Shown one piece after another: positions 1-64,000 of a stretch of 64,000 nucleotides of DNA. Origin of the DNA: a virus. The DNA lies in the IMG/VR virus record IMGVR_UViG_3300046534_001374, positions 64,001-128,000 of that record. The stretch is one strand, 5' to 3'. The notes below the pieces were generated by a model. That model was given only the letters and a program-made list of their open reading frames with translations. It had not been told where the DNA came from and did no database searches. The position numbers and the translations under genes were made by a program. Within the stretch, counting starts at the first letter, position 1. Each line of letters starts with the position of its first letter.

Positions 1-2
1 TA

Positions 3-188
3 ACTCACGAAATCGATTTTCGAGATAACACATATATGAACGAGATCACTGGAGTTAAATTCCATAGATACAACTCAGATATTGAAAGCCTACCTACGGA
101 TAACTCCGAAGATTTAGATATAGGTATTCCTAGACCTTCTGATGGGCTAACATTACCTAGTGGTATTGGCGATACTGTAATTTCTTAA
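3..188 (+). CDS. Partial CDS (3' end), possibly baseplate hub/tail protein
   Basis: Frame open from the window edge to TAA at 186-188 (THEIDFRDNTYMNEITGVKF...). It is convergent with the 185..2197 ORF; the product is a weak guess from context. Confidence 0.4.
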   Translation, partial: THEIDFRDNTYMNEITGVKFHRYNSDIESLPTDNSEDLDIGIPRPSDGLTLPSGIGDTVIS

Positions 189-2197
189 TAGGTGGGTATA
201 TTGTAGTTTTGAACGTAATGGGTGTGTCGTAAACTCTTAGTAGTTTCATTTGATGAACCGCCATTGAAAATATTTGTATCGCCTCTGTCTGGAGCGTCAT
301 TACTAGCTAGTGTGGCCGCAGTGATTGCTTGTGCATTTTCTTTATTGGCTGCTAACATTTCTAAATGTCTTTTATTACTCAGTTCCGTTTCTTCTCTTGC
401 ACGATCTTTTAGTGCTTTTTGTTCTTTTTCGTATTTCTTTTTAGCTACCCGTTCACCAGACTCCTTAGCAAGGGCATCAGATTCTACCAACGCTTCATAC
501 AATGCCTTCTCTATACCAACTGTATCGATTGTATCAACACCAGCTTTATCGAGATCAAACCCGTCAAGTCCAAGAACACCTAGAGCCTGTTGTGTAGCCC
601 ATGGTAATTTTTTTATTACCGCATTAGCTGCCGTCTGTATTGCTAGTGGAATGGTGTTAATGAATTCTGTGATAGAATTCACAGCGTAAGAGAAGCGGAG
701 TTTAAACCTTAAGATTGATTTTGTAAATGTATTTTTAATTTCTCTAAAGAAAAGACTTTGTGCGAATATATCCCAGATGTTCTTCATGCCATCTAAAACA
801 GCACCCCAGAATTTCTTAAATAACCCAAAATACCATACCCCAAAATTCTTAATAACATCAACGCTCTTGCTGGCGAATTTCAAACCACCTCCATTTCTAA
901 AGAAATCAAACGTGGCAATGACCCACCCAATGGCTGGCCCAAATAACATTTCACCACCTTCTTTTAATAGATCAATCGCGTCATCAACATCCCCGCCATT
1001 TTTAGCAGTGAACAACCCGAAAACCCCTTTGAATAGATTTGTGATTCCTTTGAAGAACTTGTTATTCATGAACCATGCCTTAATACCTGCGAAAAATCCC
1101 TTGCCTTGATTTTGTCTTTGGTCCCTAGTGGTTGTTAAATCCCTATAAGCAGAGAATAAATCTATACCTAAAGCCACTGCGTTTCCGATTACAGGAATTA
1201 TCGGCGCAATACCCGCTGCAATATCAAGCATACCCCCTACCACGTCACCATCTTTAAATCTAGAATAGGCAAAGCCAAACGAGATAATAGACCCCAATCC
1301 GGGAATTGCACTAAATGCAATTCTCGCACCCTTGCCCGCAAATTTACCCAATTTACCCAATTTACCCAAACCTACTTTTAATAAACCTATGACGTTTTTA
1401 AACATACCCTTTGCGGGTAACTTGCCTGTCACAAAATTAAAAATACCTTTTAAGCCACCACCCACCTTTTTGAGTATGGGCTTAAAAACGTTATCCATCA
1501 AGTTAGTTAAAATACCAGCCCCGAATTTAAAAATAGATGTTCCGATCATTTTTAAAGTTCCCTTCAACCTACCATCGGTCATAAAACCTTCAAAAAGTAA
1601 AGCGGCACCAACAGCTAAGGCACCAACAGCTACGCCAGCCATGGCTAACCATTTTAAAATTCCACCCAATTTACCTTTGGGTTTTTCCGAATCTCTACCC
1701 GATAATGAAACATTAGTTGCTGATACCGAACCCAATTTTTCTAATAAACCTTCTTGAACACTTGCGATATGCACGGGCATAGCTTTTCCTGTTCTTTCGG
1801 TTGTGAAATCATCGGGCAACGGTGGTGGTGTAGCTACACCCATGTTTAAACTTTTAAGAACTCTAGGAAGAATATGTGCAAGAACAACTTCTTTGGGTGG
1901 GTCTTTTGGGTTTTCGGTTGTAAACTTGTTATCGCTTGCGACTGTTTGGAGATTAACTTTATTTTCAAAGTTATCTATAAAAGTGTTTAATGCCTTTTCG
2001 TATCTCTTTTTGAAATTAGTAAACTTACTACTATTAATCTGAAATATATCAGACATAGCAAATGGTTTATTGTCAGTGGAAATACTTTTAAGCTTATCGA
2101 AAAATGGCACAAATGCACTCGAAAGCTGATCTTCGAAATAGCCATTCCCTTTCGCTGCATCCAATACGGATGCTATTTCTGCTAAATTCAGTTCCAT
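185..2197 (-). CDS. Probable tape-measure/baseplate hub protein (gp29-like)
   Basis: 670 aa with G/K/L/F-rich amphipathic helical repeats and an 'IPGLGSIIS...GDVVGGMLD' segment typical of tape-measure proteins. TAATTA lies 6 nt upstream of the ATG. Confidence 0.6.
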   Translation of the reverse strand: MELNLAEIASVLDAAKGNGYFEDQLSSAFVPFFDKLKSISTDNKPFAMSDIFQINSSKFTNFKKRYEKALNTFIDNFENKVNLQTVASDNKFTTENPKDPPKEVVLAHILPRVLKSLNMGVATPPPLPDDFTTERTGKAMPVHIASVQEGLLEKLGSVSATNVSLSGRDSEKPKGKLGGILKWLAMAGVAVGALAVGAALLFEGFMTDGRLKGTLKMIGTSIFKFGAGILTNLMDNVFKPILKKVGGGLKGIFNFVTGKLPAKGMFKNVIGLLKVGLGKLGKLGKFAGKGARIAFSAIPGLGSIISFGFAYSRFKDGDVVGGMLDIAAGIAPIIPVIGNAVALGIDLFSAYRDLTTTRDQRQNQGKGFFAGIKAWFMNNKFFKGITNLFKGVFGLFTAKNGGDVDDAIDLLKEGGEMLFGPAIGWVIATFDFFRNGGGLKFASKSVDVIKNFGVWYFGLFKKFWGAVLDGMKNIWDIFAQSLFFREIKNTFTKSILRFKLRFSYAVNSITEFINTIPLAIQTAANAVIKKLPWATQQALGVLGLDGFDLDKAGVDTIDTVGIEKALYEALVESDALAKESGERVAKKKYEKEQKALKDRAREETELSNKRHLEMLAANKENAQAITAATLASNDAPDRGDTNIFNGGSSNETTKSLRHTHYVQNYNIPTY

Positions 2198-2206
2198 CTA
2201 ATTTAA

Positions 2207-3823
2207 TTAGTAAACATAGAAGGGTGTGCTCATACCTCCTTCTGATTTTGTCTTCTTAAGCCAATCGGAGAGTTCTTTTCTCTCCTCAAGACCTTGTGCC
2301 AAAAGATCATTACCGTTGATTTGCAATCCGCCAATAGTCGATCCGCCAAATTTGGTTAATGTATTACCCATAATAATTTTGGTCAATGCTGTAGAATAAT
2401 CTTGAACCCAAGTTTCGGAAATCATTTGTGATATAGATCTCTCTAAGTTAATACCTAACAGGTAACACCCATTTCGGTAAATCCCGCCACTTCTATTTTT
2501 AAAGATCTTCAGTCTCTGGGTAGTGGGGTTAAAATCAAAACTAGTTTTATTACCACCACCAAATCGCTCACGCATCATCTCCATCATCGACATGCTTAGT
2601 TCATGCGTTACTATGTCGTATCCGTATCTGTTGAAATTTCTACCACCAGAGCCATTATACCCGAAAGTTTGTTGTGCTATGATATACTCAAAGCTGAATA
2701 ACCCAATTCCGAAATTGTTCGAAGACATAGGGGCAACCTCAAATACACCAGATATTTTTCGACTCTCGCCTCTGTCGTGATCTTGGTAAATATCAAAAGG
2801 CTCAACTCTAGTATCATACACCAAGGTTGTTACGTTTTTATTAAACTCTACATTTGCCGAAATGGGGTTGGCCGTATCTGGGACTGTATTATTATCGGTA
2901 ACCAATTTGAAACCAGTATTCTTGTCGATATCAAAAGTCCCTACTAATCCTTCGGGTAATGCGAAGTCGTTAACAAATTCAATACTAGCAGTAATATAAC
3001 CACAAGTGTCTAGCTTGCGATCTAAGACGTTGAAGGTTCCCCCTTTGCCTGTATTCAATATTATGGTCTGTAACCCCTCCACGGTGCAGTTAGGGACACT
3101 TGTTACCACAAGGTGTGTTGCTAATGATGGGTCGAAATCGGGATATAACGTTTCATCCACACCCCACCATTCCCAAGCAGAAATACACGGATCTTTATCC
3201 TCCCAACTAATCGGATAGAATTCGGCGATACCGTTTTCAACTTTGACCCAAACATCCAGAACAGGGGAAAGGGATTCTTGAGGAGGATAAGACTCTAAAG
3301 GGGTTATCGTTACCGAGTTAGCATCACAAACTTCAAAAGACCAAGGGTCGGTTGGTTCATAAGTTATTGCAATCGACCCCGTAGTTTCTGTGGCCGAAAC
3401 CGTGAGGCCAGAATCAATCAGCGAGACGCCATTTCCGATAAGGGTAGTCTCTACGGTTTCTCCCGAAACATATTCAGTCTCGATAACATCGCCTGTAAGC
3501 GCAGGGTTTGCGTCTACTCCTGTCTGGCATTGACAGTTGGTGACTATTTCATCCAATCTAATTGAACAACCATCATCTAATGCATCGTCGCAAAATAAAA
3601 CATATTCACGATCATAACCAGCATACCTTGAATATAAATCAATTGCCTCGTCTATGTTATTTGCAATTGCTTCATCTGTAGCATTAATCTTGGACAAAGG
3701 TGCCCCGAGACGGATTTTGATTCTATTAGCAAGGTCTTCGTAAGACTTGATGGAAGAATTCCTATAAGTGGAACCACTCCAGTTATCTGGTAGAACGTTA
3801 TTGGTTGTAATTTCAGAAGCCAT
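2207..3823 (-). CDS. Neck protein (T4 gp13-like) with large central insertion
   Basis: N-terminal 'IKIRLGAP...NIDEAIDLYSRY' and C-terminal 'WVQDYSTALTK..MGNTLTKFGG...GGLQING' match gp13 motifs. Confidence 0.8.
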   Translation of the reverse strand: MASEITTNNVLPDNWSGSTYRNSSIKSYEDLANRIKIRLGAPLSKINATDEAIANNIDEAIDLYSRYAGYDREYVLFCDDALDDGCSIRLDEIVTNCQCQTGVDANPALTGDVIETEYVSGETVETTLIGNGVSLIDSGLTVSATETTGSIAITYEPTDPWSFEVCDANSVTITPLESYPPQESLSPVLDVWVKVENGIAEFYPISWEDKDPCISAWEWWGVDETLYPDFDPSLATHLVVTSVPNCTVEGLQTIILNTGKGGTFNVLDRKLDTCGYITASIEFVNDFALPEGLVGTFDIDKNTGFKLVTDNNTVPDTANPISANVEFNKNVTTLVYDTRVEPFDIYQDHDRGESRKISGVFEVAPMSSNNFGIGLFSFEYIIAQQTFGYNGSGGRNFNRYGYDIVTHELSMSMMEMMRERFGGGNKTSFDFNPTTQRLKIFKNRSGGIYRNGCYLLGINLERSISQMISETWVQDYSTALTKIIMGNTLTKFGGSTIGGLQINGNDLLAQGLEERKELSDWLKKTKSEGGMSTPFYVY

Positions 3824-3854
3824 TACCTTTAATTAGGCTTTTGGTATTGTATCA

Positions 3855-3938
3855 ATCCAACAAGACGTGAGAGAGCGACGATCTGCCGCTAGTAAAGTTT
3901 ATGGTTATATTAGATCGCGTTTTAATTCTGCGTTCATA
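3855..3938 (+). repeat. Solitary short attC-like element related to the 47.5-50.4 kb array
   Basis: ATCCAAC-aagac-gtgagagagcgacgatct...tagatcgcgttttaattc-tgc-GTTCATA. It shares the left arm and part of the loop with the array repeats and lies in a divergent intergenic region. Confidence 0.75.
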
Positions 3939-3976
3939 AACATTGATTAAACCCAACCTAAACCTTAATTACAATT

Positions 3977-4801
3977 ATGGCAAAAAAAGAATCTGAAAAG
4001 TTCACCTCAATTATTGAATCACTTAAAAAGATTAACGATTCTAAGAGAATTAGTTTTAAACTACCGTCCTCTAAGATCGAGGTTGAATTAAATCCACTAC
4101 AAGCAAAGCACATTTCACAAATCAACAGTTCGTTTATGGCTGGTGGTAGTGACGGAACCTTTGCGGCTAGCTTTATCGGTTTATTGAAGAGGTTACTAAC
4201 TGATGTATTGATTCTTCCTGAAGGAAATACCTTCAAAGATTTTGATACTATTGATATGCATTATATCTTGTTCAAAATGAGAGAACTGATCGATCCGATT
4301 TTTAATATAAAATCTGGTGATGGTGAAAATGATATTGCAATCGATATTAAAAACCATATTAAAAATCTTGATAAACTTAAAAACATCAAAAAAGAAATCA
4401 CTTTCGGTAATACTTCTTGTAAAGTTACATTACAGTTACCTAGCTTCGAACATTACGCCAAGTATAGTAAATTCATCGAGATAGCCCACAAAAGCGCCAG
4501 AGATCAAAAAAAACCTAATTTTGAGAATCTTACCAAGGATGTCTTCTCTTTTAGTATATTAACGTATATCTATAAATTGTCGGTTATTGTCGATAAGGAA
4601 GAACATGAATTTATTTTCTCTGAAGAGACACCAGCGAACCAATCAGAAATTCTTGATCACATACCTAAAGACGAATACTCGGAAATCTTCAAATCTATTT
4701 CCAAATTAACAGAACCTATCCAAAAATGTCTAGAAACAGATGTCGAAGATGTTTCTATTCCTATCGACCATACATTTCTGATTCAGAACATGGATAGTTA
4801 A
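3977..4801 (+). CDS. Baseplate hub assembly protein (gp26-like)
   Basis: 'FKLPSS...L.PL' and 'FDTIDMHYILFKMR' motifs; 274 aa; late motif TAATTA 5 nt upstream. Confidence 0.65.
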   Translation: MAKKESEKFTSIIESLKKINDSKRISFKLPSSKIEVELNPLQAKHISQINSSFMAGGSDGTFAASFIGLLKRLLTDVLILPEGNTFKDFDTIDMHYILFKMRELIDPIFNIKSGDGENDIAIDIKNHIKNLDKLKNIKKEITFGNTSCKVTLQLPSFEHYAKYSKFIEIAHKSARDQKKPNFENLTKDVFSFSILTYIYKLSVIVDKEEHEFIFSEETPANQSEILDHIPKDEYSEIFKSISKLTEPIQKCLETDVEDVSIPIDHTFLIQNMDS

Positions 4802-6861
4802 AATTCAACCTTTAATATTTTAGTTGCACTACCCGCAGCAAAATATATACTATTTCCTACAGTTACCGCATATGTGAACCAATTGCCACTTGCTCCGAAA
4901 TCATCCTTTATGTCCTCAAGACTGACCCATCCGATTTCATCAGTTGCAGGATTAATCCAAAATAAATATGGCATCTGCCACGGAGTCGAATAAATTAAAC
5001 CATTCGGACCCTCCACTGTGGAAAAACTTTTTGACAGTGTTGCTGAATATAGTTCGGTCGGCAGGGGAATCTCTTCGGCCATTTCAGTATCTGGATTTAT
5101 TTTAAGTATCGCGTTTGCGTGTCTAGGCATCGCATAGATACACTGATTTACACTTGAAAGAGCACCCCCGCTATATTTAGCTGTATAAGCTCCGTTGTTA
5201 AAATCTATTGGTTGTCCTATTGGTGGAATTTCGGCATTACCGTCTAATGTATCCAAACCTTGTTTTGCGGTCATCGTAAACGGATCAATTATACTGATCC
5301 TATCGCTAGTGAATGGAATTCCGAAGACTTTTCCATTATTAGCAGTTACCGCACCCCAATATCTATCAAAGGTATAATCCGCATACGATTCCCAGTCGGT
5401 TCTAATACTATAAAAAGGCCCAGAACGATCTATATCAAAAAGTATATTTGTGTTTATTTGTGTTTCTAAATCATGAATAAATACTCTGTTAGTTGTCCCC
5501 GAGAATGTTGTTAAAAACAGTTTACCTTGTGATTCGGCAATCCCTCTAGTCTGCCATGCAGAACCACTAGTATCTAGGGTTAGTGTTTCCCCTGAAGCAT
5601 CTATGATTAGAATACCCCCAGCGGCATGTGGTGCTGCATATATCAATCCGTTTGAGGCTACTAAAGAACTTACCCACTTTTGGCTGCTCGAAGTAATCCC
5701 CGATACAGAAGGCCCAAAACTCACGGTATCCGTTTCGGGGTCGATTATCATTATTTCGCTAGCTGCGTATGGTGCGGCAATCAACCTCCCGTCCTCCGCT
5801 TGAGAAATGGACCTCCATTTAATAGAAGTCCCTTTGCTGGTGAGGTCACCAAACGTGCTAATGTTCTTTATTTCTGCGGGTATTGTTTCTGCGGATATTG
5901 TAGGGCCGTATTCGATATATAAATCCCCCTCCTTTTGGCAATCGATTTGGTCTACCTCTGCGCTTGCGGGTAATTCAATTGTATAGCACGACCCCCCAAC
6001 ATAGTTGGGGTATGTTAACTGCTCGAAGAATACAGACCATTTACCATCTTTAGAATACCCCCCTAACAACTCATATGGAAAATCTAACAATTCAATACCA
6101 TCCCAAACTTTTTCTGATAGATCGTATTCATAAATTCTCAAATTCTGAGCTATATCCGAATCAGTTAGAAATAATTCAATTCTACCTTCTTTGGTATTTA
6201 AAACCGCAGAGGTTATGGTTGCTGTTAGATTGGTGGATATTGTTTTGATATTTTCGCCATCAAAGATTCTCAAATTAAATTCTCCTAAAATTTGATCAAT
6301 AATAAATAGTGGATTTTCGTTTTCATCTGAAATTACATTAAAGTAAGACATATACCCCAACGAGAATGTTTCAAAGCTTTTACATGTAGTAAACCAAACT
6401 TGACTTTCCCCCACTAGGACAATCTTATCATAAAAAACATTTACATTTACCAGTTCCAATTCTTCAACTACCAAGCTATCAATGGTTAGAACCGGATTTC
6501 TATCAGAATCAAAAATGAACAGTTTGCCTACGAAGTTTTTCTTGCTGGTTATATTATTCTCGTTTTCAATATCCTTGAATAGGAGATATGCATTACCACA
6601 AACATCCTCAACACATTTAAACAACCTATCTTCCACGATAGATGCATCAACGCATTGCTGGCTGGCTTTGTTAACTAGAGCACTCAGATCCTCAACGGAA
6701 GAGGAGTATGCGGTGTAATTTTGAAAGTCTTGGCTTGCCGCATTCCTTGAATCACAATAGACCCCATTCGTTAACTCGAAAGGTGTCCTGTTTTTTTGAA
6801 CTGTTCGCTCATTAATAAAACTATTAGGATCTCTTACTACTGTTGGGTTATTTTCACTCAC
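4798..6861 (-). CDS. Probable virion protein with beta-propeller repeats
   Basis: Repeated 'xxxNGxIYxxP...ILxIDPxTxT' blades in the C-terminal half. Confidence 0.55.
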   Translation of the reverse strand: MSENNPTVVRDPNSFINERTVQKNRTPFELTNGVYCDSRNAASQDFQNYTAYSSSVEDLSALVNKASQQCVDASIVEDRLFKCVEDVCGNAYLLFKDIENENNITSKKNFVGKLFIFDSDRNPVLTIDSLVVEELELVNVNVFYDKIVLVGESQVWFTTCKSFETFSLGYMSYFNVISDENENPLFIIDQILGEFNLRIFDGENIKTISTNLTATITSAVLNTKEGRIELFLTDSDIAQNLRIYEYDLSEKVWDGIELLDFPYELLGGYSKDGKWSVFFEQLTYPNYVGGSCYTIELPASAEVDQIDCQKEGDLYIEYGPTISAETIPAEIKNISTFGDLTSKGTSIKWRSISQAEDGRLIAAPYAASEIMIIDPETDTVSFGPSVSGITSSSQKWVSSLVASNGLIYAAPHAAGGILIIDASGETLTLDTSGSAWQTRGIAESQGKLFLTTFSGTTNRVFIHDLETQINTNILFDIDRSGPFYSIRTDWESYADYTFDRYWGAVTANNGKVFGIPFTSDRISIIDPFTMTAKQGLDTLDGNAEIPPIGQPIDFNNGAYTAKYSGGALSSVNQCIYAMPRHANAILKINPDTEMAEEIPLPTELYSATLSKSFSTVEGPNGLIYSTPWQMPYLFWINPATDEIGWVSLEDIKDDFGASGNWFTYAVTVGNSIYFAAGSATKILKVEF

Positions 6862-6862
6862 G

Positions 6863-8722
6863 TTAAATTACAAATGTTGCATCGTTAGAATTGCCAGAAC
6901 CGTCTGTTAATATATTACCAACTAAACCTTCTGCTTCAAAAATAATATCGAATGCATTTTCTTCACTGCATTCTTCGACAACCTCCTCCGAGTTTCTATT
7001 ATTCTTAATATTGAAACTATAGATACCCTCGCCCGTGGTCGTATCAAACACACATATATCCATACTACAGGTAGTAACTGTTATAGACGCTATTGCAGGA
7101 CCGCCAGACTCACAGGGTATAGCGTCAGCCCACACCAACTCAACACCCTCGTTTGAACCATATAAAGACTCAGAACAAGACATATCTCTAGCATCTCTAA
7201 CGGTCGCGGATATGTCTAGTATGTCTAAATTATTATGCCTTAGGTGTTGGTTTGTATGTGTATGGCCATTTAGTATTAGGTCAACAGGTAAATCGTCAAA
7301 CCCCCAGTCCATCTCAGTGACTACCTTATTTGTTGCCGACGACATACCACTAACATATGGGTGGTGGAACATTACAACCCTATACTTTGCAGTTGAAGCC
7401 CCTAATGCCCCTATGAACCATTGATACTGAAGACTACCCACCGTATTACCATCAGGCTCAACCATACTACCATTAGACTTAACGCCACTATTAAGAACAA
7501 ACAATTCTAAACTAGCATCTTCAAACATTACGTTATAGTATCTTTTGTTATTAGGGAGATAATCGAACTTATCGGTTTGTGGGTTCGCCAAATCGAAATT
7601 CTCTATATCGTGATTGCCGATAGCCGGAAATACTTTCTCGATCTGGACATAAGGGTCGAACAAATCCCAATTTGCTTCGATGGTTTCGTAGTCCCCATTT
7701 TCGTAGTTGTTATCTCCACCGAAGAATACCCCGTCCAACTCACCCATTCTATAGAGAATATCGGCAGCATCTGTTTGTTTACTATTAACTTGACCCGCAT
7801 CTGACATGAAACCGAATACACCATAATATTCTGGTGAATCTTTTTTACAAACTTCGGTAAGGACGTTTAAGTTTTTATTGGATAAAGGTCTTTTGTATGT
7901 GTATACCTCACCCGCGCTCAACACCGTTTGTGATGGATTTATATCTTCAAACAAAACACTCTCCAGTTCTGGAGAATCGGATAAACATGTCTCACCAACT
8001 AACCCATAATACCTATCAACCCACACCGACTCACAATCATCACCCTTAAGCCAAGACTCAACACCGTTCGCTATTATATGGTCGGCTTCTTCAGGGCATG
8101 AGCCAGCAAGAGCGCCAAAACAAGAGAAATCAAGATCTACTAAATTTATAGGGTCTGAAAGATCGGGTAATTTAAATGTAAACTCACTTGTATCGAATGT
8201 TTGAGTTATGGTGTTGGTAGTAAAAAGAATAGATGGTTTGAATGTATCAAGTTGATGCTCACCAAAGTTAAAATAACTATAGTTTCTATAACAAGATCCA
8301 CATGTTACGGTTTCTTTTTCGGAGAAATTATTCTTTAAAGGTATAATACTACCCCTAAACAAATACGAATCCGAATCCGCCTCTATCGTAGAAGTCTTAG
8401 GGAAGCTGGTCCAGTAGTTAAAACAGGGTTCTGGTGATTCCTCGGCCATTATAGGAACTTCTTCAGTGAATACGGAGAGGACAGGGGTAGTCATACCCTC
8501 GGAAAATTTAGTTCTTACGTTGGTGAGAAAATTAACACTATTGAAGTTCTGGCTGAAGTCCCAAACTTCACTCAACTCTAATTGTATCCGGTCCCCGTCC
8601 CCTCCTATAAATCCTGCGGGTAGTGTTTCCATAAAACCATCAAAAAAACTCCTATTTGGGTTCAAATAACCAAACTTAATAGGGGTTTTTTTAATATATT
8701 CTGATGGCACAGGTATTAACAT
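6863..8722 (-). CDS. Putative virion protein containing a calcineurin-like metallophosphoesterase domain
   Basis: Motifs SDAG, GGDNNY, GNHD, FHHP and GHTH in order. TAATTA lies 6 nt upstream of the ATG at 8722. Confidence 0.75.
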   Translation of the reverse strand: MLIPVPSEYIKKTPIKFGYLNPNRSFFDGFMETLPAGFIGGDGDRIQLELSEVWDFSQNFNSVNFLTNVRTKFSEGMTTPVLSVFTEEVPIMAEESPEPCFNYWTSFPKTSTIEADSDSYLFRGSIIPLKNNFSEKETVTCGSCYRNYSYFNFGEHQLDTFKPSILFTTNTITQTFDTSEFTFKLPDLSDPINLVDLDFSCFGALAGSCPEEADHIIANGVESWLKGDDCESVWVDRYYGLVGETCLSDSPELESVLFEDINPSQTVLSAGEVYTYKRPLSNKNLNVLTEVCKKDSPEYYGVFGFMSDAGQVNSKQTDAADILYRMGELDGVFFGGDNNYENGDYETIEANWDLFDPYVQIEKVFPAIGNHDIENFDLANPQTDKFDYLPNNKRYYNVMFEDASLELFVLNSGVKSNGSMVEPDGNTVGSLQYQWFIGALGASTAKYRVVMFHHPYVSGMSSATNKVVTEMDWGFDDLPVDLILNGHTHTNQHLRHNNLDILDISATVRDARDMSCSESLYGSNEGVELVWADAIPCESGGPAIASITVTTCSMDICVFDTTTGEGIYSFNIKNNRNSEEVVEECSEENAFDIIFEAEGLVGNILTDGSGNSNDATFVI

Positions 8723-8764
8723 CAATTCTAATTATAGGTTTTCACACTATTAAACAAAGGATGG

Positions 8765-9535
8765 TTAAAAACTAGCATAAGCGGGTGGGGTTTTACGGGT
8801 TCTTTCGTTATACTCTCTCTCCATTTCCTCAAAATCCTCAAATTTCTTAACAATAAATTTGACGATTTCGGATCTCACGATATCGTCGGAGGTTAATTGG
8901 AAGAAATTAATGCCCTTATCCACACATTCGGGTGTATCGAAAATTTGTTTGGCTGTCTCTAGGCCCGACCCTTTAATGTCGGACTGTTGGCTATCGCCAC
9001 ACATGATCAATTTCGAACCCTTACCGATACGAGTCATAAGGGTTTTCACTTCATCTATACTGAAATTTTGGATTTCATCAGCAATTACATAATGATCTAC
9101 CCAATTTTGGCCTCTTAGGAAATTTATAGGAGCCGCCTTCAACGGAAGTCCAGACCTAGACCCTACCTCAACTATCTCTTCTACCTTAGAGTCTAGGATA
9201 GCCTTATAATTGGAAAACTTGGCATTTTCGTCACCAGCTAAATATCCCATAGATTTAGACGCACTTTCAATGACCGTTCGTAGATATAAAATATCTTTAA
9301 AATCTTGTTCTTGGTATGCTTTCAGTGCTGCATAGACCGATAGATAACTTTTCCCTACTCCGGCTGGGCCGTCAATTATTACAATTTTAACAGTGTCGTC
9401 CAACATAGCATGTAAAATTTCTCGTTGGTTTTTCGAAAACTTAAAATCCCTTTTATTGAAGGCTATCTTTGTTACCGATGAATTTTTAGATAAAGCTTGA
9501 TTAATATCCGTTACGGATAAGTTATTATTTGACAT
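8765..9535 (-). CDS. phoH: PhoH-family ATPase
   Basis: GPAGVGKS, FLRGQ, DEIQN, TRIG, GDSQQSD and DIVRS motifs. Confidence 0.95.
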   Translation of the reverse strand: MSNNNLSVTDINQALSKNSSVTKIAFNKRDFKFSKNQREILHAMLDDTVKIVIIDGPAGVGKSYLSVYAALKAYQEQDFKDILYLRTVIESASKSMGYLAGDENAKFSNYKAILDSKVEEIVEVGSRSGLPLKAAPINFLRGQNWVDHYVIADEIQNFSIDEVKTLMTRIGKGSKLIMCGDSQQSDIKGSGLETAKQIFDTPECVDKGINFFQLTSDDIVRSEIVKFIVKKFEDFEEMEREYNERTRKTPPAYASF

Positions 9536-9627
9536 CTAAATTTAATTATACCTCACAAACATAAATTCAATCAAACCTATTAAATTAATTTGGGTTGCAA
9601 TAAATTGATTAGTTCATAATTAAATAT

Positions 9628-10776
9628 ATGAAGCAAAAATATACTAAAGAAGTGATAAAATCTATAGCCGGAAAATACACATCGAAAAAGGAATTTATAG
9701 CTAATGATCCTAATGTTTATGGATATATGCGGCGTAAAGGTGAAGATTTTTCTAAAGAAGCTTGTGCTCATATGACACAGCTTAGAAGGAAACATACTGA
9801 CGAATCATTGAAAGATATAGCCAAAGAATTTATGTCCCGAACAGAATTACAAAGGGGTGATGCCTCGGCTTACAGTTGTATTAGAAAAAAAGGTAAACAA
9901 TTCATGAACGAGGCATGTGAACATATGATTCAAGGTAGATTTTCTATAGCACAACTAATGTGTAAAAAGATATTTGAAAATATACTTGATAGTGTTTGTG
10001 TGTATGATACCCGAAAAGTTATTACTCCCTATGAAATTGATATATGGTTTAAAGAGTTTAATTTGGCAATAGAGTATAATGGAAAATTTTGGCATGCCAA
10101 AGAATGTGCAATAAGAAGAGATGCTATTAAAAAGAAAATTTGTGAAGATAGAGGTATACACTTAATAACCATATACGAAGGGGTCAAAGATTACGAGACC
10201 GAAGTTAGGCATAAAATAATAGAAATATTACCACTTATTAATAATATTACCAAAAAACAAATAACTACACAAAATGTTTTAGATGTCGATTGTTCGACAA
10301 TATGGGATGATATACTGAAGAGTAATAGTATTGACGAAATCAATAAGAAAATAAAAAAATGTAAAAACATAAAAGAATTCAAAGAAAAACATTATACCAA
10401 TTATAAATATATCCACAAAAGTGGAAATACAGATATGTTAGACTGTATCAGAGAAAAAGAAAATGAAAATTTGAGTGATGTAGAACTTATGCGGAAATGT
10501 TCAGAAATAACCCATTATGCTAAATTTATAACAGATCATAAAAATTTATACACAATTACCCACAGACGGGGATTATTAGATTCTGTAGCCAAAAATATGA
10601 TTCTCACCAATAGAAGATATAGATTTCATAAACATGAAGATATTATTAATCTGGCGGGAGAATATAAAAATAAGTCTTCTATTGAAAAGGGTGACTGTGC
10701 TTTGTTTAAAGAAATTAACAAAAGAGAAGATATTTCTTGGAGTGACATCTTATTTTTAGCGAAAAGAAAATTCTAA
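9628..10776 (+). CDS. Putative homing endonuclease (PD-(D/E)XK/Vsr-like core with repeated DNA-binding modules)
   Basis: 'EIDIWF...LAIEYNGKFWH' nuclease core plus repeated 'KY..K.EF...D..AY..R.G...C.HM' modules. Very AT-rich and opposite in strand to the flanking block. Confidence 0.7.
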   Translation: MKQKYTKEVIKSIAGKYTSKKEFIANDPNVYGYMRRKGEDFSKEACAHMTQLRRKHTDESLKDIAKEFMSRTELQRGDASAYSCIRKKGKQFMNEACEHMIQGRFSIAQLMCKKIFENILDSVCVYDTRKVITPYEIDIWFKEFNLAIEYNGKFWHAKECAIRRDAIKKKICEDRGIHLITIYEGVKDYETEVRHKIIEILPLINNITKKQITTQNVLDVDCSTIWDDILKSNSIDEINKKIKKCKNIKEFKEKHYTNYKYIHKSGNTDMLDCIREKENENLSDVELMRKCSEITHYAKFITDHKNLYTITHRRGLLDSVAKNMILTNRRYRFHKHEDIINLAGEYKNKSSIEKGDCALFKEINKREDISWSDILFLAKRKF

Positions 10777-10784
10777 TTATATTT

Positions 10785-11006
10785 ATGAGTTCTTTTACAA
10801 AGGTTCCCTGTGCAGAATGCGGGACAATGACTATCGCTAAAAATGGAGACACAGATCCACAATATTGTGATTCTTTCTGTCAAGCTAGGAGTAGAGTAAA
10901 CAACCGAAGGAACGGTGGAACTATACCCTCCGCTTCAAACACCAACCTCAAGAGCAGGGTCGTCCGTGGTAGAACCTGCGGGAGCTGCAACTCCAAGAAG
11001 ATTTAA
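10785..11006 (+). CDS. Small Cys-rich (zinc-binding) protein
   Basis: CxxC, CxxxC and CxxC motifs; TAATTA 5 nt upstream. Confidence 0.55.
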   Translation: MSSFTKVPCAECGTMTIAKNGDTDPQYCDSFCQARSRVNNRRNGGTIPSASNTNLKSRVVRGRTCGSCNSKKI

Positions 11007-11429
11007 AGTAATCTCACATTCTTCACCGTCAAAGAAGGCGTCTAACACTCTTTTGAAGACATCATACTCGCCTAGAGTCGGAACCCCTTCTATATTAGAA
11101 CCCCTATTAAAAAGGGTCATGCTAGATTTAAGCTTCAGTGCATCGATTTCGCCTAATATGTCTACAATATCCTTTGTATCATGTTGGAGTAATTGTAAAC
11201 AATTACAGCACAATCGATGAGCGAGATCATAATTTTTAGTATAATCAATAGCCTCTTGTAAATCTTTTACTCCGAAAAAACGAGATCTGGGGCTTTTGCT
11301 TAACCCCAATAATTGGGGAAAAACAAACCACATCCAGTGAGTTTGTTTTTCCCCCCTATTCAATTCTGCGCTTATTTTGTCCCACCCGAAACTATTCTGC
11401 GCTAACCCAAATTTTTCTAATGTTTCCAT
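10935..11429 (-). CDS. DUF1810 family protein
   Basis: 'ELNRGEKQTHWMWFVFPQL' and 'DALKLKSSMTLF' motifs. Confidence 0.85.
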   Translation of the reverse strand: METLEKFGLAQNSFGWDKISAELNRGEKQTHWMWFVFPQLLGLSKSPRSRFFGVKDLQEAIDYTKNYDLAHRLCCNCLQLLQHDTKDIVDILGEIDALKLKSSMTLFNRGSNIEGVPTLGEYDVFKRVLDAFFDGEECEITLNLLGVAAPAGSTTDDPALEVGV

Positions 11430-11451
11430 GTTTACTTAGAAGAAGAATTGG

Positions 11452-11721
11452 TTATAGATTTATGATCTGACCTTTAATTCTACCGCCCTCTTCGATTATC
11501 CATTCAAGCGGGTATTCGCTTTTGTTATAGGAATAAACGGTCATAGACTCTGCGGTTGGATTATAACGTTCGAGGTAAATAACTTCAGATTTCTCATCCT
11601 TGATCATCGACACATTAATGCCGCTCTCACCAGAACCAATTGTGGTTCTGGTGTATTTTACCCACCCCAAATCAAAAAGATGTTCCAGTGCGTCGATATC
11701 TTCGTATTCAGTAATTTTCAT
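11452..11721 (-). CDS. Hypothetical protein
   Basis: ORF in a tightly packed - strand run. Confidence 0.6.
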   Translation of the reverse strand: MKITEYEDIDALEHLFDLGWVKYTRTTIGSGESGINVSMIKDEKSEVIYLERYNPTAESMTVYSYNKSEYPLEWIIEEGGRIKGQIINL

Positions 11722-11730
11722 ATTAAAGTC

Positions 11731-12327
11731 CTATTGGATTACGATACCTCTTCCGCAATCAGAGACACTAGCTTCTGTGAGTTGGTCAAGCTTGAATTGT
11801 GCAATCGATCCAGTTTTGAGGTAATTCCTCTTGATGAAGTTTTTGGCTCTAACAGGTGCGCCGCTATTTACAGGCTTCTTCGGTGGCCCTTCCTTGATCA
11901 CCACTCGCTCCACCAGAAGACCTTTTAGATGGACCGACCCAGTTGCAATATGCTCCTTCGTCGCTGGCCCTACCCGCCTGTAGGCGTCAAGTTGTCCATT
12001 GGAACGGTTCTTCGACTCGGTAGTTTCTTTCCTAAGACCCTTGATAAGGGCATCTTTAGCCTCCTCCAAGATGTCTTTGGGGGTTTTTGTATCGTGGTGT
12101 TTGTCGAACTTTGTTAGGATATCGGCGAATTCCAAAACATCTCCTTTGGTTGGGGTCCATTTATCGAGGAATTCCAAATCAGCATTAACACCGTCTTCGT
12201 ATGACATTCCGGCGTTAATTACATAATCGGACACTTCCCCCTTCGCGTTGGTATACCCCTTCACTTTAACGAAGAGGCAGTCTGTTTCGGGGATTTGGCT
12301 TAGTTGGTCTGCAAGTTTTGTTGACAT
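11731..12327 (-). CDS. Hypothetical protein
   Basis: 198 aa ORF, operonic spacing. Confidence 0.7.
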   Translation of the reverse strand: MSTKLADQLSQIPETDCLFVKVKGYTNAKGEVSDYVINAGMSYEDGVNADLEFLDKWTPTKGDVLEFADILTKFDKHHDTKTPKDILEEAKDALIKGLRKETTESKNRSNGQLDAYRRVGPATKEHIATGSVHLKGLLVERVVIKEGPPKKPVNSGAPVRAKNFIKRNYLKTGSIAQFKLDQLTEASVSDCGRGIVIQ

Positions 12328-12336
12328 GTCGTTATA

Positions 12337-13113
12337 CTAAAGGTTTTTTTGAATGTTGTCAAGGGATTTTTCATCCACGATCAGATTTTTTGTCTGGAAT
12401 CCAAAATCCCCAAGGTCAAATTCTTGATCCTCTGAGTATGCTGGCATCCCGTCAGCACCCACAATAGCACCTAATGCGCTACCGTCAAGAGAATCTTCAG
12501 ATTCTCCACCTTTTTGATCTCCATTTTCGTCTAGAATCTCGCTAACATAATCAATTCTAGCTTCCCTTGAACCTGTCACCTCGTCAATGAATGCGCATTT
12601 AGATGTAGGGTAGAGTGTTTCGGCTAATGGTCCTCCAGTTGCATATTCCATATAAAAAGTATTCAGGAGATTGTCAAAACCTCTTCTGAAGTCATCGTTG
12701 ATTTCTTCTGGAACTTCGATCCCGTCTTTGTCGTCGATAGGGATGAAATAAATCATATGATAGTATTCCATAGACCTTTTAGTAATTTCAATACTTTCAG
12801 CCAAAAATCCATCAGAAATCTTATCGGCCCCTAGAGAATAAAGAAACATAGTTACCGCTAGATTGTCAAGTAAAGTCCTGTCCATAATGACTCGCCTGTT
12901 CGTGTCTCTTTTCTGCCACAAGCCTTGTGCTTGTTTAAACATGAAATCTCGAATCAATCTCTGACTTTCTTCTGTTCCATTTTCATAAAGATCCAAATTA
13001 GGGATATCCCTATAAGATTCTGCTGGTTGTCCGTATCTAGGAAACTTCTTAACGAAGTCTTTAATAAATGTAGACTTCCCCGTTTTTGTTGCGCCTGTTG
13101 TCCCTATAATCAT
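12337..13113 (-). CDS. P-loop kinase/ATPase (AAA_28/NadR-like)
   Basis: N-terminal 'GATKTGKST' Walker A and 'MDRTLLD' motif. Confidence 0.75.
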   Translation of the reverse strand: MIIGTTGATKTGKSTFIKDFVKKFPRYGQPAESYRDIPNLDLYENGTEESQRLIRDFMFKQAQGLWQKRDTNRRVIMDRTLLDNLAVTMFLYSLGADKISDGFLAESIEITKRSMEYYHMIYFIPIDDKDGIEVPEEINDDFRRGFDNLLNTFYMEYATGGPLAETLYPTSKCAFIDEVTGSREARIDYVSEILDENGDQKGGESEDSLDGSALGAIVGADGMPAYSEDQEFDLGDFGFQTKNLIVDEKSLDNIQKNL

Positions 13114-13117
13114 TTTC

Positions 13118-13399
13118 TTATAACCAATTAAAATTTACAATAGTGCTAATGCCTAGCCTACCCGATACCGAATCGTCGTCAGATATAGTATCTACTATAT
13201 ACCCTAGAGCTTCTAGTTCGTTGGTATAATACGCCCTTTCTTGTAATGAATTACATACAAATTGGCTACAACCAATACCCTTTCTAGAATCTTCTGCAAC
13301 ATCGTCCAAAAGTTCTACTAAGTTTTCTTTCCAATATTTTAGCTGTGAATCTACATAGTTATTGTAGTTTTCCATAGCTGCTTTAGCGGTGATTTTCAT
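13118..13399 (-). CDS. Hypothetical protein
   Basis: Operonic ORF. Confidence 0.6.
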   Translation of the reverse strand: MKITAKAAMENYNNYVDSQLKYWKENLVELLDDVAEDSRKGIGCSQFVCNSLQERAYYTNELEALGYIVDTISDDDSVSGRLGISTIVNFNWL

Positions 13400-13403
13400 A
13401 TTT

Positions 13404-13736
13404 CTAAATTCCTGCTCTACTTAGGATTGAATCATTAGAACAAAAAACTGATTCTAGAACAAAAATTACAGATCTAATCTCGTCCGCTACAGGAACTAGC
13501 TTTTCCACTGGAGGTTCGTCATCACATGACGCAGGGCGCGGATAATCCTCTCTCAATACAGGTTTAAATTGATTTTCTAAATCCACAGACTGGTCTCTCA
13601 GCATCGCGGCAATAGTATTCAATTGCTCTATATATTGTTCAACTTCTGTCAAGCTTCTTGGACAGGCACTACTCACATCATTACTCGTTACGTTATTAAT
13701 ATTCATAAATTTATTTTGTTTCTTGTTTTTCGACAT
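13404..13736 (-). CDS. Hypothetical protein
   Basis: Operonic ORF. Confidence 0.6.
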   Translation of the reverse strand: MSKNKKQNKFMNINNVTSNDVSSACPRSLTEVEQYIEQLNTIAAMLRDQSVDLENQFKPVLREDYPRPASCDDEPPVEKLVPVADEIRSVIFVLESVFCSNDSILSRAGI

Positions 13737-14166
13737 ACATAAACACCTGCTTCTCTCTTGCGAAGATGTATTTAGATCCCGCGAAGGTAACAGGGATACC
13801 TGCCTTCTGCTCTAGAACAACGGTATATCCTTGTTTGGTGTATTTAACATTGTCACCAACCATTACCACTTTACATGCCTTGAAAACATTACCACCTTGT
13901 TGATCTCTAAAAGCTTCCTCGGAGAAGACTAGACCATTTTTAATAATCAAACCATCGTCGGTTCTTTCTTCATTATCCAAAACGATATCTTCCAAAAGAA
14001 TAACATCGTCGGGAACACCTGTTACTACGAAACCATCCAGAGGTAATTCGTGACACAATTCTTCATCCCACAATTCTTCACCTGTAGAAGTTCCTGCGTC
14101 ATTACTTTCGAGTTTTGGTTCAAATACCAATTTTTGTTCTGCCCTTTCAGTTCTAGCCATAAACAT
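13711..14166 (-). CDS. GroES-like co-chaperonin (gp31-like)
   Basis: 'DDVILLE...GLI...KVVMVGDNVKY.K.G..V...G......Y.F.RE..V' Cpn10 pattern. Confidence 0.7.
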   Translation of the reverse strand: MFMARTERAEQKLVFEPKLESNDAGTSTGEELWDEELCHELPLDGFVVTGVPDDVILLEDIVLDNEERTDDGLIIKNGLVFSEEAFRDQQGGNVFKACKVVMVGDNVKYTKQGYTVVLEQKAGIPVTFAGSKYIFAREKQVFMYVEKQETK

Positions 14167-14208
14167 ACATTACCAGCAGTTTCCAACTATTCAAGTTACG
14201 GGACAAAC

Positions 14209-14628
14209 TTATTTAACAAAAACATCCATATACATAGGATTGTTATCTCTCATATTCCTATACTTCCCTGTTGTGGACACATATACGTCAAACACATAAG
14301 ACTTTCCTTTAGAAGCCCTTTTCTTAGTTACAGCACTACCTCTATCCTGCACTTTGAATTTACCGTCACCGACGATACCTTTTAAGTCTGGGATGTAAAT
14401 TTCAGTTCCAAAACCAAAATTAGGATGAGCAGCTACAGTGATACCTTCTTTAGCCCTTTTTGTTTTCGGGTCGGCAACTTGCGAACCCCATTTATCCTGA
14501 TTTGGATTATAGTATGTGATACGACAATGTATCTTCTTATTATACCCTATCATTTGTTTGAGGGGCAATTCTTTTGGTGCTGCTATAGTGGTTGTTAGTA
14601 ATGTGATTAATAGTAATATAGTTTTCAT
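14209..14628 (-). CDS. 3D-domain (MltA-like) cell-wall protein with signal peptide
   Basis: 'TVAAHP..GT.IYIP...V.DRGSA...FDVY' motif and a hydrophobic N-terminus. Confidence 0.8.
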   Translation of the reverse strand: MKTILLLITLLTTTIAAPKELPLKQMIGYNKKIHCRITYYNPNQDKWGSQVADPKTKRAKEGITVAAHPNFGFGTEIYIPDLKGIVGDGKFKVQDRGSAVTKKRASKGKSYVFDVYVSTTGKYRNMRDNNPMYMDVFVK

Positions 14629-14638
14629 AAATAGATGT

Positions 14639-15217
14639 ATGACTCGTTTTGAAGAATTGGCAAAAGCCTACTCCCTTGAATATTTTGGCAAACCTTTGAT
14701 GGAAGCTGGTGTGGAGGGTATTGATGTTTTAGACGATGATCAAACCAGCGCAATACCAGAAACTGAAGAAAGTGGTTCGTCGGACATTGGTAAGTTATTA
14801 CTCCTAACAAACATCCTTTTGAAAGCTGCTAAATTCAAGCCTAGTGATGAAGTGGTTGCATATTTAAATATGCCGCGTTTTAAGACACTATCCCCATTTT
14901 CAAAATTAACAGCAGTAAGAAATCTTATTTCCGATCATCCTGAAATGATTGTTCAAGAAGCCGAGGGGGACGAAGGTGCTGAATTGGAAGATGGTGAAAA
15001 TGATATGGAGCCTCCTATGGAAGGTGAGGTTGAAGACTTCGGTGAAGCTGAACTAGAACTAGACGAAGCAAGCGAAGAGGAGATTCTTAATTTAACATTA
15101 AGAGTTCTTGAAATGGACCCATATAGTCTCCCGTCTACTCTTAGAACACTTCCGTCAAGAGCGACCGAGGAGAATTATGAGGAGATCATTACCGCATTAG
15201 AGTCTATCCTTGTTTAA
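14639..15217 (+). CDS. Acidic hypothetical late protein
   Basis: Start reassigned to the ATG at 14639, 5 nt after TAAATA. Confidence 0.6.
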   Translation: MTRFEELAKAYSLEYFGKPLMEAGVEGIDVLDDDQTSAIPETEESGSSDIGKLLLLTNILLKAAKFKPSDEVVAYLNMPRFKTLSPFSKLTAVRNLISDHPEMIVQEAEGDEGAELEDGENDMEPPMEGEVEDFGEAELELDEASEEEILNLTLRVLEMDPYSLPSTLRTLPSRATEENYEEIITALESILV

Positions 15218-15425
15218 GGGCTTTCATTAAATTTCCCTCAAGTGCTGCTTTAGACGGGAATCCTTTATCGAAAAAGGGTGCGATTCGTTCATCCACAACG
15301 GTATCATACCCTTTGATGGATGGCTGTAAAAAGAACTTTTGATCTTTGGCCACTATATACCCTACGGTTCTTTCTCCGTATTGCACGACATATTCATTGT
15401 CATTTTTAAGCGGCTTGTAACTCAA
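15204..15425 (-). CDS. Hypothetical protein
   Basis: Short ORF in a - strand run. Confidence 0.5.
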   Translation of the reverse strand: MSYKPLKNDNEYVVQYGERTVGYIVAKDQKFFLQPSIKGYDTVVDERIAPFFDKGFPSKAALEGNLMKALKQG

Positions 15426-15440
15426 GCTCTCCTGAGCACC

Positions 15441-15593
15441 TCAAGCCTCCTCCAAGGCTTTTCTAGATGAGGTATAACGATCTTGGAGTTTGTCATCCAA
15501 GATAGTCTGTAGTATGGCAGAGGCTTTCTCGATGTCTTTACCTTGTGTTGCAGCTACAAACTCTTTAGTTTTTTCGTGTGGTTTATTTTTCAT
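15441..15593 (-). CDS. Small protein resembling prohead core gp67
   Basis: 'EFVAAT..KDIEKA..IL..ILDDKL' helix pattern; TAATTA upstream. Confidence 0.4.
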   Translation of the reverse strand: MKNKPHEKTKEFVAATQGKDIEKASAILQTILDDKLQDRYTSSRKALEEA

Positions 15594-15600
15594 TTCTACT

Positions 15601-16227
15601 TTAATTATCGATATCGGTTCGTAAATCAAAAGTCATCCTATCGTAGGCGAAAGAAAAGTCAATGTAAATAACGTCACCTTCCGTATTATTGTCTAGCGGA
15701 TAACCGCCTAGCTTAGTGGGGACCACTCCATGAAAAGTATAAAGACCGATAGGTTTCTTATATTGCCCTAACAAAAATACACTGTAAGTTGTTGAGTAAT
15801 GGTCCTTTTCAAAACCACCGACCACACCCTTTTCGATATCAACTAACATCTGCATCCATTTATAAATCGACCAATAGTTAGACATATTATCATCCATTTT
15901 AAATTGTATGTCAATATCAGGAAAATCATCGTATTTCGTTCCTGCTTCGGTATGGCTACCCACACCGTAAGCAACCTTAGTTGCAGGTATGGAGATGTCG
16001 GGGATTGTTATAGATCTAACACTTAATTCTAGTTTCTCAAGAGAGATCTCTTTGTCTGTGTCTCTGTTGACTCTGTTAAACTTCCTTAAGCATGTCGGTA
16101 AATCTAAGATAGTATCAAACTTGTCGTTATACAAATTATTCAGCTCACTAGTCCCGCCAGCAGATCCAAAAATCTTTGGCGGAAGTGCCTCTGGAGGACA
16201 GGTGGTATTTTTAACAACATCAGACAT
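15601..16227 (-). CDS. Tail completion/tube-fold protein (gp3-like)
   Basis: 'SITIP.I....G..YD..DI.F.MDDNM.NY..IY.WM...F.GV.P' pattern. Confidence 0.75.
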   Translation of the reverse strand: MSDVVKNTTCPPEALPPKIFGSAGGTSELNNLYNDKFDTILDLPTCLRKFNRVNRDTDKEISLEKLELSVRSITIPDISIPATKVAYGVGSHTEAGTKYDDFPDIDIQFKMDDNMSNYWSIYKWMQMLVDIEKGVVGGFEKDHYSTTYSVFLLGQYKKPIGLYTFHGVVPTKLGGYPLDNNTEGDVIYIDFSFAYDRMTFDLRTDIDN

Positions 16228-16267
16228 CGTAATTAATATTTAGTGTAGTGTGTAAATAATTACAGTT

Positions 16268-16930
16268 ATGCGAGACTCCGATATAATGAATGATGCCAAA
16301 GGACGATTCGATAAGTGGTCCGAAATCCATTTACAATATCATGATTTTTTGGATGAGGGATTTGAAGCTACTGATAGCGGTTATGGCAACACAAGTTATG
16401 ATCCATCTATAACGGAATACTATCATACTGGCTGGTATGAGTTGAGCTTCACACTAGAAAAACCTATCCAAAAATTTACTAAAATATTATGGGAATATTT
16501 TCCTTTGGATGAGTCTTACAAAAAAGACAATACGGCGGGTTCCGTGGATTGGTCTCATGATGAAAATACTATAGTGGTGGGTATTTCCTATTTTTCATTC
16601 TCATCTTTTTATACACACAATGATGAAGAAAATGAATTTCAAATTTTCTATAATGTCGCTAAAAATGAAGACTTGGGGGTTATAGCAGATATGCCGGATC
16701 ATATCGTATGGGACAAGGATTCAACCGAAGGTGATATATATTTTGTTAAAAATGACATTGTAGAGTTAAAAACATTTCTTAACGTTTTTAACTCTACTTT
16801 AGAGTTTGGTAATATAGACAGTGGTAAAATCGAGGAATGGGTTGAGGAGGAATATTCTGAAATTGTCCAATTAACTAACTCAAAAGATATCTTGGAAAAC
16901 TTTGGATATTGGGAGGAAGAAAACTATTAA
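16268..16930 (+). CDS. Acidic hypothetical protein
   Basis: 220 aa ORF with TAATTA 5 nt upstream. Confidence 0.65.
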   Translation: MRDSDIMNDAKGRFDKWSEIHLQYHDFLDEGFEATDSGYGNTSYDPSITEYYHTGWYELSFTLEKPIQKFTKILWEYFPLDESYKKDNTAGSVDWSHDENTIVVGISYFSFSSFYTHNDEENEFQIFYNVAKNEDLGVIADMPDHIVWDKDSTEGDIYFVKNDIVELKTFLNVFNSTLEFGNIDSGKIEEWVEEEYSEIVQLTNSKDILENFGYWEEENY

Positions 16931-16938
16931 TTACTAAT

Positions 16939-17268
16939 ATGATTGTTTTGGAATTGTTTGTTTTGTTTCTTTCTTCTCTGGGTATGATAAATATTTTGAT
17001 TTATAGCCCATTGACTGAAGGTATTAGATCTTTCCTTATCAAGATATTCTCTAAATTTGGTAAGGAAAAAGTGGGACACTATTTATCACAGTGTCCCACT
17101 TGTATGGGTTTTTGGGTAGGAGTTATCATGCTCCTTGTGTGGCTGTCCGGTTTAGTGTGGTTTACACTACCATTTTCAATCAGCTTTCTAGGCTATCTTG
17201 GCGGGCTGTATCTGTTTCCGCTACCTGAAAGGCTTGCTCCGAAACAGTTTCAGAAAAACCAGCCTTGA
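16939..17268 (+). CDS. Membrane protein (DUF1360-like)
   Basis: Hydrophobic segments and an 'L.QCP.CMGFW' motif. Confidence 0.6.
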   Translation: MIVLELFVLFLSSLGMINILIYSPLTEGIRSFLIKIFSKFGKEKVGHYLSQCPTCMGFWVGVIMLLVWLSGLVWFTLPFSISFLGYLGGLYLFPLPERLAPKQFQKNQP

Positions 17269-17479
17269 TAATATCGACAAACTCTATTTTTTCACCGCCC
17301 TCCAAGTCCATCACAGAAGCACCCACTGCGATATTCATGATATGGATTAGTAATGTAGCTCTAAGAGCTACATCTTCGATCTCCATCAAATTGGATCTAA
17401 CAGAAACACCCATACCATCAAATTCGCCAGTTTCGTCGTCGGTATCCACATTGGCTGATAATAGCGTAAAATTAATCAT
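17180..17479 (-). CDS. Hypothetical protein
   Basis: ATG at 17479 overlaps the end of the upstream ORF. Confidence 0.5.
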   Translation of the reverse strand: MINFTLLSANVDTDDETGEFDGMGVSVRSNLMEIEDVALRATLLIHIMNIAVGASVMDLEGGEKIEFVDIIKAGFSETVSEQAFQVAETDTARQDSLES

Positions 17480-17651
17480 GGTCTTCAGCTTTAGGGATTG
17501 CGACAACCACTTCTTGGATGTCCTTCTTTTCTAAACCAATCTTTTCCCAGTTGATATCACTGATATTGTTTGCGCTTTTTAACACATCCAAACCAGATTC
17601 TCCGACTTGTTTCGTGATCTGCTCTTGTATTCTTTTTACATCTTCTGTCAT
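17472..17651 (-). CDS. Small hypothetical protein (59 aa, not in ORF track)
   Basis: MTEDVKRIQEQ...KAEDHD*; its start overlaps the gp46 stop codon. Confidence 0.55.
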   Translation of the reverse strand: MTEDVKRIQEQITKQVGESGLDVLKSANNISDINWEKIGLEKKDIQEVVVAIPKAEDHD

Positions 17652-19492
17652 TATAGTATTCTACTTTGTCCTTTTTCTTTTACCACGTTAATAATTTTAG
17701 CATCGGGAATATCAAATTGTGTTTTGTGTGTAATGATATACGGGTTCTCTCCGTGCTCTTTTTGCCTTTCGACTAGGATTGCTGATATAGCATCTAAACC
17801 TGATTGGTCAACAGCATAATCAAAAGACTCGTCAATCAGTTTAATATTGAAACTAATCTGATTCTGAATTCTGAGGATATCAGAGAAAGTTAGGAATAAG
17901 GCCATATTGATTCTCCACTTCTCACCGCCCGAGAATGACTCATACTGCATCTCAAGACCTCCTAACGTCTTCATGGAGTATTCCATATGCTCATCAAACA
18001 AAACCTCGCAAGGAGCACCAAGACGCATTAGATACGCATTAAGGCTAGTATTAAACAAGGTGATCAGTTTCGAGAGGATTGAACTTCTCAAACCCTTCTC
18101 GCTGAATACGATTTTTACGTGGTGTAAAACTTCGAGTTCTGTTTCTAGTGTTTCTAATTCGGTTTTAAAGATTTTAATCTTCTTTTCGGTCTCCGAATAA
18201 TCCCTCATCAAGGTTTTCAAAATAGAACTGTCTTCCGGCTTCTTGATATCTTCCAGAGCATTTTTCCTATCCTTCTTAAGGATCTCGATTTCCCTAATCT
18301 TCTTTTCGTAATCAGAAATTTCTTTCTGATTCTTGAAAGCTTTGCTTGTTAGATCCGATCTAGCGTTTTGAACTTTAAATTCTTTCTGTTCGAGTAATTT
18401 GATCTCTTCGTTGAGTTCTTTATAATTCACTCGTTGATCAACGATCAATTCCAAAAGAGTTTCATTCTCATTAACCATTCTTTTACAATCAGCATCGATA
18501 ACATCTCTATCATCTTTGTCAATATCTTTACCACATTCGCCGCAAACCTTAGCTTTAGTCTTTCGTTCTACTTCTCTCTTATTAGTTTCGATAGTTGATA
18601 GGTTAATATCGGCTTCATATTTTATGGTAGAGCGTGATTCTTTCTTTACAGAAACCTTTGTTTGAATCTTAGTTAGTAACTGGGAATATTTATCAGTCTC
18701 CAACGCTAGATCTATCGCCTCGGGCTTATCACCGATAAAAGATTCCATTCTCGAAATTTCTATTTCAAGTCTTCCAAGCTGTTCTTGTTTCTTTTTGGTT
18801 GCATTTTCAAATTCAACCTTAACCGTTTTGATTTGATTCTTGATAATGGGGAGGTGTGGTTCGGAAGAGCTAATTTCGGTCTGCTTCTTACTAACCTTTT
18901 TGCTGACTGTGTTGAATTCTTCTCTTGCCAGTTTCTCGGCTTCTTTGATATATGTGAAATCAAAAATAGTTCCAATGAACTTCTCCCTTTCAGTTTTCAT
19001 CATACTAAAGAAAGAACCTGAGTCTGCTTTGGTTGCCATAGACTGCATGAAGACTTCCTTTTTGATACCTTTCAGTAGAGTGTCGGCAATGTATGCTTGT
19101 GTCGCAGGTGAATTACTTTGGGTTTTATTATCACCGTCTACAGTCAAAGTAAGCTTCGATGGATTAATTGTCCTGTTAATAACGACTGGGATAATTGTGT
19201 CATCTTCCGCAATATCCAACTTCAATTCTACGATACATTTCTTCTTACCTCCACGATTGAATGGGATTGAGTCTTTGGGGAATTTCTTTCTAGAGGTCTC
19301 TCCATACAAAGCATAAACTAAACTGTCAAAGAAGATGGCAGTCTTACCAACTCCATTATTCTGGTCCTCTTGCCCTACAGTTCGGTTTTCACCTCTGATG
19401 AAATAAATACCGTCTTCGAATGTATAACTTACCTTCTCACCACAAGAAAGGAAGTATGAAAGGTCGATTGATTTAAATTTAATTCGTCTCAT
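17651..19492 (-). CDS. Recombination endonuclease ATPase subunit (gp46/SbcC/Rad50)
   Basis: NGVGKT Walker A, coiled coil with CxxC hook, FSGGE signature, LIDE and ITH motifs. Confidence 0.93.
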   Translation of the reverse strand: MRRIKFKSIDLSYFLSCGEKVSYTFEDGIYFIRGENRTVGQEDQNNGVGKTAIFFDSLVYALYGETSRKKFPKDSIPFNRGGKKKCIVELKLDIAEDDTIIPVVINRTINPSKLTLTVDGDNKTQSNSPATQAYIADTLLKGIKKEVFMQSMATKADSGSFFSMMKTEREKFIGTIFDFTYIKEAEKLAREEFNTVSKKVSKKQTEISSSEPHLPIIKNQIKTVKVEFENATKKKQEQLGRLEIEISRMESFIGDKPEAIDLALETDKYSQLLTKIQTKVSVKKESRSTIKYEADINLSTIETNKREVERKTKAKVCGECGKDIDKDDRDVIDADCKRMVNENETLLELIVDQRVNYKELNEEIKLLEQKEFKVQNARSDLTSKAFKNQKEISDYEKKIREIEILKKDRKNALEDIKKPEDSSILKTLMRDYSETEKKIKIFKTELETLETELEVLHHVKIVFSEKGLRSSILSKLITLFNTSLNAYLMRLGAPCEVLFDEHMEYSMKTLGGLEMQYESFSGGEKWRINMALFLTFSDILRIQNQISFNIKLIDESFDYAVDQSGLDAISAILVERQKEHGENPYIITHKTQFDIPDAKIINVVKEKGQSRIL

Positions 19493-19763
19493 ATGATTTA
19501 AAAAATTGGTTAAGTCTTTCGATCTTTGCCTTGGCCTTTCTTCTGAGATATCGATCTAGGGGTTCGAAAATTTCCTCCTCACCATTATCTCTATACTCTC
19601 TCATGTCAGTGTCGGAATCCCATATAGAGTATCCCATAAACATAACAAGGTCAACCATACCGCCAGTTCGGTATTCAAAACATTGATAGTCATCATCATT
19701 GAAGAAATCCATCATGTCGTAATTTAGAGTATGGACCAATTCAATTATTTTTTTAGTTTTCAT
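19479..19763 (-). CDS. Hypothetical protein
   Basis: Operonic ORF. Confidence 0.6.
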   Translation of the reverse strand: MKTKKIIELVHTLNYDMMDFFNDDDYQCFEYRTGGMVDLVMFMGYSIWDSDTDMREYRDNGEEEIFEPLDRYLRRKAKAKIERLNQFFKSYETN

Positions 19764-19764
19764 A

Positions 19765-20493
19765 TTATTTTAAATCTTTAAATTTATCAGTTATAGCCTT
19801 TGTGTCTGCCATCAATCTTAAGACACTTTCCCTATCCCAAACTTTTGAATCTTCGAAGTTTCCAATCCCATTCTTCATATCAATACACATCTGATATGTA
19901 TTGAGATATCCAGCAGCATCAACAATATTGTCTCTTTTCACTGAGTGTGTTTCTCTAGCAACTTTCAAAAGGGTCATCATTAGAGCCACGTCTTCGGGGG
20001 TGAGTTTAGAATCGGTTTTGTATTTCATATCGATATACCAATTCCATCCATCTGCAATGTTCTTGAAGTTTTCAGAAGGGTGGCCGTATGCAGATTGTCT
20101 AGCTCCATTGGTAAGCTCTTCAGCTTCGTCCAAGATACTTTTATTTTCCTTTTTTGGGGTCTGTAACGAATTCAAATCTTCGTCTAGAATCTGCATTCCA
20201 AATTCTTTCGCAAGAGCGCGTTCAATTGGCGCACCTCTGGAATTTTCCCAACCTTTCATCATGACTATACAATTACACTTCATTAGTTTTGCAATATCAT
20301 TTTTCATATAATCCTCCCATGAAGGATTCTCGAAATCTAAATCCAACTTGGAAGGGTTGATGATCTCGTATGTAACATTGGGATATTCACTTTTTAGAGT
20401 TTCTGTTACATCCTTTTCTAACTGCAAAAAAGCTTCTTTGTTGTGATTTGGGATACCTGTCATTGGTCCCGAGATATAGTAAACGTTATGCAT
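19765..20493 (-). CDS. DUF4406 (deoxyribosyltransferase-like) fused to a DUF6378-like domain
   Basis: 'YISGPMTG...N...F...GWE.SRGA..E' followed by 'IL.EA.....R...YG.P..NF..IA..W...KVARE...DN.VD.AGY'. Confidence 0.75.
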   Translation of the reverse strand: MHNVYYISGPMTGIPNHNKEAFLQLEKDVTETLKSEYPNVTYEIINPSKLDLDFENPSWEDYMKNDIAKLMKCNCIVMMKGWENSRGAPIERALAKEFGMQILDEDLNSLQTPKKENKSILDEAEELTNGARQSAYGHPSENFKNIADGWNWYIDMKYKTDSKLTPEDVALMMTLLKVARETHSVKRDNIVDAAGYLNTYQMCIDMKNGIGNFEDSKVWDRESVLRLMADTKAITDKFKDLK

Positions 20494-20979
20494 CTATCGA
20501 GTTTCGTAAACTTTAGTGAAATCGGTATTGGGCATAAACCATGTATCCTTTACGTCAACCTCGCCATCTTCCTCTAGATTCCACAGAACCCAACCATCGT
20601 TATTAGGGTTGGCGTATTCCATAGGTCCATCCAAAGTGCCCAGTTCAACAGGATTAATTCCAACTTGCTCTGCTTTGATTGGGTTCTTAGTCCAAAGATT
20701 AGAGGACCATTCATCGGGCATGAGACCTTCAAAAGGATTGTGTGAAGTCCATCCTACGGGATTGTGTTCATCGCCAGCAACTAGATGTGCGACTGTGTCT
20801 TTATCGTTAATCTGAACCCAACATCCTTTAAGATGTTCTTGTTTATTTCCTTCTCCCCAAGAAGTTGATTTGTCTAAGGAAATAGGGTCTGCGCACCAAA
20901 ACATCATTTTTGGTTCGTCTGTTTTTTTGTAGTAGGTTTTCATTTTTAGTTCTTCTGGTTTTCTGTAGTAGGTCTCCAT
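20494..20979 (-). CDS. Hypothetical protein (PGDYG-like C-terminus)
   Basis: 'TLDGPM...G.V....G....F.KVYE' ending; start reassigned to METYY. Confidence 0.5.
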   Translation of the reverse strand: METYYRKPEELKMKTYYKKTDEPKMMFWCADPISLDKSTSWGEGNKQEHLKGCWVQINDKDTVAHLVAGDEHNPVGWTSHNPFEGLMPDEWSSNLWTKNPIKAEQVGINPVELGTLDGPMEYANPNNDGWVLWNLEEDGEVDVKDTWFMPNTDFTKVYETR

Positions 20980-21100
20980 AAATTTGAAGTTACCATACGA
21001 ATTCCTCAAAACAACCCCTAAAATGAAAATAATCGAAAATGTGGAAAACCTCAAAATTTCCCCGCACCTAAATATAATATATGTTTTATATAAGATTAAT

Positions 21101-21178
21101 ACGGTTTTAAATGAAGTTGTTATAGTATTATGTGTTCCGCCAGAGGCGGTTATATTATTAATATTATATTAAAACCGT
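21101..21178. other. AT-rich imperfect palindrome in divergent intergenic region (candidate origin or regulatory element)
   Basis: ACGGTTTTAA (21101) pairs with TTAAAACCGT (21169), around a central CCGCC-aga-GGCGG hairpin. Confidence 0.4.
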
Positions 21179-21288
21179 TTTTATTCTTTATTTAATCCAG
21201 ATTCTAAGAATATTTAATATCTAGGTAAAAATTTTTCAAGCCATAAAATGAAAAAAGATGAAAAAAGATTTTTATTTGCTTTGAAAAG

Positions 21289-21317
21289 TTGAATTCGCTT
21301 AGGCATTATGCTATAAT
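21289..21317 (+). promoter_or_regulatory. Sigma70-type promoter
   Basis: TTGAAT-N17-TATAAT with a TG extended -10; ATG 7 nt downstream. Confidence 0.75.
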
Positions 21318-21324
21318 CCTTCAT

Positions 21325-21816
21325 ATGAGTGAGGGTCAATACGATGTTTTTGATAAAATGATTACAAAAATCAAAAGCCGCAATGCTAAAAAAATAGCAC
21401 AGGATTATTTTGATGATTGGGAACGGGATGCATCGGTAGACCAGCTAACATTAATGGTTAAATTAGAGGAGGTTTCTTTGATTGCACATAAATGGTCAAA
21501 GAGAAATTTTGACCAAAAAATGTATTTGTATGAACTTGGTAGAATGAGAGAAACTGTTTTTCAAAAACTTAAAAAAATCAAACAACATTCAGGAGATATT
21601 TTAGATAAAAGTAGATTTGGAACACTGTCAGAGGATGCTCCAGCTTGGGGTTATGCGTTAAAGAAGGAACAACCTCTTATAGATATTGATAATAGCATTG
21701 CAGAGAATGTGTTGTTGTCTGAGTTTATTCAGGAATATGTAAACTTTGCAAAATTCACATTGATGAAGTCTTGTAGTAGTATTGTTGAACTTAAAAAAGT
21801 CGAAGCCCTAACATAA
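21325..21816 (+). CDS. Probable UvsY-like recombination mediator
   Basis: Helical 163 aa protein immediately upstream of UvsW; similarity is weak. Confidence 0.45.
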   Translation: MSEGQYDVFDKMITKIKSRNAKKIAQDYFDDWERDASVDQLTLMVKLEEVSLIAHKWSKRNFDQKMYLYELGRMRETVFQKLKKIKQHSGDILDKSRFGTLSEDAPAWGYALKKEQPLIDIDNSIAENVLLSEFIQEYVNFAKFTLMKSCSSIVELKKVEALT

Positions 21817-23309
21817 TGCTGGAATTTCAAATAAATATTGATCTTGATGAAGAAGGCAACGGTGTTCTTGAAAGCACTCATTTCGAAATCATTAGGAATA
21901 AATTTTCATGGGCAAACCCAGAGTATAGATTTGCTCCGAAATGGAGAAAGAATCAGCTTATGAAAAAATGTTATGCAATCGACACAAACGGAAAATTCCC
22001 AATCGGATTACTGAATGAGATTTATGATTTCACAAAAGCATTCATACCACACCTAAACAAAAATCAATTTATTGTTAGCTCCAGAGCTAGGTATTTTTAT
22101 GAACCCTCGTTCTTATTACCAACGAAATACGAACTCCACCAATTTGATGGTTGGGAATATCGCGATATCCAGTTGAAAGCTTTAGATCGAGTATTCGTAA
22201 GAGGTAGAGGTATCGTTAAGGTTGGAACTAGTGGAGGGAAAGGGTTAATCATGGCTTCCATTTGTAGGACTATTTTGAACTACAACCCTTGCCAGACTAT
22301 TGCCATTTTGGTTCCGACACATTTGGTTGGGAAAACCTACGATGAATTTATTGACGAATTTAAATTCACCACGGAGCAAGTTTCCCAATGGACCGCTAAA
22401 GGGAAAGAAGATTTCACTACACCGATAATCATTGTTGGATCAAATCTTTCAGTTGCCCGTGCAGAGAAGTTTCACCAACACATCGGAAACCGAAATCTTT
22501 TTTTAATTGATGAATGTCACATAATAAAGGATTCCAGTAAAATAACGCAACTGGTTAAATCGGTCAAGACTAACAATATTATTGGGTTTACCGGAACTCT
22601 ACCACCAGAACCACAAGACCTTTATTCTGTTTTAGGAAATATTGGTAAAGTTGTTTGCAACGTAGAGTCCTCTGAACTCAGGGATAAAGGTTTGAAGGCA
22701 CGTTCCAAGGTTTACTCTACATGTTTCACAGGGTGCTCCTACAAGCCCGTAAAGGAGTATGTAGATGAAGAAGGTAGCGAGAAGATTTACACAGACACTC
22801 AAATGTTCACGAATGAGATGGAATACCTTTTGAGATCTCCAGAAAGAACAGATTATATTTGTCGCTGGGTTTTAAAAGTATGCACCGGAAATACCATGAT
22901 TCCGGTTGATCGTGATTTTCATGAAGAGATTTTAAAAGAAAGGCTTGAAAATTGCGGAAGAAAGGTTATCGTCATAAATGGAGACACCCCAGAAGAAGAA
23001 AGAACCAAGGCATACTCCGATATGGAGAATGAGGAAGGGACTATTCTAATTGTCAAAACAGGAGTAATGAGAGAAGGAATTTCAATTAAGAATTTGAGCT
23101 TTATGGTTGGGTTCTTTGCGCAGAAATCATTTATCAGGATAATCCAACTACTCGGTCGAATCGAAAGATTAGGCGGAAATGAGGTTCCGATCTTTTTTGA
23201 TTTCTATGACACCACATATTTCAGTAAGAAACACTACACCGAGAGGAAGTCTTTCTATAAAAAGGACAAAACACCAGTTGTCGAAAAAAGGGTGAAACTT
23301 AACTATTAA
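21816..23309 (+). CDS. uvsW: UvsW-like SF2 DNA helicase
   Basis: GTSGGKG, DECH, GFTGT, EGISI and QLLGRIER motifs. Confidence 0.9.
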   Translation: MLEFQINIDLDEEGNGVLESTHFEIIRNKFSWANPEYRFAPKWRKNQLMKKCYAIDTNGKFPIGLLNEIYDFTKAFIPHLNKNQFIVSSRARYFYEPSFLLPTKYELHQFDGWEYRDIQLKALDRVFVRGRGIVKVGTSGGKGLIMASICRTILNYNPCQTIAILVPTHLVGKTYDEFIDEFKFTTEQVSQWTAKGKEDFTTPIIIVGSNLSVARAEKFHQHIGNRNLFLIDECHIIKDSSKITQLVKSVKTNNIIGFTGTLPPEPQDLYSVLGNIGKVVCNVESSELRDKGLKARSKVYSTCFTGCSYKPVKEYVDEEGSEKIYTDTQMFTNEMEYLLRSPERTDYICRWVLKVCTGNTMIPVDRDFHEEILKERLENCGRKVIVINGDTPEEERTKAYSDMENEEGTILIVKTGVMREGISIKNLSFMVGFFAQKSFIRIIQLLGRIERLGGNEVPIFFDFYDTTYFSKKHYTERKSFYKKDKTPVVEKRVKLNY

Positions 23310-23313
23310 TTTT

Positions 23314-24159
23314 ATGAGTAAGAAAAACGAGAAACATTATGTAATCAAGGAAGACCTTTGGCAGGAGATTAAGGAATTTTATGATTCCGAAGGGGCTATG
23401 GGCAACACATTAGGTGTTGTGATTGACAATATTGCCAACAAAATTATGACTAGTCAAAACTTCAGCGGATATCCTTATAAGCAAGAGATGATCAGTGATG
23501 CTGTTTTGAGGATGGTTACAACGTTATCAGAACGTAAATTTAAACTATGGAGTGACGCCAAATGTAAGAAAATCCAATATAGGTCTTTCGTAGGCTACAA
23601 GGTTGACGGTGAGGTTGATCTTGAAAAGGGCGAGGTTTTACAAGTTAATTCTTTTAATATCTTCGAAAATATTGAATCCCATGAACCTAAAAATAAGGTT
23701 GCGAAAAAAATTAAAGATGTATCAATATTTGATATTGACGCCGAACATTTTTTCCATGAAGATATTAAAGGAGTTGTCAAGAAAACCCCTTGTTGGAAAA
23801 AGAATAGAGTCGCAAAGGGGGTTAGTATTGTTAAAACTGGCGATCCTAATGATTTTTTGGAAATCCACACATATATCGAATCTGACAAGAAAGTTAATGG
23901 CCGAAACCTTTACGTTGTCGGTGACATGTATGATAAAGGAGGTAAGGTAGTTAGGCAGAAAAGTAATGCCTTTGGTTATCTATCTCAAATTGCGAAACAC
24001 GAAGCAGTCACTAGAATTAAAAAAGAAAAGAAAAACACCGACGCAATTCGAACACACCAAGAAGATGAAATGGTTTCGTTTCAGTCTGAGAATTGCGAGA
24101 TGACTCCGCAAAGAATTTTTGACGACAGTTACGAAAGTTACGATAGCAACAATGAGTAA
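23314..24159 (+). CDS. Late-transcription sigma factor (gp55-like) with internal insertion
   Basis: 'HYV...IA.....NFSGYPYK.EMISDA' and 'NAFGYLSQIA...RIKKEKK'; located just upstream of gp47. Confidence 0.85.
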   Translation: MSKKNEKHYVIKEDLWQEIKEFYDSEGAMGNTLGVVIDNIANKIMTSQNFSGYPYKQEMISDAVLRMVTTLSERKFKLWSDAKCKKIQYRSFVGYKVDGEVDLEKGEVLQVNSFNIFENIESHEPKNKVAKKIKDVSIFDIDAEHFFHEDIKGVVKKTPCWKKNRVAKGVSIVKTGDPNDFLEIHTYIESDKKVNGRNLYVVGDMYDKGGKVVRQKSNAFGYLSQIAKHEAVTRIKKEKKNTDAIRTHQEDEMVSFQSENCEMTPQRIFDDSYESYDSNNE

Positions 24160-24391
24160 TATTAATATGTTTTATTTAATTGAAGACCACGAATATTGTA
24201 GCGATGTCGATGAGATCTACTGGCACCACAAAACAGTCCTATTCGAAAACGCTAATAAAAAAGTAGTTGAATTCGAACTTGGGAAATGTCATGATCACTC
24301 ATATGAGGTTTCGGGTTATCACATGGATTATTTGAAACATTTTATAGTGGATGAAGAAACACTAGAAACACTAGAACTACGGGGTTTATAA
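24152..24391 (+). CDS. Hypothetical protein
   Basis: Operonic ORF. Confidence 0.5.
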   Translation: MSNINMFYLIEDHEYCSDVDEIYWHHKTVLFENANKKVVEFELGKCHDHSYEVSGYHMDYLKHFIVDEETLETLELRGL

Positions 24392-24582
24392 TGACACAAT
24401 TAGAAGGAACCTACGCAGAGGATGACGAGGAATTTGAATATGTATGTCGGGTATTTTGGTGGGGAAAGGGTTCCGATATAGAATGGGTTAATGGATCGGG
24501 GGAGGCTGTAGATGTAAGCCACGGCGATGTTTTGAGAATGTTTGGTAATGGCACATGGTGCGCACTGTATAGAAAAAAATAG
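24391..24582 (+). CDS. Hypothetical protein
   Basis: Operonic ORF with TAATG stop-start coupling. Confidence 0.55.
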   Translation: MTQLEGTYAEDDEEFEYVCRVFWWGKGSDIEWVNGSGEAVDVSHGDVLRMFGNGTWCALYRKK

Positions 24583-24583
24583 T

Positions 24584-25651
24584 ATGAAAATTAAAGGTAA
24601 ACAAATAGGTATTATAGGAGATCTACACTTAGGTTCTAAGAACGGAACCCATGCAGATAAATGGGAGAAGGTTTATGACGATGTCCTAGAATGGATTGAA
24701 GAATCATTCTTAAACAGGGTTGAAACTATCATGTTCCTCGGAGATATCTTCGATGGGAGATTTAGCAAGACTAGTGAGAAAGCTATGTCTTTCAGGACAC
24801 TTAACTATGCCGATAAATTCTTTGAGCGTTTGGCTCAGAACTTTGAAGTTATTGCCTTCAGTGGTAACCATGATGTTTACTATAAAGATAGTTGTGAGGT
24901 TAGTGCTTTGACTCTGTTAGAAAACAAACCAAACATAAGAGTTGTATCTAAGCCAACGCCTTTTGAGGTTGATGATAGGGTTTATAAAATACTACCTTGG
25001 GCTTGCTGCCCATTTACCGGACATCAGAAGGGTGAGGTTTATGATGCAATCTTCGCTCACTTGGATATCCAAACATTTAAGATGAACGCTCACAAGGTCT
25101 CTGAGCACGGGTATACACCAAAAGCCTTATTCGAGATCTGCGATGTTGTTTATACCGGACATTATCACGGAAGACAACAGAGGGAATACCAGAAGGGTAA
25201 GAAGGGGATCTACTACGTAGGGACACCCCTACAGTTGGATTGGAATGAAGCAGGTAAGGACAGTTTCATTTACATTCTGGATCTATCTAAAAATAAAATG
25301 GTAGAAGAGTTTGAAAATGACTTTTCACCGAAACATATTAAAATGGATGCTAGTTCCATTATCAAAAATAAAGGAAAAGATATTGGTCATAATATTGTAG
25401 AGGTTTTGTGGGATATATCACCAGAGGAAAATCTAACAAAGATGGAAGGAGTTCTAGAAGGAATTCAAACCTTCTCACATAAAATGAACTTCGAAAAAAC
25501 CATCACCGTTGATGTCAATGAATTGAAACTTATAACCGAAGCTATTGAACCGACAGAACAAGCGGAGGAATATATCAATCAAATGGATTGGCCTAATACA
25601 GATAAAGTAGTTGAAAAATCAGTATCCTTCATTAACATCGTAAAAGTATGA
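24584..25651 (+). CDS. Recombination endonuclease nuclease subunit (gp47/SbcD/Mre11)
   Basis: GDLHLG, GDIFD, GNHD, AHLD and GHYH motifs. Confidence 0.92.
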   Translation: MKIKGKQIGIIGDLHLGSKNGTHADKWEKVYDDVLEWIEESFLNRVETIMFLGDIFDGRFSKTSEKAMSFRTLNYADKFFERLAQNFEVIAFSGNHDVYYKDSCEVSALTLLENKPNIRVVSKPTPFEVDDRVYKILPWACCPFTGHQKGEVYDAIFAHLDIQTFKMNAHKVSEHGYTPKALFEICDVVYTGHYHGRQQREYQKGKKGIYYVGTPLQLDWNEAGKDSFIYILDLSKNKMVEEFENDFSPKHIKMDASSIIKNKGKDIGHNIVEVLWDISPEENLTKMEGVLEGIQTFSHKMNFEKTITVDVNELKLITEAIEPTEQAEEYINQMDWPNTDKVVEKSVSFINIVKV

Positions 25652-26844
25652 GGAGTATCATTAGAGAGAAAAAAGACAGGGTTAATATAGGAGATCTTGA
25701 GTCTATGGGTATGGACAATCGCGGCGGGTTCCACCCTTCGGTATTTTTTGCTAAAAGGACAGGACATTCTGGGTTGGTTTATAATTACGTAGAACCTGCT
25801 TTATTTAAGACGTTATGGACTAAACCAACAACAAACGGAATCATTTACCGAAATGACCTGATTGATATGTTGAACGAACACCCCGACTATATGGTTGTAT
25901 CGCTACATCAAAATACCGTAGATATGAGATCCCTACTAGATGACGAAGAGTTAGGGTATTATGGATCAATTAGAGAATATAATCAGATTTGGTTTTATGA
26001 CACCCTAAACCGGATGGTTTTAGGTCTTGTATATAACGATAAGGGTTGTTCCCATACTACATTTTTTTGTTTAAAATCTGAAACTCATGTGGATTATATA
26101 AAAACGGTTGAAGACTACAAGTTGAGCGAAGAGGAATTTGTAAAGGACCAAATCCCTAAAGTATTTATATTAGAGAGTAATCAGTTAGAAGGTCTTTTCA
26201 AAACCCCTTTCGGGTTATCCGAGATAGATGTAGACCTTGATATGAACTATAATGAGGATATCCTCGATATGGACAACAATATGGAAAGGTTCATCAATAA
26301 TAAAGAAACCGGAAATGGCCTGTGTTTGTTACACGGCGACCCGTCAGGGGGTAAGACGAGTTACATTAAGCATTTGATACAGACATACCCAGCAACACCC
26401 TTTGTGTTTATAGCACCGTCTATGGTGACCGCATTCGCATCTCCTGAATTTACCTCGTTTTTGAGATCTAATAAGGGTGCTATTATGATTATTGAAGATG
26501 CTGAATCTATTCTTAGAAAGAGGGAGGACGGTGAGCGTAATGATTGTGTTGCCAACTTACTACAAATGACTGATGGTTTACTTTCGGATGCATATAATTT
26601 AAAGATCATAGCTACATTCAATACCGGATTGAAGCATATTGACGAGGCTCTTACAAGAAAGGGCAGGTTGCATGTAGAGTATAAATTCGGAAAGTTGTCA
26701 CTGTCCAAGTCTAAACTGAAAGCAAAGGAACTAGGTATAGACGAGGATCTAATCACAGATCCAATGATGTTAGGGGAAATTTATAACTTTCTTAAAGAAA
26801 ATGGTGTGAAAAAGGTGGAAAAAAGAAAAATTGGGTTTAATTAA
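25648..26844 (+). CDS. AAA+ ATPase
   Basis: GDPSGGKT, IIEDAE, LLQMTDG, TFN and ALTRKGRL motifs. Confidence 0.88.
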   Translation: MRSIIREKKDRVNIGDLESMGMDNRGGFHPSVFFAKRTGHSGLVYNYVEPALFKTLWTKPTTNGIIYRNDLIDMLNEHPDYMVVSLHQNTVDMRSLLDDEELGYYGSIREYNQIWFYDTLNRMVLGLVYNDKGCSHTTFFCLKSETHVDYIKTVEDYKLSEEEFVKDQIPKVFILESNQLEGLFKTPFGLSEIDVDLDMNYNEDILDMDNNMERFINNKETGNGLCLLHGDPSGGKTSYIKHLIQTYPATPFVFIAPSMVTAFASPEFTSFLRSNKGAIMIIEDAESILRKREDGERNDCVANLLQMTDGLLSDAYNLKIIATFNTGLKHIDEALTRKGRLHVEYKFGKLSLSKSKLKAKELGIDEDLITDPMMLGEIYNFLKENGVKKVEKRKIGFN

Positions 26845-26849
26845 AGTTT

Positions 26850-27476
26850 ATGGCTAATAAGAAGACAGCAAAAACTAAGACAGCAACTGTAAAGAAAGAG
26901 GTTGCAACTACAGATATCGCAAATGTGTTTAAGGATGAAATTCCCCAAGCCAAAAAAAATTGGGCACCCAGTCAGGGTGTCGGCGAAGGGGGGGTGGTCG
27001 AAAGCTTTTCTGATGTTGAAGTTTCAGAGAATCAGTTTTCACCCGAAACTGATTTAAAAGGAGGAGTCCGACCCAACGTGGAATTGCAGTTGGCGGCTAT
27101 GCAAAATTCTATTGCGGAATTAGCTAAAATTCAAAGAGAATCCTTACAACTACAGGCTTCCGAACCTGCTGGAACTCCCCGTGGTCATGATATTGAACAA
27201 AATAATAGAAAAACTGCATTGACATCGGCTCAGAAGACTTCAACTTCAGTGAAATTGTCAGAACCACAACGCAGTCCAGCATATGTCGGAGGAAATCCAG
27301 AAGGACTTGAAGAGCGAGTTCGTAGATTTATTGCGGAGTTGGCGTCATACGAAACGAAAGCTCGCTCACTCAGTAAAGAAATGGTTCGGGATATTGATAT
27401 GAAGCGACAGGATTCGGCAAATGCCGATAACTTCAAATGGTTTCAAGATCGGTTGAACGACATTATTAAAGGATAA
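26850..27476 (+). CDS. Hypothetical protein
   Basis: 208 aa ORF. Confidence 0.7.
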   Translation: MANKKTAKTKTATVKKEVATTDIANVFKDEIPQAKKNWAPSQGVGEGGVVESFSDVEVSENQFSPETDLKGGVRPNVELQLAAMQNSIAELAKIQRESLQLQASEPAGTPRGHDIEQNNRKTALTSAQKTSTSVKLSEPQRSPAYVGGNPEGLEERVRRFIAELASYETKARSLSKEMVRDIDMKRQDSANADNFKWFQDRLNDIIKG

Positions 27477-27480
27477 AATT

Positions 27481-27711
27481 ATGAACGAAGAAACTAGAGA
27501 AACATACGAAGAGGAACTATTAAGGCTTCAAGTTGAAAATCAAAGGATACAAAACGCAATTTTATTGTCAAATCACACATCAGTGTCCTTACTATATCTC
27601 TTGAAGAGAGATATAGGTTGGACTGATGATGAATTGAAAGAAAACGAAGCATGGTTAATGAGGGAGTTTAAAGTTTCATTTGCTAACAATCAGACTTTAG
27701 CGTGTGGTTAG
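27481..27711 (+). CDS. Hypothetical protein
   Basis: Operonic ORF. Confidence 0.55.
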   Translation: MNEETRETYEEELLRLQVENQRIQNAILLSNHTSVSLLYLLKRDIGWTDDELKENEAWLMREFKVSFANNQTLACG

Positions 27712-27714
27712 GGT

Positions 27715-28194
27715 ATGAAAATTATTGAAGGTAATTTATTAGACTTCCCCGAAGATATAGACTTCGCTTATCACAACGCGAATTGTAGAGCTTGTATGGG
27801 ATCTGGAATAGCTCTGGAGGTCAGAAAAAGATTTCCAGAGGTATTCCAATCTGATAAAGATTATTCGATTCAAGTAGGTCCGAGGAGACTAGGGAATTAT
27901 TCTTTTTCCAAATTGAAGAAAGCCCCCGATAAAAGAGTCTACAATTTGTATGGACAAGATTTGGGTGGCGAAGTTCCATTTAGGATTAAGTCTTATATGT
28001 CTGCTCTCCTCAAATCACTTAAACATATCAGGAATGAATGTAGCGTCAATAAAACCAAACTACCTATTCTAGGATTCCCTTGGTTAGTTGGTGCGGGATT
28101 AGGTGGCGGATATTTTCCATACATTAAAGATGTTACCGAATGGATGTTGGATCAAAATGGATTTGAAGGGGTGTGGGTAAAATTTAATGAATGA
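27715..28194 (+). CDS. Macrodomain protein (ADP-ribose processing)
   Basis: 'IEGNLL...HNANC...MGSGIA...FP.VGAGLGGG' macrodomain motifs. Confidence 0.88.
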   Translation: MKIIEGNLLDFPEDIDFAYHNANCRACMGSGIALEVRKRFPEVFQSDKDYSIQVGPRRLGNYSFSKLKKAPDKRVYNLYGQDLGGEVPFRIKSYMSALLKSLKHIRNECSVNKTKLPILGFPWLVGAGLGGGYFPYIKDVTEWMLDQNGFEGVWVKFNE

Positions 28195-28450
28195 TAAAGA
28201 TTTCCATTTGTTAGGCGAAGAAAGCGAAATCCAACACACACTCTGCATTGACATGGGTTTAGAGGAGCTTTATGGTTTGGATGTAGTCATAGACCGAGAA
28301 ATCGTAGACCAGCACCTAAGGACGTTTATATGTCCATTAAAGGGTGTTACATGGGTCTATTATGATGAACATCCCTTGGTCGTTACGTGGACAGAAGAAT
28401 TCGAAGGGACTACAACAACCTTCACTAGATTATTATTTGAGAGTTTATAG
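28187..28450 (+). CDS. Hypothetical protein
   Basis: Operonic ORF. Confidence 0.55.
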   Translation: MNDKDFHLLGEESEIQHTLCIDMGLEELYGLDVVIDREIVDQHLRTFICPLKGVTWVYYDEHPLVVTWTEEFEGTTTTFTRLLFESL

Positions 28451-28485
28451 CTTGACCCGAAGAAAAAATAGCCCACCATCACCGT

Positions 28486-28935
28486 ATGGACCTAGCCGAT
28501 AAACCCTACGAGATTGGAGATGTAATCCAATCTATAGAAACCCACACATCACCCTCTATCGAGGAATGTATTGAAACCCCTGCCGATCATTGGTGGGTTC
28601 GTTTTGTCAAAATAGTTGTAGCAGAAACCGAAGACGACGTAGATATTGTTTACGGAAAATACACCTTGAATAACGAAAGTTGTATTTGTAGTTGTAGAGA
28701 TTGGGCGGGTATTTGGGATTTTGGAAATTATAGCTATAAACACCACTATAATTGTGAGCACTATGATGACACTATTATCGAAGTGGTCAGGGTCTCTTTA
28801 GATGGGAATTGTTATTACGAAAAGAGTATGTCGGAAGCATTAGAACATAAGAATGAAAACGACTCGGTTAAGTTTGAGTATATGTTTATGGAGAAATCCA
28901 ACTACGAAGAGCTACCTGAATTTGAAGGATTTTAA
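28486..28935 (+). CDS. Hypothetical protein
   Basis: ORF behind a TTGACC promoter-like site. Confidence 0.6.
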   Translation: MDLADKPYEIGDVIQSIETHTSPSIEECIETPADHWWVRFVKIVVAETEDDVDIVYGKYTLNNESCICSCRDWAGIWDFGNYSYKHHYNCEHYDDTIIEVVRVSLDGNCYYEKSMSEALEHKNENDSVKFEYMFMEKSNYEELPEFEGF

Positions 28936-28937
28936 TT

Positions 28938-29384
28938 ATGAAAGAAATGAAAGAAGAATATAGTGTATCATATGATAGTTTTACAGATCGTTTTCATATT
29001 TATAAAACCGATGAACCAAACCCTTTAAAGCGCGGTATATCCGATGAAGATTTGACCGAAGAAAATAAACCCTTTTTTCAAAAACTAATCAATCAATACG
29101 CTGAAGAGAATAAGGATATTATCTATCAAAAGAAAGAATATAATAAAGTAAGCTCTTTGTTCGAAAACAATCGAAAAAAAGCTACAGTAGAGGGTGTTAA
29201 GATTATTTTACCTGATGATTTTAACCCTGATTTTGATGATTGGGAAAAATTTATCAAACATAAAACCAATACCGATTCTGTGTTTATTTATGATGATATT
29301 AGATTTCTCAGCGGAACTGCTGGATTTATGATTAAGGACAAACAAGGGAAAGTAAAAAAACAGTTAGTTATTTGGAGAAGTTAA
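28938..29384 (+). CDS. Hypothetical protein
   Basis: Operonic ORF. Confidence 0.6.
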   Translation: MKEMKEEYSVSYDSFTDRFHIYKTDEPNPLKRGISDEDLTEENKPFFQKLINQYAEENKDIIYQKKEYNKVSSLFENNRKKATVEGVKIILPDDFNPDFDDWEKFIKHKTNTDSVFIYDDIRFLSGTAGFMIKDKQGKVKKQLVIWRS

Positions 29385-29474
29385 ATTTATAGTTGTGAGA
29401 TCAACTTTAAAAAACTCAATTATATTAGTTGCCTTGGAAGCACTGAAAACATCACCTACGACAAAGAAAAAAAT

Positions 29475-32126
29475 ATGTATAGACACGTTTATTACGACAA
29501 GAAAAGTTCCCAGATCCATGAAAACACATGGGATACCGAGGGAGAGAGAATTACAAAGGTTACCGATTTTAAACCTTTCCTGTTCACAGAGACAGACAAG
29601 AAAACCAAATACAAATCCATTTTTGGAACGTATCTAGAACCGCATCTATTTGATAATGATAGTAAGCGTTACTGGTTTGTTGAGAATAAGGATGAGAAGA
29701 TTTTCTACAATCTTCCACCAGAGCAGCAATACCTAATTGCAAACTATCGAAAGGTTCCGCAGGAGGAATTTTCGGTAAATCCAATCAGAACTTTCTTTCT
29801 GGATATTGAAGCACCAGCCAAATCTGAATTTCCTGCACCGAAAGATGCCAAGTATGAAATCGATCTTATGTCCATCTATGATTCCCTGACAGGGAAGTAT
29901 TATATGTGGGGTAAGAAAGCTTGGGATAGAAGTGGAGTTGAAGAGACCCTAGATAAACTCAACAAGGAAAAGGGTGAGGAAGGAAAACTACTCCCTATTT
30001 CTATTGATGATATTGTGTATTATGAGATAGAAGATGAGAAGGAACGACTTACCCATATGCTCAATTTTTGGGTTAAGAATTATCCCGATATTTACACAGG
30101 CTGGAACTGTAATGGTTTCGATACAGTCTATATCATTAATAGATTGAAGCTTGTATTGGGTGGAAAACACTACCAGAAGCTTTCACCTTACGGTAAGGTT
30201 ACAGCCAAAGAAGGTTTCGATAAATTCGGAAACCCCGAAATTCGTTATAATATCCACGGCATTAACGTTATGGATTATATGGATGTGTTTTCTACTTTCA
30301 CCTTTAAGGCTGAGAGAGAAAGTTGGTCTCTGGATGCAGTTGCTAGCGATATCCTAGAATGCGGTAAGGTCGATGCTGGGATGTCTCTCTACGATCTATC
30401 CATAAAAGATTGGCCCAAATACAGCCTCTATAACTTGGTTGACGTAGCTCTTCTAGTTTCTATGGATGCCGAGTTGGAATTCCTTGAAACGTCTCGCCAG
30501 ACGGCATATGAGGGGTTCTCCAACTATGTCGAGAGCTTGGGTAAGATCAAGGTTATTAATGGATCTATTGCGGCAAGTGCTGTTAACAAAGGTGTGTTTG
30601 TTCCTTCGGCTAAAAGATCGCAACCAGTATCCTTTGAGGGTGGGTTTGTTAAAGAACCAACTGTGGGGCTGACAACAAATCTATTTTCTTACGATATCAC
30701 ATCACTATATCCAACGAATATGATTTCATTGAACACTTCATTGGAAACCAAAGTTGGATCTGTCCAAGGTCAAGACGGCGAGTTTATCATTTACACCGAC
30801 TACGGAACTTCCTGTAAAGTCAGGGAAGATCGATTCCTAGATGAGATGAGAGAAAAGGGCTATTGTGTTTCAAAAGCTGATGTTATTTTTGACTTGAACA
30901 AATCAGGTATTGTTATCGAATTTATTCAAAAGCAGTTTGATAACAAAAGCCTGTATACGAAAAAAGCCGACCAATGTCTCTCAAAAGATGATTTTGAGGG
31001 TGCTAAATACTGGCAGAGAAAAGCGAAGATCACCAAGATTTTTCTTAATAGTTGTTATGGGATGATTTCAGCAGCAGCTTCACCTCTTTATGATTTGGAT
31101 ATTGCCCGTTCAATTACTTTAACTGGACAAGGTGTTACTAAGAATGCGATTGATGAGATACAAAAGTTGTTTAAAAAAAGTTATGGTTGTGAAGAAGATC
31201 CGGTTGTGGGCGGGGACACGGATAGTGTTATGGTTACGTTCGATTCCGTAGTTAAACACTACGGTAAAGAATTCTTTGAAAATGAAGCACTAACCCCTTT
31301 CGGTAAAATCTATTCTGATAAGATTGGTGATTTTCTTAATAAGATCACTAATGATTGGGCTAGAGATACGATGGCTTGCACCAAACCTACGTATAACTTT
31401 GGTAGGGAAAAAGCAGCACCAACCGCTTTGTTCTTTGCTAAAAAGCAATATGCATACTACGTCCTAGATAACGAAGGCTTTCCTCTCCCCGAAAAGAAGA
31501 GGATGAAATACACTGGGTTGAAGGTTATCAAATCCGAATATTCGCCTATGGTGAAGGGTTTGTTCAACGAGCTGTATTTTGAAACTCTCGCCAAATATCT
31601 GGAGATGGGTCATAAGTTTAATAGGATTCATTTATGTAAAATTTTAGCGAAACATAAGGAGCAGTTTTTCAAGGCAAGTTTTTCAGACGTGTCTAAAAGA
31701 CAGAGAGCAAACAACCTGTCCCTATACGAGAATGGTGGTTCTAGAGTTAATAAAGAAGGATCGACTGTTATTACCGAAGGTTTTAGAGAACGTTATGTCG
31801 CAGGGAGTCGTTGTCCTGCCCAAGTCAAGTCTTGTGTATTTCATAATAGGATCGTCGAAGACTTGGGACTAAAAGGGAAGTATCAATTACATCAAGGAGG
31901 TGTTAAAGCTCTGTGGTGTTATATTAAACCTAATGAATATGGTATCGAGTCTATCGCGGGCAGTAATCAGAAACTACCTGAAGAGTTTGGTTTGGAGATA
32001 GATTACGAAAAGCAATGGGAAAAAATGTATCTAACCGTGGCCAAACAATTGTTCGATACGGTTGGTTGGATCTTCCCCAATCTGAAGCATGATGAAGAAG
32101 TCGATTTCGAAGAGCTTTTTGGATAA
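29475..32126 (+). CDS. Family B DNA polymerase (gp43)
   Basis: Exonuclease DIE and GWN..FD motifs; polymerase DITSLYP, KIFLNSCYG and GDTDS motifs. Confidence 0.97.
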   Translation: MYRHVYYDKKSSQIHENTWDTEGERITKVTDFKPFLFTETDKKTKYKSIFGTYLEPHLFDNDSKRYWFVENKDEKIFYNLPPEQQYLIANYRKVPQEEFSVNPIRTFFLDIEAPAKSEFPAPKDAKYEIDLMSIYDSLTGKYYMWGKKAWDRSGVEETLDKLNKEKGEEGKLLPISIDDIVYYEIEDEKERLTHMLNFWVKNYPDIYTGWNCNGFDTVYIINRLKLVLGGKHYQKLSPYGKVTAKEGFDKFGNPEIRYNIHGINVMDYMDVFSTFTFKAERESWSLDAVASDILECGKVDAGMSLYDLSIKDWPKYSLYNLVDVALLVSMDAELEFLETSRQTAYEGFSNYVESLGKIKVINGSIAASAVNKGVFVPSAKRSQPVSFEGGFVKEPTVGLTTNLFSYDITSLYPTNMISLNTSLETKVGSVQGQDGEFIIYTDYGTSCKVREDRFLDEMREKGYCVSKADVIFDLNKSGIVIEFIQKQFDNKSLYTKKADQCLSKDDFEGAKYWQRKAKITKIFLNSCYGMISAAASPLYDLDIARSITLTGQGVTKNAIDEIQKLFKKSYGCEEDPVVGGDTDSVMVTFDSVVKHYGKEFFENEALTPFGKIYSDKIGDFLNKITNDWARDTMACTKPTYNFGREKAAPTALFFAKKQYAYYVLDNEGFPLPEKKRMKYTGLKVIKSEYSPMVKGLFNELYFETLAKYLEMGHKFNRIHLCKILAKHKEQFFKASFSDVSKRQRANNLSLYENGGSRVNKEGSTVITEGFRERYVAGSRCPAQVKSCVFHNRIVEDLGLKGKYQLHQGGVKALWCYIKPNEYGIESIAGSNQKLPEEFGLEIDYEKQWEKMYLTVAKQLFDTVGWIFPNLKHDEEVDFEELFG

Positions 32127-32134
32127 TTAATATT

Positions 32135-32413
32135 ATGGCTAACAAATTAAGACTTGAGCAAGAAGATGGCAGTGTTTATAGACTGACTAAAGTTGATGGA
32201 ACTATTTTCCAAATTGAGGTAGAAAAACCTGACGGAGAAAAGTTTATCCAAAAATATGATGTAACAAAAGAAAAGGGTTCGCAGCTAATCAAACCTAAAA
32301 AGAAAAAGGTTGTTAAAGAACTTGAACCTGCTATTGAAGAGGTTGTTAAAGAACCTACCAAAACTAAAAAGAAAAAGGTTGTTAAAGAAGAACCAAAAGC
32401 CACCGAAGAGTAA
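32135..32413 (+). CDS. Small Lys/Glu-rich protein
   Basis: Duplicated KKKKVVKE; TAATTA 5 nt upstream. Confidence 0.6.
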   Translation: MANKLRLEQEDGSVYRLTKVDGTIFQIEVEKPDGEKFIQKYDVTKEKGSQLIKPKKKKVVKELEPAIEEVVKEPTKTKKKKVVKEEPKATEE

Positions 32414-32431
32414 AACATTTTTTAAGCTTTC

Positions 32432-32475
32432 AAAATACCATAGGTTATTTCACCATAACTTATGGTATTTTTTTT
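32432..32475 (+). terminator. Intrinsic terminator
   Basis: AAAATACCATAGGTTAT / ATAACTTATGGTATTTT stem followed by a T-tract. Confidence 0.8.
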
Positions 32476-32485
32476 ATTTACTCAC

Positions 32486-32514
32486 TTGAAAAAGTTTTAA
32501 CAGTCTGTTATGAT
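32486..32514 (+). promoter_or_regulatory. Sigma70-type promoter
   Basis: TTGAAA-N17-TATGAT. Confidence 0.65.
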
Positions 32515-32523
32515 GAAACCGTA

Positions 32524-32868
32524 ATGGAAATTAACGTATTTGAAAAAGAAGGTGCTATCATCGTAGCACAAGTGATGTATAGTAATGAAGATGGCTGGGG
32601 TGTTAAGAATCCCAAATTGGTCCAAGCCTATCCCCATAGGAACGAACAAACCCAAAAAGCCGAACTCAATATTCAGTTGCTACCGCTTGTGTATGAAGCT
32701 CTACTCGAAGACCCAGCCCGAGGTTTCAGAGTGGCCTACAAAGTAGGCACATATCAAGATGTGACCAGTCAGTTTAGCAACAGCATCCCCGATCTATATT
32801 CTACATTAGAGGAATCTAAAGAGAAGAAGAATGAAGCTGATACCGAATCCCAAATTGTAACTAGCTAA
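32524..32868 (+). CDS. Hypothetical protein
   Basis: ORF upstream of uvsX. Confidence 0.65.
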   Translation: MEINVFEKEGAIIVAQVMYSNEDGWGVKNPKLVQAYPHRNEQTQKAELNIQLLPLVYEALLEDPARGFRVAYKVGTYQDVTSQFSNSIPDLYSTLEESKEKKNEADTESQIVTS

Positions 32869-32872
32869 AGTA

Positions 32873-33910
32873 ATGAACGAACTACTAAAAAAGCTCAAAA
32901 AGAGCAACACAATTGAAGGTGCGGATACAATCAAAAACTCTAAGTTTTTTGTTGAGGAGTTCTATACGACAGGGGTTCCAGCTTTGGATATTGCTCTATC
33001 GGCTAGAGTAAAAGGTGGTGGATTCTCAAGAGGATCTTTGGTTATTGCGGGTAACTCCAAGACATTCAAAACATTGTTTATGCTAATCTTGGCCAAAGAA
33101 TATATGGATTCTTGTCCCGAATCCATCTTCATCTTTTTTGATGCAGAGTATGGTTGTAGTAGCGATACAATGGAGTCTGTGGGGATTGATACTTCGAGAG
33201 TATATCACAAGCCTATTATGTCCATCGAAGACCTTAAATTGGATATAGCAAAAACCCTTAAAGATCTTACCGAAGAAGATAAAGTATTCATCGGAATTGA
33301 TTCTTTAGGTCAGATTGCATCCAAAAAAGAAATGACTGATGCGGAAGACGGAAATGTTAAAGTGGATATGACCAGAGCAAAAGAGATTGGCTCTTTCTGG
33401 AGAATTATTAACCCGCACCTAAACGTTAAGAAAATCCCTCTAGTTGCTATCGCCAAAACTTATGAGACTCAGGAGTTGTATTCTAAGACCGTTATCGCAG
33501 GAGGTAAAGGTATGGAGCTTACACCGAACAACATTTGGGTAATCGGAAAGCAACAAGAAAAAGACGGAAAAGAATTCGTCGGGAGTAACTTCATAGTTAA
33601 CGTTCACAAAAGTCGCCTAACTAAAGAGAAATCAAAGTTTCCAATCAAAGTTACCTTTGAAGGTGGTCTGGATAAATATTCTTCGCTATTAGACATTGCA
33701 AGGGCAACTGGTCATGTTACTGTCCCGACACAGGGTTGGTATTCCAAAGATGGCGGTGAGACTAAACTAAGGAATAAGGATACCAATACTGCTGAATTCT
33801 GGGGTTCTATCATCGACGATGTAACATTCCAAAAAGCAGTCAAAGATCGTTATTCTTTGGGCAGTCTTAAAGGAGAACCTGTAGAGATTGAAGTAGAACA
33901 AGATGTGTAG
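32873..33910 (+). CDS. uvsX: UvsX RecA-like recombinase
   Basis: TG...LDIALS, GNSKTFKT, FDAE, IDSLG, DMTRAK and KSRL.KE motifs. Confidence 0.95.
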   Translation: MNELLKKLKKSNTIEGADTIKNSKFFVEEFYTTGVPALDIALSARVKGGGFSRGSLVIAGNSKTFKTLFMLILAKEYMDSCPESIFIFFDAEYGCSSDTMESVGIDTSRVYHKPIMSIEDLKLDIAKTLKDLTEEDKVFIGIDSLGQIASKKEMTDAEDGNVKVDMTRAKEIGSFWRIINPHLNVKKIPLVAIAKTYETQELYSKTVIAGGKGMELTPNNIWVIGKQQEKDGKEFVGSNFIVNVHKSRLTKEKSKFPIKVTFEGGLDKYSSLLDIARATGHVTVPTQGWYSKDGGETKLRNKDTNTAEFWGSIIDDVTFQKAVKDRYSLGSLKGEPVEIEVEQDV

Positions 33911-34163
33911 TAAAGATGACAAATCTCTGGGGATTGATGTAGAAAATATTCAATCCCCAGAATCAAAACGTATGGAAGAACTTTCAGAGAAGCAAGAAGC
34001 TTTCCGAATAAAGTTTGAAAAGGCTAGGACCGATGGCGTGTTCCTTGATAGGGAATGTGATGAAGCAAAACCCAATACTGTCATAGATAGATTTGAAGAA
34101 GAGTGTCGTAAAAAGATAGAAATACTAGAAGAATATGAAAGACAGAAAAGAGAAAGAAATTAA
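33903..34163 (+). CDS. Hypothetical protein
   Basis: Operonic ORF. Confidence 0.55.
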   Translation: MCSKDDKSLGIDVENIQSPESKRMEELSEKQEAFRIKFEKARTDGVFLDRECDEAKPNTVIDRFEEECRKKIEILEEYERQKRERN

Positions 34164-35058
34164 CAAAATGTTTGAACAGGTGTGTTTGGAATCGGGGGTG
34201 GTTGAGAAAGCACTGAAACCTGCTATTAAAATTACAGGAGGTCTGTTTCCGGTTCCGTTATCGGAGATATTAGGCATGGAGAGTTTTGAGTTTAAAATAT
34301 CGGAAAGTGATTACGAAGCTGATGTAAAACTAAAAGATATCATCAAAGATAATATGGTAAAAATGGAATTAACAGGGGGCGATTTTTTACCATACAACAT
34401 ATGCATACAGCCTGACACAATGATTGAAATGGGAGACCCAAATTCCGAGGAAACTGATGAATTAGGATTTTTCACGCACACACTTTCTACCAACATGAAC
34501 GTTGTTATTCGTGGTTGTAAATTAGCTAAGGGCTGGCGTGTTGACAATACGGAAGATGATTACACTATGCTACTTGTCAACACAGGCGAAAAACGAAGCG
34601 TTGAAAACTACTATAATGAGTATAACTGCCAAAAAAAGAACCACATAGAATCTATAGAAAATGTAAGATTTTTGGGTAAAGTTAAAAACTGGTTTGTTAA
34701 AACCTTTAGGAAAAATGTATGGACAAAAAAATTACATTTTCCCAAACCATATACACCACATATGGTAATATTGGATAGCATCAAAATGGATATTCATGAA
34801 GTGGAGGCAACCCTAGGCACTTTGGTTCTGAGGAAAAATACGAATGAAAACTCGGTTCATATTAATATGATTATGAATAATCCCGAAAAAAATAAAGCTA
34901 TAGAAACCGATGTCTTAGATGGTGTTTTTAATGAAGTCAACAAAGAGACGGATAGGCGTATTGCAGATGCGACCCAATTAATTGTTAATGCAAGAAAACG
35001 TCGGAATATTATCCATAATAGCTCCGAACATTTATATCAAAACTTAGTTGTATCGTAA
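34135..35058 (+). CDS. Hypothetical protein
   Basis: 307 aa ORF. Confidence 0.7.
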   Translation: MKDRKEKEINKMFEQVCLESGVVEKALKPAIKITGGLFPVPLSEILGMESFEFKISESDYEADVKLKDIIKDNMVKMELTGGDFLPYNICIQPDTMIEMGDPNSEETDELGFFTHTLSTNMNVVIRGCKLAKGWRVDNTEDDYTMLLVNTGEKRSVENYYNEYNCQKKNHIESIENVRFLGKVKNWFVKTFRKNVWTKKLHFPKPYTPHMVILDSIKMDIHEVEATLGTLVLRKNTNENSVHINMIMNNPEKNKAIETDVLDGVFNEVNKETDRRIADATQLIVNARKRRNIIHNSSEHLYQNLVVS

Positions 35059-35082
35059 AAACAGAGGGGTATAATCATATTA

Positions 35083-36456
35083 ATGGAAGAGCTTAATTTA
35101 GGATACATAGAAAAGGCATTAGCATATTCGTCGATTTTCGGTAAGGACCGTGAGATTTTCTGTCCTGCTATTATCGAATTCGTCTCCAAAAAAACAATCA
35201 TTGATGAGAATAACTTTCTTGCACTAAACATAGCAAAGGAGTTTTTTCTAAAACATAACCAAGTTCCAAGTCCTGCGGAGATTAAACAATATCTCAAAAC
35301 GGAGGAGCAAAGGGATAGTTTCAGAGTTTTCTTGAAAGGGTATAAATCTTTTCAGAAGTCAAAATTTGATACAAAGATTTTATTAAATTCTGCTGAAGAG
35401 TTTTTCAGGCAGAGAATTATTCAAGGATTAATTGATGATGGATTCGCTAAAGGTATGGCGGGTGAACCTCTTGATATTGGAGAGGTTTACGGAGAGATGG
35501 AAAAGGCCATGTCAATCTATATGGTTGACGATCTTGGTCTACGATTGTTTGAGAAGACTGGTCGAGAAGACTACATTAGAGAGCTTAACGACGAAACTAA
35601 CCGCCTTCCAACAGGCTTTGCTTGGTTGGATCAGCAAATTGGAGGTGGGCTACTGGCAAAGGGTTCTGCGATGTATAACATTTGTGCTGCATCTAATATC
35701 GGTAAGTCCAACTTCATCAAGTCTCTTGCTTGCAACCTTTCAAAACAAGGTAAGAACTGCTTGGTTGTATCATTGGAGATGCCTCGTTATATTTACGCCG
35801 ATAGATTCGTAGCCGAATTGGCAGATGTGGCAATCTTTAATCTTAAAAGTGAATCTGAAAAGATTGGGCAGTTTCTAACTTCTGCTACCGATAAGGGTTA
35901 CGGGGATATTCTGATCAAAGACTTTGCAACTGGATCGCTAACACCCCAAGGATTGTCGGCATTCATCAAACGGGCCGAAAATCATTTAGGGATTAAGTTT
36001 GACTGTGTTTTTGTTGATTACCCTGAACTACTCAAACCAAGTAAGACATATACACAACACCATTTGTTGGTATCAAGCCTGTATGTTGAGACCCGAGCAC
36101 TATCATTCAACCACGGAATTCCCTTCGTTGTCGTATCACAGCTTAACAGAGCCGGATACGACACCGAAAAACCTAGCATGTCTAATCTAGGTAGCTCAAT
36201 TGGTATCGCCACTTGTTCCGATTTCTGTGGTTTCCTCTACGCAACTGATGACATGAAGGAGATTAACCAGTTTGGTTTCATTGTAGGTAAGAGCAGATTC
36301 GGTCCTGTAAATAAAGTTCACAGATTTAACACTGACCCCTTGACTTTAAAAATTTCCGAGTCTAGAATGCAGGAAGGAGATAGCATGTCTATCGAGCCTT
36401 TAGAGGATGAAACCGAAGAGGCGGAAGATTTCTTCGAGGATCTAATGAAAGACTAA
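35083..36456 (+). CDS. Replicative DnaB-like helicase (gp41)
   Basis: PTGF..LD, ASNIGKS, SLEM, VDY, SQLNR and KSRFG motifs. Confidence 0.95.
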   Translation: MEELNLGYIEKALAYSSIFGKDREIFCPAIIEFVSKKTIIDENNFLALNIAKEFFLKHNQVPSPAEIKQYLKTEEQRDSFRVFLKGYKSFQKSKFDTKILLNSAEEFFRQRIIQGLIDDGFAKGMAGEPLDIGEVYGEMEKAMSIYMVDDLGLRLFEKTGREDYIRELNDETNRLPTGFAWLDQQIGGGLLAKGSAMYNICAASNIGKSNFIKSLACNLSKQGKNCLVVSLEMPRYIYADRFVAELADVAIFNLKSESEKIGQFLTSATDKGYGDILIKDFATGSLTPQGLSAFIKRAENHLGIKFDCVFVDYPELLKPSKTYTQHHLLVSSLYVETRALSFNHGIPFVVVSQLNRAGYDTEKPSMSNLGSSIGIATCSDFCGFLYATDDMKEINQFGFIVGKSRFGPVNKVHRFNTDPLTLKISESRMQEGDSMSIEPLEDETEEAEDFFEDLMKD

Positions 36457-36489
36457 TATGACTAATATGACTAATATGACTAATATGAC
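36451..36489 (+). repeat. 9-bp tandem repeat (GACTAATAT)x4
   Basis: Spans the helicase stop and the next start; encodes MTN-MTN-MTN-MT. Confidence 0.9.
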
Positions 36490-37132
36490 AAAATTTTTTA
36501 ACCAAGGAAAAATTAGAGGCGGTAAGATGGACCACTATTATACCGATAACTTTAAGTTTGGTAAATTACCTGTAGACCTCGCAGGGCAATCACAAGAGGT
36601 TTTTCACAATCTAGTTGATGCAGAAATTGTCAAGAAAATGGTAGATGTAGTGGAAAGAGATAGAATCGACGCAACAATTTTATCACTACATAATGCAGAA
36701 TTATTAAACGAAAAAGATATGAACCAATACGAAAAACAGACAAAAACGATAGAACTCAATAAAGAGGATTTTGATAAAAAGATTGAACTGTATACGGCTC
36801 TTCTTGAGGAAGAACTAGATGACCAGACCAAGTTTTTCACAGAGACTCTGGAAGATAAACCAGACTCAACAAATTTTACTTTAGGTAAAAAGTTCCAGTA
36901 TTTGGACAACGAGTTTATTATAATTTCTGTGACGCACACAAGCGAATACATCTACCCTAGCGAAGAATTTAAAACTAAGGTTGTTTCTGAGATTGGTTTA
37001 GATCAATATAATCTTCTACAAATAGGCCGAAACTACAGATACGAGTATGCCGTTATTGCTGAATATTTTTTCGGCGGATTCCGAACAAAGACATTTAGTT
37101 TTGATCTGTTAGATGCCTTGGGTATTTACTAG
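36458..37132 (+). CDS. Hypothetical protein
   Basis: 224 aa ORF. Confidence 0.65.
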   Translation: MTNMTNMTNMTKFFNQGKIRGGKMDHYYTDNFKFGKLPVDLAGQSQEVFHNLVDAEIVKKMVDVVERDRIDATILSLHNAELLNEKDMNQYEKQTKTIELNKEDFDKKIELYTALLEEELDDQTKFFTETLEDKPDSTNFTLGKKFQYLDNEFIIISVTHTSEYIYPSEEFKTKVVSEIGLDQYNLLQIGRNYRYEYAVIAEYFFGGFRTKTFSFDLLDALGIY

Positions 37133-37165
37133 TTGAAAAAATAAGTTATTCTAATAAATATCTGA

Positions 37166-37456
37166 ATGAACTTATTCGATCAACACGATTCCCTTAGAAA
37201 CTCACATGAAAAAATTTCTGATAGGGAGAACAACAAGAACTTCATTCACATGGTCACCCTTACGTCTCTTTTGAATAAAGTTTTCTATTCTCCCGTTTCG
37301 TTCTTGATTGAATATATTGAAAATGCTAATCTTCAATTGTTGATTGAACAACACACGGGGTATAATAGATATAATTTTATCATTCAATTCATTAGGAATT
37401 TTCCAAATGTGTCTAAATCTAGAAGACTAAAGAAAGTAGTAGACAACAACAAATAA
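37166..37456 (+). CDS. Hypothetical protein
   Basis: TAAATA 5 nt upstream of the ATG. Confidence 0.6.
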   Translation: MNLFDQHDSLRNSHEKISDRENNKNFIHMVTLTSLLNKVFYSPVSFLIEYIENANLQLLIEQHTGYNRYNFIIQFIRNFPNVSKSRRLKKVVDNNK

Positions 37457-37457
37457 T

Positions 37458-37748
37458 ATGAAAAAACAAACCCCCTTATTGACAATCGATGCGGTAGAAA
37501 TACCCGAGGCACATGGCCAATTTGCAAAGGCGATTGCAGCATTAGCAGACAACTATGGTATGGATAGTTTTACTATGACATACAGACCTAATTTTGAAAA
37601 TAGGCTAGGGTATGATGTTAGTGGTGATTTAAAGATTTATTATTCATCGGTTGACGGTAGAGGTAGACCCGAAAGAACTCTAAAAATAGAATGCGACACC
37701 AAAACAACATCATCGATTATCTCAGAAAGAGGTGTTTATAGCCAATAA
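37458..37748 (+). CDS. Hypothetical protein
   Basis: Operonic ORF. Confidence 0.6.
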   Translation: MKKQTPLLTIDAVEIPEAHGQFAKAIAALADNYGMDSFTMTYRPNFENRLGYDVSGDLKIYYSSVDGRGRPERTLKIECDTKTTSSIISERGVYSQ

Positions 37749-37755
37749 ACAAAAC

Positions 37756-38424
37756 ATGGATAACGTTTCAACGGAAGTAAAAGAGTTGTATAACTTACAT
37801 CTCCATACATCACGGACATTCAGAAGAAAGCCATTCAGGGCTAGGAAGAAGTTTGAGGACTTTGAAGAAGATCCAAGATATCCACACTACCTTTTTCTAA
37901 CGAAGTGGTTCAGGAAGCATTCTGACATCAACAGGCAGATGTTCTTCGAGGCTACTCTGTATTTCCACAAGGAAGAAGAGTTTATCCATATCAAAGAGTA
38001 TGCAACCAAGTCACAGGCACTAACAAACTACGTACAGTATTGTAAAATTATAGATGGTTTAGATCTTGACAATCCTAAGTCTTTAAGGTTCTGTATGGAG
38101 TCGTATAAGTTTATCAGGAAATTCTGCAAAGAGAAGGGGGTTAAACTATCGGAGTATTTAGAGTATCGCGAAGCGGGTTGCCAACCTCATTTCTGGATTC
38201 ATATAAAAGGACATAATATTTGTAGATATTCGTTGTTTCCATTTCCAGACTATGATACAAAATTGAAGAGGTTATACCGAGAGCAAGAGTTGTGGGGAAT
38301 GTATTTAGGTAGTGGAGATTTCTCACCCTTCTTTTTCAAACAAAGATATGATGCGTCAAAAAAGTATAAGAAACTATCAAAAGAAATCAAATTAAAAGTT
38401 GAAAACACACCACCCACAAGCTAG
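37756..38424 (+). CDS. Possible helicase loader (gp59-like)
   Basis: Basic, aromatic-rich ~220 aa protein just upstream of the SSB gene; inference mainly from position. Confidence 0.4.
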   Translation: MDNVSTEVKELYNLHLHTSRTFRRKPFRARKKFEDFEEDPRYPHYLFLTKWFRKHSDINRQMFFEATLYFHKEEEFIHIKEYATKSQALTNYVQYCKIIDGLDLDNPKSLRFCMESYKFIRKFCKEKGVKLSEYLEYREAGCQPHFWIHIKGHNICRYSLFPFPDYDTKLKRLYREQELWGMYLGSGDFSPFFFKQRYDASKKYKKLSKEIKLKVENTPPTS

Positions 38425-38427
38425 TAT
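38399..38427 (+). promoter_or_regulatory. Sigma70-type promoter (leaderless)
   Basis: TTGAAA-N17-TAGTAT with ATG 6 nt downstream. Confidence 0.65.
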
Positions 38428-38433
38428 AAAGAT

Positions 38434-38796
38434 ATGAACGAAGACACATACATCGAATCAGAATGGTTCCCAAACTCCACTGAAAATAGTGATGAAATTT
38501 CAGCTTATAAGACCTTTAATTTAATAATTAAAGGTCAGCAATTTGAACTAACTGAAGACGAGGTCGAAACCTTGATTCAAGAACTTCAAAATGCGGTATC
38601 GAGAAATAAACCCGAAGAAGAAAAGCCCGAAATTGACATCGAAACTTTATTCGAGCCGTTTATTAAAACGGCCAAAGAAGCTAGACATAACCAAGATAAA
38701 GCGAAAGATATCTGGCAGGACTTCCCTACCAATATTCCTGAATTTTGGTGTGGGGTAGGGACTAAAACAAAACAAAACAAAACAAAACAAAACTAA
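38434..38796 (+). CDS. Hypothetical protein
   Basis: ORF whose 3' end is an (AAAAC)6 repeat. Confidence 0.6.
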   Translation: MNEDTYIESEWFPNSTENSDEISAYKTFNLIIKGQQFELTEDEVETLIQELQNAVSRNKPEEEKPEIDIETLFEPFIKTAKEARHNQDKAKDIWQDFPTNIPEFWCGVGTKTKQNKTKQN

Positions 38797-38802
38797 ATTA
38801 AT
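38716..38802 (+). promoter_or_regulatory. Candidate SSB (gene 32) translational operator: pseudoknot/hairpin plus (AAAAC)6
   Basis: CAGGA (38716-20) pairs with TCCTG (38736-40) and TCCCTACC (38723-30) with GGTAGGGA (38754-61). An unstructured repeat at 38764-38793 follows, then the ATG at 38803. Confidence 0.5.
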
Positions 38803-39768
38803 ATGAAAAAAGACGAACTAGACGCATTATTTGCGGAAGCAGAAGCAAAAACCGACAAGATTGATGATCAATCGAAAAGTAAAAAATCTCGCGATGTGAG
38901 ATTACTTGACTGTAATAAACCCAAAACGGTTCTATTCAGAATGTTTATGGATACCAAAGGTAAGGTTCTGAACCTTCCCTACAATTTCAACTCTTTCAAG
39001 TCACCTATTGATGGTAAGAATGTTCCTCTCGGAATTTCTAGAACTCTCTGGGATGGTGAGCCGGATTATATCAAAAAGTTTCAGACTGAACTATGGGGCA
39101 ACGGGCAGAACGACCTAGCGAAACTCCTTTACCCAAAAGAGAGAAGTAGAGTTAATATTTTCTGTCTTAGTGATTCCTCAGACGAGGCAGCAGAAAAGAC
39201 TTTCAAGGTTTGGGAATACAGCAATAAACCGGTAGATGCCGAAAGACCAAGAACGGGTTCTCCCTTTAATAAGTTCCTTAAAGAAATCTTTGACGATCCC
39301 GAAAACGAGGTCACCAAACGTCAACTATTTTCACTAGATTTTTCTGGAGTTACTATTAAAATGGTTATCACCAAAGGGGACGATCCTTGGCCCGAGTTCA
39401 AATTCTCTATATATACAGGAAAGAAGGACGACTTCTTTAAGAAGATTACACCAGAAAAGGCAGGTATTCTTCAAAAAGAGAAGGGTTCCGATCTTCTGTC
39501 TATGTTGGAACAGCCCAAGATTGATGCAGAGCTGGATAAGATTCTTAAGACAAGGCTTCTCGGTGTTTCGGTAGGTGCCCAAACTTCAGCCAGAACAGAA
39601 GCTCCTGTAGGTTTCGATGATGACGAGGATGATGATGACATCCCGATGTCCCACGGCTCGTCGGAAGACACAGTGAGCGAATCGTCCGAAACTTCTTCGA
39701 AGGGTAATGAATCTGATGATGCAGAATTCGATAATCTGATGAAAGAATTCGATATGGAGGATGAATAA
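38803..39768 (+). CDS. Single-stranded DNA-binding protein (gp32-like)
   Basis: 321 aa with a long acidic tail (DDDEDDDD...EFDNLMKEFD); replication-cluster context. Confidence 0.8.
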   Translation: MKKDELDALFAEAEAKTDKIDDQSKSKKSRDVRLLDCNKPKTVLFRMFMDTKGKVLNLPYNFNSFKSPIDGKNVPLGISRTLWDGEPDYIKKFQTELWGNGQNDLAKLLYPKERSRVNIFCLSDSSDEAAEKTFKVWEYSNKPVDAERPRTGSPFNKFLKEIFDDPENEVTKRQLFSLDFSGVTIKMVITKGDDPWPEFKFSIYTGKKDDFFKKITPEKAGILQKEKGSDLLSMLEQPKIDAELDKILKTRLLGVSVGAQTSARTEAPVGFDDDEDDDDIPMSHGSSEDTVSESSETSSKGNESDDAEFDNLMKEFDMEDE

Positions 39769-39776
39769 TTAGGGCT

Positions 39777-40217
39777 ATGTCACAAACACCTGAAGAATTA
39801 GAAATTTTGGCGGGGATGGTCGATCATATTAATATATTCGACAATCAATTAAATCGTCAAATGGAAAAAGCGCCAACCGTTGACAGTCGAGTTGAATCAA
39901 ATCGAATTGATAAGAGACAAGCTCTAACCCAGCTTGCTCGACATGGTAGACCTGATGCCCACAGTGAAGGAAGTGGTGATAAGGTTCCGCTATATCAACC
40001 AAATGCCAATGATGGTTTTGGTGATATGGCAGAATTTCCTGCAACTACACACCAAGCCCAACAAATACGGAAACAACACCCTTCACAGCAACAGTTTGTT
40101 GAATCTACATCTCTATTACCTCCGAGTATTTTAACTAGTATTTTGAGGAAATTGATTTCGATTGAAACTTCTGTTAACAAATTAGTTGAAAAACAAAAAA
40201 CTACTGATAACATTTAA
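39777..40217 (+). CDS. Hypothetical protein
   Basis: TAATTA 5 nt upstream. Confidence 0.65.
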   Translation: MSQTPEELEILAGMVDHINIFDNQLNRQMEKAPTVDSRVESNRIDKRQALTQLARHGRPDAHSEGSGDKVPLYQPNANDGFGDMAEFPATTHQAQQIRKQHPSQQQFVESTSLLPPSILTSILRKLISIETSVNKLVEKQKTTDNI

Positions 40218-40220
40218 TAC

Positions 40221-40961
40221 ATGAGTAAAAAGATTATGGTCAATCGAAAAGAATTCGAAAAGAATTTTTTAGAAGCCATAAAGTCTTTTGTTCCCAAGTG
40301 CGAGTTCTTCCCCATCTATATGATTAGGGGAAAACTCGTTACTTTTTGTGCCAATAGGCAAGAAAACGGGACACTGGCTTTATATTTAGAACACACACCA
40401 CTTCACCACAATTTGGATGAGGGTGACGTAATTTACATCAAAGACCCTCAGAAGCTACTCAGTGCGGTTAAAATGCTAAGTGACGAACGTATCCTGCTTA
40501 AGATTATAGATCACCAGATTGTATGTAAAACTGATGATTTTCAGTTCACATTCACTTTATATGATCCTATTCTAGCCAAGAGAGATAAAACTTTCTGGAA
40601 ACCTGAGAAGTTTAATAGTATTAAAAAATCATTTAAGGTAGGAGTTCTTTTGGAAAAGGATTTGATTGCTAAGATTAAGACTGCTTGCAACGTGGTTGAT
40701 ATCGATACAGTTACTATCGAAAACAAAGATGATGAAATGTTATTAACCGTAGGGAGCAGTAAGGCTAACTCGGTGAGCACCAAACTCCCCTATATCGATC
40801 ACTTCTCAGAACATAGTAAGTTCATCAAGAATATTTTCCATTATGTTGGTAAGTCTGATGCAACCCTTTATGAAACTGAAGACGAGAAAGTAATTGGATT
40901 CAGAGAAGAGAATGAAACTAATGTAAAATATTACATCGTAACCAAAACTAAGAATGCATAA
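40221..40961 (+). CDS. Sliding clamp (gp45/PCNA-like)
   Basis: 246 aa with a two-domain clamp-like pattern ending 'YYIV'; replication context. Confidence 0.65.
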   Translation: MSKKIMVNRKEFEKNFLEAIKSFVPKCEFFPIYMIRGKLVTFCANRQENGTLALYLEHTPLHHNLDEGDVIYIKDPQKLLSAVKMLSDERILLKIIDHQIVCKTDDFQFTFTLYDPILAKRDKTFWKPEKFNSIKKSFKVGVLLEKDLIAKIKTACNVVDIDTVTIENKDDEMLLTVGSSKANSVSTKLPYIDHFSEHSKFIKNIFHYVGKSDATLYETEDEKVIGFREENETNVKYYIVTKTKNA

Positions 40962-41220
40962 TTTGGAAAAAGAAATATTGGAATTTGCCACAAACAACTG
41001 GGGTGAAAAAGATCTATGTGGTATCGGTCTGAAGCTAGGTGAGGAATGCGGAGAAATCCAAGGTGCTATAGTTAAGATTCCTGAAGGTAGAGCAACAGAA
41101 CAAGATCTCAAAGATGAGATTGGTGATTCTTTGATTGTGCTTTCACAACTAGCAGCCAAGATGGACACTACTTTGGATGAATTGAGATTTGGTCGTTTGA
41201 AAACTATAGTGGAACGTTAA
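40954..41220 (+). CDS. MazG-like nucleotide pyrophosphohydrolase
   Basis: 'KLGEECGE...DEIGD' motif. Confidence 0.88.
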   Translation: MHNLEKEILEFATNNWGEKDLCGIGLKLGEECGEIQGAIVKIPEGRATEQDLKDEIGDSLIVLSQLAAKMDTTLDELRFGRLKTIVER

Positions 41221-41224
41221 AGTA

Positions 41225-41728
41225 ATGGGTAAAATCGAATCAAACATCACCCGACTTTCTTATATGTTAAAACGTTTAAGGGGTTCTGGATACAAAGCAG
41301 ATAAACTTATAGGTAACAGTGACCCAAGAAGCTTGGAGATTGATTTCGAAAAGTTTTTGGATAAGGTCTTTCCTGAAGAGAGGCCGTTCTATAATAAAGA
41401 TATTAAAACCGTTCTAAAAGAGTTTAGAACTGAATTTCTTAGATATACTTATTTGACAAATAGCTATACCGAATTTGATTCTAGGAAGTGGACGATCATT
41501 ATCGATGGTGGTAGAGGGAATGTTTTTTTAACTTTCTTCGAAAATTCAAAAGATGTAGACGAAAAGTATGAAAGCTTTGGTAGTGATTACTTTGAGATAT
41601 ATGACGGCGATCAATATGTCAAACCTATCAGAAAAAAGTTAAACACTCATTCATTTGAAGTAATAGTTAAGGAATTAAATGCACTTGGTATCCTAAATAA
41701 ATTCGCTAACTATAGTAATGGAGAATGA
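41225..41728 (+). CDS. Hypothetical protein
   Basis: Operonic ORF. Confidence 0.65.
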   Translation: MGKIESNITRLSYMLKRLRGSGYKADKLIGNSDPRSLEIDFEKFLDKVFPEERPFYNKDIKTVLKEFRTEFLRYTYLTNSYTEFDSRKWTIIIDGGRGNVFLTFFENSKDVDEKYESFGSDYFEIYDGDQYVKPIRKKLNTHSFEVIVKELNALGILNKFANYSNGE

Positions 41729-42137
41729 AGATCAGAACATAATCGACCAGCTCGATCTTAATACCGAAGAACAAAAGGGTGTTGAGAAGTTTTTAGAGGC
41801 GGTAGATTTTAAATCTAAAGATTTCCGCGCAGTATCAGAAGCACTGGAGGAAAAATACTATATTCCATTAGATGCCGAAAAGAAAACCCTTGAACAGAAA
41901 ACAGTTCTATTTAATATTCTTCAAGAATTCTTCAGTTGTTTTGTTGTATTTGGGTATGATATGTCAGGCAATGATATGTATTACCACTTTGCCCCTAACT
42001 CACTAACGCATACCGCGTTGGATAAAAAGTTCCAAGAATTAAGTCAGCAGAGAGCTATTCAAGAATCGGGCCTATTCCAAATCTTAAATCAAGCATCCGA
42101 TGAAGATCCGGAAGATTATGAAGATGATGAAGAGTAG
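41718..42137 (+). CDS. Hypothetical protein
   Basis: Operonic ORF. Confidence 0.65.
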   Translation: MENEDQNIIDQLDLNTEEQKGVEKFLEAVDFKSKDFRAVSEALEEKYYIPLDAEKKTLEQKTVLFNILQEFFSCFVVFGYDMSGNDMYYHFAPNSLTHTALDKKFQELSQQRAIQESGLFQILNQASDEDPEDYEDDEE

Positions 42138-42143
42138 TTAGAT

Positions 42144-45100
42144 CTACTCACAGGGAATACAATTAGAGTTCTTTGTCACTGAAAGTTCGCTGTCGGAAGC
42201 TCTAGTAAGAAGTTCCATAATGTCGTCTATATCTGTATTAGGATCTGCGATAAGATCGGTAATCTTATCGAAGTTGGAACTGTTTTCATTGCAGTCTTCA
42301 AATAACTTGAAAAGATTGGGATCTTGATATCTGATAGGGGTTTGTTTGCCCCTCAGTCTTGATTTTTTATGGACAACCTCTGGGGCTAAAATAGGTTCCG
42401 CACCAGCCGCCGCAGCACCACATTGACGGACATCATCATTAGTATCCAATAATGTAGAAGATATAGTAGCAACTGTATGCGAATGGGATGAATTGGTTAA
42501 ACTGGACACTGCAACAGACACCACATCACCACCCATAGAATCTTTACCCATAATAATACCTGCGGGTAGATCGCTATAGCTTATAGTGGTTTCGGTTTCC
42601 GAGTATTGTAGAGGCGCTGTAATATGTTGAGTAGTCATACCACCTTCGTTGTGGATTCCACCCTTAACCACCATATTAGAGCTAATTGCTACACTAGAAT
42701 CTAGTGCTACCGTTTTATACGACTCCCCGCCGATTAGATTGACTCTAGGTTTGATGGTAATGACATCAGCGGTAAGTTCCAGAGACTTACCACCATCAAG
42801 CACCACCTCATTGTTAGAAGATATATTAACTTGATCAGCCGAGATAGTCATGATTCTACCTTGTAGCTCAAACATACCAAGAGTCTTCTGACTAATACCA
42901 TTCGCACCCACAAATAAAGCATATTTGTTTGATACCATCATAGAGTAATCACCGCCAGACAAACTATTAGTGGCGACGGGCTCAACGTGTGGAGTTGGGA
43001 CATACATCGGGAATACACCTTTGCCAGACTTGGAAGGCATCTGACCCATAAGCTTCCTCTTCCCCACAGGATCGACTCTGATAGAATTCAAATCATTCAT
43101 ATTAGAACCTACAAAGATTGTATGGGATCTAGAGATGTAGTCTGTTACATTACCACCTTTACTCAAACGATTTTCGAGTTCTGACATCTTATCAGAATTC
43201 GCATTGATCATATCAGGGATCTCTTTTTTCCTAGGATCTCTTTTAAAGACACCTTCGGCAGACCAAGGAACTTTACCGCTACCTTGGCAGTTGAAACAAT
43301 TCTCACGAGCTTCACTTGTTTCCGAAACAGTAGATTTACCAGCGGATAAACTTTCGGAAATACCGCCAGCACCATTAGGCATAGCGGGAGTGAATGTAGA
43401 CGGTGTAGTTGTCCTAGTTGGGAATTTGTTTTTTCCGTTGCATACAGGACAATCCGTAGTGTCCCCATCCTGCGTCTGTAGAGGCGAGGTATCCAATTCA
43501 TGACCAGAACCAGCCCTTTGTAAATCAAAGAGTTGTTGCGTATCATGGATGGGTTGGTGTAGTTCTTTAATTCTTTTTGATATGTCGGCATCACCTTTAA
43601 CATTACCGAATTTATTATAAACATCACCCTTAACTATAAGCTCCTTATCACCTTGAATAAAGAATGAGCCATCACCCCTAACAGTTGAGAATTCATCACC
43701 TTTAATCAAACGAGTTTTACCGCCAACCGCAAATTCGGTAGTCCCCATTTGATTCATCTCATAGGAACCGCCATGAGCAGAGCCAATTTTATATCTTTCA
43801 CGGCCAGTGGTATCGACTATTTCCGCATATCCACCCCTACCATTTATTACGGTTTTACCCCTATATATATTTGATTCATCACCTTCCATTGGTTCGGGAT
43901 TATCTGGAGATGGCGAACTAATATCATAAACCCCCGCATAGTCTTGGGGTTTAGGATTGTTTGCAAAAACGACAGGGTAATCTATATCTCCACCTTCGAA
44001 GAAAACCCACACATTAGCCCCCACATCGGGTGTTGAAAAAGAGCCACGGGAAACGTTATTGTAAGGGGTATGCGCAATAGAGTTCGAAGCAGGATTTACT
44101 TTATTGTTTTCAGGTTTATCGGTGTAGTCTTTATTGTTGTTTGAGATGTATGTATCCAGTTTAGCTTGCGCTTCTGCCTTTTTCTCGGTATCGGATTCGT
44201 CAATCTCTAAATTAGCCCAGAACAAATCTCTCTCCTCTCGAAGTGAATTTGCCGCCTCGACATTTTCGGTCGTTGGTTTGGTTCTTGCCAACTCGGAAGC
44301 TTCATAGATCTTTTTACCAAAATCCACAGTTTTTTTAATATCAGTATCGGAGATATCTATACTACTCAGAAAAGCCTCATCACGAGTTTCTTCGGGGTGT
44401 TTGTTACCGACAGCACCAAAAGCATCTCTGGTGGTTACAACCTTACCGCTAGCCAAAGGTCTGATAATATACCTCATGGCAAATTCCCTTTCGCCAATAG
44501 TTTCGCCATTATACCTCAATACAGCACCCGTTCTATCACCACCGACATTGGTTGAGATGCTAGTATTTTCATGCGGAGCCATCAAAACAGCACCTTGGAT
44601 TTGCCCTAAAGTCTCAAGAAGAATCTTATTATATTCTCCTATGTTTTGAACAACACAATTGATAGCCGCCACATCTTTATTAAAGAAGGGTTCTGTGAAT
44701 ATTACAGGATTACTAGAAGGGAAGTTTTTCCTCTTGACACCTCGGTTTTTCCTCGGAACTCCGTGACTAGCGAAGAACTGCCCCAACCTTTGCAGGTATT
44801 GGGTGGCTCTATTTTCTTCATCCGAAGAAGCACCCGAGGGTATCAAGACTTCAAACCCTTTGGCGCTTGCACTAGCGGCATTGAAGTCTAATGAAATCTT
44901 TCGATCACCAACTCTGGATTCAAATTTACCCATCTTGGCTTTGATATCATTCCTAGAGCCACAGAAGATTCTTACACCAGAATTAACAGAAAATCCCCCA
45001 TCACAAGATCCTGAAGAAAATGCATTCGCAGCAGATTGTGTTGGCTTCGATATAGTTGGCTGCGGTGTCGAAGCGGGAACGGGCGGTGGTTTGACATCAC

Positions 45101-45842
45101 CCCTTCTAAGCGGACCCCAGTAACGAGATAAGCCCCTAGTCCGACCACCCGCGATAATATTATCATCACTAAGTAATTTTTCTGCAATGCTAATAGTTTG
45201 ATCAATATTAAATTGGGGGTCATAAAGTTGCTCCAATGTATACGCTTCCCCTGAAGGGTTGTAGCCTTTATTCTGCCCATCTTCCGGAGACAGTTGATAT
45301 AGTCCATGTGATCCACTAGGTATGTCGGCACGGCCTTGATCGCCAACAGTCCCTGTTTTGAAGCTTGATTCCTTATATCCTAAAGTGACGAAGAAATTAG
45401 CCCAACTTTCAGGGGAACCGTCAATATTAAACTGAGCAGCATCCGAAGGAATCTTTCCATTAAGTTGTGAGTTCCTAATAGCTCCTATGAAATAAGACCT
45501 AACCTCTTCGGGATCAACTCTACCTTCATCATCTGCGGAAACCGAACCATCAAATCCAGTGTAGCCATCCCCAAAAGTTTCAACCCCACCGTAACCATAA
45601 GACGATCCACCACCAGCCATCACTGGTTGTGCAACTTCAGCCCAAGGCAAATTTTTAGAAACAGTATCGACTAATTTTTTACTATAACCATCAACCAATC
45701 CCTTTTCACTACCTCCATTAGCATCTATATCTTGTTGATATATTTCTTTATGGACCGCAGGAACCCAAACCTTCACTTTACCCGCACGACTAGGATCGGC
45801 TCTCTTAAAAACGATCCCTCTAAAATTTCCTAAATGTTGCAT
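42144..45842 (-). CDS. Baseplate spike/tail lysin (gp5/VgrG-like) with transglycosylase and amidase-like insertions
   Basis: OB-fold 'GIV...DP...G.VKV.VP...LPWA' is separated from 'P.VGA.VWVFFEGGD...PV' by the inserted domains. Also has an 'ESSF...GLYQL' lysozyme-like motif and a beta-helix C-terminus. Confidence 0.85.
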   Translation of the reverse strand: MQHLGNFRGIVFKRADPSRAGKVKVWVPAVHKEIYQQDIDANGGSEKGLVDGYSKKLVDTVSKNLPWAEVAQPVMAGGGSSYGYGGVETFGDGYTGFDGSVSADDEGRVDPEEVRSYFIGAIRNSQLNGKIPSDAAQFNIDGSPESWANFFVTLGYKESSFKTGTVGDQGRADIPSGSHGLYQLSPEDGQNKGYNPSGEAYTLEQLYDPQFNIDQTISIAEKLLSDDNIIAGGRTRGLSRYWGPLRRGDVKPPPVPASTPQPTISKPTQSAANAFSSGSCDGGFSVNSGVRIFCGSRNDIKAKMGKFESRVGDRKISLDFNAASASAKGFEVLIPSGASSDEENRATQYLQRLGQFFASHGVPRKNRGVKRKNFPSSNPVIFTEPFFNKDVAAINCVVQNIGEYNKILLETLGQIQGAVLMAPHENTSISTNVGGDRTGAVLRYNGETIGEREFAMRYIIRPLASGKVVTTRDAFGAVGNKHPEETRDEAFLSSIDISDTDIKKTVDFGKKIYEASELARTKPTTENVEAANSLREERDLFWANLEIDESDTEKKAEAQAKLDTYISNNNKDYTDKPENNKVNPASNSIAHTPYNNVSRGSFSTPDVGANVWVFFEGGDIDYPVVFANNPKPQDYAGVYDISSPSPDNPEPMEGDESNIYRGKTVINGRGGYAEIVDTTGRERYKIGSAHGGSYEMNQMGTTEFAVGGKTRLIKGDEFSTVRGDGSFFIQGDKELIVKGDVYNKFGNVKGDADISKRIKELHQPIHDTQQLFDLQRAGSGHELDTSPLQTQDGDTTDCPVCNGKNKFPTRTTTPSTFTPAMPNGAGGISESLSAGKSTVSETSEARENCFNCQGSGKVPWSAEGVFKRDPRKKEIPDMINANSDKMSELENRLSKGGNVTDYISRSHTIFVGSNMNDLNSIRVDPVGKRKLMGQMPSKSGKGVFPMYVPTPHVEPVATNSLSGGDYSMMVSNKYALFVGANGISQKTLGMFELQGRIMTISADQVNISSNNEVVLDGGKSLELTADVITIKPRVNLIGGESYKTVALDSSVAISSNMVVKGGIHNEGGMTTQHITAPLQYSETETTISYSDLPAGIIMGKDSMGGDVVSVAVSSLTNSSHSHTVATISSTLLDTNDDVRQCGAAAAGAEPILAPEVVHKKSRLRGKQTPIRYQDPNLFKLFEDCNENSSNFDKITDLIADPNTDIDDIMELLTRASDSELSVTKNSNCIPCE

Positions 45843-45846
45843 AATA

Positions 45847-46947
45847 TTAAGTTATTGGTGTTTCCAATCTGGTGTCTAAATCGGCAATAGCTGCATCTAG
45901 TTGTTTAGCCCACGCCTTTTCAGCAGCAATGATATTAGTCGTATCACTAGACCCACCGGATAACGGAGGTTTTGAATTGTTGCTTGCATTGTTCTCGGTT
46001 TTATTGATCTTGTCTCCGAGTATATCAACAAATGCGGTTTCTCGACCGATAGAAATATTTAAAGGTTCGTTGGAAACGCTATATTCATGACACATAGGAT
46101 ATAGATTGTTAATCTTTTTAACCAGATCCCCGTATTGTTGGAATAGAATTCCTAGATATTTTTTTCTGTTATCCAAAACATCCAAGAAGCTAAAAGTATC
46201 TTGTGCTAAATTATATAGATGCGCCAAAGGTTCGTCCATAATATTAAATATTTTACCATATGTGCATTTAGGTAAAACTCTCGAACCTAGTCTTTGGAAT
46301 AGTCTGATATTGTCGTGGAAGTTTTCAGCATATTCAGGTAGCATACGAATCCATGTGTGTTGTCCTAGAACACTACTAAGTCCTGTGCTGTCCAATACAT
46401 TACCTATAATACCGTCAACCATATTTATTGCATTGTCAGGAATTATGATGTTAGAATAGATCGTTCCTAGAGCTTCTGAAACTTCCGTAAACAACGGCAT
46501 CTTATTCAGACTAGAGGTTATAGCCGTTCTAACACCATCAGGTAGGAGTATATCTACATTTTTAAGGTAACCACGCAAAAGAGTTGCAGACACATCCTGA
46601 AGAGTAATGTCCCCGATAAGATCGCCCAGCTCACTCACATCCTTTACAATACGCTGTATACCTATAACCGTATTTTCAATCTCCAAAATTGAGGATCTAA
46701 ATCCCTCATCTCTACCGAATAGGTTTTTAGTGAATGATACTAATTCTGTGCTTGGACCCCTATAAGGCCCGTGCAGCTTCGCAACTTTGGCTACAGAATC
46801 CTCAACACTACCAACGGATTGATTTATGAGAGAAATGTTATCAAAAACTTTACGTGTTTTGTAACCATCTCGACTCGGCATTTGGGACTCTAAATATTCG
46901 CGACCAACAATCTCTGCTGCGGCGATGGGGTTACAAATATTACTCAC
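45847..46947 (-). CDS. Hypothetical late (virion) protein
   Basis: 366 aa; TAAGTA 6 nt upstream of the GTG. Confidence 0.65.
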   Translation of the reverse strand: MSNICNPIAAAEIVGREYLESQMPSRDGYKTRKVFDNISLINQSVGSVEDSVAKVAKLHGPYRGPSTELVSFTKNLFGRDEGFRSSILEIENTVIGIQRIVKDVSELGDLIGDITLQDVSATLLRGYLKNVDILLPDGVRTAITSSLNKMPLFTEVSEALGTIYSNIIIPDNAINMVDGIIGNVLDSTGLSSVLGQHTWIRMLPEYAENFHDNIRLFQRLGSRVLPKCTYGKIFNIMDEPLAHLYNLAQDTFSFLDVLDNRKKYLGILFQQYGDLVKKINNLYPMCHEYSVSNEPLNISIGRETAFVDILGDKINKTENNASNNSKPPLSGGSSDTTNIIAAEKAWAKQLDAAIADLDTRLETPIT

Positions 46948-46991
46948 TGAATTTACTTATGTTGTGGGTTTGTTATTACTAAGTATAACAT

Positions 46992-47249
46992 ATGAAAACA
47001 ACGATTGCGGCTATTTTTGTTAACCTGCTAAAATTCCTAGCTGCTCGCGAATTAAATTCGAACGTTAGAACAATCATAGAACTCTATAATGAAGAAGAAA
47101 AACTTATATCAAAAATTAGCGAAGCTCACGGGTCTCTCGATTTTAGCCCTGATGGTTCTTACATCTTGCAACTCAAGCATAGGCTTGAAGCCAATAGAAA
47201 CATCATCAAACTTCTCGAAGCCAAAACGCTTCCAAGTTCCAGCGAATAG
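46992..47249 (+). CDS. Putative i-spanin (Rz-like)
   Basis: Weakly hydrophobic N-terminus plus coiled coil; overlapped by a lipoprotein gene in the +1 frame; TAAGTA late motif. Confidence 0.5.
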   Translation: MKTTIAAIFVNLLKFLAARELNSNVRTIIELYNEEEKLISKISEAHGSLDFSPDGSYILQLKHRLEANRNIIKLLEAKTLPSSSE

Positions 47250-47352
47250 TAAAGTGGTATTTAAAGGGAAGGTATTCACATTACCCGAAGATACCGATGT
47301 TGTTACTTTGGAACAACACAAAGAAGAGGTAACTAGATTACTAATAGATTAA
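47089..47352 (+). CDS. Putative o-spanin lipoprotein (Rz1-like)
   Basis: Basic N-terminus, hydrophobic stretch and LTSC lipobox; overlaps the previous gene. Confidence 0.6.
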   Translation: MKKKNLYQKLAKLTGLSILALMVLTSCNSSIGLKPIETSSNFSKPKRFQVPANSKVVFKGKVFTLPEDTDVVTLEQHKEEVTRLLID

Positions 47353-47525
47353 CCTTCTAGTAATTGCTTTTCTCCATCCGGTTCGATGCTTTCTTCTATT
47401 TTTAGTTGGTCCAAGTTTTTGAGAATTAAGATAGGGTATTCAACCCATCTATGAGGGGCATCATTGAGAAGATCGATTAATTGGGTTAATTTAGATTCCT
47501 CAATAACAAATAATTTTTCATCCAT
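47349..47525 (-). CDS. Small hypothetical late protein
   Basis: Start reassigned to MDEKLF, 5 nt after TAATTA. Confidence 0.55.
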   Translation of the reverse strand: MDEKLFVIEESKLTQLIDLLNDAPHRWVEYPILILKNLDQLKIEESIEPDGEKQLLEG

Positions 47526-47564
47526 ATTTTTAATTATCGGGAGATTGGTTTTAAACAATTATTT

Positions 47565-47683
47565 TATGAACGTCAAAGTGGAGGCGCGATCTAAACCGAA
47601 CTCCGTTCGGGATTAAAACGCGATCTAATATAAAACTCAACTAAGTTAGCGGTAGATCGTCGCTCTCCCACGCCTTGTTGTCT
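47565..47683 (-). repeat. attC site F (last in array)
   Basis: Top strand: AGACAAC-aaggc-gtg[g]gag[a]gcg[a]cgatcta...tagatcgcgcctccac-tttgac-GTTCATA. Confidence 0.88.
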
Positions 47684-47730
47684 CTTCAAGTAAAACTTGA
47701 ACTATTGATTTCGACATCTAATTAAATGTG

Positions 47731-47928
47731 ATGAAAAGTAAAATCAAAGCATGGTGGGAAACATTTTGGTTCAAATATGTCCCTGCTTCTACAAGTCAAG
47801 TGTTGTCGTGGCAGAGTAAACAGCGCGAGGAGCTGAATCGTCGGGATGCGGAGCGATATTACAATCGTCAAAATATGAAGAATAATCAACAAAAGCAGAA
47901 AGACGGTCCTGAAAATCACGAAGGATAG
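47731..47928 (+). CDS. Cassette 5 antisense ORF
   Basis: TAATTA at 47719-24, 6 nt before the ATG. Confidence 0.5.
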   Translation: MKSKIKAWWETFWFKYVPASTSQVLSWQSKQREELNRRDAERYYNRQNMKNNQQKQKDGPENHEG

Positions 47929-48106
47929 CCTCCAATTCACCACTAATAAAAGATTCTTCTATTACTTCTCCGTTTGGTTGAAAAGTTTTTCCACTGAATT
48001 TCTCATCATACGATTCATCTGAGAGTTTCTCCTTGATCACAATCCTAACGGATGATAAGTTGGAAAACGTGTAATCTAATTCGTGGTGTTTTGAGAATCT
48101 ATTCAT
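47789..48106 (-). CDS. Cassette 5 ORF (hypothetical)
   Basis: ATG 16 nt after the G of GTTGTCT. Confidence 0.5.
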   Translation of the reverse strand: MNRFSKHHELDYTFSNLSSVRIVIKEKLSDESYDEKFSGKTFQPNGEVIEESFISGELEAILRDFQDRLSAFVDYSSYFDDCNIAPHPDDSAPRAVYSATTTLDL

Positions 48107-48115
48107 GATTTTCTA

Positions 48116-48247
48116 AGACAACGATGGAGCATATCTAATCAATACCAATTTCAATATGAATACAAAAAATAATAAACAAACAACTAATGACTCCTCCAAA
48201 ACCAACCAAGGTAGCGGTAGTGAGTTAGATACTGCGCCTTGTTCACC
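48116..48247 (-). repeat. attC site E (divergent sequence family)
   Basis: Top strand: GGTGAAC-aaggc-gca[g]tatctaa[c]tc...gattagatatgc-tccatc-GTTGTCT. Confidence 0.82.
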
Positions 48248-48515
48248 TCTCCGTCTTTTTGATCTGACTAAGACAACACCAGAAATGGTTGAACAAGAAT
48301 CAAATTACGAATCCCCTACTTTGAAGCAGAAACAACTAGCTCTGAAAAAAGAGGTATATCCAGATCAATCCCCGCAAGCTCTATCAAAGAGTTATCAAGA
48401 CGCTCTTGAGCTTGGTTACGTGAAACCTCAGAATCCCAATTTTGATTGGGAACCTTATAAAGATTTGGTTTGTAGATTGGTAAATTCCGAAGATCAGATT
48501 TCAGCTTCGGTATAA
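48156..48515 (+). CDS. Cassette 4 antisense ORF starting inside attC E
   Basis: ATG in the attC loop; reads through the arm as SELDTAPCSP. Confidence 0.45.
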   Translation: MNTKNNKQTTNDSSKTNQGSGSELDTAPCSPLRLFDLTKTTPEMVEQESNYESPTLKQKQLALKKEVYPDQSPQALSKSYQDALELGYVKPQNPNFDWEPYKDLVCRLVNSEDQISASV

Positions 48516-48591
48516 TATATTGAAGCTGTTTCTTCCTGTGGTGTAATGATTCTAGTATTTCTAGGCATTGTGCTTTTGTTGGATCGGGCAT
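48316..48591 (-). CDS. Cassette 4 ORF (hypothetical)
   Basis: ATG 19 nt after the G of GTTCACC; AGGA upstream. Confidence 0.5.
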   Translation of the reverse strand: MPDPTKAQCLEILESLHHRKKQLQYIIPKLKSDLRNLPIYKPNLYKVPNQNWDSEVSRNQAQERLDNSLIELAGIDLDIPLFSELVVSASK

Positions 48592-48603
48592 GTCCTATTT
48601 CTA

Positions 48604-48722
48604 GGTGAACGTCAATGTGGAGGCGCGATCTAAACCGAACTCCGTTCGGGATTAAAACGCGATCTAATATAAAAATAAACTAAGTTAGCGGTAGATCGTC
48701 GCTCTCTCACGTCTTGTTAGCC
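48604..48722 (-). repeat. attC site D
   Basis: GGCTAAC ... GTTCACC, with 3 extrahelical bases. Confidence 0.88.
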
Positions 48723-48752
48723 CTTCAAATGGTTTTAGGGATAAATATAAGC

Positions 48753-48947
48753 ATGAGAAAACCAAACAGCCCACTAAGAACAATGGATAAGCTCCTTAAG
48801 CCATACATGCAGGAAATAAAAAATCCCGATAGCTGTGATGATCTACTAAATTATTTTGCAGATTGTATGGATGAATGGTGGAATAATCTAGATGCACGAA
48901 ATAAAGAATGCCCCCTTCCCCGAAAAGCTAATCTAGAGAAAATATAG
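48753..48947 (+). CDS. Cassette 3 antisense ORF
   Basis: TAAATA at 48742-47, 5 nt before the ATG. Confidence 0.5.
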   Translation: MRKPNSPLRTMDKLLKPYMQEIKNPDSCDDLLNYFADCMDEWWNNLDARNKECPLPRKANLEKI

Positions 48948-49164
48948 TTCCGTCAGTTTCAATTCGTTTGGCAAAATCTTGTATCTTATCTTTATCTTTC
49001 AGTGAATTTAGAGCTACTTCAATCTGAGAAGCCGTTAGATTCCCTTTTTCTTGTTCAGTGATATGCCATTCTCCAAAATCTTCAGAGTTTATTTTCTTTA
49101 AGATTTCGGTTTCCAGTTCTCTTTTTGGGTTTAGTCTAAGATTATAGTTATTTGGTTCTGACAT
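48928..49164 (-). CDS. Cassette 3 ORF (hypothetical)
   Basis: ATG 24 nt after the G of GTTAGCC. Confidence 0.55.
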   Translation of the reverse strand: MSEPNNYNLRLNPKRELETEILKKINSEDFGEWHITEQEKGNLTASQIEVALNSLKDKDKIQDFAKRIETDGTIFSLD

Positions 49165-49181
49165 GATTTCTTAGATTCTCG

Positions 49182-49299
49182 GGCTAACGTCAATGTGGAG
49201 GCGCGATCTAAACCGAACTCCGTTCGGAATTAAAACGCGATAATACATAAACATAACTAAGCTAGCGGTAGATCGTCGCCCTCTCACGCCTTGTTCTGC
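49182..49299 (-). repeat. attC site C
   Basis: GCAGAAC ... GTTAGCC. Confidence 0.88.
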
Positions 49300-49319
49300 A
49301 TCTGGGCCTAAGTATGAAT

Positions 49320-49670
49320 ATGACCTATGAACAAGAACGAATCCTAATAAACCAAACAATCCAAGATTACCTAAATTCATGGCATCATCGCATCTGGACC
49401 CAAGCGATCACTCAACTTGACCTGTCAGTTCCAAATACCCCCTTTCGTCTTGTGAGATTTGAACTAGGGCGACTTCTTCTTGTTTTATCTCACCTTGTGT
49501 TTGTCGGTTCCCATCTAAAAGACAGAGTGCTTCAAACATTCGGTGCTGGGGAAAAATTTGACACCTTACAAGGTCCAGTGGCAACATTAGGTTTTCGAGA
49601 TCAGTTCTCAGACTATACCAAAATCTACCGACATAAGATCCACCACGAAGATCAAAATCGTTGCAAATGA
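49320..49670 (+). CDS. Cassette 2 antisense ORF
   Basis: TAAGTA at 49309-14, 5 nt before the ATG. Confidence 0.45.
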   Translation: MTYEQERILINQTIQDYLNSWHHRIWTQAITQLDLSVPNTPFRLVRFELGRLLLVLSHLVFVGSHLKDRVLQTFGAGEKFDTLQGPVATLGFRDQFSDYTKIYRHKIHHEDQNRCK

Positions 49671-49782
49671 AAATAATCCTTTCGGAGCTTTGATATACCA
49701 TTTTCGCATCAAGAAAATTACTTAGATCAAGTTCTTCGTCGGGATCACTATAATACAGTCTAAAATATGTAGGTTTACTCAT
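49408..49782 (-). CDS. Cassette 2 ORF (hypothetical)
   Basis: ATG 23 nt after the G of GTTCTGC. Confidence 0.5.
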   Translation of the reverse strand: MSKPTYFRLYYSDPDEELDLSNFLDAKMVYQSSERIIFICNDFDLRGGSYVGRFWYSLRTDLENLMLPLDLVRCQIFPQHRMFEALCLLDGNRQTQGEIKQEEVALVQISQDERGYLELTGQVE

Positions 49783-49798
49783 GGATTCTTAGTTTCTA

Positions 49799-49917
49799 GC
49801 AGAACGTCAATGTGGAGGCGCGATCTAAACCGAACGTAGTTCGGGATTAAAACGCGATCTAATATAAAAATAAACTAAGTTAGCGGTAGATCGTCGTCCT
49901 CCCACGTCTTGTTCTGC
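49799..49917 (-). repeat. attC site B
   Basis: GCAGAAC-aagac-gtg[g]gagg[a]cg[a]cgatcta...tagatcgcgcctccac-attgac-GTTCTGC. Confidence 0.88.
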
Positions 49918-49958
49918 ATCTGGATTTGAAAAGTTTGATGTGATTACTAATTAAAGTA

Positions 49959-50108
49959 ATGAACGAACAAAAAACTTTGGTGTATGATGGTGAACTAACT
50001 CTAGACGAAGCCAGAAACAAAATCAGAAACAAAGATGGTTCAAAACTTACGGATGCGGAGTTTGTTGAATTATTCCAACCCTTTACCAAGGAAGCTTCTC
50101 GTCCCTAA
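49959..50108 (+). CDS. Cassette 1 antisense ORF (49 aa, not in ORF track)
   Basis: MNEQKTLVYDGELTLDEARNK...EASRP*; TAATTA at 49948-53, 5 nt before the ATG. Confidence 0.5.
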   Translation: MNEQKTLVYDGELTLDEARNKIRNKDGSKLTDAEFVELFQPFTKEASRP

Positions 50109-50271
50109 TTTCAATATTGTTTAAAATCACAAGCGGTAACCCCTCATTTGTTCGTTTAGTAATTTTAGATTGTTTCTCACACCACTCCATTTCTGATTGA
50201 TTTGGTGTTTGGAATGACCAAATATAATATTCTGGTCCTTGTGAGTTGGTTACGGTGTATTGCTGGATCAT
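50083..50271 (-). CDS. Cassette 1 ORF (hypothetical)
   Basis: ATG 30 nt after the G of GTTCTGC. Confidence 0.5.
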   Translation of the reverse strand: MIQQYTVTNSQGPEYYIWSFQTPNQSEMEWCEKQSKITKRTNEGLPLVILNNIEIRDEKLPW

Positions 50272-50294
50272 AATTATCTAGTAGGTAATTTATT

Positions 50295-50413
50295 GCAGAA
50301 CGTCAATGTGGAGGCGCGATCTAAACCGAACTCCGTTCGGAATTGAAACGCGATCTGATATAAAAATAAACTAAGCTAGCGGTAGAACGTCACTCTCTCA
50401 CGTCTTATTAATA
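50295..50413 (-). repeat. attC site A (first in array, R'' decayed)
   Basis: R'' reads TATTAAT (AAC lost), with extra mismatches in the arm; R' GTTCTGC is intact. Confidence 0.8.
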
Positions 50414-50456
50414 ATATAAAACTTGAAAAGAGGAATTTTTATAGTAATCTCATCTT

Positions 50457-51359
50457 ATGAAGAACATCCTAATAGATGCCAACAATATGCTACACAGGAG
50501 CATAGGCAACACCGAGAAGTATCTAGAAAAAAATTCGAGAGCAACTAGAAAGCTGGACAATAAAGGAAACGATGTCACTGCTTTGCAGAAGTTTTTTTCG
50601 GATATATACTATACCTCCTCAGATTTTCTTGATGCAGACACAGAAATTTATATGGTGTGGGATAGGAAGATCGACCCAGAAGCGATCAACTGGAGAACCA
50701 CAGTTAACCCACTTTATAAAGCAAACAGAGGATCTATAGATACTAATGGTCCGAAGAAGCAAGTGTATAGCCTATGTAAACATGCCAAATATATAGCAGA
50801 TGCCTACGGGTTTCATTCAGTATTTCCCCTCTGCTCCGAAGCAGACGACCTAATACATTATCTCAATAAAAACCTAGAAGGCGGTAGTTTGATTATTTCT
50901 TCCGACCATGACTTCTTCCAATGTATATCTGAGGATTGCAGTATTTATAACCCCCAGAAAAGAATGCTTCTGGAACTTGATAACTGGGATGAATATGCCC
51001 CAGTATCTAAAGAACACTATGTTTTATGGAAATCAATTAAGGGCGACCCCTCTGATAACATCAAAGGGTTGTTCCGTTATGGTGAGAAGAAAGCTAAAAA
51101 GCTGGTCGAGAACTGGGACGAGCTTTCACCTAAACTGACAGAGGAGCAAATAGATATTATTGAGGAAACTAAAAGTTTAATTGATCTTAATTTTAAACCT
51201 TTATCTGATAAAGAGGTGTGCTTCATTAAGAGGCAGATCGAGCCTAAAGAAAAAAAGAAAGATTGGGAATTGACTCGGATTCTGGACAACTACCATGTCA
51301 CCTACAAGACCAGAGAGATGTGGGATAACTTCAACACCCTAAAAGAGTTATATCTATAA
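50457..51359 (+). CDS. rnh: T4-type RNase H / 5'-3' exonuclease
   Basis: IDANN, YKANR, EADD, SSDHDF.Q and GDPSDNIKG motifs. Confidence 0.92.
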   Translation: MKNILIDANNMLHRSIGNTEKYLEKNSRATRKLDNKGNDVTALQKFFSDIYYTSSDFLDADTEIYMVWDRKIDPEAINWRTTVNPLYKANRGSIDTNGPKKQVYSLCKHAKYIADAYGFHSVFPLCSEADDLIHYLNKNLEGGSLIISSDHDFFQCISEDCSIYNPQKRMLLELDNWDEYAPVSKEHYVLWKSIKGDPSDNIKGLFRYGEKKAKKLVENWDELSPKLTEEQIDIIEETKSLIDLNFKPLSDKEVCFIKRQIEPKEKKKDWELTRILDNYHVTYKTREMWDNFNTLKELYL

Positions 51360-51802
51360 TGGAACCGAAACAAATATTGAATAAAACGAAAGCATGGCTT
51401 GTTGGTGGGGTTGTGTTAAGTCTTTTGGTGTTTTATGTGGTTGGATTGGTGGCGAAGCTTTCGATCTTGGCCTTATTATTAACTGTAATTTCGGTTTTGA
51501 TTTATAACATAAAACTAAGTAATAAAATATTTCAAGAAGAAGCAATAACTAGTAACACTAAGTTTCGGGAAGAAACCAGACGAGCTGAGATAGACCACCA
51601 GAAACAAATACACCAAAGGATTTCAGATAGAATCTGGGACATTCCAATTGAGATGCGTTGTAGGCATTGTTCATCTATTGAGGAAATAGATTTTGGATTA
51701 GAGGTCCAAGGATTTAAATGTAAGAAATGTAATGGCTACAACAAGCTATTCATACATTTCACAGCAATAGGAGAAACCGAAAACTCAAAAAGCAATGGAT
51801 AG
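51359..51802 (+). CDS. Membrane protein with C-terminal zinc ribbon
   Basis: Two TM segments; CxxC...CxxC. Confidence 0.65.
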   Translation: MEPKQILNKTKAWLVGGVVLSLLVFYVVGLVAKLSILALLLTVISVLIYNIKLSNKIFQEEAITSNTKFREETRRAEIDHQKQIHQRISDRIWDIPIEMRCRHCSSIEEIDFGLEVQGFKCKKCNGYNKLFIHFTAIGETENSKSNG

Positions 51803-52181
51803 CGATTTAGATAAAGCAATTAAAGGTAATGATTTAGGGATACCTAGAGGTATAAAGGGAATAACTACATACCAAGGGCCAAACACGGTCGGTCCTATTC
51901 CGGTGGAGCTTATGGCCGAACCAGCGGCAAATCCTTTCAGACCATGCTTAGATGACGTTTTAAATAGGCTACCTTCGGCAGACCAGCATCTAGTTAGGCA
52001 GCATATATCCATTCTTTCCGGTGAACGGTTCCCCAAGTCTTCGGGGATACTGGCTGAAAGGTTGGATAGAATGGTTGGAAAAATCAAACATAGACAAGAG
52101 CTTGAGCCTGAAGGTGATAATAAAAAAGAACTTTTGGAGTTGTTCGCAATCTTCGCGACACACTATATTCACTATATTTAA
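51795..52181 (+). CDS. Hypothetical protein
   Basis: Operonic ORF. Confidence 0.6.
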   Translation: MDSDLDKAIKGNDLGIPRGIKGITTYQGPNTVGPIPVELMAEPAANPFRPCLDDVLNRLPSADQHLVRQHISILSGERFPKSSGILAERLDRMVGKIKHRQELEPEGDNKKELLELFAIFATHYIHYI

Positions 52182-52183
52182 GA

Positions 52184-52618
52184 ATGCCCAACAGACATAT
52201 ACCTTGTATAGACTGTGGTGAGGCTAAGTGGCTCTCTCAAAATCAATTTAGGGTTAAGGTGGCGGAAGAGGGTAGCCCCAAAAAAGTAAAGAGAAGATTC
52301 CGGTGTAAGAAATGTAAGAAATTGGAGAGAGAAGATCCATTAATATACCAATTACAGTATGGAAAACATATCAAGCGCATCAAAGCCGATGTTCGAAGGG
52401 AGTTGTCTGCGTTTTACACAACAAACGACGTAAATAAGCTTCGAAAAGGTGTGGATACTATTTTTATTAAAAACGGTATTGACCCGATGAAGATACTGTT
52501 CCATAAGAGTGTAAGCGGGAACGGAAAATTGATAGGAATTACCGTAACCGAGTTCCCATTTATCGGTGAATTGTATATCGCAATATACACCGAGAGGAAA
52601 ATAGACAAACACACCTAA
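52184..52618 (+). CDS. Zinc-finger hypothetical protein
   Basis: CxxC...CxxC; basic composition. Confidence 0.6.
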   Translation: MPNRHIPCIDCGEAKWLSQNQFRVKVAEEGSPKKVKRRFRCKKCKKLEREDPLIYQLQYGKHIKRIKADVRRELSAFYTTNDVNKLRKGVDTIFIKNGIDPMKILFHKSVSGNGKLIGITVTEFPFIGELYIAIYTERKIDKHT

Positions 52619-52625
52619 ATTTAAA

Positions 52626-53078
52626 ATGAAGAAAACTAAAGAAGATTATATTGATGAAGTCCACACAGAAATTTGGAAAACTGTTCACTTAGAATACCCT
52701 ACGGAGGTTATCTGGGATTCTGAAATGAATTGTTTTTTATGCGAAAATGAAACTGGGGCGTATTATGTAGATTACGCAGACTTTTTCAAAAAACATGTAA
52801 TCAAGTCAAATGTTAGGGGTTGGGGTAGTAGCAAAAACAATAACAAAAAGCATCTAGCTAGTTGGCTATGCCTTATTAATGGGCATAATATGTGGGAGGA
52901 TTGTTTAGAAGCGAATACAGAAAAGATTTCTCGCATGAAGGCGAAAAACGAAAAACCCTCGAACGAAAGGAATAATCTAATAGAATATATCGCAGATCGT
53001 TACGAGGATGCTCTATTCTCTATGGAGAATGCAACTTCTCCAGAATGGCTGGAAGCCTATATCTTCGAAAGACATTAA
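52626..53078 (+). CDS. Hypothetical protein
   Basis: Operonic ORF. Confidence 0.6.
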   Translation: MKKTKEDYIDEVHTEIWKTVHLEYPTEVIWDSEMNCFLCENETGAYYVDYADFFKKHVIKSNVRGWGSSKNNNKKHLASWLCLINGHNMWEDCLEANTEKISRMKAKNEKPSNERNNLIEYIADRYEDALFSMENATSPEWLEAYIFERH

Positions 53079-53743
53079 CAGTCAATAGATGATTTAGAAT
53101 CTCTGGTTGCAATCAAAGCTTCATACTCGTCATATATCACCGATTGGTTGGTCTGTGCTGAGTCCGAATCATTAGCATTATTGCCGAAGGAATCTAAGTC
53201 AATACCTTCAAGAGGAATTGGTTGCCAGTAGTTATAGGTGAACGTAACATCAAAGTTTGTGATATCGTCACTCATATTATCATAAGCAATTTCACCAACA
53301 CTACTAGGGAATACGCCGATAAACTCAACACCTCTCACAACTCTATTAGACTTGTCAGTGACGACATATTGAATGGTGGAATCATCACCAACACAATATT
53401 TAGATGAACCATCAAGAGGGTTTCCTAATTCGGTTGACCATTGCAGGAGTGAGTTATATGCGAGAAAGTTTGCAGGAGTTCTAAAACCGATAGTGGTTTC
53501 ATTGCCAAATTGCAATTGACCCATCTCCTTAAGCATACTGCCTTGGTAAGGCACATCTTTAGCATCTCTAGTGAGAGCAGGTAGAGCGGCGGTGCTGATA
53601 TAATGTAGACCTCTTAAGATCTGCGAGCTGAAAGGTTCTGGACCAATCTTCACTGGTTTCAGAAAGTTTTGACGGGAAAATCCGTGCTTTCTGAATTGTC
53701 TTTCACCTTCACGAAGATTATAAGTGTTTGAAATCTCATTCAT
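53075..53743 (-). CDS. Tail tube protein (gp19)
   Basis: 'A.LP......VPY.G...F.GVFP..VGEI.Y....I..F.VTF.Y.YW' pattern; TAATTA 6 nt before the ATG at 53743. Confidence 0.88.
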   Translation of the reverse strand: MNEISNTYNLREGERQFRKHGFSRQNFLKPVKIGPEPFSSQILRGLHYISTAALPALTRDAKDVPYQGSMLKEMGQLQFGNETTIGFRTPANFLAYNSLLQWSTELGNPLDGSSKYCVGDDSTIQYVVTDKSNRVVRGVEFIGVFPSSVGEIAYDNMSDDITNFDVTFTYNYWQPIPLEGIDLDSFGNNANDSDSAQTNQSVIYDEYEALIATRDSKSSIDC

Positions 53744-53804
53744 ATACATTAATTAGTCTCCGACCTCATTTAAAAATCATATAGGAGTTGCTATAATTAC
53801 TATC

Positions 53805-56768
53805 ATGTCACAGCCAATCTCACCAGCGATTATCATCAATGAGAATTTTGATGCTAGACCTTTAATCCCAGAAGGATATAATGTGCTATGTTTAGGTTTC
53901 ACATCCGAAGGTGTAGCGAACGAGCCATTTATCCTAAGAAGCTTACCCGAGTTTATTACTCTCTTTGGTGAGCCAGATCCGTCACGAACCGAACAGATCT
54001 ACTCATTCGAGTCTGCTAAAAGGATTATTGAGTCTGGAGCCAACTTAGTTTTTGTTAAACTTCCATATGGACCTGAAGAAGGTTTCGATGTTGGTGATGA
54101 ATACTCAGCCCTCCTTTACCCAGCACTTGAGGACACAGTCTCCGAGTCGGTTATTTTAAATTACAAGGCTACTCAAGATATTACTCCAGAAGAATTCGGA
54201 GATCTCAAAACGGTCAAACCGTTTGATACTGGTTTGGCTGAAGGTGGATTACTGAGTGCGTATGAGTATACTCAGATCATTGCAGCAACTACCACATTTG
54301 ATCCAGCGATCACTATTGATGACTTTGTATATAATTCTAATTCGGGTGGTCTTAAAACTGAATACACATACGTAGTAACAAGCGGCGACTTAAATGCCAC
54401 TAACGGAGTTCAGTTGACTGGACTGGAATCCGCAATCCAATCAGCATTTTCGGTAAACGATTCTGGTTATATTGGAGCGGTAGGGGCCGGTTCCGAACGT
54501 GTTCCTATCAGTGATTATCAATATAAGTTAATGGTCGAGGAAAATCCATTAGAAGCAGATAAATTTAAAGCCGTTATCCCCCGTAGCGGGGCAACTGCCG
54601 AGTGGGTTTATGTTGGGGCTTCATACCCTGCTATTGTGGATCTAGGGGCTTATGAATTATATGATGGTGTGGGCGTTTCAGCCGGAACTATAGATTTGGA
54701 AGTTGTATTTGTTTCGGGGCTTGTAGCCAACCAAGAATTAACCACAACAGAGTATCTCGCAATGCTCCTAATTATGGATGATAGTTCGTTCGAACCATCA
54801 CTCCTTACGGAAGTGTTTACAGTAACCGACAGTGTAGGCTATGTTCTCGGACAACCTGTTCGTATCGATCTTGATGAAAATGGCTACGATAAGATCCAAT
54901 GCGGCCTTATTGACTGGTCAACCAGTTACACTATTTTTGATGATACTATTACTACGTTTGACCCTGTCGAGTTTGGTAAGGTAGGTCTTATTGTATTAGA
55001 TAGCGGTCGCTCCAAAACCAAGGATGCTCGCGAAGGTTACTATATCACCGTAACAGACAATACCGATGGCGACCCAGCGTCTGATTGGGATTCTATCACT
55101 AATATCAAGACCAGCACATCCACTACGGGTGAAGTTATTTGGGACGACCTGTCAACAGACACTTACGACTTTAATTTGAAAGCTCCTTTCGGAGAACCTG
55201 TCCCCAGTATATCGCAAGCAGTTTCTGCTCTTTCCGAACAGCATATCAATGGATCATGGTCAGACCCAGATCATAGAAACTTCTTGAATGTTACCCTATG
55301 GAGACTTCGTAAAGATGTTCAAAATGGTTCTAATCAACTAATTCCCAGTGTTGTTGAATCCCACACTGGTTCTATTTCTGAAATCGAGAAGACTATCACC
55401 GAAGGTGGCTTCCAACAAAATATCTTTTTGGAGAGTAAAGTTGAAGGCGATTCAAGTAGACTGACGGTATTAGTAAATCCCAATATCGCAGATGATAGTT
55501 ACGTAGGCACTGATGGACAGAAAATCAAGAATGTTAGAATGTGGAGAGGTAACACTAATGGTTTAGGGTCTAGCTTCCTTTCTCTTTCAGAAGCTAACTT
55601 TAAGGGGTATTCCAACGGGATGTATTCCGTTAGTCAGTATGTAGCGAAACAACCAGAAAAAGCTTGTGACGTGGGTAATATTCCGGCTAAACTGAGAAAC
55701 GCTCTTTGCACCGTTGATAATCCCGAGCGTGTAAGCCTCGACCTTTCGATTGAAGCGGGTTTAGGAACCATCTGGAACACGGTTAAGGAAGACCGAGATC
55801 AATGGCTCACAAGCACACAGGCGGACAACTCTTTCTGCTTCAATGATAAAGTATTCCTTAATGTCGTTGAAGATCTTGGTAGAACAGTTCCCGAAGGTTC
55901 TGAAACAGGAAACATGAGAACTAACTGGAGACAGATCTACGACACTTTCCTCACTTTCACCGAATCGACTAGAGTGGTTAACGGCGGTATACATCACTTA
56001 CATATTGCAGATAACCTCAGACATTCTCTGGTTAATGGTAGGGATTGTAAAGTTTATGATTCGAAGACCAAATGTAAAAATGCTGGAGTTTTCCAGACCG
56101 AAGTTTACTGGCCCTTGAAAAACCTTACTAAAGGATTGAGCAACACTATCACGACTATCGATGCCCAATGGTATAAGTCGAGCAACGTTTATAGTTCTTC
56201 TCCAGTTTGGATTCCGAGTTCACCTGTTACTGCGGCACTGTTCGCACAAACAGACTTCCCTTGGTTGGCTGCTGCTGGTGTTCAAAGAGGTTTGATCCGA
56301 AATGTTGTTGATGCAGCAATCGATCCGGTTCTTCGCGACCGAGATTACTTGTTCAAGATCCAGCAAAACGCGGTATTCTTCGACAAGAACTACGACGGTT
56401 TCCTTCGTTTCGCAGATAGAACAATGCTTAAGAATGATAACCACCAACTAAAAGAAAACTCTGCGAGAAGACTACTTATTTGGCTTGAAGGAAATCTTCA
56501 GTCCGCGCTTAGACCGTTCTTATTTGAGCAGAATAACCTTCAGACCAGAATTCGTTTCAAGAATAACATTGAACTCTACTTGAACACCCTGCTTCAAAAT
56601 GGGGCGATTGAAGATTTCAATGTAAGTTTGAAAAAGAATACTCTAGCCACACAACAGGACGGTTGCTTAGTTGCTGATATCGGCATCACCATTACCGGAA
56701 TCGTTAATCAGATCAAACTTAACCTTAACCTCCTTAGGTTGGATCAAAACTTCCAAGAAGTTTTTTAA
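53805..56768 (+). CDS. Tail sheath protein (gp18)
   Basis: 'SPAI.I.E', 'FGEP', 'PW.AAAG..RG', 'RRL...LE...FLFEQN...TR' motifs. Confidence 0.93.
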   Translation: MSQPISPAIIINENFDARPLIPEGYNVLCLGFTSEGVANEPFILRSLPEFITLFGEPDPSRTEQIYSFESAKRIIESGANLVFVKLPYGPEEGFDVGDEYSALLYPALEDTVSESVILNYKATQDITPEEFGDLKTVKPFDTGLAEGGLLSAYEYTQIIAATTTFDPAITIDDFVYNSNSGGLKTEYTYVVTSGDLNATNGVQLTGLESAIQSAFSVNDSGYIGAVGAGSERVPISDYQYKLMVEENPLEADKFKAVIPRSGATAEWVYVGASYPAIVDLGAYELYDGVGVSAGTIDLEVVFVSGLVANQELTTTEYLAMLLIMDDSSFEPSLLTEVFTVTDSVGYVLGQPVRIDLDENGYDKIQCGLIDWSTSYTIFDDTITTFDPVEFGKVGLIVLDSGRSKTKDAREGYYITVTDNTDGDPASDWDSITNIKTSTSTTGEVIWDDLSTDTYDFNLKAPFGEPVPSISQAVSALSEQHINGSWSDPDHRNFLNVTLWRLRKDVQNGSNQLIPSVVESHTGSISEIEKTITEGGFQQNIFLESKVEGDSSRLTVLVNPNIADDSYVGTDGQKIKNVRMWRGNTNGLGSSFLSLSEANFKGYSNGMYSVSQYVAKQPEKACDVGNIPAKLRNALCTVDNPERVSLDLSIEAGLGTIWNTVKEDRDQWLTSTQADNSFCFNDKVFLNVVEDLGRTVPEGSETGNMRTNWRQIYDTFLTFTESTRVVNGGIHHLHIADNLRHSLVNGRDCKVYDSKTKCKNAGVFQTEVYWPLKNLTKGLSNTITTIDAQWYKSSNVYSSSPVWIPSSPVTAALFAQTDFPWLAAAGVQRGLIRNVVDAAIDPVLRDRDYLFKIQQNAVFFDKNYDGFLRFADRTMLKNDNHQLKENSARRLLIWLEGNLQSALRPFLFEQNNLQTRIRFKNNIELYLNTLLQNGAIEDFNVSLKKNTLATQQDGCLVADIGITITGIVNQIKLNLNLLRLDQNFQEVF

Positions 56769-56794
56769 GATTAGATCCTAGTTAAAATTCAACA

Positions 56795-56826
56795 AAACCC
56801 TCCTTAAAAATTAAGGAGGGTTTTTT
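56795..56826. terminator. Intrinsic (possibly bidirectional) terminator
   Basis: AAACCCTCCTTAA / TTAAGGAGGGTTTTTT. Confidence 0.85.
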
Positions 56827-56894
56827 GTTGACAAAAATTCAAAATTCGGTAAGAATCTTGGTATGGCCGACTACAGGTTATCCAAAATTCTAAT

Positions 56895-57269
56895 ATGAAC
56901 AAATACCTAGAAGAAGAAACAAATAAATTATTGCAAGAAATAGAATCAATCACAGACTTGAACGAGAAATCCGTGATTGTTTCCCATATATGGTGGCATA
57001 ACTTTTCTCGTGATACCCACCCTAGATGCGTTGAACTTATGCGACTTAAACGAGAATTACCATACCCAAAAAAAGGGGTCTCTATTGAACGGATTGAAGA
57101 ACTTGTTCGCAATTTCCCACCTCGGTTTGTCCAGAACCTAGGTGCGTATATTAAACCCCAATTTGAAGGAACGCCTTCAAAGTATGGTGAACATAAAAAG
57201 AATCGGAGTTATAAGGTCGAAATCGTTCATTCTGTTTCAAGTGAAATTTGGTCAAGGGCAATTTCTTAA
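56895..57269 (+). CDS. Hypothetical protein
   Basis: ORF behind a TTGACA promoter-like site. Confidence 0.6.
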   Translation: MNKYLEEETNKLLQEIESITDLNEKSVIVSHIWWHNFSRDTHPRCVELMRLKRELPYPKKGVSIERIEELVRNFPPRFVQNLGAYIKPQFEGTPSKYGEHKKNRSYKVEIVHSVSSEIWSRAIS

Positions 57270-57270
57270 T

Positions 57271-58185
57271 ATGAAACATAATTTCGAAAATCAATATCTG
57301 GATATCCTTGGAGAACTTGTCGATTATGGAGTTCTAAAAGAAAATAGAACAGGCACCAATACATATGCCTTGTTCGATAGATCTATTAGGCATGATATGT
57401 CTCTAGGTTTTCCTGCCCTGACCACTAAGAGAATCGCGTTCAAAACTCTGAAGGTTGAGCTAGAAGGCTTTATCAAAGGTATCACATCTAAAGGATGGTA
57501 TCAGGAAAGAGGTTGTCATATCTGGGATGAGTGGTGCAATCCACAGAAAGTCCCCTATGGAACTGACGAAGAAACCAAAGCTAAAATGTTGGCTGAAGAT
57601 GATCTTGGCCCCTGTATCTATGGTGCTTCGTGGCGAGGCTTTCATGATCCACAGGTTGAGTTGTCTTGGGGTATAGATGAATCAGGTAAAGAGCTTTTGA
57701 TTGATAATGGTGAATCCGTAGATCAATTTAAAAATATTGTTGACACTCTAAAAACCAATCCAGACGATAGGCGGATGGTTTGTTTAGCATGGAATCCACT
57801 AGGCTTGAAACACACAGCACTTCCCGCATGCCATCTCTGTTTTATTGTCAATGCGTTGGGCGGTAAATTAAATCTAACATGGTTACAACGCAGCGCAGAT
57901 TGGTTCTTAGGGGTTCCTCTAAATGCAGCTTTCTACGGTATGCTCTTACATCTGTTGGCCAAAGAAGCTGGGCTAGAAGAGGGTGAGCTGGTAGGTCATT
58001 TTGTAGATGTTCACTTGTATGACAATCACATCGATCAAGCAAAGATTCAACTAGAACGACATATTGATAAGACCACCCCCCAACTCGAAACAGAGAGTGG
58101 TGGAATTTTTGATTGGGATCATACCAAATCAAGCTTGTTTAATTATAAACCCCAACCTTCGATTAAAGCACCCGTAGCGGTATAA
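57271..58185 (+). CDS. thyA: Thymidylate synthase
   Basis: NRTGT, TTKR, IWDEW, LPACH, QRSAD..LGVP.N and HLYDNH motifs; start reassigned to MKHNFE. Confidence 0.96.
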   Translation: MKHNFENQYLDILGELVDYGVLKENRTGTNTYALFDRSIRHDMSLGFPALTTKRIAFKTLKVELEGFIKGITSKGWYQERGCHIWDEWCNPQKVPYGTDEETKAKMLAEDDLGPCIYGASWRGFHDPQVELSWGIDESGKELLIDNGESVDQFKNIVDTLKTNPDDRRMVCLAWNPLGLKHTALPACHLCFIVNALGGKLNLTWLQRSADWFLGVPLNAAFYGMLLHLLAKEAGLEEGELVGHFVDVHLYDNHIDQAKIQLERHIDKTTPQLETESGGIFDWDHTKSSLFNYKPQPSIKAPVAV

Positions 58186-58191
58186 AAATTC

Positions 58192-58220
58192 TTGACATCT
58201 ACAAATAAGTAAGGTAGCAT
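58192..58220 (+). promoter_or_regulatory. Sigma70-type promoter
   Basis: TTGACA-N17-TAGCAT. Confidence 0.65.
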
Positions 58221-58231
58221 GCATCATCATT

Positions 58232-58825
58232 ATGATCCTAAAATTAAACAAAAACTATATACCTTGTGGTATGTGTTATTGGCAAGACGCTATGCACGGC
58301 CTTTTCAAGGGTAGTTTCACGGCATTTGATATAAACCTAGAGCCAGACGGGTCTACATCGGGGTTGGGTAGAATGGATTGGTCTCAATGGATCATGAAAC
58401 CTGTCGCGAACAACAGAGAAGCTAAATACATAGGAACTGTTGATCGTAGTATAGAAATACCACAAATTATAGTAGCTGAGAATTACAAGAAAACTGTAGT
58501 AAAAACACCTACGTTAACCAAGTCTCGTATATGGGAAAGGGACAACCATACATGCGTTTACACCGGAGTTAAACTTAAAAAAAGTGAGTTGTCTGTTGAT
58601 CATATAATTCCGATATCCCGTAATGGAAAAACCTCTTGGACCAATCTCGTCACCACATCTAGAAAAATAAACTCCCTGAAATCCGATTGGCTCTTGGGTG
58701 AAATTCCTAAGAGTATTCTGGATAAAATGGGTGTTATTGAATTGGGTTTATTATATAAGCCTTATAAACCAAAATCGGGATTTGTGTTCCCAAACCCCAC
58801 ACCAGAGCAATCCATGTTCCTATAG
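58232..58825 (+). CDS. HNH endonuclease
   Basis: 'L.LN..Y.P', 'RD..TC.YTG' and 'DHIIP.SR.G..SW.NLV.....N..K' motifs. Confidence 0.9.
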   Translation: MILKLNKNYIPCGMCYWQDAMHGLFKGSFTAFDINLEPDGSTSGLGRMDWSQWIMKPVANNREAKYIGTVDRSIEIPQIIVAENYKKTVVKTPTLTKSRIWERDNHTCVYTGVKLKKSELSVDHIIPISRNGKTSWTNLVTTSRKINSLKSDWLLGEIPKSILDKMGVIELGLLYKPYKPKSGFVFPNPTPEQSMFL

Positions 58826-58867
58826 AATATCTTCTTGTTTTTATAAAAATGGCTCATAATTAATTTT

Positions 58868-59581
58868 ATGGGCCATTCTTATGAGTTAGATGAAATCGAG
58901 GAGTATGTGAAATGTAGAGATGATATATTTTATTTCTCCGAGAAATAATTGAAAATAAAACTAACTCCGAATCAGGAAAGTATCGTTGACTCATACCAGA
59001 ACCACGCCAGAGTTTTGGTTGAATGCCCTCGAAGAAGAGGTAAGTCCACCGTTAATATGGTCTGGATGATTTGGAATTTAATTTTCCAAATGAACCACAA
59101 CACAGGGTTTGTGGGTCATAATAGTCATATAAACCACTTGCTATTTAATAATATCAGGAATGTGATAGGGGAACTTCCATCGTTCCTAAAATCAAGCATC
59201 GTGTTTGTTGGAGAGAAATTAATAGAAACCAAAGATAGATCTCGATTAATACTATTCACACCAAATACAAACTCGGTTAGAGGTCTTTCTTTGGATAACT
59301 TAATTTGGGAAGAGTATGATCACATAGAATGTGAGTCTACCTACACAGAAATCCTACAAAACATAACCCCCGCTGTTACTCATAGTGGTGGTAGTATATT
59401 TATGGTCGGTGGTTATATTAAACATCACCCTGCATTATTAAAATCGGAGGGGTGGCATCAATGTAAAGTTCCACTATTCAAAGGTAACGTATCCACCTTT
59501 TCCGAAGGAAGTAAAGTTGTGAATGAACGTATTCTACAACTGGGTGGCTTGAATACATTCCTTAGAGTTGAGTTGGGGTAA
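58868..59581 (+). pseudogene. Terminase-large ATPase-domain paralog interrupted by in-frame TAA (58946-48)
   Basis: MGHSYELDEIEEYVKCRDDIFYFSEK*LKIKLTPNQ...PRRRGKST...VRGLSLD.LIWEE. Confidence 0.7.
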
Positions 59582-59627
59582 ATAGTATAGTTTTTAAAAA
59601 AAACTATAAATTCCATATATAATTTAT

Positions 59628-61517
59628 ATGGAAGATGATAGACTGTGGGGAAAAAGCCAGATACCCGATGCCAAAATTATAACACAAAATAATTATCTAG
59701 GTAACGAAAAGTTGCTACAGAAAGGTTCGGTGATGGAGTTATTACCCGAACATATTTTGGAGTATAAGCGATGTAGAGAGTCCATTGAATACTTCGCGGA
59801 GAACTATTATACCATCCTTGTAAAGGGCACACAGAAGGAACTCATGCAGCTTTGGCCTATCCAAAGAGAGGCACTACAATTCTTCCAAGACCACAACAGG
59901 GTGGTTCTCAATGCGTCTAGGCAGACATCTAAAACTACAATGGTTGTCCTATTCATTTTATGGAAATTGATATTCTCTGACGGTATCCAACAGATCGGAT
60001 TGTTGGGAAACAAGTATGAATTGGCAAAACTAAACCTTAAAAAGGTTCAAGAAAGTTTCGAAGATCTACCGTATTTCCTTAAACCTTTCGTTGAGAAATG
60101 TAACGAAAGTGTTATTATATTGGATAACAAATGTCTATGCCGAATTACCTCTACTTCTTCTACTGCATTTCGAGGATCTACTATCACTAGTCTTATTATT
60201 GATGAAGCGGCATTCATTAATGCAAATGGACAATCGGGTCTTGATGAGGAGATTATGCAATCACTAACGCCTACATTGGAAGCAGCAGGAGATGATTCTT
60301 TTTGTATTCTAATATCAACACCCTTTGGTATGAATAATGTTTTTGCTAGATACTTCTTCAAAGCCAAGAAATATCAAAAACTTTTGCGAGACAAACCCGA
60401 TGCAACGGATGAAGACAAGAAGGGTATAAAAACAAAATACAAACCCTTTGAGATTTTATGGAGTGACCACCCAAAACGAGACCAAGACTGGTATGATGAC
60501 AGGATTATTGAGATGGGTTCGGAGCAAGCATTTTTTGTTGAATTCGGCGGCTCGTTCGATCTCGGTAGTAATCAAAAGAAGCTCTATGATAATGACTTTA
60601 AGAAAGAGGTGGAGTCTGATAAAGAAGATCCGATGTTCACCCAAACTAAAGATCTATCAGATGTAAATGACCCTAGAGATAAATCATTAAAGGTATGGGA
60701 ATATGCGGAACCAAACCACATTTACTCTGCGGGTGTTGATGTGGCAGAAGGTGTTGGCGGATGTTCTTCTACTATATGCATCACCGACATCACCGACCTA
60801 TATGACACCAAGCAAGTTGCGGAGTATGCTTGTGATTCTATTTTGGTCGAAGACTTCGCACTAGTATGTATTGATATTTTCAACAGATATAACCAATGCT
60901 ATGCCACTGTAGAGAACAACGGTAAAGGTGGTGGTGAGTTGATCACACTGCTGAAGAAGTTCCACCAGTATCCTAAATTGATATGCTACCATCATGATGA
61001 AAAAGCGAGAGATGCCATGAATAAAAACGGACAAGTTGGTATTACCAATCACCATAACACTAAAAAGAAAGTTATATCCAATGTTCGCCACTTCATTAAT
61101 AGCCGAAAACGAGGAGGTATCAGGGTAAAAACTATTACTATCAGATCCGAAAAACTTCTAGAAGAAATGGATACTTTCATCAGGCACGAAGGTTCTGGTT
61201 CGGGTAATGGTAATTGGAAACGAGAATCCCAAAGTGTTTATGACGATAGGGTTGATGCGTTTTGTTATTCGTTATTCCCACTACATCACGATATTGTGGA
61301 AAGATATTTCAATTTATCGGAACCGAAATTTGACGATGCTATGAAACCGTTTCATATTGTTTCCGAAAAGATGAAGGGTAACGGCGATACACGGAGGGAA
61401 CAAATGGCTTTACCTGCAAATAATACTACAGTCAATGTATCAATTTATTTTGGCTCTTCAAACACGCCTATAAATAACCCCGAAGATTCGGATTTAGACT
61501 GGTTGCGGAACTTTTAA
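59628..61517 (+). CDS. Terminase large subunit (gp17)
   Basis: YLGN, EY.RC, SRQTSKTT, IIDEAAFI, ISTP.G, GVDVAEG, VENN and DD.VDA motifs. Confidence 0.96.
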   Translation: MEDDRLWGKSQIPDAKIITQNNYLGNEKLLQKGSVMELLPEHILEYKRCRESIEYFAENYYTILVKGTQKELMQLWPIQREALQFFQDHNRVVLNASRQTSKTTMVVLFILWKLIFSDGIQQIGLLGNKYELAKLNLKKVQESFEDLPYFLKPFVEKCNESVIILDNKCLCRITSTSSTAFRGSTITSLIIDEAAFINANGQSGLDEEIMQSLTPTLEAAGDDSFCILISTPFGMNNVFARYFFKAKKYQKLLRDKPDATDEDKKGIKTKYKPFEILWSDHPKRDQDWYDDRIIEMGSEQAFFVEFGGSFDLGSNQKKLYDNDFKKEVESDKEDPMFTQTKDLSDVNDPRDKSLKVWEYAEPNHIYSAGVDVAEGVGGCSSTICITDITDLYDTKQVAEYACDSILVEDFALVCIDIFNRYNQCYATVENNGKGGGELITLLKKFHQYPKLICYHHDEKARDAMNKNGQVGITNHHNTKKKVISNVRHFINSRKRGGIRVKTITIRSEKLLEEMDTFIRHEGSGSGNGNWKRESQSVYDDRVDAFCYSLFPLHHDIVERYFNLSEPKFDDAMKPFHIVSEKMKGNGDTRREQMALPANNTTVNVSIYFGSSNTPINNPEDSDLDWLRNF

Positions 61518-61561
61518 GTTGAAAATTAAAAACCTTGCTTATTCTTAAATTCCCTAAAGCT

Positions 61562-61804
61562 CTAAAGGTTAGTCCCTTTAGAGCTTTTTTTGACTTCGAA
61601 GTCTAGGGATTTTAATATGTGTGAAATTGTGATTGTTTCGTCAAGTGATTGGAGTCTTTTGAGTTCTTCGCCTAAACAATCAATAAACTTGGGATCAAAT
61701 CCTCCAGCCTTTTTAATCTTTCGAGGATAGAAAACTCGTTTCTTTTCTACCCTGCTTTCTTCTTCGAGAACTTCTTTTTTAAAAATATCTTCAAACTGAC
61801 TCAT
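61562..61804 (-). CDS. Hypothetical late protein
   Basis: TAATTA 6 nt upstream. Confidence 0.6.
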   Translation of the reverse strand: MSQFEDIFKKEVLEEESRVEKKRVFYPRKIKKAGGFDPKFIDCLGEELKRLQSLDETITISHILKSLDFEVKKSSKGTNL

Positions 61805-61810
61805 GTTAAG

Positions 61811-61816
61811 TAATTA
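61811..61816. promoter_or_regulatory. Palindromic, apparently bidirectional late promoter TAATTA
   Basis: 6 nt from the - strand ATG (61804) and 5 nt from the + strand GTG (61822). Confidence 0.6.
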
Positions 61817-61821
61817 TCCTT

Positions 61822-62181
61822 GTGAAGGAGAAACAAAAAGATTTACCACAATTACCAAACCTCAGTAATAACAATTTAGAGACCTTGTTTTATGTTGATC
61901 AAGATGAAGAGGGTAACTATTTCTACGATCTTTCGGATACCATCTATGTTGAAACGGAGGGGATGAACCCGACCTATTACGTTGAGTATGATGTTCAATC
62001 CAATGATACTTTGTTTAGTATCGCCAAGAAGTTTTACGAAACCTATAACTTGTGGTGGGCTGTAGCTATTACCAACAACATAGATGACCCTTTCCAGTTG
62101 GGGGATATGGTGGGTGAAACTATCAAAATCCTAAAGAAGCCTGTATTAGGGCAGATGATGTCCATTATTGACAAGCAGTAA
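61822..62181 (+). CDS. LysM-containing baseplate wedge protein (gp53-like)
   Basis: 'Y.V..DTL..IA.KFY....LWW.VA..N.I.DP' motif. Confidence 0.85.
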   Translation: MKEKQKDLPQLPNLSNNNLETLFYVDQDEEGNYFYDLSDTIYVETEGMNPTYYVEYDVQSNDTLFSIAKKFYETYNLWWAVAITNNIDDPFQLGDMVGETIKILKKPVLGQMMSIIDKQ

Positions 62182-62195
62182 CTATAAATAAGAAT

Positions 62196-63161
62196 ATGCA
62201 AAGTTTTAAATTGTTTTTCGAACATTTCAGAAATTCTATTCTAGAAGAAAGTTTACAGTCTAGAATCGACGAGTTGGTTGGCTCTAATGTTTTCGGTGCT
62301 TTAGGTGAGGATTTCATTCAACAGAGATTTGAAGAGTATAAAACAAAAGGAGTAGTTCCCACAGAAAGACTTAATACTAGGAAGTCCGACAGAACAGGAC
62401 TTGAGATGATTGAACTTACGGAAAAAGACTATGAGGAAATCCTACCATTCGTATTCAAAATGGATAAAGAGGTTAGGGATAAAGTTATTGAGTTGGCTAA
62501 AGGCGACGATAAGAAATCTGGTAAAATTAATAAGTTCTACAATGGCTTAACCGTTAGACCAGTTTTCGAAGATGCTTCCCAGATCAAAGGAACCCTCACA
62601 AACTGGTTCGTATTTAGAAATAAAGATAACGATGTTCCCAAAAGTTTAAGATCGAAGATTGACTTCGGAACACTCGAAGCGGGAGTTGATAAGGCATTAG
62701 CCGAACAAAATGGAGAAGGGGATGATACTAAAAAGAGTGGTGGAGATCCCGACTATAATAAACCCGATGGCTTCTCTTTCATCCGAGAAGTTAACAACAT
62801 GCGTTTGTATAAATGGAATTCTATCGGAACTGTTTGTAGTTTAGATCCTACTGTTAAGAAGGACTGGCTTTCGATTAAGTTTGATGTTACAGGTAATGCT
62901 TCTAATAAATGGTGTGTAGCTGGCGACAGTGGTGAGTATCGTGATCAATACGGTGAGCCGGACGATAAAGGGGATTTTAAGTATCCATACTACATGGTTC
63001 GCAAAAAAGGTGATGGTGGTTACAGACCTTATGTTTTGATGCACGGAGAGACAAAGCAATGTAAAGATATAAATGATCACGCCATCGACGAGGAACTTGC
63101 AGAGGAGATTTATCCAGCTGTTCAAGGAATGCTTAAGCAGATTATCTTTAATAATTCATAA
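62196..63161 (+). CDS. Hypothetical late protein
   Basis: Exact T4 late promoter TATAAATA 5 nt before the ATG; 'M.SFK.F.E' N-terminus like T4-type head-internal proteins. Confidence 0.7.
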   Translation: MQSFKLFFEHFRNSILEESLQSRIDELVGSNVFGALGEDFIQQRFEEYKTKGVVPTERLNTRKSDRTGLEMIELTEKDYEEILPFVFKMDKEVRDKVIELAKGDDKKSGKINKFYNGLTVRPVFEDASQIKGTLTNWFVFRNKDNDVPKSLRSKIDFGTLEAGVDKALAEQNGEGDDTKKSGGDPDYNKPDGFSFIREVNNMRLYKWNSIGTVCSLDPTVKKDWLSIKFDVTGNASNKWCVAGDSGEYRDQYGEPDDKGDFKYPYYMVRKKGDGGYRPYVLMHGETKQCKDINDHAIDEELAEEIYPAVQGMLKQIIFNNS

Positions 63162-63165
63162 TATC

Positions 63166-63588
63166 ATGGGACCGGACATACAACAGTGGTTAGAATCTTC
63201 TTATGAAGATTTGAAACTTGCTTATGAAGATAAAGACAATTATAGTATAAATGTAATTGATAATAAAGACGAATATTATTTTGGCGTTTCTGTGGCCAAA
63301 AGGGGTGTTGGAGTATTCTTACATTTTTCAGTAAACACGGATATAGTAGAAGAGGTGGAACTCGATGGTTATGATGGTTATTATGATGACCAAGGTGATG
63401 ATGGTTATTATGATGACCAAGGTGATGATGATAAAGACTTTATGGCATTTAGCCAATTTTTCGAAAGAGAATCACTATACAACGCTAGATTCAAAAGAAG
63501 AACCTCTAACGAATGGGACCACGGTATAGTCTCTCACGATGTTAGAGGTGTCTGGAAAGAATTTACAGAATCGATTGAACAATACTAA
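63166..63588 (+). CDS. Acidic hypothetical protein with 27-bp duplication
   Basis: DGYYDDQGD x2 at 63373-63426. Confidence 0.6.
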   Translation: MGPDIQQWLESSYEDLKLAYEDKDNYSINVIDNKDEYYFGVSVAKRGVGVFLHFSVNTDIVEEVELDGYDGYYDDQGDDGYYDDQGDDDKDFMAFSQFFERESLYNARFKRRTSNEWDHGIVSHDVRGVWKEFTESIEQY

Positions 63589-63596
63589 TCCATAAT

Positions 63597-64000
63597 ATGA
63601 ATGCAGTGATTCCAGATATACCAACAGGCGAAGTCACATCTGAAGGTAAGCCTATTTTGAAGTTCGTTACTTTTGACGACATCAAAGAGGATTTTCTGCG
63701 AGCATTTAATTCCAATGCACCTTCCCCTATTGTTGATATATCAGATGAAGGTATATCTAAAATTGATTCTAGATTAAATAATTTTAATCCACAAGTTTCA
63801 TCAAAACAGTTTAATAGTGTGCAAGCCCTAGAGGGAATGGTTGATAATTTCCTAGACAAGATAGACTCGACCAATGGCGTTAGCTACTCCGAACACTCGG
63901 TGAACCCAGAAGTAGCCAGAATGTTCCCACAAGCCATGTTCACGCCCTCTACTGAGATTGTCATGAATGAAGTCAGGAATGACATGAGACAGTCTAGAAT
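63597..64000 (+). CDS. Partial hypothetical protein (runs off window)
   Basis: MNAVIPDIPTG...; frame open to the window end. Confidence 0.6.
   Translation, partial: MNAVIPDIPTGEVTSEGKPILKFVTFDDIKEDFLRAFNSNAPSPIVDISDEGISKIDSRLNNFNPQVSSKQFNSVQALEGMVDNFLDKIDSTNGVSYSEHSVNPEVARMFPQAMFTPSTEIVMNEVRNDMRQSR

Follow-up and report, generated by a model that had tools for sequence, protein, structure and literature searches.

An integron-type gene-cassette array inserted in the genome of a distant T4-like phage

The DNA considered here (the window) is a stretch of 64,000 nt, positions 64,001 to 128,000 of IMG/VR record IMGVR_UViG_3300046534_001374. The whole record is 139.6 kb long and ~65% complete (i.e. 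roughly 35% of the phage genome lies outside it), and the genome is that of a distant T4-like phage. In its backbone, between a 58-aa gene (47349..47525, minus strand) and a conserved gene for an rnh-like 5'-3' exonuclease (50457..51359, plus strand), six imperfect palindromes occupy positions 47565-50413. All six have the same orientation, their top strand being the minus strand, just as the first-pass annotation of this DNA had described them. The gene adjoining the first palindrome was considered as a possible integrase and rejected, because its matches to PF02739 and PF01367 identify it as rnh.

Read along the minus strand, the sites (A to F) share one layout: the left box (R'', nnnnAAC) is separated by a spacer of 5 nt from an arm with two or three extrahelical bases, and after the loop and the partner arm, a spacer of 6 nt leads to the right box (R', GTTnnnn). 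Type 1 comprises site A (50295..50413; 119 nt; R' GTTCTGC), site B (49799..49917; 119 nt; R'' GCAGAAC, R' GTTCTGC), site C (49182..49299; 118 nt; R'' GCAGAAC, R' GTTAGCC), site D (48604..48722; 119 nt; R'' GGCTAAC, R' GTTCACC), and site F, the last of the array (47565..47683; 119 nt; R'' AGACAAC, R' GTTCATA). Site E (48116..48247; 132 nt; R'' GGTGAAC, R' GTTGTCT) is of type 2. The earlier description of both boxes thus holds for sites B to F but not for site A, the left box of which is TATTAAT. The spacers are unpaired, the left one (AAGRC) lying opposite WTTGAC (TCCATC in site E) without being complementary to it, and the spacers of cassette arrays from metagenomes behave in the same way. In type 1, the arm GTG[G]GAG[A]GCG[A]CGATCTA pairs with TAGATCG-CGC-CTC-CAC to give a stem of 16 bp with three bulges, the third being a type-1 feature; in a type-2 copy on the metagenomic contig L072, successive stem segments of 3, 6, and 8 bp are separated by two bulges. 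Folded as DNA, site B reaches -24.9 kcal/mol (z -4.6). Known attC sites are about 57-141 nt long, a range that includes both lengths found in the phage (118-119 and 132 nt); relatives in other arrays measure 86-138 nt.

Ten such sites are present in the phage genome, at three loci that are all intergenic. Besides the array described above (array 1, six sites within 2.85 kb), there is an array 2 of three further sites within 1.2 kb that delimit two cassettes (G000 9037-10207), and a solo type-1 site S with a deleted right arm (window 3855..3938, plus strand), which lies between divergent genes (2207-3823, minus strand, and 3977-4801, plus strand) and ends, like site F, in GTTCATA. The left box carries AAC in nine of the ten sites, and each of the nine sites whose right end is intact has GTT. 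Pairwise identity among the seven type-1 sites is 86.5-95.5%. Signs of decay are seen in several sites: the AAC box is missing from A and the right arm from S, and E and G3 have a degenerate right arm together with the odd spacer TCCATC.

Recognition of the sites was assessed with a covariance model, R1, trained on 12 non-phage sites only. In these 12 sites, RNAalifold recovers 11 arm pairs, each supported by compensatory changes, and a bulged A that never varies. When scanned with R1, the phage genome yielded exactly its ten sites, full-length and with matching boundaries, at E-values from 4e-6 (site B, 38.7 bits) to 0.045 (site S, 19.6 bits); site A scored 21.3 bits (E 0.02), and sites C, D, E, and F were likewise recovered. 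There was no match beyond these ten in 134 kb, nor any in four related phages. A search of Rfam, which contains no attC family, returned no match, and a generic hairpin scanner lacking the spacer signature was dropped since it gave ~10 matches per shuffled genome. Every feature tested (boxes, spacers, bulges, the full-length R1 matches, and the complementarity between neighbouring boxes described below) supports regarding the sites as genuine attC, in agreement with the architecture that had been proposed for them.

Measured from G to G, the sites delimit five units of 496, 617, 578, 488, and 551 bp, identical to the lengths first reported, and all are read on the minus strand. Cassette 1 (49805..50300, 496 bp) runs from TTCTGC to GCAGAAC and site B; its best-scoring open reading frame (ORF) is a reverse one of 49 aa (49959-50108, plus strand) with a TAATTA-N5-ATG start, and its forward 62-aa ORF (50083-50271, minus strand) has a poor coding score. 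Cassette 2 (49188..49804, 617 bp) contains a forward 124-aa ORF (49408-49782, minus strand) without a relative among 5.8 billion proteins. Cassette 3 (48610..49187, 578 bp; TTAGCC to GGCTAAC and site D) contains a forward 78-aa ORF (48928-49164, minus strand), cassette 4 (48122..48609, 488 bp; TTCACC to GGTGAAC and site E) a reverse gene of 119 aa (48156-48515, plus strand), and cassette 5 (47571..48121, 551 bp; TTGTCT to AGACAAC and site F) a forward 105-aa ORF (47789-48106, minus strand). Coding statistics are good for a single ORF in each cassette. The first-pass annotation had assigned each unit one ORF starting 16-30 nt after G|TT; an ATG does stand at that distance in every unit, but the best-scoring ORF is reverse in two of the five. 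No cassette ORF has a credible match in Pfam, PHROGs, or PADLOC. By base composition (cassette bodies 0.32-0.40 G+C; phage 0.38) and by gene-start motifs, several reverse cassette ORFs having the phage's own start TAATTA-N5/6-ATG, the cassettes look native to the phage.

The ends of the units obey a rule. The four variable letters of R' are the exact reverse complement of those in the R'' of the next site in all five instances in array 1 and both in array 2, for which the chance probability is ~4^-20 when only five distinct pairs are counted. In four of the five sites with an AAC box, this complement differs from the site's own R'', and the pattern is therefore not simply that of a longer hairpin. 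Other arrays of the same site family follow the rule in 11 of 12 site pairs, the lone exception being a non-adjacent pair. The complementarity of TTnnnn and R'' is the scar of circular intermediates. It survives any crossover between the boxes and hence proves the cassette origin of the units rather than the action of an integrase inside the phage.

T4-type phages possess other repeats, the PeSLs (promoter-early stem-loops), mobile regulatory cassettes in which a sigma-70 promoter is coupled to a terminator hairpin and which undergo homologous recombination (Arbiol et al. 2010, PMC2839356). The phage locus resembles them in that repeats flank ORFans in a plastic intergenic region of a T4-type genome, and units of this kind, in a hyperplastic region with genes shuffled by homologous recombination only, would account for ~90%-alike 119-nt repeats. 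Such a reading is nevertheless contradicted by the rule just described, as homologous exchange does not account for 7-nt inverted repeats at unit ends, and we regard it as very improbable. Promoter-like sites number four in the region (9.9 expected), and a single one, at site A (9/12, plus strand, 50343-50372), overlaps a repeat; none of the six sites contains a terminator-like site. On these grounds, namely the missing terminators and one weak promoter-like overlap, promoter-plus-terminator units were rejected; the attC geometry likewise sets the phage sites apart from PeSLs. Furthermore, sites of the same family delimit cassettes in unrelated, G+C-richer arrays, and the break of cassette 4 lies at G|TT, between flanks with only 7 nt in common.

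Site E does carry the mark of homologous exchange. It is a chimera, its left 97 nt being those of the type-2 site of L072 and its right 27 nt those of the phage's other type-2 site. The junction is separated from G|TT by 27 nt or more, which indicates homologous rather than site-specific exchange, and repeat-mediated exchange of the kind known from PeSLs thus probably also occurs at the phage array. The reverse gene of cassette 4 begins within the loop of site E, which contains its ATG and its first ~30 codons; such a gene start in the type-2 loop shows that attC moves together with the body upstream of it, as for crossover in R'.

The array head has rnh next to site A in place of the intI and attI of a complete integron. 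Profiles PF00589, TIGR02249, PF00239, and PF01797 found no match in the 139.6-kb record (PF00589 and TIGR02249 at E <= 1); hence, no tyrosine recombinase, serine recombinase, or Y1 (HUH) transposase was detected in this ~65%-complete sequence. With at least two clustered attC sites and no integron integrase in the 139.6-kb record, the array is a CALIN, an assignment that the first-pass annotation had made for the window and that the four profile families extend to the whole record. Near other arrays of the site family, no integrase was found in the contigs reached, all of which are short.

That IntI is linked to this site family in no contig seen would also be expected if the sites were integron mimics, i.e. 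substrates of a different recombinase (a small Xer-like enzyme or a phage enzyme whose gene lies in the third of the genome outside the record). In classical attC sites, the first extrahelical base is G; on the bottom strand of the phage sites, it is C or T, a bulged-base identity that likewise fits a non-IntI enzyme. Yet the classical geometry is present in detail, with 7-nt AAC and GTT boxes, 5- and 6-nt spacers, and a stem in which 3 bp and a bulge are followed by 6 bp and a bulged A inside CGAC, an arrangement that we take to be that of attCaadA7, and tyrosine recombinases of any kind are absent from the 139.6 kb. We therefore consider substrates of a non-IntI recombinase distinctly unlikely.

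Relatives of the locus were gathered via homologous proteins and then via the contigs encoding these. In one related phage (L059, 84% related), in which the 58-aa gene is conserved, 20 nt stand in place of 2,881 nt (window 47537..50417), and the sequences on either side (window 45900-47536 and 50418-51955) are collinear. The array is an insertion specific to the lineage, placed between rnh and the 58-aa gene, and the empty site of L059 shows gain at this locus. Misassembly was rejected as an explanation because both junctions between array and backbone are seen again in assemblies made independently from other samples (L055, L056, L070, L071). In the three other assemblies of the phage that overlap the array, the array is identical. 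The first-pass annotation had envisaged a hypervariable locus at which the phage captures cassettes; capture and variation between lineages are borne out by the empty site and by the behaviour of cassette 4 (below), but no ongoing shuffling is seen within the phage's own overlapping assemblies.

Cassette 4 recurs, over window 48128-48610 and at 99.4% identity, in L072, L073, and L074, which are cassette-array contigs from the same sampling series as the phage. Three distinct neighbours are found upstream of it and three downstream, and in three contexts its homology begins at G|TTCACC. A 133-aa cassette adjoining it is itself found in two upstream contexts, with neighbours that differ between L073/L074 and L079. 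Because of the 99.4% identity to copies elsewhere, cassette 4 has been exchanged with other arrays very recently, with its upstream break at G|TT; a comparison of related sequences for cassette gain at G|TT, as suggested at the outset, hence finds an empty site in L059 and a break at that very position. The phage sites belong to a wider attC family of heterogeneous cassette arrays in environmental metagenomes. Neither megablast nor blastn found a match for the array in 50,697 phage records, and L072 had none among the PLSDB plasmids. Exact-pattern scans of IMG/VR with the type-1 and type-2 cores gave none or one chance match, and a pattern scan of genome contigs only one chance match, in a G+C-rich coding region, so that the scan yielded no bacterial host genome. 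As a separate observation, the protein of a cassette on contig L012 has a 49% homologue in a bacterial chromosome, encoded beside glnA-ntrBC and not as a cassette.

The same data bear on whether the array is an inert fossil, consisting of blocks of a bacterial chromosomal integron acquired by illegitimate or homologous recombination, with no site-specific recombination in the phage. A record devoid of integrase, the decay of A, S, E, and G3, the uniformity of the overlapping assemblies, and the chimeric site E would all fit such a history. So would the way in which the array opens. An integrase can place cassettes outside integrons at GWT-containing sites, termed attG (Loot et al., bioRxiv 10.1101/2022.09.11.507474), and insertion of a circle at such a secondary site leaves a bare left G|TT, whereas both phage arrays start with a complete attC, the R'' of which is unpartnered. 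The R'' of site A and the R' of site F pair at six of seven positions (one G-T included) and may be halves of one primordial site, which fits array 1 but not array 2. Insertion at a secondary site would still be a candidate route by which cassettes entered the phage genome. On the other side of the balance, a fossil would have to occupy three separate loci, all neatly intergenic, with seven type-1 sites ~90% alike (arrays elsewhere are heterogeneous), and with cassettes that agree with the phage in G+C content and gene-start motifs; the near-identity of cassette 4 to outside copies also indicates very recent exchange. An inert fossil is accordingly, in our judgement, an unlikely reading, although the most serious of the rivals.

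We conclude, with a probability of about 85%, that the locus is a genuine integron-type array of mobile cassettes, without a nearby integrase, inserted in a distant T4-like phage. Each mobile unit comprises TTnnnn, one small gene in either orientation, and its own attC ending in G. An IntI-type tyrosine recombinase, to which the sites alone point, would act in trans by cutting and joining folded single-stranded attC DNA, and could be supplied by the host or by the ~35% of the phage genome outside the record. T4-type replication should provide plentiful single-stranded DNA, and homologous recombination by the phage on ~90%-identical 119-nt sites may homogenise or reshuffle them. Judged from its sequence, the phage takes part in integron gene exchange even though the 139.6-kb record has no integrase gene.

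CALINs have been described in phages, including virulent ones (17 in 10,705 phage genomes), and five of six phage attC sites tested recombine with IntI1 (Qi, Rajabal, Ghaly, Tetu, and Gillings 2023, PMC9892861). The present array shares with them attC-bounded cassettes, the lack of a nearby integrase, and genes of mostly unknown function. It differs in its genome, that of a T4-like phage in which ten sites, seven of them near-identical, are spread over three loci, and in having an empty site in a sister phage, a 99.4%-shared cassette, and genes in both orientations, some with phage start motifs. A literature search for attC arrays in T4-like phages found no description of one, and the array is a new, unusually well-documented member of the already published phage CALINs. 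The sedentary chromosomal integron of Vibrio cholerae has homogeneous attC repeats of about 120-126 nt, and the phage arrays resemble sedentary chromosomal integrons in that their attC sites are long (~119 nt) and ~90% identical, their cassettes are small and carry ORFans, and R' and R'' are complementary cassette by cassette. They differ in having no intI or attI at the head, in being part of a phage replicon, in being short (five and two cassettes), and in mixing two site types.

Integrons are mainly regarded as bacterial elements that plasmids and transposons disseminate, and the published work on phages established in the laboratory that IntI1 can use phage attC sites. The natural sequences examined here add to this picture: a sister phage has an empty site, break points coincide exactly with cassette limits, and a T4-like phage shares a cassette at 99.4% identity with other arrays of its sampling series. 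Together, these findings show that exchange of this kind happened recently in the wild. A broader proposal, which we advance only tentatively and consider on the whole doubtful, is that the T4-like phages of this lineage regularly trade accessory genes by integron recombination, with type 1 being a phage-specific attC class attached to phage-born genes and with cassettes passing both ways between virulent phages and bacterial chromosomal arrays during infection, via a host integrase or one from the unsampled third of the genome. The suggestion that type-1 cassettes are phage-born derives from the several ORFs with TAATTA-N5-ATG starts and from the phage-like G+C content. To our knowledge, how cassettes acquire attC sites is an unsolved question; if the cassettes are phage-born, the locus would bear on it and would suggest where phages store and exchange accessory genes (anti-defence genes, for instance).

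The carrier is a distant T4-like myovirus, represented by a linear record of 139,595 bp (38% G+C, about 65% complete) in which the window occupies bases 64001-128000. Its gp18-type sheath shares about 30% identity with those of cultured T4-likes, and a sheath domain, rnh and a gp5-type baseplate protein were also recognised. The phage also encodes a B-family DNA polymerase, a DnaB-like helicase, an SbcC/gp46-like nuclease subunit and a large terminase; no match to any cultured phage was found at the DNA level. The SbcC/gp46-like protein (17651-19492, minus strand) is a subunit of a palindrome-specific nuclease, and the same phage keeps ten long hairpin-forming sites.

All six attC-like sites reported by the first-pass annotation were found, on the minus strand, from 50413 down to 47565. 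Sites A (50413-50295), B (49917-49799), C (49299-49182), D (48722-48604) and F (47683-47565) are of type 1 and measure 118-119 nt; site E (48247-48116) is of type 2 and measures 132 nt. Each site opens with a 7-nt left box (R'') ending in AAC (except in A, where it reads TATTAAT) and the 5-nt spacer AAGRC, followed by an arm with extra bases, a loop, the partner arm, a 6-nt spacer (WTTGAC; TCCATC in E) and the right box (R'), GTTnnnn. In the type-1 stem, GTG[G]GAG[A]GCG[A]CGATCTA is paired with TAGATCG-CGC-CTC-CAC, and the left and right spacers of sites A-F are unable to pair with each other. Re-measured G-to-G, the five units are 496, 617, 578, 488 and 551 bp long, exactly as first described.

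In each R', the four variable letters read as the reverse complement of those in the R'' of the site that follows (GTTCTGC to GCAGAAC twice, GTTAGCC to GGCTAAC, GTTCACC to GGTGAAC and GTTGTCT to AGACAAC). The rule is not merely a longer hairpin, since the two boxes of one and the same site do not match in C, D, E and F. It holds twice more (GTTGTCT to AGACAAC, GTTCGCT to AGCGAAC) in a second array elsewhere in the record (G000 9037-10207), which lies on the strand opposite to that of the first and contains two type-1 sites and one type-2 site, G3. A solo type-1 site, S (window 3855-3938), has lost its right arm; any two of the genome's seven type-1 sites share 86.5-95.5% identity. With each of the five distinct box pairs counted once, the chance of the rule is about 4^-20, and the rule is the trace of formerly circular units bounded by G|TT, in which the R'' and R' of one attC were paired. 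Because any crossover between the two boxes would preserve it, the rule proves the origin of the cassettes and not which enzyme last moved them.

Two further features concern the array ends. The left box of A (TATTAAT, 50407-50413) can pair with the last R' (GTTCATA, 47565-47571) at six of seven positions, including one G-T, as one would expect if cassettes inserted later had split a single resident attC; such pairing of the first left box with the last R' is absent in array 2. In addition, the approximately 45 nt to the right of the R' of site F (47526-47571) and of site S (3932-3979) are significantly alike (GTTCATAAA..ATTG.TTAAA.CC.AA.CT..TAATTA; 0 of 2000 shuffles matched the score). The genes beyond differ from each other, and the version of this flank in the related phage contig L059 is 17 nt shorter. 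The flank could be a recipient (attI-like) sequence or the remnant of a shared ancestral insertion.

Sequence relationships place the phage sites in a wider attC family. Metagenome contigs were scanned with the right-arm core of the phage sites; in one of them (L012), an array with two other site types includes a type-1 site that shares 87% identity with B. Beside that site, a cassette encodes a 395-aa protein (L012:908-2095) that matches no family but has an RSAVAH (Rx4H, HEPN-like) motif in its C-terminal part; a 49% homologue, found on a bacterial chromosome next to glnA-ntrBC, is not a cassette. In the same scan, five contigs of 48-51% G+C (L020, L022, L024, L042 and L047) yielded arrays of shorter sites (about 86-88 nt) built as nnnnAAC, AAGNC, G..CG[A]C.., ..C, a TTTGAC-like spacer and GTTnnnn. 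The arms of one L022 site are identical to the phage type-1 arms, and another L022 site has 3 bp, a bulge, 6 bp, a bulged A and 5 bp, which is the geometry of classical sites (e.g. attCaadA7). Across the arrays of L012-L047 and of further metagenome contigs, L072-L079, the cassette rule holds for 11 of 12 neighbouring pairs, the exception being a pair that is not adjacent.

An independent alignment of 12 sites, from which the phage sites and types 1 and 2 were left out, was submitted to RNAalifold, which recovered the arm helix as 11 pairs, all with compensatory changes, with bulges in the expected columns and an invariant bulged A. The covariance model built from this alignment was run on both strands of the window, array 2 and four related phages (134 kb). 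It matched exactly the ten phage sites, at full length and at the independently set boundaries, with scores of 38.7 to 19.6 bits (E 4e-6 to 0.045). There was no other match in the 134 kb.

Contig L059 (15.5 kb), whose Rnh protein is 84% related to that of the phage, offers an empty version of the locus. Window positions 45900-47536 align with L059 5451-7087 at 77% and positions 50418-51955 with L059 7108-8634 at 72%; between these blocks lie 20 nt in L059 versus 2,881 nt in the phage. The array is an insertion in the phage lineage; sites of the family were not found in more distant relatives (rnh 62% and 54%). Misassembly of the array is ruled out, since both array-backbone junctions recur at 99.98-100% identity where the phage was assembled independently from other samples (L055, L056, L070 and L071). 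The locus, first proposed to be hypervariable, differs between lineages, but the array shows no variation within this one. Between the baseplate genes and a 58-aa gene lies an 87-aa ORF (47089-47352, plus strand) with a lipoprotein-type signal (..LMVLTSC), a codon score near zero and no family match; it is probably the gene previously called spanin-like.

Cassette 4 is shared with other arrays. The exact 119-aa product of its reverse gene is also encoded on three short contigs from sister samples (L072, L073 and L074), which are 98.8-99.4% identical to window 48128-48610 and match the rest of the phage only at the type-2 site of array 2. Homology begins upstream at G|TTCACC in the phage and in all three contigs; ahead of that point the phage has site D, L073 another attC, and L072 and L074 a third sequence. 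The cassette that follows encodes 105 aa in the phage, a lipoprotein-like protein of 184 aa in L072 and 133 aa in L073 and L074; the 133-aa cassette has a different upstream neighbour again in L079. The upstream junctions have just 7 nt in common, which rules out repeat-induced chimeras. With their G+C-richer, forward-oriented cassettes for secreted proteins, the arrays of L072-L074 and L079 look like bacterial chromosomal arrays.

Homologous exchange has also left its mark. The type-2 site of L072-L074 is a clean hairpin (GCA[G]TATCTA[A]CTCACTAC paired with GTAGTGAG-TAGATA-TGC); in G3, one arm is degenerate and the spacer reads TCCATC. The left 97 nt of site E equal the L072-L074 copy and its right 27 nt equal G3, with the junction distant from G|TT; the type-1 loops are mosaic likewise. 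A T4-like recombination system acting on the 119-132-nt repeats explains these mosaics best, and such a system may shuffle cassettes even where no integrase acts. The main explanation does not lie in PeSL units (Arbiol et al. 2010, PMC2839356): the phage sites, unlike PeSL, have neither a repeated sigma-70 promoter nor a terminator, and homology-driven exchange gives no account of the inverted 7-nt unit ends.

The seven cassette bodies are mutually unrelated and phage-like in composition (32-40% G+C). A codon-usage score trained on the phage's own long genes selected one ORF per cassette; the one chosen is reverse for cassettes 1 and 4, forward for 2, 3 and 5. Overlapping second ORFs scored near zero, so convergent gene pairs are not established. 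Pfam, PHROG and PADLOC returned no family for the cassette ORFs, and one of these, of 124 aa, is without relatives in a set of 5.8 billion proteins. About 40 phage genes have their ATG 5-6 nt after a TAATTA (approximately 15-fold enriched; e.g. at 47536, 49948, 3835, 3966 and, for the sheath gene, 53794). So do genes of L059 and reverse ORFs in three cassettes, namely 1, 5 and the first one of array 2. Such constant spacing points either to a late promoter combined with a near-leaderless start signal or to an unusual ribosome-binding signal. Two reverse genes, that of cassette 4 (119 aa) and that of the second array 2 cassette (113 aa), begin within the type-2 loop (window 48116-48247; G000 10076-10207), which encodes the start codon and the first ~30 residues (MNTKNNKQTTND...). 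These residues are common to both products, which diverge completely at the R'' box; the attC thus belongs with the body upstream, as for an R' crossover. A 12-bp hairpin with a T-run (48502-48528, plus strand), the sole strong terminator candidate in the array, overlaps the stop codon of the cassette 4 reverse gene.

The absence of an integrase from the window, noted at first pass, extends to the 139.6-kb record, which encodes no match to PF00589 or TIGR02249 (tyrosine), PF00239 (serine) or PF01797 (Y1 transposase); the array contigs examined, all short, lack an integrase too. A 300-aa gene diverging from site A was considered as an integrase and rejected, being rnh. Site design alone suggests that an IntI-type enzyme would act on the sites in trans; another recombinase could use them instead, but their geometry is classical. 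A serious partial rival is that the arrays are fossils, carried by the phage and never recombined there. Decay at A, S, E and G3 favours this view, as does the invariance of the array, but it sits poorly with three intergenic loci, a homogeneous phage-specific site class, cassettes of phage-like content and the fact that cassette 4 was shared very recently.

Among 10,705 phage genomes, 17 CALINs (attC clusters lacking an integron integrase) have been reported, some in virulent phages, and of six phage attC sites tested, IntI1 uses five (Qi et al. 2023, PMC9892861); our literature search found no paper on attC arrays in T4-like phages. Integrase-driven insertion also occurs at secondary GWT sites (Loot et al., bioRxiv 10.1101/2022.09.11.507474). 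One G+C-rich cassette in L074 and L079 has boxes GAT/ATC in place of GTT/AAC (GATAGTG paired with CACTATC), a natural variant that fits the GWT core. Insertion at a secondary site would produce a bare G|TT on the left, whereas both phage arrays open with a whole attC. The attC cassette arrays in this phage are real and well supported, and of a kind already published. The locus stands out by the natural evidence that it combines, namely an empty site, a shared cassette and an independent model, and by its T4-like carrier.

Follow-up and report, generated by a model that had tools for sequence, protein, structure and literature searches.

Organization of the locus

The window considered here, a stretch of 64,000 nucleotides (positions 64,001 to 128,000 of the virus record IMGVR_UViG_3300046534_001374), belongs to a contig of 139.6 kb that is about 65% complete. 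Within it lies a 2.8-kb array, inserted with an rnh-like gene on one side and a gene of the baseplate module on the other; the phage is a distant T4-like one. The rnh-like gene (50457..51359, + strand) encodes a 5'-3' exonuclease resembling the RNase H of T4 and is divergent from the array. On the opposite side, the conserved right flank is formed by a phage gene of 366 aa (45847..46947, - strand), 66% identical in the related contig L009, followed by the gene for a baseplate hub of 1232 aa. A convergent ORF pair (46948..47570, - strand) is located downstream of the last site of the array, attC F; it is resident, does not belong to any cassette and is kept in the relatives L009 and L010, both of which are without the array and have no attC at this locus. 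This ORF pair marks the ancestral state of the locus. Moreover, in the relatives the exonuclease gene is found ~560 bp from a gene of 355 aa, and here it lies ~3.5 kb from the 366-aa homologue of the latter.

All attC sites and cassettes of the array, as well as the forward ORFs, are on the - strand of the window, with the reverse ORFs on the + strand. The first site, attC A (50295..50413), has a decayed R'' (TATTAAT, with AAC changed to AAT) and the R' GTTCTGC, whose G is at position 50301. Cassette 1 (49805..50300; 496 nt, TTCTGC...G) includes attC B (49917-49799, with a hybrid R'), a forward ORF of 62 aa (50083-50271) and a reverse ORF of 49 aa (49959-50108) showing phage-like codon usage and the start motif CTAATTAAA-N3-ATG. 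Cassette 2 (49188..49804; 617 nt) includes attC C (49299-49182) and a forward ORF of 124 aa (49408-49782), which is an ORFan, and cassette 3 (48610..49187; 578 nt) includes attC D (48722-48604) and a forward ORF of 78 aa (48928-49164) with gene-like codon usage. In cassette 4 (48122..48609; 488 nt), which includes attC E (48247-48116), the ORF of 119 aa is reverse (48156-48515) and starts within the attC loop. Finally, cassette 5 (47571..48121; 551 nt) includes attC F (47683-47565) and a forward ORF of 105 aa (47789-48106). As a side observation, the R'' region of attC A resembles the complement of the sequence following attC F (a visual count gives 10 matches in 13 positions, in AT-rich DNA), a likeness that is suggestive of a 'landing pad'.

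The GC content of the phage cassettes is 35-40% and that of the phage 38.4%, and several cassette ORFs display phage-like codon usage together with the phage start motif; the ORFs of 49, 78, 105 and 119 aa are gene-like. Nothing usable on the function of the cargo emerged from Pfam, PHROGs, large protein searches, a representative search or the ESM Atlas, and a comparison among the phage cassettes revealed no paralogy beyond short motifs near the cassette ends.

Structure of the attC sites

An attC site is expected to carry conserved AAC (R'') and GTT (R') triplets at the ends of an imperfect palindrome of 57-141 bp. All complete phage sites have R boxes of the form NNNNAAC...GTTNNNN at their ends and are about 118-132 nt long. 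Their layout comprises NNNNAAC, a 5-nt spacer, GTGGGAGG facing CCTCCAC (with one extra base), further bulges, a 6-nt spacer and GTTNNNN. In the folds, the central spacer (AAGAC versus ATTGAC, i.e., 5 x 6 nt) is unpaired, and the extrahelical bases C, T and T protrude on the bottom strand, which relative to the cassettes is the + strand of the window, at positions 16, 21 and 24 (manual numbering from the 5' end of R''), with a stem of 6 bp from the first to the last; a variable loop is also present. The hallmarks described for attC hairpins are a central spacer that stays unpaired over 5-6 nt in each arm and L'' extrahelical bases with the outermost T at position 23/24 and a 6-bp stem (Nivina et al., 2016, PMC5027507). 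The first bulged base of the phage sites is a C instead of the usual G, as it also is in Verrucomicrobiae sites, and in every phage site the bottom strand gives the more stable fold.

With respect to the consensus RYYYAAC/GTTRRRY, the cores GCAGAAC, GGCTAAC, GGTGAAC and AGACAAC fit partly, the agreement being strict for AAC/GTT only. One near-identical long attC type accounts for eight of the ten sites known in this phage (seven complete sites and a remnant). The other two, attC E and site G3 of a second array, have arms that differ in sequence from the main type and keep the same fold, so that the difference is one of compensatory change. No Rfam family matched the sites.

Of the ten attC sites of the phage, which are spread over three loci, six lie in the window array and three in the second array, and a remnant makes up the tenth. 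The remnant (3855..3938, + strand) lies between divergent phage genes; it has kept the left arm and the loop, has lost L' and the right arm, and ends in GTTCATAAA like site F.

Complementarity between the cassette ends

The preliminary description of this DNA had claimed that the core opening each cassette is the exact reverse complement of the core that starts the attC closing the same cassette. On the - strand of the window this is indeed the case for all five pairs, namely GTTCTGC (50301) with GCAGAAC (49917), GTTCTGC (49805) with GCAGAAC (49299), GTTAGCC (49188) with GGCTAAC (48722), GTTCACC (48610) with GGTGAAC (48247), and GTTGTCT (48122) with AGACAAC (47683). It was likewise correct that in attC C, D, E and F the R'' and R' of the site itself do not match, an own-site match being present in B only. 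The second array, a mini-array that lies beyond the window at genome positions 9034-10207, adds the pairs GTTGTCT/AGACAAC and GTTCGCT/AGCGAAC. When both arrays are pooled, the rule is respected by 7/7 pairs with five distinct 4-nt variable cores, and the probability of such a pairing by chance, counting distinct cores only, is about (1/256)^5, roughly 1e-12.

In an integrated attC, the final six bases of the core site are those of the next cassette, and the partner of the inverse core is the beginning of the cassette to which that core belongs. According to the cassette boundary rule of integrons, the crossover reportedly takes place between the G and the TT of the core site. The pairing observed in the phage is identical in principle, the sole difference being its phage setting; the offset pairing is a long-known footprint of integron cassettes and not a new phenomenon. 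The origin proposed for it from the sequence, a past circle with a self-complementary attC opened at G|TT, is in agreement with the accepted integron model and passed all the tests that were run. In particular, in-silico circularization followed by folding restored an R box of 7-8 bp; for C, D, E, F, G2 and G3 the bottom-strand energy fell by 2.6-5.2 kcal/mol. The footprint is a historical record only, which does not imply the formation of circles during phage infection.

Recurrence of the cassettes in other arrays

The existence of homologous units with other boundaries had been indicated beforehand as an outcome that would count against the circular origin, and the opposite was found: cassette 4 has three additional contexts and cassette 2 a single one, always with switches within GTT. 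Cassette 4 recurs in the contigs L050, L051 and L052 with 98.8-99.4% identity and different neighbors, the similarity ending inside the GTT triplets, and its GC content of 38% contrasts with the 42-57% of its neighbors in these other arrays. Cassette 2 recurs in L049 behind a foreign attC, with a switch at G|TTCTGC; instead of a real variant of the phage, L049 could be an assembly cross-over through the shared cassette. In all the reused cassettes the resolution of the junction is the GTT triplet. An unrelated cassette carrying an attC of the same family, the L014 cassette with its ORF of 84 aa, was found in four contexts (L014, L023, L024 and L025) with junctions at G|TTCGTT and ...GACG|TT. 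At least one, and probably two, of the phage cassettes are shared almost identically, and with the same cut points, with bacterial-type arrays from the same sample set. This reuse is the strongest evidence for the integron-cassette reading.

Two contigs assembled independently from other samples, L048 and L049, correspond to positions 46001-49058 and 46001-49807 of the window, respectively, with 100% identity and the same order; the order of the array is therefore not an artefact of a single assembly. The same attC types are also present in a second phage-like contig (L053/L054), where both the cassettes and the locus are different. Further relatives were sought in several collections. GenBank phages gave no BLAST match with the array or with one repeat, the exact patterns of the phage-type attC retrieved nothing from IMG/VR (three patterns) or from the GTDB species genomes (one pattern), and a search anchored on rnh yielded no related loci. 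The exact-pattern scan of metagenomes for the phage-type attC returned eight contigs. Of these, L013, L015, L017 and L018 were discarded as attC carriers, having the right arm only, probably as a chance or coding match. Following the homologues of the 395-aa cassette protein encoded in L012 ended in L019, a bacterial island that is not an integron, and was uninformative.

Relationship with the integrons of Verrucomicrobiae

The arms of the first attC of L014 match those of phage attC F at 41/42 positions by manual count, and the other L014 sites are recognized by a covariance model of Verrucomicrobiae attC sites with an E-value of about 1e-17. On sites of sister arrays (L014, L023, L011, L050, L051 and L053) the same model gave E-values from 1e-17 to 6e-4, and on sites of the window, whose loops are about 30 nt longer, it gave marginal values of 0.07 and 0.22. 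In the Verrucomicrobiae genomes concerned, an IntI scoring above the TIGR02249 cut-off is encoded divergently from arrays with more than 70 attC sites. In the arrays adjoining IntI, the R'(n)/R''(n+1) rule is satisfied by 40/59 adjacent pairs versus 8/75 own-site pairs, with a mean of 5.8 after shuffling. The commonest core at these sites is GTTCTGC and the cores are of the same kinds as those of the phage, and the alignment of 68 Verrucomicrobiae sites reveals six base pairs with double changes. True Verrucomicrobiae integrons appear to use an attC family related to that of the phage. Among 401 sampled Verrucomicrobiota genomes, a search retrieved neither the long attC type nor cassette 4, the only matches being short and arm-like.

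Recombinase and proposed mechanism

Searches that included PF00589 and TIGR02249 found no gene for IntI, another tyrosine recombinase, a serine recombinase or a Y1 HUH enzyme in the 139.6-kb contig, the record being about 65% complete. A complete integron has intI and attI adjoining the array; here the neighboring gene is instead that of the rnh-like exonuclease. At least two attC sites with no integron integrase nearby, the definition of a CALIN, are present, and because the contig has no integrase the array is classed as a CALIN and not as an integron. The reading that we favor, with a probability of about 0.8, is that of an integron-type cassette array without integrase in a T4-like phage, presumably served by a host recombinase in trans.

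According to this model, each unit would be a mobile cassette closed by an attC that, once single-stranded, would form an imperfect hairpin in which the R and L boxes are separated by a spacer that stays unpaired, the L box carries bulged bases and the loop is variable. An IntI-type tyrosine recombinase would cut inside the conserved GTT/AAC triplet, by convention at G|TT, and the integrated cassette would have the TTNNNN half of its R box at the start and its own NNNNAAC...G at the end. The GTTNNNN closing each visible attC would be part of the cassette that follows, and for this reason R'(n) pairs with R''(n+1) and not with its own R''. The recombinase would come from the host in trans, possibly a Verrucomicrobiae-like bacterium, and the cassettes would have entered a resident phage attC singly; such a one-by-one entry would explain the presence of six sites for five cassettes. 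The traffic between the phage and bacterial arrays would be recent.

It is unlikely that the array is a passive hitch-hiker, made up of pieces of bacterial arrays captured en bloc by illegitimate or homologous recombination, with an inherited footprint and no recombination in the phage. A capture of this kind is suggested for other phage CALINs by Qi et al. (2023, PMC9892861), the contig is without integrase, and the footprint, which is only historical, would survive such a capture and alone is no proof of activity in the phage. Against it stand the three separate loci of one phage, the excess of sites (six) over cassettes (five), the first R'' being decayed and similar to the complement of the last R' region, which fits insertion into a resident site, and the cassettes themselves, whose GC content is close to that of the phage and not to that of the neighbors in other arrays, and several of whose ORFs have the codon usage and start motif of the phage. 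Furthermore, the point at which L049 departs from the phage is precisely a G|TT junction, and in the related phage-like L053 neither the cassettes nor their locus are the same. Less probable still is a recombinase, possibly novel, encoded by the phage in the missing roughly 35% of the genome: the contig is incomplete and two divergent phage-like genomes share attC types, but none of the three searched families occurs in the 139.6 kb, and the arms are near-identical to those of sites in Verrucomicrobiae-integron-type arrays, whose known enzyme is IntI.

The 120-nt elements might also be promoter/terminator modules of the PeSL kind, shuffled and released as mini-circles through general homologous recombination. 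The setting, a T4-like hyperplastic region with many small ORFans between divergent transcription units, would suit these regulatory repeats, and mini-circles are documented for T4-type phages (PMC2839356, PMC4122927). Nevertheless, this explanation is very improbable: homologous crossovers at random points of a 120-nt repeat cannot produce complementary 4-mers specific to each cassette, the junctions fall inside GTT in all five alternative contexts, the fold of site E is retained despite its different sequence, and the same sites adjoin IntI in arrays with a GC content of 48-60%. Moreover, a scan revealed no recurrent composite of sigma-70 promoter and terminator in the repeats: it gave three promoter-like sites versus 10.9 expected and two terminator-like ones, and none of them had a counterpart at the corresponding position of another repeat. 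Finally, repeats that are 85-95% identical can mislead short-read assemblers, and L049 may itself be an example. A wrong order at the repeats or a phage/bacterial chimera is nonetheless extremely improbable, since L048 and L049, with phage structural genes flanking, reproduce the order of the array at 100% identity, and mis-joins within the repeats would break the pairing rule rather than create it.

Beyond the CALIN assignment, it is conceivable, if rather doubtful, that the T4-like phage, of lytic type, keeps a small bank of phage-adapted cassettes at several loci, some of them with genes preceded by its own start motif, borrows the integrase of its host during infection and exchanges cassettes in both directions with the chromosomal integron of the host. 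If this were true, cassette 4, with its phage-like GC content among richer neighbors, would represent an export from phage to bacterium, and integrons would be an interface through which virulent phages and their hosts directly exchange genes, with defence and counter-defence genes possibly among them.

Comparison with known systems

CALINs have already been published for phages, and what is unusual here is a very clean example with several loci and evidence of sharing between the phage and bacterial-type arrays. Qi et al. (2023, Front Microbiol 14:1091391; PMC9892861) describe CALINs in virulent phages, one of them a myovirus whose host is unknown, with phage attC sites that are substrates of IntI1 and cargo of mostly unknown function. 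As in the present case, at least two attC sites with cassettes are found in the absence of intI. Relative to those CALINs, the present phage has ten sites at three loci, eight of them of one near-identical long type as in sedentary chromosomal integrons, and cassettes whose GC content and codon usage match the phage; moreover, identical cassettes occur in bacterial-type arrays of the same sample series, a sharing that Qi et al. apparently do not report. Natural evidence for single cassettes moving between virulent-type phages and bacterial arrays is scarce, and the locus supplies concrete sequences for asking whether infection triggers exchange, which integrase is responsible and what role the small ORFan cargo has. 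It also points to a likely partner in the Verrucomicrobiae, a little-studied and integron-rich group.

Sedentary chromosomal integrons, such as the VCR arrays of Vibrio cholerae or that of Luteolibacter sp. AS25 (NZ_CP151837.1), share with the phage arrays homogeneous attC sites, cassettes of 300-600 bp, the three-part unpaired geometry, the R'(n)/R''(n+1) rule, many ORFan cassettes and some reversed genes. In contrast with these integrons, the phage arrays have no adjoining intI, attI or Pc promoter and reside in a lytic-type T4-like genome, and in comparison with the Verrucomicrobiae attC sites of sedentary integrons the loop of the phage sites differs in sequence as well as in length. The PeSLs (Arbiol et al., 2010, PMC2839356; Comeau et al., 2014, PMC4122927) are likewise repeats that flank ORFans in the hyperplastic regions of T4-like phages; they combine a sigma-70-like early promoter with a stem-loop terminator in each repeat and recombine by homology, and a shuffling of modules via mini-circles has been proposed for them. 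The phage sites, unlike PeSLs, are without a promoter/terminator composite, and judging from the alternative contexts their exchange takes place at one defined triplet.

Phage and Genomic Context of the Main Array

The source of the sequence is a distant T4-like myovirus (IMG/VR record of 139,595 bp, completeness rating 65%) with genes for a tail sheath (987 aa), only about 30% identical to known sheath proteins, and for a baseplate hub (1232 aa). The window spans positions 64001-128000 of this record. Between the gene of an RNase H-like 5'-3' exonuclease (50457-51359, plus strand) and a 366-aa gene (45847-46947, minus strand), six copies of a 118-132-nt element, reading on the minus strand and termed here sites A to F, bound five units of 488-617 nt (cassettes 1-5). 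Pairwise identity among sites A, B, C, D and F is 84-93%; site E is unlike the other five in sequence. Contigs L009 and L010, from a related phage encoding a protein 66% identical to the 366-aa product, have no attC; about 560 bp separate their exonuclease gene from a 355-aa homologue, and this interval holds one convergent ORF pair, the counterpart of window 46948-47570. It follows that the present lineage acquired the five cassettes and six sites by insertion. The decayed R'' region of site A (50413-50419) resembles the complement of the sequence following the last crossover, at site F (47552-47571), with 10 of 13 positions alike when counted by eye; this would be compatible with a single resident attC having received all five cassettes.

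The same element family is found at two further places in the genome. The second mini-array (G000:C1:9034-10207, locus L003) consists of three attCs, two of the long type and one of the E type, with two cassettes, and adjoins the start of a minus-strand gene, whose start codon is overlapped by a perfect 10-bp hairpin, CGTCAGCCAT...ATGGCTGACG (genome 8981-9010). The other is a shortened attC at window 3855-3938 (+), between the divergent genes 2207-3823(-) and 3977-4801(+), which retains the left arm and loop, has lost the L' arm and terminates in GTTCATAAA, the same nine bases found after site F.

Anatomy of the attC Sites

The left arm of each site is composed of NNNNAAC, AAGRC, GTGGGAGG, a stem and then the loop, and the return arm of the stem, CCTCCAC, WTTGAC and GTTNNNN. 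Folded as single-stranded DNA, the sites form an R box, an unpaired 5x6-nt spacer, an L box with one extra left-arm base, two further bulges and a long variable terminal loop. The bulged bases are C, T and T on the window plus strand, with a first-to-last spacing of 6 bp; this strand, the bottom strand relative to the cassettes, is the more stable one in every case. Three unpaired features together with the bulge spacing define attC sites (Nivina et al., 2016, PMC5027507), and the phage sites show them. Moreover, the arms of site E and of its twin G3, from the second array, differ in sequence yet preserve the fold, a case of compensatory change.

Cassette Ends and Proposed Circular Intermediates

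According to the preliminary description, the core opening each cassette is the exact reverse complement of the core starting the attC that closes it. All the heptamers are indeed present and every pair matches exactly: GTTCTGC (50301) and GCAGAAC (49917), GTTCTGC (49805) and GCAGAAC (49299), GTTAGCC (49188) and GGCTAAC (48722), GTTCACC (48610) and GGTGAAC (48247), GTTGTCT (48122) and AGACAAC (47683). Equally, the outer boxes of one and the same site mismatch in C, D, E and F, as had been reported, and B only is self-complementary. This offset pairing, in which R' of one site is complementary to R'' of the next, holds in 5/5 cases in the main array and also for both cassettes of the second one (GTTGTCT/AGACAAC and GTTCGCT/AGCGAAC), hence in 7/7 with five distinct variable cores, a result with a chance probability of about 1e-12 when the distinct cores alone are counted. 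In the accepted integron model the crossover takes place between G and TT, and offset pairing is the classical cassette-boundary rule of integrons.

The proposal that each unit was once a circle was examined in silico by joining the TTNNNN of the cassette start to the G ending its own attC and folding the product. Closure at G/TT restores a perfect R box of 7-8 bp, as that proposal predicted, and makes the bottom-strand fold more stable by 2.6-5.2 kcal/mol in C, D, E, F, G2 and G3; the energy of B is unaltered because this site is already self-complementary. Homologous units with other boundaries had been named as a possible objection; cassettes 4 and 2, found in other contexts, show the same boundaries inside GTT.

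Cassette 4 (48609-48122) recurs in three other contigs (L050, L051, L052) at 98.8-99.4% identity and with three further neighbour combinations; the similarity starts at G/TTCACC and stops at ...G/TT, to be followed by ATGC or CTAC and not GTCT. The GC content of this cassette is 38%, that of the phage genome 38.4%, and that of its neighbours in L050/L051 42-57%. Contig L049 matches the phage at 100% identity across 3.8 kb, a stretch that takes in the 366-aa and hub genes, and carries a foreign attC upstream of the G/TTCTGC of cassette 2. Either it derives from a variant array of the phage, or the assembly crossed over through a cassette that another array also contains; under both readings cassette 2 is seen in a second setting, bounded in the same way. 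A further phage-like contig, L053/L054 (GC 40%), is a distant relative whose proteins are 40-55% identical to genes at genome 45.4-46.2 kb. Downstream of the homologue of a gene from that region, at a locus different from those of the present phage, which has no array at genome 45.4-46.2 kb, it bears four attCs of four types, the long and E types among them, with three other cassettes (L053 300-2020).

Related Sites in Verrucomicrobiae Integrons

Scanning of metagenome contigs with the attC right arm retrieved two arrays, L012 and L014, in which attC length and sequence differ from those of the phage, the architecture is the same and the pairing rule holds in 4/4 cases. One site of L012 is of the phage long type, and the arms of L014 attC1 are identical to those of phage site F at 41/42 positions (manual count). 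For an 84-aa cassette of L014, four contexts were found (L014, L023, L024, L025), with different neighbours on both sides and junctions at G/TTCGTT and ...GACG/TT.

Verrucomicrobiae, namely Luteolibacter sp. AS25 and several MAGs, were reached through the loop motif of L014 and L023; their integron integrases exceed the curated TIGR02249 cut-off (387.8 and 357.2 bits in Luteolibacter) and are encoded divergently from arrays with dozens of 87-nt attCs. In Luteolibacter sp. AS25 (NZ_CP151837.1, about 1.896-1.948 Mb; L027, L030, L036, L039) two integron integrase genes lie about 27 kb apart, and from one of these an array of 87-nt attCs runs for at least 20 kb; the locus is therefore a large sedentary chromosomal integron. 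Exact complementarity between R' and the following R'' was found in 40/59 adjacent pairs of the Verrucomicrobiae arrays, and a match within the same site in 8/75 (shuffled pairings: mean 5.8, maximum 15); integron arrays in general thus obey the rule, which the G/TT crossover predicts.

A covariance model built from 68 Verrucomicrobiae attC sites detects those of L014, L023, L011, L050, L051 and L053 (E 1e-17 to 6e-4) and gives marginal scores for the window's own sites (E 0.07 and 0.22), the loops of which are longer than those of the Verrucomicrobiae attCs. In the 60% GC contig L011 (1017-2036; SXGU01500357.1, also L016), three sites beside a portal-like gene match this model (E 2e-7 to 2e-4). 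The ORFs of this contig look Mu-like from translations read by eye alone (portal-, transposase- and MuB-like proteins), and it may be another phage-borne CALIN (cluster of attC sites lacking an integron-integrase).

Nature of the Element and Alternative Explanations

Searches of the 139.6-kb contig (65% complete) found no gene for a tyrosine recombinase, an integron integrase, a serine recombinase or a Y1 HUH transposase; the element is therefore a CALIN and not a complete integron, and we infer that the host, or else the third of the phage genome that is not sequenced, supplies the recombination enzyme. A search of 401 sampled Verrucomicrobiota genomes recovered neither the long attC type nor cassette 4. 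CALINs have been described in phage genomes, among them those of virulent phages and of a myovirus whose host is unknown, and IntI1 is active on phage attCs (Qi et al., 2023, PMC9892861). Since phage CALINs are already known and the pairing rule is classical, the added value lies in a clean multi-locus example and in the direct sequence evidence of single cassettes common to phage and bacterial-integron-type arrays.

A misassembly at the repeats is excluded by the independent assemblies L048 and L049, from other samples, which repeat the array order and the flanking phage genes at 100% identity. Promoter/terminator repeats of the PeSL type, recombining by homology, are the natural analogue in the T4 world (PMC2839356, PMC4122927), but they cannot explain the cassette-specific complementary cores or junctions restricted to GTT, and their recurrent promoter-terminator composite was not found in the repeats. 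Capture of the array en bloc, with no activity in the phage, keeps a low probability on the sequence evidence. It accords poorly with the presence of three loci and of an extra first site, with cassettes of phage-like composition, with the L049 junction and with the other set of cassettes in the related contig L053/L054.

Cargo of the Cassettes

Every cassette contains a forward ORF starting 16-30 nt past R' and a reverse ORF. With a codon-usage score trained on long genes of the phage, usage is gene-like for the reverse ORFs of cassettes 1 (49 aa) and 4 (119 aa) and the forward ORFs of cassettes 3 (78 aa) and 5 (105 aa), and ambiguous for the forward ORF of cassette 2 (124 aa). Family, protein and structure searches gave the cassette ORFs no family, no homologue beyond their own cluster and no usable structural lead.

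The 119-aa ORF of cassette 4 starts within the loop of site E and exits through R''. In fact, the E-type attC (48116-48247; genome 10076-10207) carries on its bottom strand an ATG and about 30 codons, MNTKNNKQTTND..., and the reading frames of E and G3 pass R'' into two different cassette bodies, sharing the N-terminus and then diverging, so that the attC encodes a common N-terminus. An analogue in L014 is a 238-aa reverse ORF with its start in an attC loop. Furthermore, the motif CTAATTAAA stands 3-4 nt before the ATG at six gene starts (window 47718, 49947, 3836 and 2210; genome 9510 and 132222), three of them those of reverse ORFs in cassettes and three those of ORFs outside the arrays, of which two correspond to large phage ORFs. 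The motif may serve as a start or promoter signal peculiar to the phage, perhaps for transcripts with little or no leader.

Follow-up and report, generated by a model that had tools for sequence, protein, structure and literature searches.

In the usual description, an integron cassette is a single gene without a promoter, which depends on the integron promoter Pc. Among T4-type phages, Arbiol et al. (2010, in Genome Biol Evol) are said to have described mobile regulatory cassettes, the PeSLs, and the late promoter of T4 itself is TATAAATA, read by gp55. The locus studied here lies in a window of 64,000 nt (positions 64,001 to 128,000 of IMG/VR record IMGVR_UViG_3300046534_001374), and sequence analysis of this window identified an array of five attC-bounded integron cassettes without an integrase at 47565-50413. 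Like the PeSLs, which are thought to shuffle the small ORFs that they flank, the array combines repeated promoter-plus-hairpin elements with small ORFs in a plastic region of a T4-like genome. However, PeSLs are short early-promoter stem-loops recombining by homology, whereas the repeats of this array are of attC type, about 120 nt long, and show AAC/GTT boxes, bulged bases and an R-box pairing specific to each cassette. The start signals of its plus-strand ORFs resemble T4 late promoters in being AT-rich, -10-only elements also found before structural genes, and the variants TAAATA and TATAATTA are similar. They differ in their fixed distance of 5-6 nt to the ATG, which would imply a leaderless mRNA, unlike in T4, in the many sites without the TA prefix and in the -35 box present at some.

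An integrase-less, attC-bounded array of small ORFan cassettes has been reported from a lytic-type phage genome (2023, Front Microbiol 14:1091391, PMC9892861), together with the finding that phage attC sites can serve as substrates of a bacterial integrase. The present array shares with that system the lack of an integrase, the small attC-bounded ORFs and the location inside a phage. Unlike in that report, which does not contain the word "antisense" and in which no description of self-promoted antisense genes was found, every low-GC cassette here has a putative gene of this kind; other differences are the T4-like nature of the phage and the occurrence of identical cassettes in other arrays. 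Promoters within cassettes are known from cmlA, qacE, qnrVC and toxin-antitoxin cassettes, and antisense-strand promoters from ORF-less Treponema cassettes (PMC8876359). The sigma70-like design inside the cassette, which makes those known cases independent of Pc, and the use of the antisense strand have parallels there, but those promoters drive the sense gene or belong to an ORF-less cassette, whereas the predicted promoters described here adjoin the attC, face inward and lie 5-6 nt from the ATG of a second gene. Integrase-less attC arrays in phages are already published, and the layer of antisense genes appears to be new.

Layout of the array and identity of its cassettes

The array is inserted into a divergent control region of 76 nt that separates c0, a small and conserved phage gene, from an RNaseH gene (Table 1), and it is missing from the related phage L140. 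The gene c0 was considered as a sixth cassette and ruled out, as it is conserved in an array-free relative. No integrase (PF00589) or Pc was detected in the 139.6-kb record, which represents a phage genome about 65% complete. A complete integron would have a tyrosine recombinase integrase, attI and Pc beside its array; because of the missing integrase match and the non-integron flanks, formed by the small phage gene and the RNaseH gene, the array was classed as a CALIN.

Table 1. Features of the cassette array and its borders (positions in the window; codon margin, codon-class margin of the ORF).
Feature	Position	Strand	Description
Phage gene c0, left border	47349-47525	-	58 aa, conserved; TAATTA, 5 nt, ATG
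attC R1	47565-47683	-	Boxes TATGAAC / GTTGTCT; site of cassette 5
Cassette 5 antisense start module	47697-47733	+	TTGAAC, 16 nt, TAATTA (47719-47724), 6 nt, ATG 47731
c5+ ORF	47731-47928	+	65 aa; codon margin 0.099, borderline
c5- sense ORF	47789-48106	-	105 aa; codon margin 0.172
Cassette 4 attC, divergent variant	48116-48247	-	Boxes AGACAAC / GTTCACC; ATG 48156 in loop
c4+ ORF	48156-48515	+	119 aa; codon margin 0.191
c4- ORF	48316-48591	-	91 aa; codon margin 0.028, ambiguous; absent from source annotation
attC R2	48604-48722	-	Boxes GGTGAAC / GTTAGCC; site of cassette 3
Cassette 3 antisense start and c3+ ORF	48742-48947	+	TAAATA (48742-48747), 5 nt, ATG 48753; 64 aa; codon margin 0.169
c3- sense ORF	48928-49164	-	78 aa; codon margin 0.223
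attC R3	49182-49299	-	Boxes GGCTAAC / GTTCTGC; site of cassette 2
Cassette 2 antisense start and c2+ ORF	49309-49670	+	TAAGTA (49309-49314), 5 nt, ATG 49320; 116 aa; codon margin 0.035
c2- sense ORF	49408-49782	-	124 aa; codon margin 0.145
attC R4	49799-49917	-	Boxes GCAGAAC / GTTCTGC; moves with cassette 1
Cassette 1 antisense module and c1+ ORF	49926-50108	+	TTGAAA, 16 nt, TAATTA (49948-49953), 5 nt, ATG 49959; 49 aa; codon margin 0.286
c1- sense ORF	50083-50271	-	62 aa; codon margin 0.105
attC R5, boundary copy	50295-50413	-	Degenerate outer box ATTAATA
RNaseH / 5'-3' exonuclease gene, right border	50423-51359	+	TTGAAA, 16 nt, TAATCT, 6 nt, ATG

The cassettes of the window are genuine integron cassettes whose canonical top strand is the minus strand of the window, and since the attC sites fix this orientation, the plus-strand ORFs are antisense. 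The first-pass annotation had assigned the strands in the same way, and the assignment is borne out by R-box complementarity and by the mobility of the units. Inverse R boxes with AAC ... GTT triplets were found in the six attC copies of the window and in two further copies of the genome, with ATT in the outer box of R5. The R'' box is complementary over 7-8 nt to the start of its own cassette in 7/7 cassettes, compared with 3 nt in a same-attC control. Two sites depart from this control value: R4 pairs over 7 nt, as its box is common to cassettes 1 and 2, and R5, whose outer box is degenerate, over 0 nt. The sites fold into an imperfect stem of 16 bp, in which the plus-strand 3' arm has three bulged bases, with spacers of 6/5 nt, and the DNA fold of R4 has an energy of -24.9 kcal/mol (z -4.8). 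The plus strand is the predicted recombinogenic bottom strand. The copies are near-identical, so the fold displays no covariation, and an Rfam search gave no match.

Units consisting of a body and one attC were present in other arrays. The unit of cassette 1 (49806-50300) recurs, plus-strand ORF and promoter included, with 100% identity in three other arrays, which come from three samples; that of cassette 4 (48128-48610) is 99.4% identical in three further arrays. In the moved units the right junction falls exactly at the canonical G/TT position, and the left one shows an insert of 5 nt in the spacer.

Start signals and coding status of the convergent ORFs

The four TAADTA-N5/6-ATG sites which the first-pass annotation had reported on the plus strand of cassettes 1, 2, 3 and 5 are all present, 14-41 nt inside the cassettes, and open ORFs of 49, 116, 64 and 65 codons, respectively. 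Their frequency, which that annotation had proposed to compare with chance, is well above it: in 2000 dinucleotide shuffles of the five cassette bodies, 0.11 plus-strand sites were expected against the 4 observed, no shuffle reached four, and the minus strand of the same bodies has no such site. Genome-wide, the motif was counted 61 times, compared with 17.2 +/- 3.7 in shuffles, and 53 of these sites (87%) open an ORF that is 45 codons or longer, versus 24% of all ATGs. The hexamer itself has a low information content.

The motif with this spacing is the phage's own gene-start signal, as had been claimed: it is found ahead of many genes, the sheath, tail tube and adaptor-like ones among them. 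Upstream of 120 long ORFs, the distance from hexamer to ATG shows a sharp peak at 5 nt (24 ORFs) and 6 nt (8 ORFs). A spacing compatible with a leaderless start, for which a -10 element 5-7 nt before the ATG would be expected, was seen at 32 of the 120 long ORFs and in 41 sigma70-like sites against 15 expected, and the hexamer-ATG distance in the cassettes fits a leaderless mRNA. The description of the signal as a late promoter held in part; a phage start signal it is, but the term "late" is too narrow, as only 7/53 sites have the T4-like TATAADTA form with its TA prefix and TTGAnn occurs at 16 nt in three cassettes. At 9/53 sites, a -35-like TTG box lies some 16 nt upstream. One of TTGAAA, TTGAAC and TTGACA lies exactly 16 nt upstream in cassettes 1 and 5 and in cG1, a cassette of a second array in the same genome, an arrangement that is sigma70-like and suggests an early design; the RNaseH gene is alike, and cassettes 2 and 3 have no -35 box. 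A related phage keeps the 16-nt spacing with a different sequence. In L145/L146 the signal reads TTGATA, 16 nt, TAAATA, 5 nt, ATG.

The convergence of the plus-strand ORFs on the minus-strand ORFs had also been noted correctly, with overlaps of 26, 263, 20 and 140 nt in cassettes 1, 2, 3 and 5, respectively. The sense ORFs start 10-25 nt past the preceding attC and, as previously stated, stop well short of their own, about 90-190 nt before its R box. They have a cassette-typical leader of the CTAGAAA or CTAAGAA type, which is common to GC-richer cassettes. The ORFs c1+, c3+, cG1+ and cG2+ lie mostly in their own space, with overlaps of 4-86 nt. Codon-class margins do not exceed 0.018 in shadow ORFs, and their mean over chunks of true genes is 0.196; values for cG1+ and cG2+ were 0.194 and 0.210. 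These statistics favor a coding status for c1+, c3+ and c4+, whose codon usage is phage-like, and c5+ is borderline, its overlapped part scoring like a shadow frame. The status of c2+ is ambiguous and that of c4- doubtful. In cassettes 2 and 4, both frames are open, yet only 1-3% of synonymous recodings permit that. The plus-strand starts of cassettes 2 and 5 are probably real; the long overlapping frames of c2+ and c5+ may be translated, or their transcript may act as antisense RNA only. GC content and codon usage are phage-like in the cassettes and in the ORFs of both strands. Shadow ORFs longer than 100 aa are common in the phage genome. The source gene calls include only c1+ and c4+ on the plus strand, plus c3+ (in a 72-aa form) in sister contigs.

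Cassette 4 differs from cassettes 1, 2, 3 and 5 in that its plus-strand ORF begins within its own attC, the loop of this variant site encoding c4+ from its start through codon ~30. This attC-encoded N-terminus is common to three other proteins, and the bodies of all four, which are unrelated, stay open for 86-119 codons downstream of the attC-internal ATG. The repeat was also considered as a decayed attC copy, and this was rejected, as the variant is mobile and conserved. A terminator-like hairpin at 48502-48528 overlaps the last codons and the stop of c4+.

Homology searches with the ORFs of each strand, proposed earlier as a way to tell bacterial from phage descent, returned no homologue or family match on either strand. 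No significant match came from Pfam, PHROGs or PADLOC; c1+ and c2- each retrieved only themselves from a database of 5.8 billion proteins, and c2+ had no match in a full HMMER search against 1.84 billion representatives. Scores of c4+ and c2- in the ESM Atlas did not rise above noise level (0.83 at most). Single-sequence AlphaFold models (pLDDT of 58 for c2+ and 38 for c2-) were uninformative, single sequences being biased to helices. The search with the protein of the neighboring RNaseH gene found no close viral relative.

Recurrence of the cassettes in other arrays

The two-ORF plan recurs in the second array of the same genome, in the related phage L143/L144, where the array occupies another locus, in L145/L146 and in L019. 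It was found in 13/13 low-GC cassettes examined with this attC family, related phage included, a tally reached partly via called proteins and so biased toward open frames. In the source gene calls, each GC-richer cassette of the same arrays has a single sense ORF, and motif-opened ORFs in them never exceed 27 codons. The promoter module beside the attC is common to cassettes with different bodies, and related-phage cassettes with the same R boxes encode unrelated proteins. Copies of the cassettes in other arrays carry 0-2 substitutions within the bodies. The other arrays were considered as chimeric assemblies, which was ruled out by junctions at exact cassette ends, the absence of shared repeats and the observation in three samples.

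In a blastn search of 50,697 phage records the array had no match, and exact core patterns in viral and genome collections returned nothing but one chance match in a GC-rich virus. With a 17-nt pattern in metagenomes, the repeat was absent at 119/120 loci and complete in L019 only; the pattern is too short, as at 115 of the 119 loci the match extended no further and at the other four it covered just the first 20-23 nt of the repeat. Cassettes of this family occur in two related T4-like phages and in other arrays of the same ice-metagenome series.

Possible explanations for the two-ORF plan

Among the readings offered by the first-pass annotation, that of self-promoting, phage-adapted cassettes independent of Pc fits best, given the lack of an integrase and Pc in the 139.6-kb record, the phage-like GC and codon usage and the plan of all 13 low-GC cassettes. 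We consider it fairly probable that the array is an integrase-less set of two-faced cassettes whose plus-strand gene is self-expressed from a phage-type start signal. Nearly every cassette holds a backwards small gene with the phage start signal, and for this reason the cassettes are probably self-expressing without an integron promoter. The sense ORF, promoterless on the minus strand, would depend on read-through transcription. The antisense ORF, which starts next to its own attC, would use the -10-like TAADTA and, in three cassettes, the upstream TTGAnn; with this spacing, transcription would begin on the A of the ATG or directly beside it and yield a leaderless mRNA. In this way every cassette would drive its own plus-strand gene, early and/or late in infection, without Pc. 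Transcription, leaderless translation and any protein function of these ORFs are predictions from the sequence.

On this reading, the cassette family carries a second, opposite-facing gene with a start signal adjoining or lying within the recombination site. If expressed, such genes would account for the usefulness of arrays without integrase and Pc to lytic phages, provide a concrete example of identical cassettes traded between phage and integron pools, and serve as a compact natural model for work on leaderless promoters and on gene pairs that converge or overlap. More tentatively, a T4-like phage lineage might keep its own pool of two-faced cassettes, with the sense gene expressed via Pc in bacterial arrays and the antisense gene via the built-in leaderless phage-type promoter; the cassettes could thus be useful in both hosts while shuttling, and the variant attC would encode the antisense start and the first 30 residues. 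This extension is conceivable but doubtful.

The signals could instead be antisense promoters only, whose plus-strand transcripts silence or tune the sense ORF by interference or RNA pairing, the frames being incidental and untranslated. The overlaps of 263 and 140 nt in cassettes 2 and 5, where the overlapped part is weak or shadow-like in its codons, and the antisense-strand promoters known from ORF-less cassettes (PMC8876359) would agree with this. However, it is unlikely in view of the ORFs that occupy their own space and score like true genes (c1+, c3+, cG1+ and cG2+), the constant hexamer-ATG distance, the open frames of cassettes 2 and 4 that few synonymous recodings allow, and the four unrelated bodies that remain open after an attC-internal ATG.

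Convergent toxin/antidote or effector/regulator pairs, acting as an addiction module that retains the cassette or in defence and counter-defence, seem less probable still. The convergent arrangement is consistent among cassettes with unrelated contents, and self-promoted toxin-antitoxin cassettes are common in chromosomal integrons (PMC8876359; PMC13108822), but known type II pairs are co-directional operons, no family from Pfam, PHROGs or PADLOC was matched, and the partners belong to no family recurring across cassettes.

Phage overprinting of captured bacterial cassettes, with host-derived sense ORFs and plus-strand ORFs born de novo in the phage, had been the counterpart of the preferred reading in the first-pass annotation and is very improbable. 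The cassette-typical leader of the sense ORFs, as in GC-richer cassettes, and the long overlaps of cassettes 2 and 5 would be expected from it, but the two ORFs of cassettes 1 and 3 overlap only slightly, in most cassettes the plus-strand ORF occupies otherwise empty space, cassette 1 recurs unchanged in other arrays together with its plus-strand ORF and promoter, the ORFs of both strands are phage-like in GC and codon usage, and the attC-adjoining promoter module is common to cassettes with different bodies. A chance origin of the ORFs and motifs in AT-rich DNA, which the long shadow ORFs of the genome and the low information content of the hexamer might suggest, is scarcely tenable against the shuffles that never reached four sites, the real-looking ORFs behind 87% of the motif sites and the presence of the pattern in every one of the 13 cassettes.

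Genomic setting of the cassette array

The virus record, of which the window is bases 64001-128000, is uncultured, 139,595 bp long and about 65% complete, with a GC content of 38%. It is a distant T4-like myovirus, whose family B DNA polymerase shares 27% identity with those of Vibrio T4-like phages and which also encodes UvsW, a DnaB-like helicase, tail sheath, tail tube, large terminase, a gp5-like baseplate protein, and RNaseH. No tyrosine recombinase was found in the whole of this partial record, and the array is therefore a CALIN (an attC array without integrase), a type already described in virulent phages (Qi et al. 2023, PMC9892861). In a related phage (L140), in which a neighbouring 366-aa protein is 66% identical, RNaseH and the small conserved gene bordering the array (c0) lie 76 nt apart and the array is absent, showing that the array is an insertion in a divergent control region. 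At the boundary attC (R5) the outer box is degenerate, with ATT where GTT is expected. Elsewhere in the window, a half attC (3' arm), possibly the scar of a cassette array that has been lost, lies immediately 5' of a 538-aa head-tail-adaptor-like gene starting with TAATTA, 6 nt, and ATG.

Recombination sites and cassette mobility

As single-stranded DNA, the six repeats of about 120 nt adopt an attC-like fold with AAC/GTT boxes that pair, an unpaired spacer of 6/5 nt, a 16-bp stem whose + strand 3' arm carries three bulged bases, and a variable top. The right box of one repeat and the left box of the next are complementary over 7-8 nt in each of the genome's seven cassettes, and within a single repeat GTT alone pairs, except in R4, whose box is common to its two neighbouring cassettes. 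This cross-repeat complementarity is the signature of integron cassettes. Cassette mobility is directly visible from units recurring in other contigs. Three contigs, each from its own sample, contain R4 with cassette 1 at 100% identity, surrounded there by GC-richer cassettes whose attC sites differ, and the variant repeat with cassette 4 shows 99.4% identity in three further contigs; in L134, a GC-rich cassette comes after a variant of cassette 2. These units assign each attC to the body at its right (+ orientation); by convention the window minus strand is then the top strand and the + ORFs are antisense, in agreement with the first-pass annotation. In other arrays, five additional bases (GTAGA) separate the AAC box of the cassette 1 attC from its stem, so the junction is not letter-perfect at that end.

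The loop of the variant attC contains an ATG, and the site codes for some 30 N-terminal residues (MNTKNNKQTTND...GSGSELDTAPC) common to four proteins whose remaining sequences are unrelated. Here the recombination site doubles as a putative coding "leader exon".

Features of the arrays and of related start sites
Feature	Position	Start and antisense ORF	Sense ORF
Array flanks	window 47526-47564, 50414-50456
Intact 76-nt divergent intergenic region compared with flanks	L140:9359-9434
attC repeats	window 47565-47683, 48116-48247, 48604-48722, 49182-49299, 49799-49917, 50295-50413
Variant attC copies	window 48116-48247; genome 10080-10200; L143:322-452; L145:~585-712
R4 + cassette 1	window 49806-50300
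Variant repeat + cassette 4	window 48128-48610
attC with GTAGA	L010:1836-1848; L013:115-127
Half attC	window 3859-3926 (-)
Second array, cG1	genome 9039-10200	TTGACA, 16 nt, TAATTA, 5 nt, ATG; 55 aa	81 aa
Second array, cG2		same ATG inside variant attC; 113 aa	46 aa, overlap 4 nt
Related phage L143/L144, cassette a		start inside attC; 86 aa	77 aa
Related phage L143/L144, cassette b		TAATTA, 6 nt, ATG; 61 aa	78 aa
Related phage L143/L144, cassette c		TGTATAATTA, 5 nt, ATG; 76 aa; divergent arrangement	74 aa
L145/L146, first cassette		TTGATA, 16 nt, TAAATA, 5 nt, ATG; 66 codons	75 aa
L145/L146, variant-attC cassette		113 aa	67 aa
L019, low-GC cassette		TAATTA, 5 nt, ATG	120 aa
382-aa gene	window 9628-10776 (+)	TAATTA, 5 nt, ATG
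Two divergent genes (outside window)	genome 55613 (-), 55630 (+)	one palindromic TAATTA, 5 nt from both ATGs
TTGACA-type starts (examples)	window 12327 (-), 50457 (+); genome 19288, 37790, 40929 (-)
Sense-ORF leaders (examples)	window 49783-49800, 49165-49185; L010:1824-1836

Antisense starts and the start design of the phage

Re-checking of the sequence found the four motif-ATG sites (TAADTA, 5-6 nt, ATG) and their + strand ORFs exactly as first annotated. Their number exceeds chance, with 0.11 sites expected on this strand and none of 2000 shuffles of the cassette bodies reaching four. Genome-wide, 61 motif sites were observed compared to 17.2 +/- 3.7 in shuffles, and at 53 of them the ORF so opened runs for 45 codons or more; before 120 long ORFs, the hexamer lies at 5 nt in 24 cases and at 6 nt in eight. 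Genes with the motif at their start include those of the sheath, the tail tube, and the adaptor-like protein, as well as small conserved genes that are not structural, c0 and an 85-aa ORF at 46992 among them. The motif also opens a 382-aa gene that matches homing/HNH endonuclease PHROGs, and at one locus a single TAATTA seems to serve both directions.

The earlier description of the motif as a late promoter is too narrow, as a T4-late-like TA prefix occurs in only 7 of the 53 sites, and a TTG-type -35 box in nine (background 5%), nearly all at exactly 16 nt and including those of cassettes 1 (TTGAAA) and 5 (TTGAAC) and of cG1 in the second array (TTGACA). The RNaseH start shares the cassette design (TTGAAA, 16 nt, TAATCT, 6 nt, ATG), and in the RNaseH orthologue of the related phage the sequence differs and the spacing is conserved. 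There are 41 sigma70-like promoters that end 5-7 nt before an ATG, where 15.1 +/- 3.9 are expected, an excess which suggests leaderless mRNAs as the rule for early genes of the phage lineage. We infer that many of its genes start as leaderless or near-leaderless mRNAs, and that the + ORFs of the cassettes rely on the same native start design. Many small genes throughout the genome have TTGACA, 16-17 nt, TAnnnT, 6 nt, and ATG, frequently ending ...TATAACGACATG.

Recurrence, coding status, and proposed expression of the cassettes

The strongest support is the repetition of the plan in cassettes with unrelated contents. Every one of the 13 low-GC cassettes tallied for this attC family has an antisense-oriented ORF preceded by a defined start; the tally, partly reached via called proteins, is biased. 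GC-richer cassettes in the same arrays have a single sense ORF each according to the source gene calls, and the ORFs that the motif opens in them do not exceed 27 codons. The L143/L144 phage (GC 36%) has its array at another locus, beside a gene about 50% identical to one of the present phage, and the cassette system looks endemic to this lineage. These contigs are ENA assemblies, one from a crustacean metagenome, placing the same attC family in another environment.

The codon-class margin (log-likelihood of the coding frame minus the best of five other frame classes) averages -0.17 in 125 shadow ORFs, with a maximum of 0.018, and 0.196 in true gene chunks, and so tells the two apart. The antisense ORFs of cassettes 1, 3, and 4 (0.286, 0.169, and 0.191) fall inside the body of the true-gene distribution; that of cassette 5 is borderline (0.099), its overlapped part scoring shadow-like, and that of cassette 2 ambiguous (0.035). 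Sense ORFs score 0.105-0.223, except in cassette 4 (0.028). The overlapping partners in cassettes 2, 4, and 5 use the antisense frame richest in stops (8.2%). When one partner was recoded synonymously, the other frame was still open in 3% and 1% of recodings for cassette 2, 1.8% and 1.4% for cassette 4, and 15% and 42% for cassette 5; cassettes 2 and 4 may therefore be dual-coding. The cassette 2 variant has only two substitutions, too few to decide (synonymous and Leu to Ile in the antisense ORF, Gly to Glu and Gly to Cys in the sense ORF). A terminator-like hairpin overlaps the end of the cassette 4 antisense ORF. Searches of Pfam, PHROGs, and PADLOC, and of protein databases for individual ORFs, gave no family or homologue match for cassette ORFs on either strand.

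Most likely, each phage-type cassette is a self-contained convergent pair (divergent in two cases), in which the sense gene would depend on read-through transcription and the antisense gene would have its own promoter and leaderless start. In a phage array without the integron promoter Pc, the autonomous signals belong to the antisense genes, and convergent transcription may additionally tune the sense gene. Among the interpretations first offered, self-promoting, phage-adapted cassettes fit this picture, whereas overprinting of captured cassettes, like the late promoter, fits poorly. Phage CALINs and cassette-borne promoters are known kinds, of which the present cassettes are a variant. Sense ORFs of low-GC and GC-rich cassettes alike start just 3' of CTAGAAA, CTAAGAA, or GGAAA, leaders that lack Shine-Dalgarno spacing and may represent a host-specific translation context.
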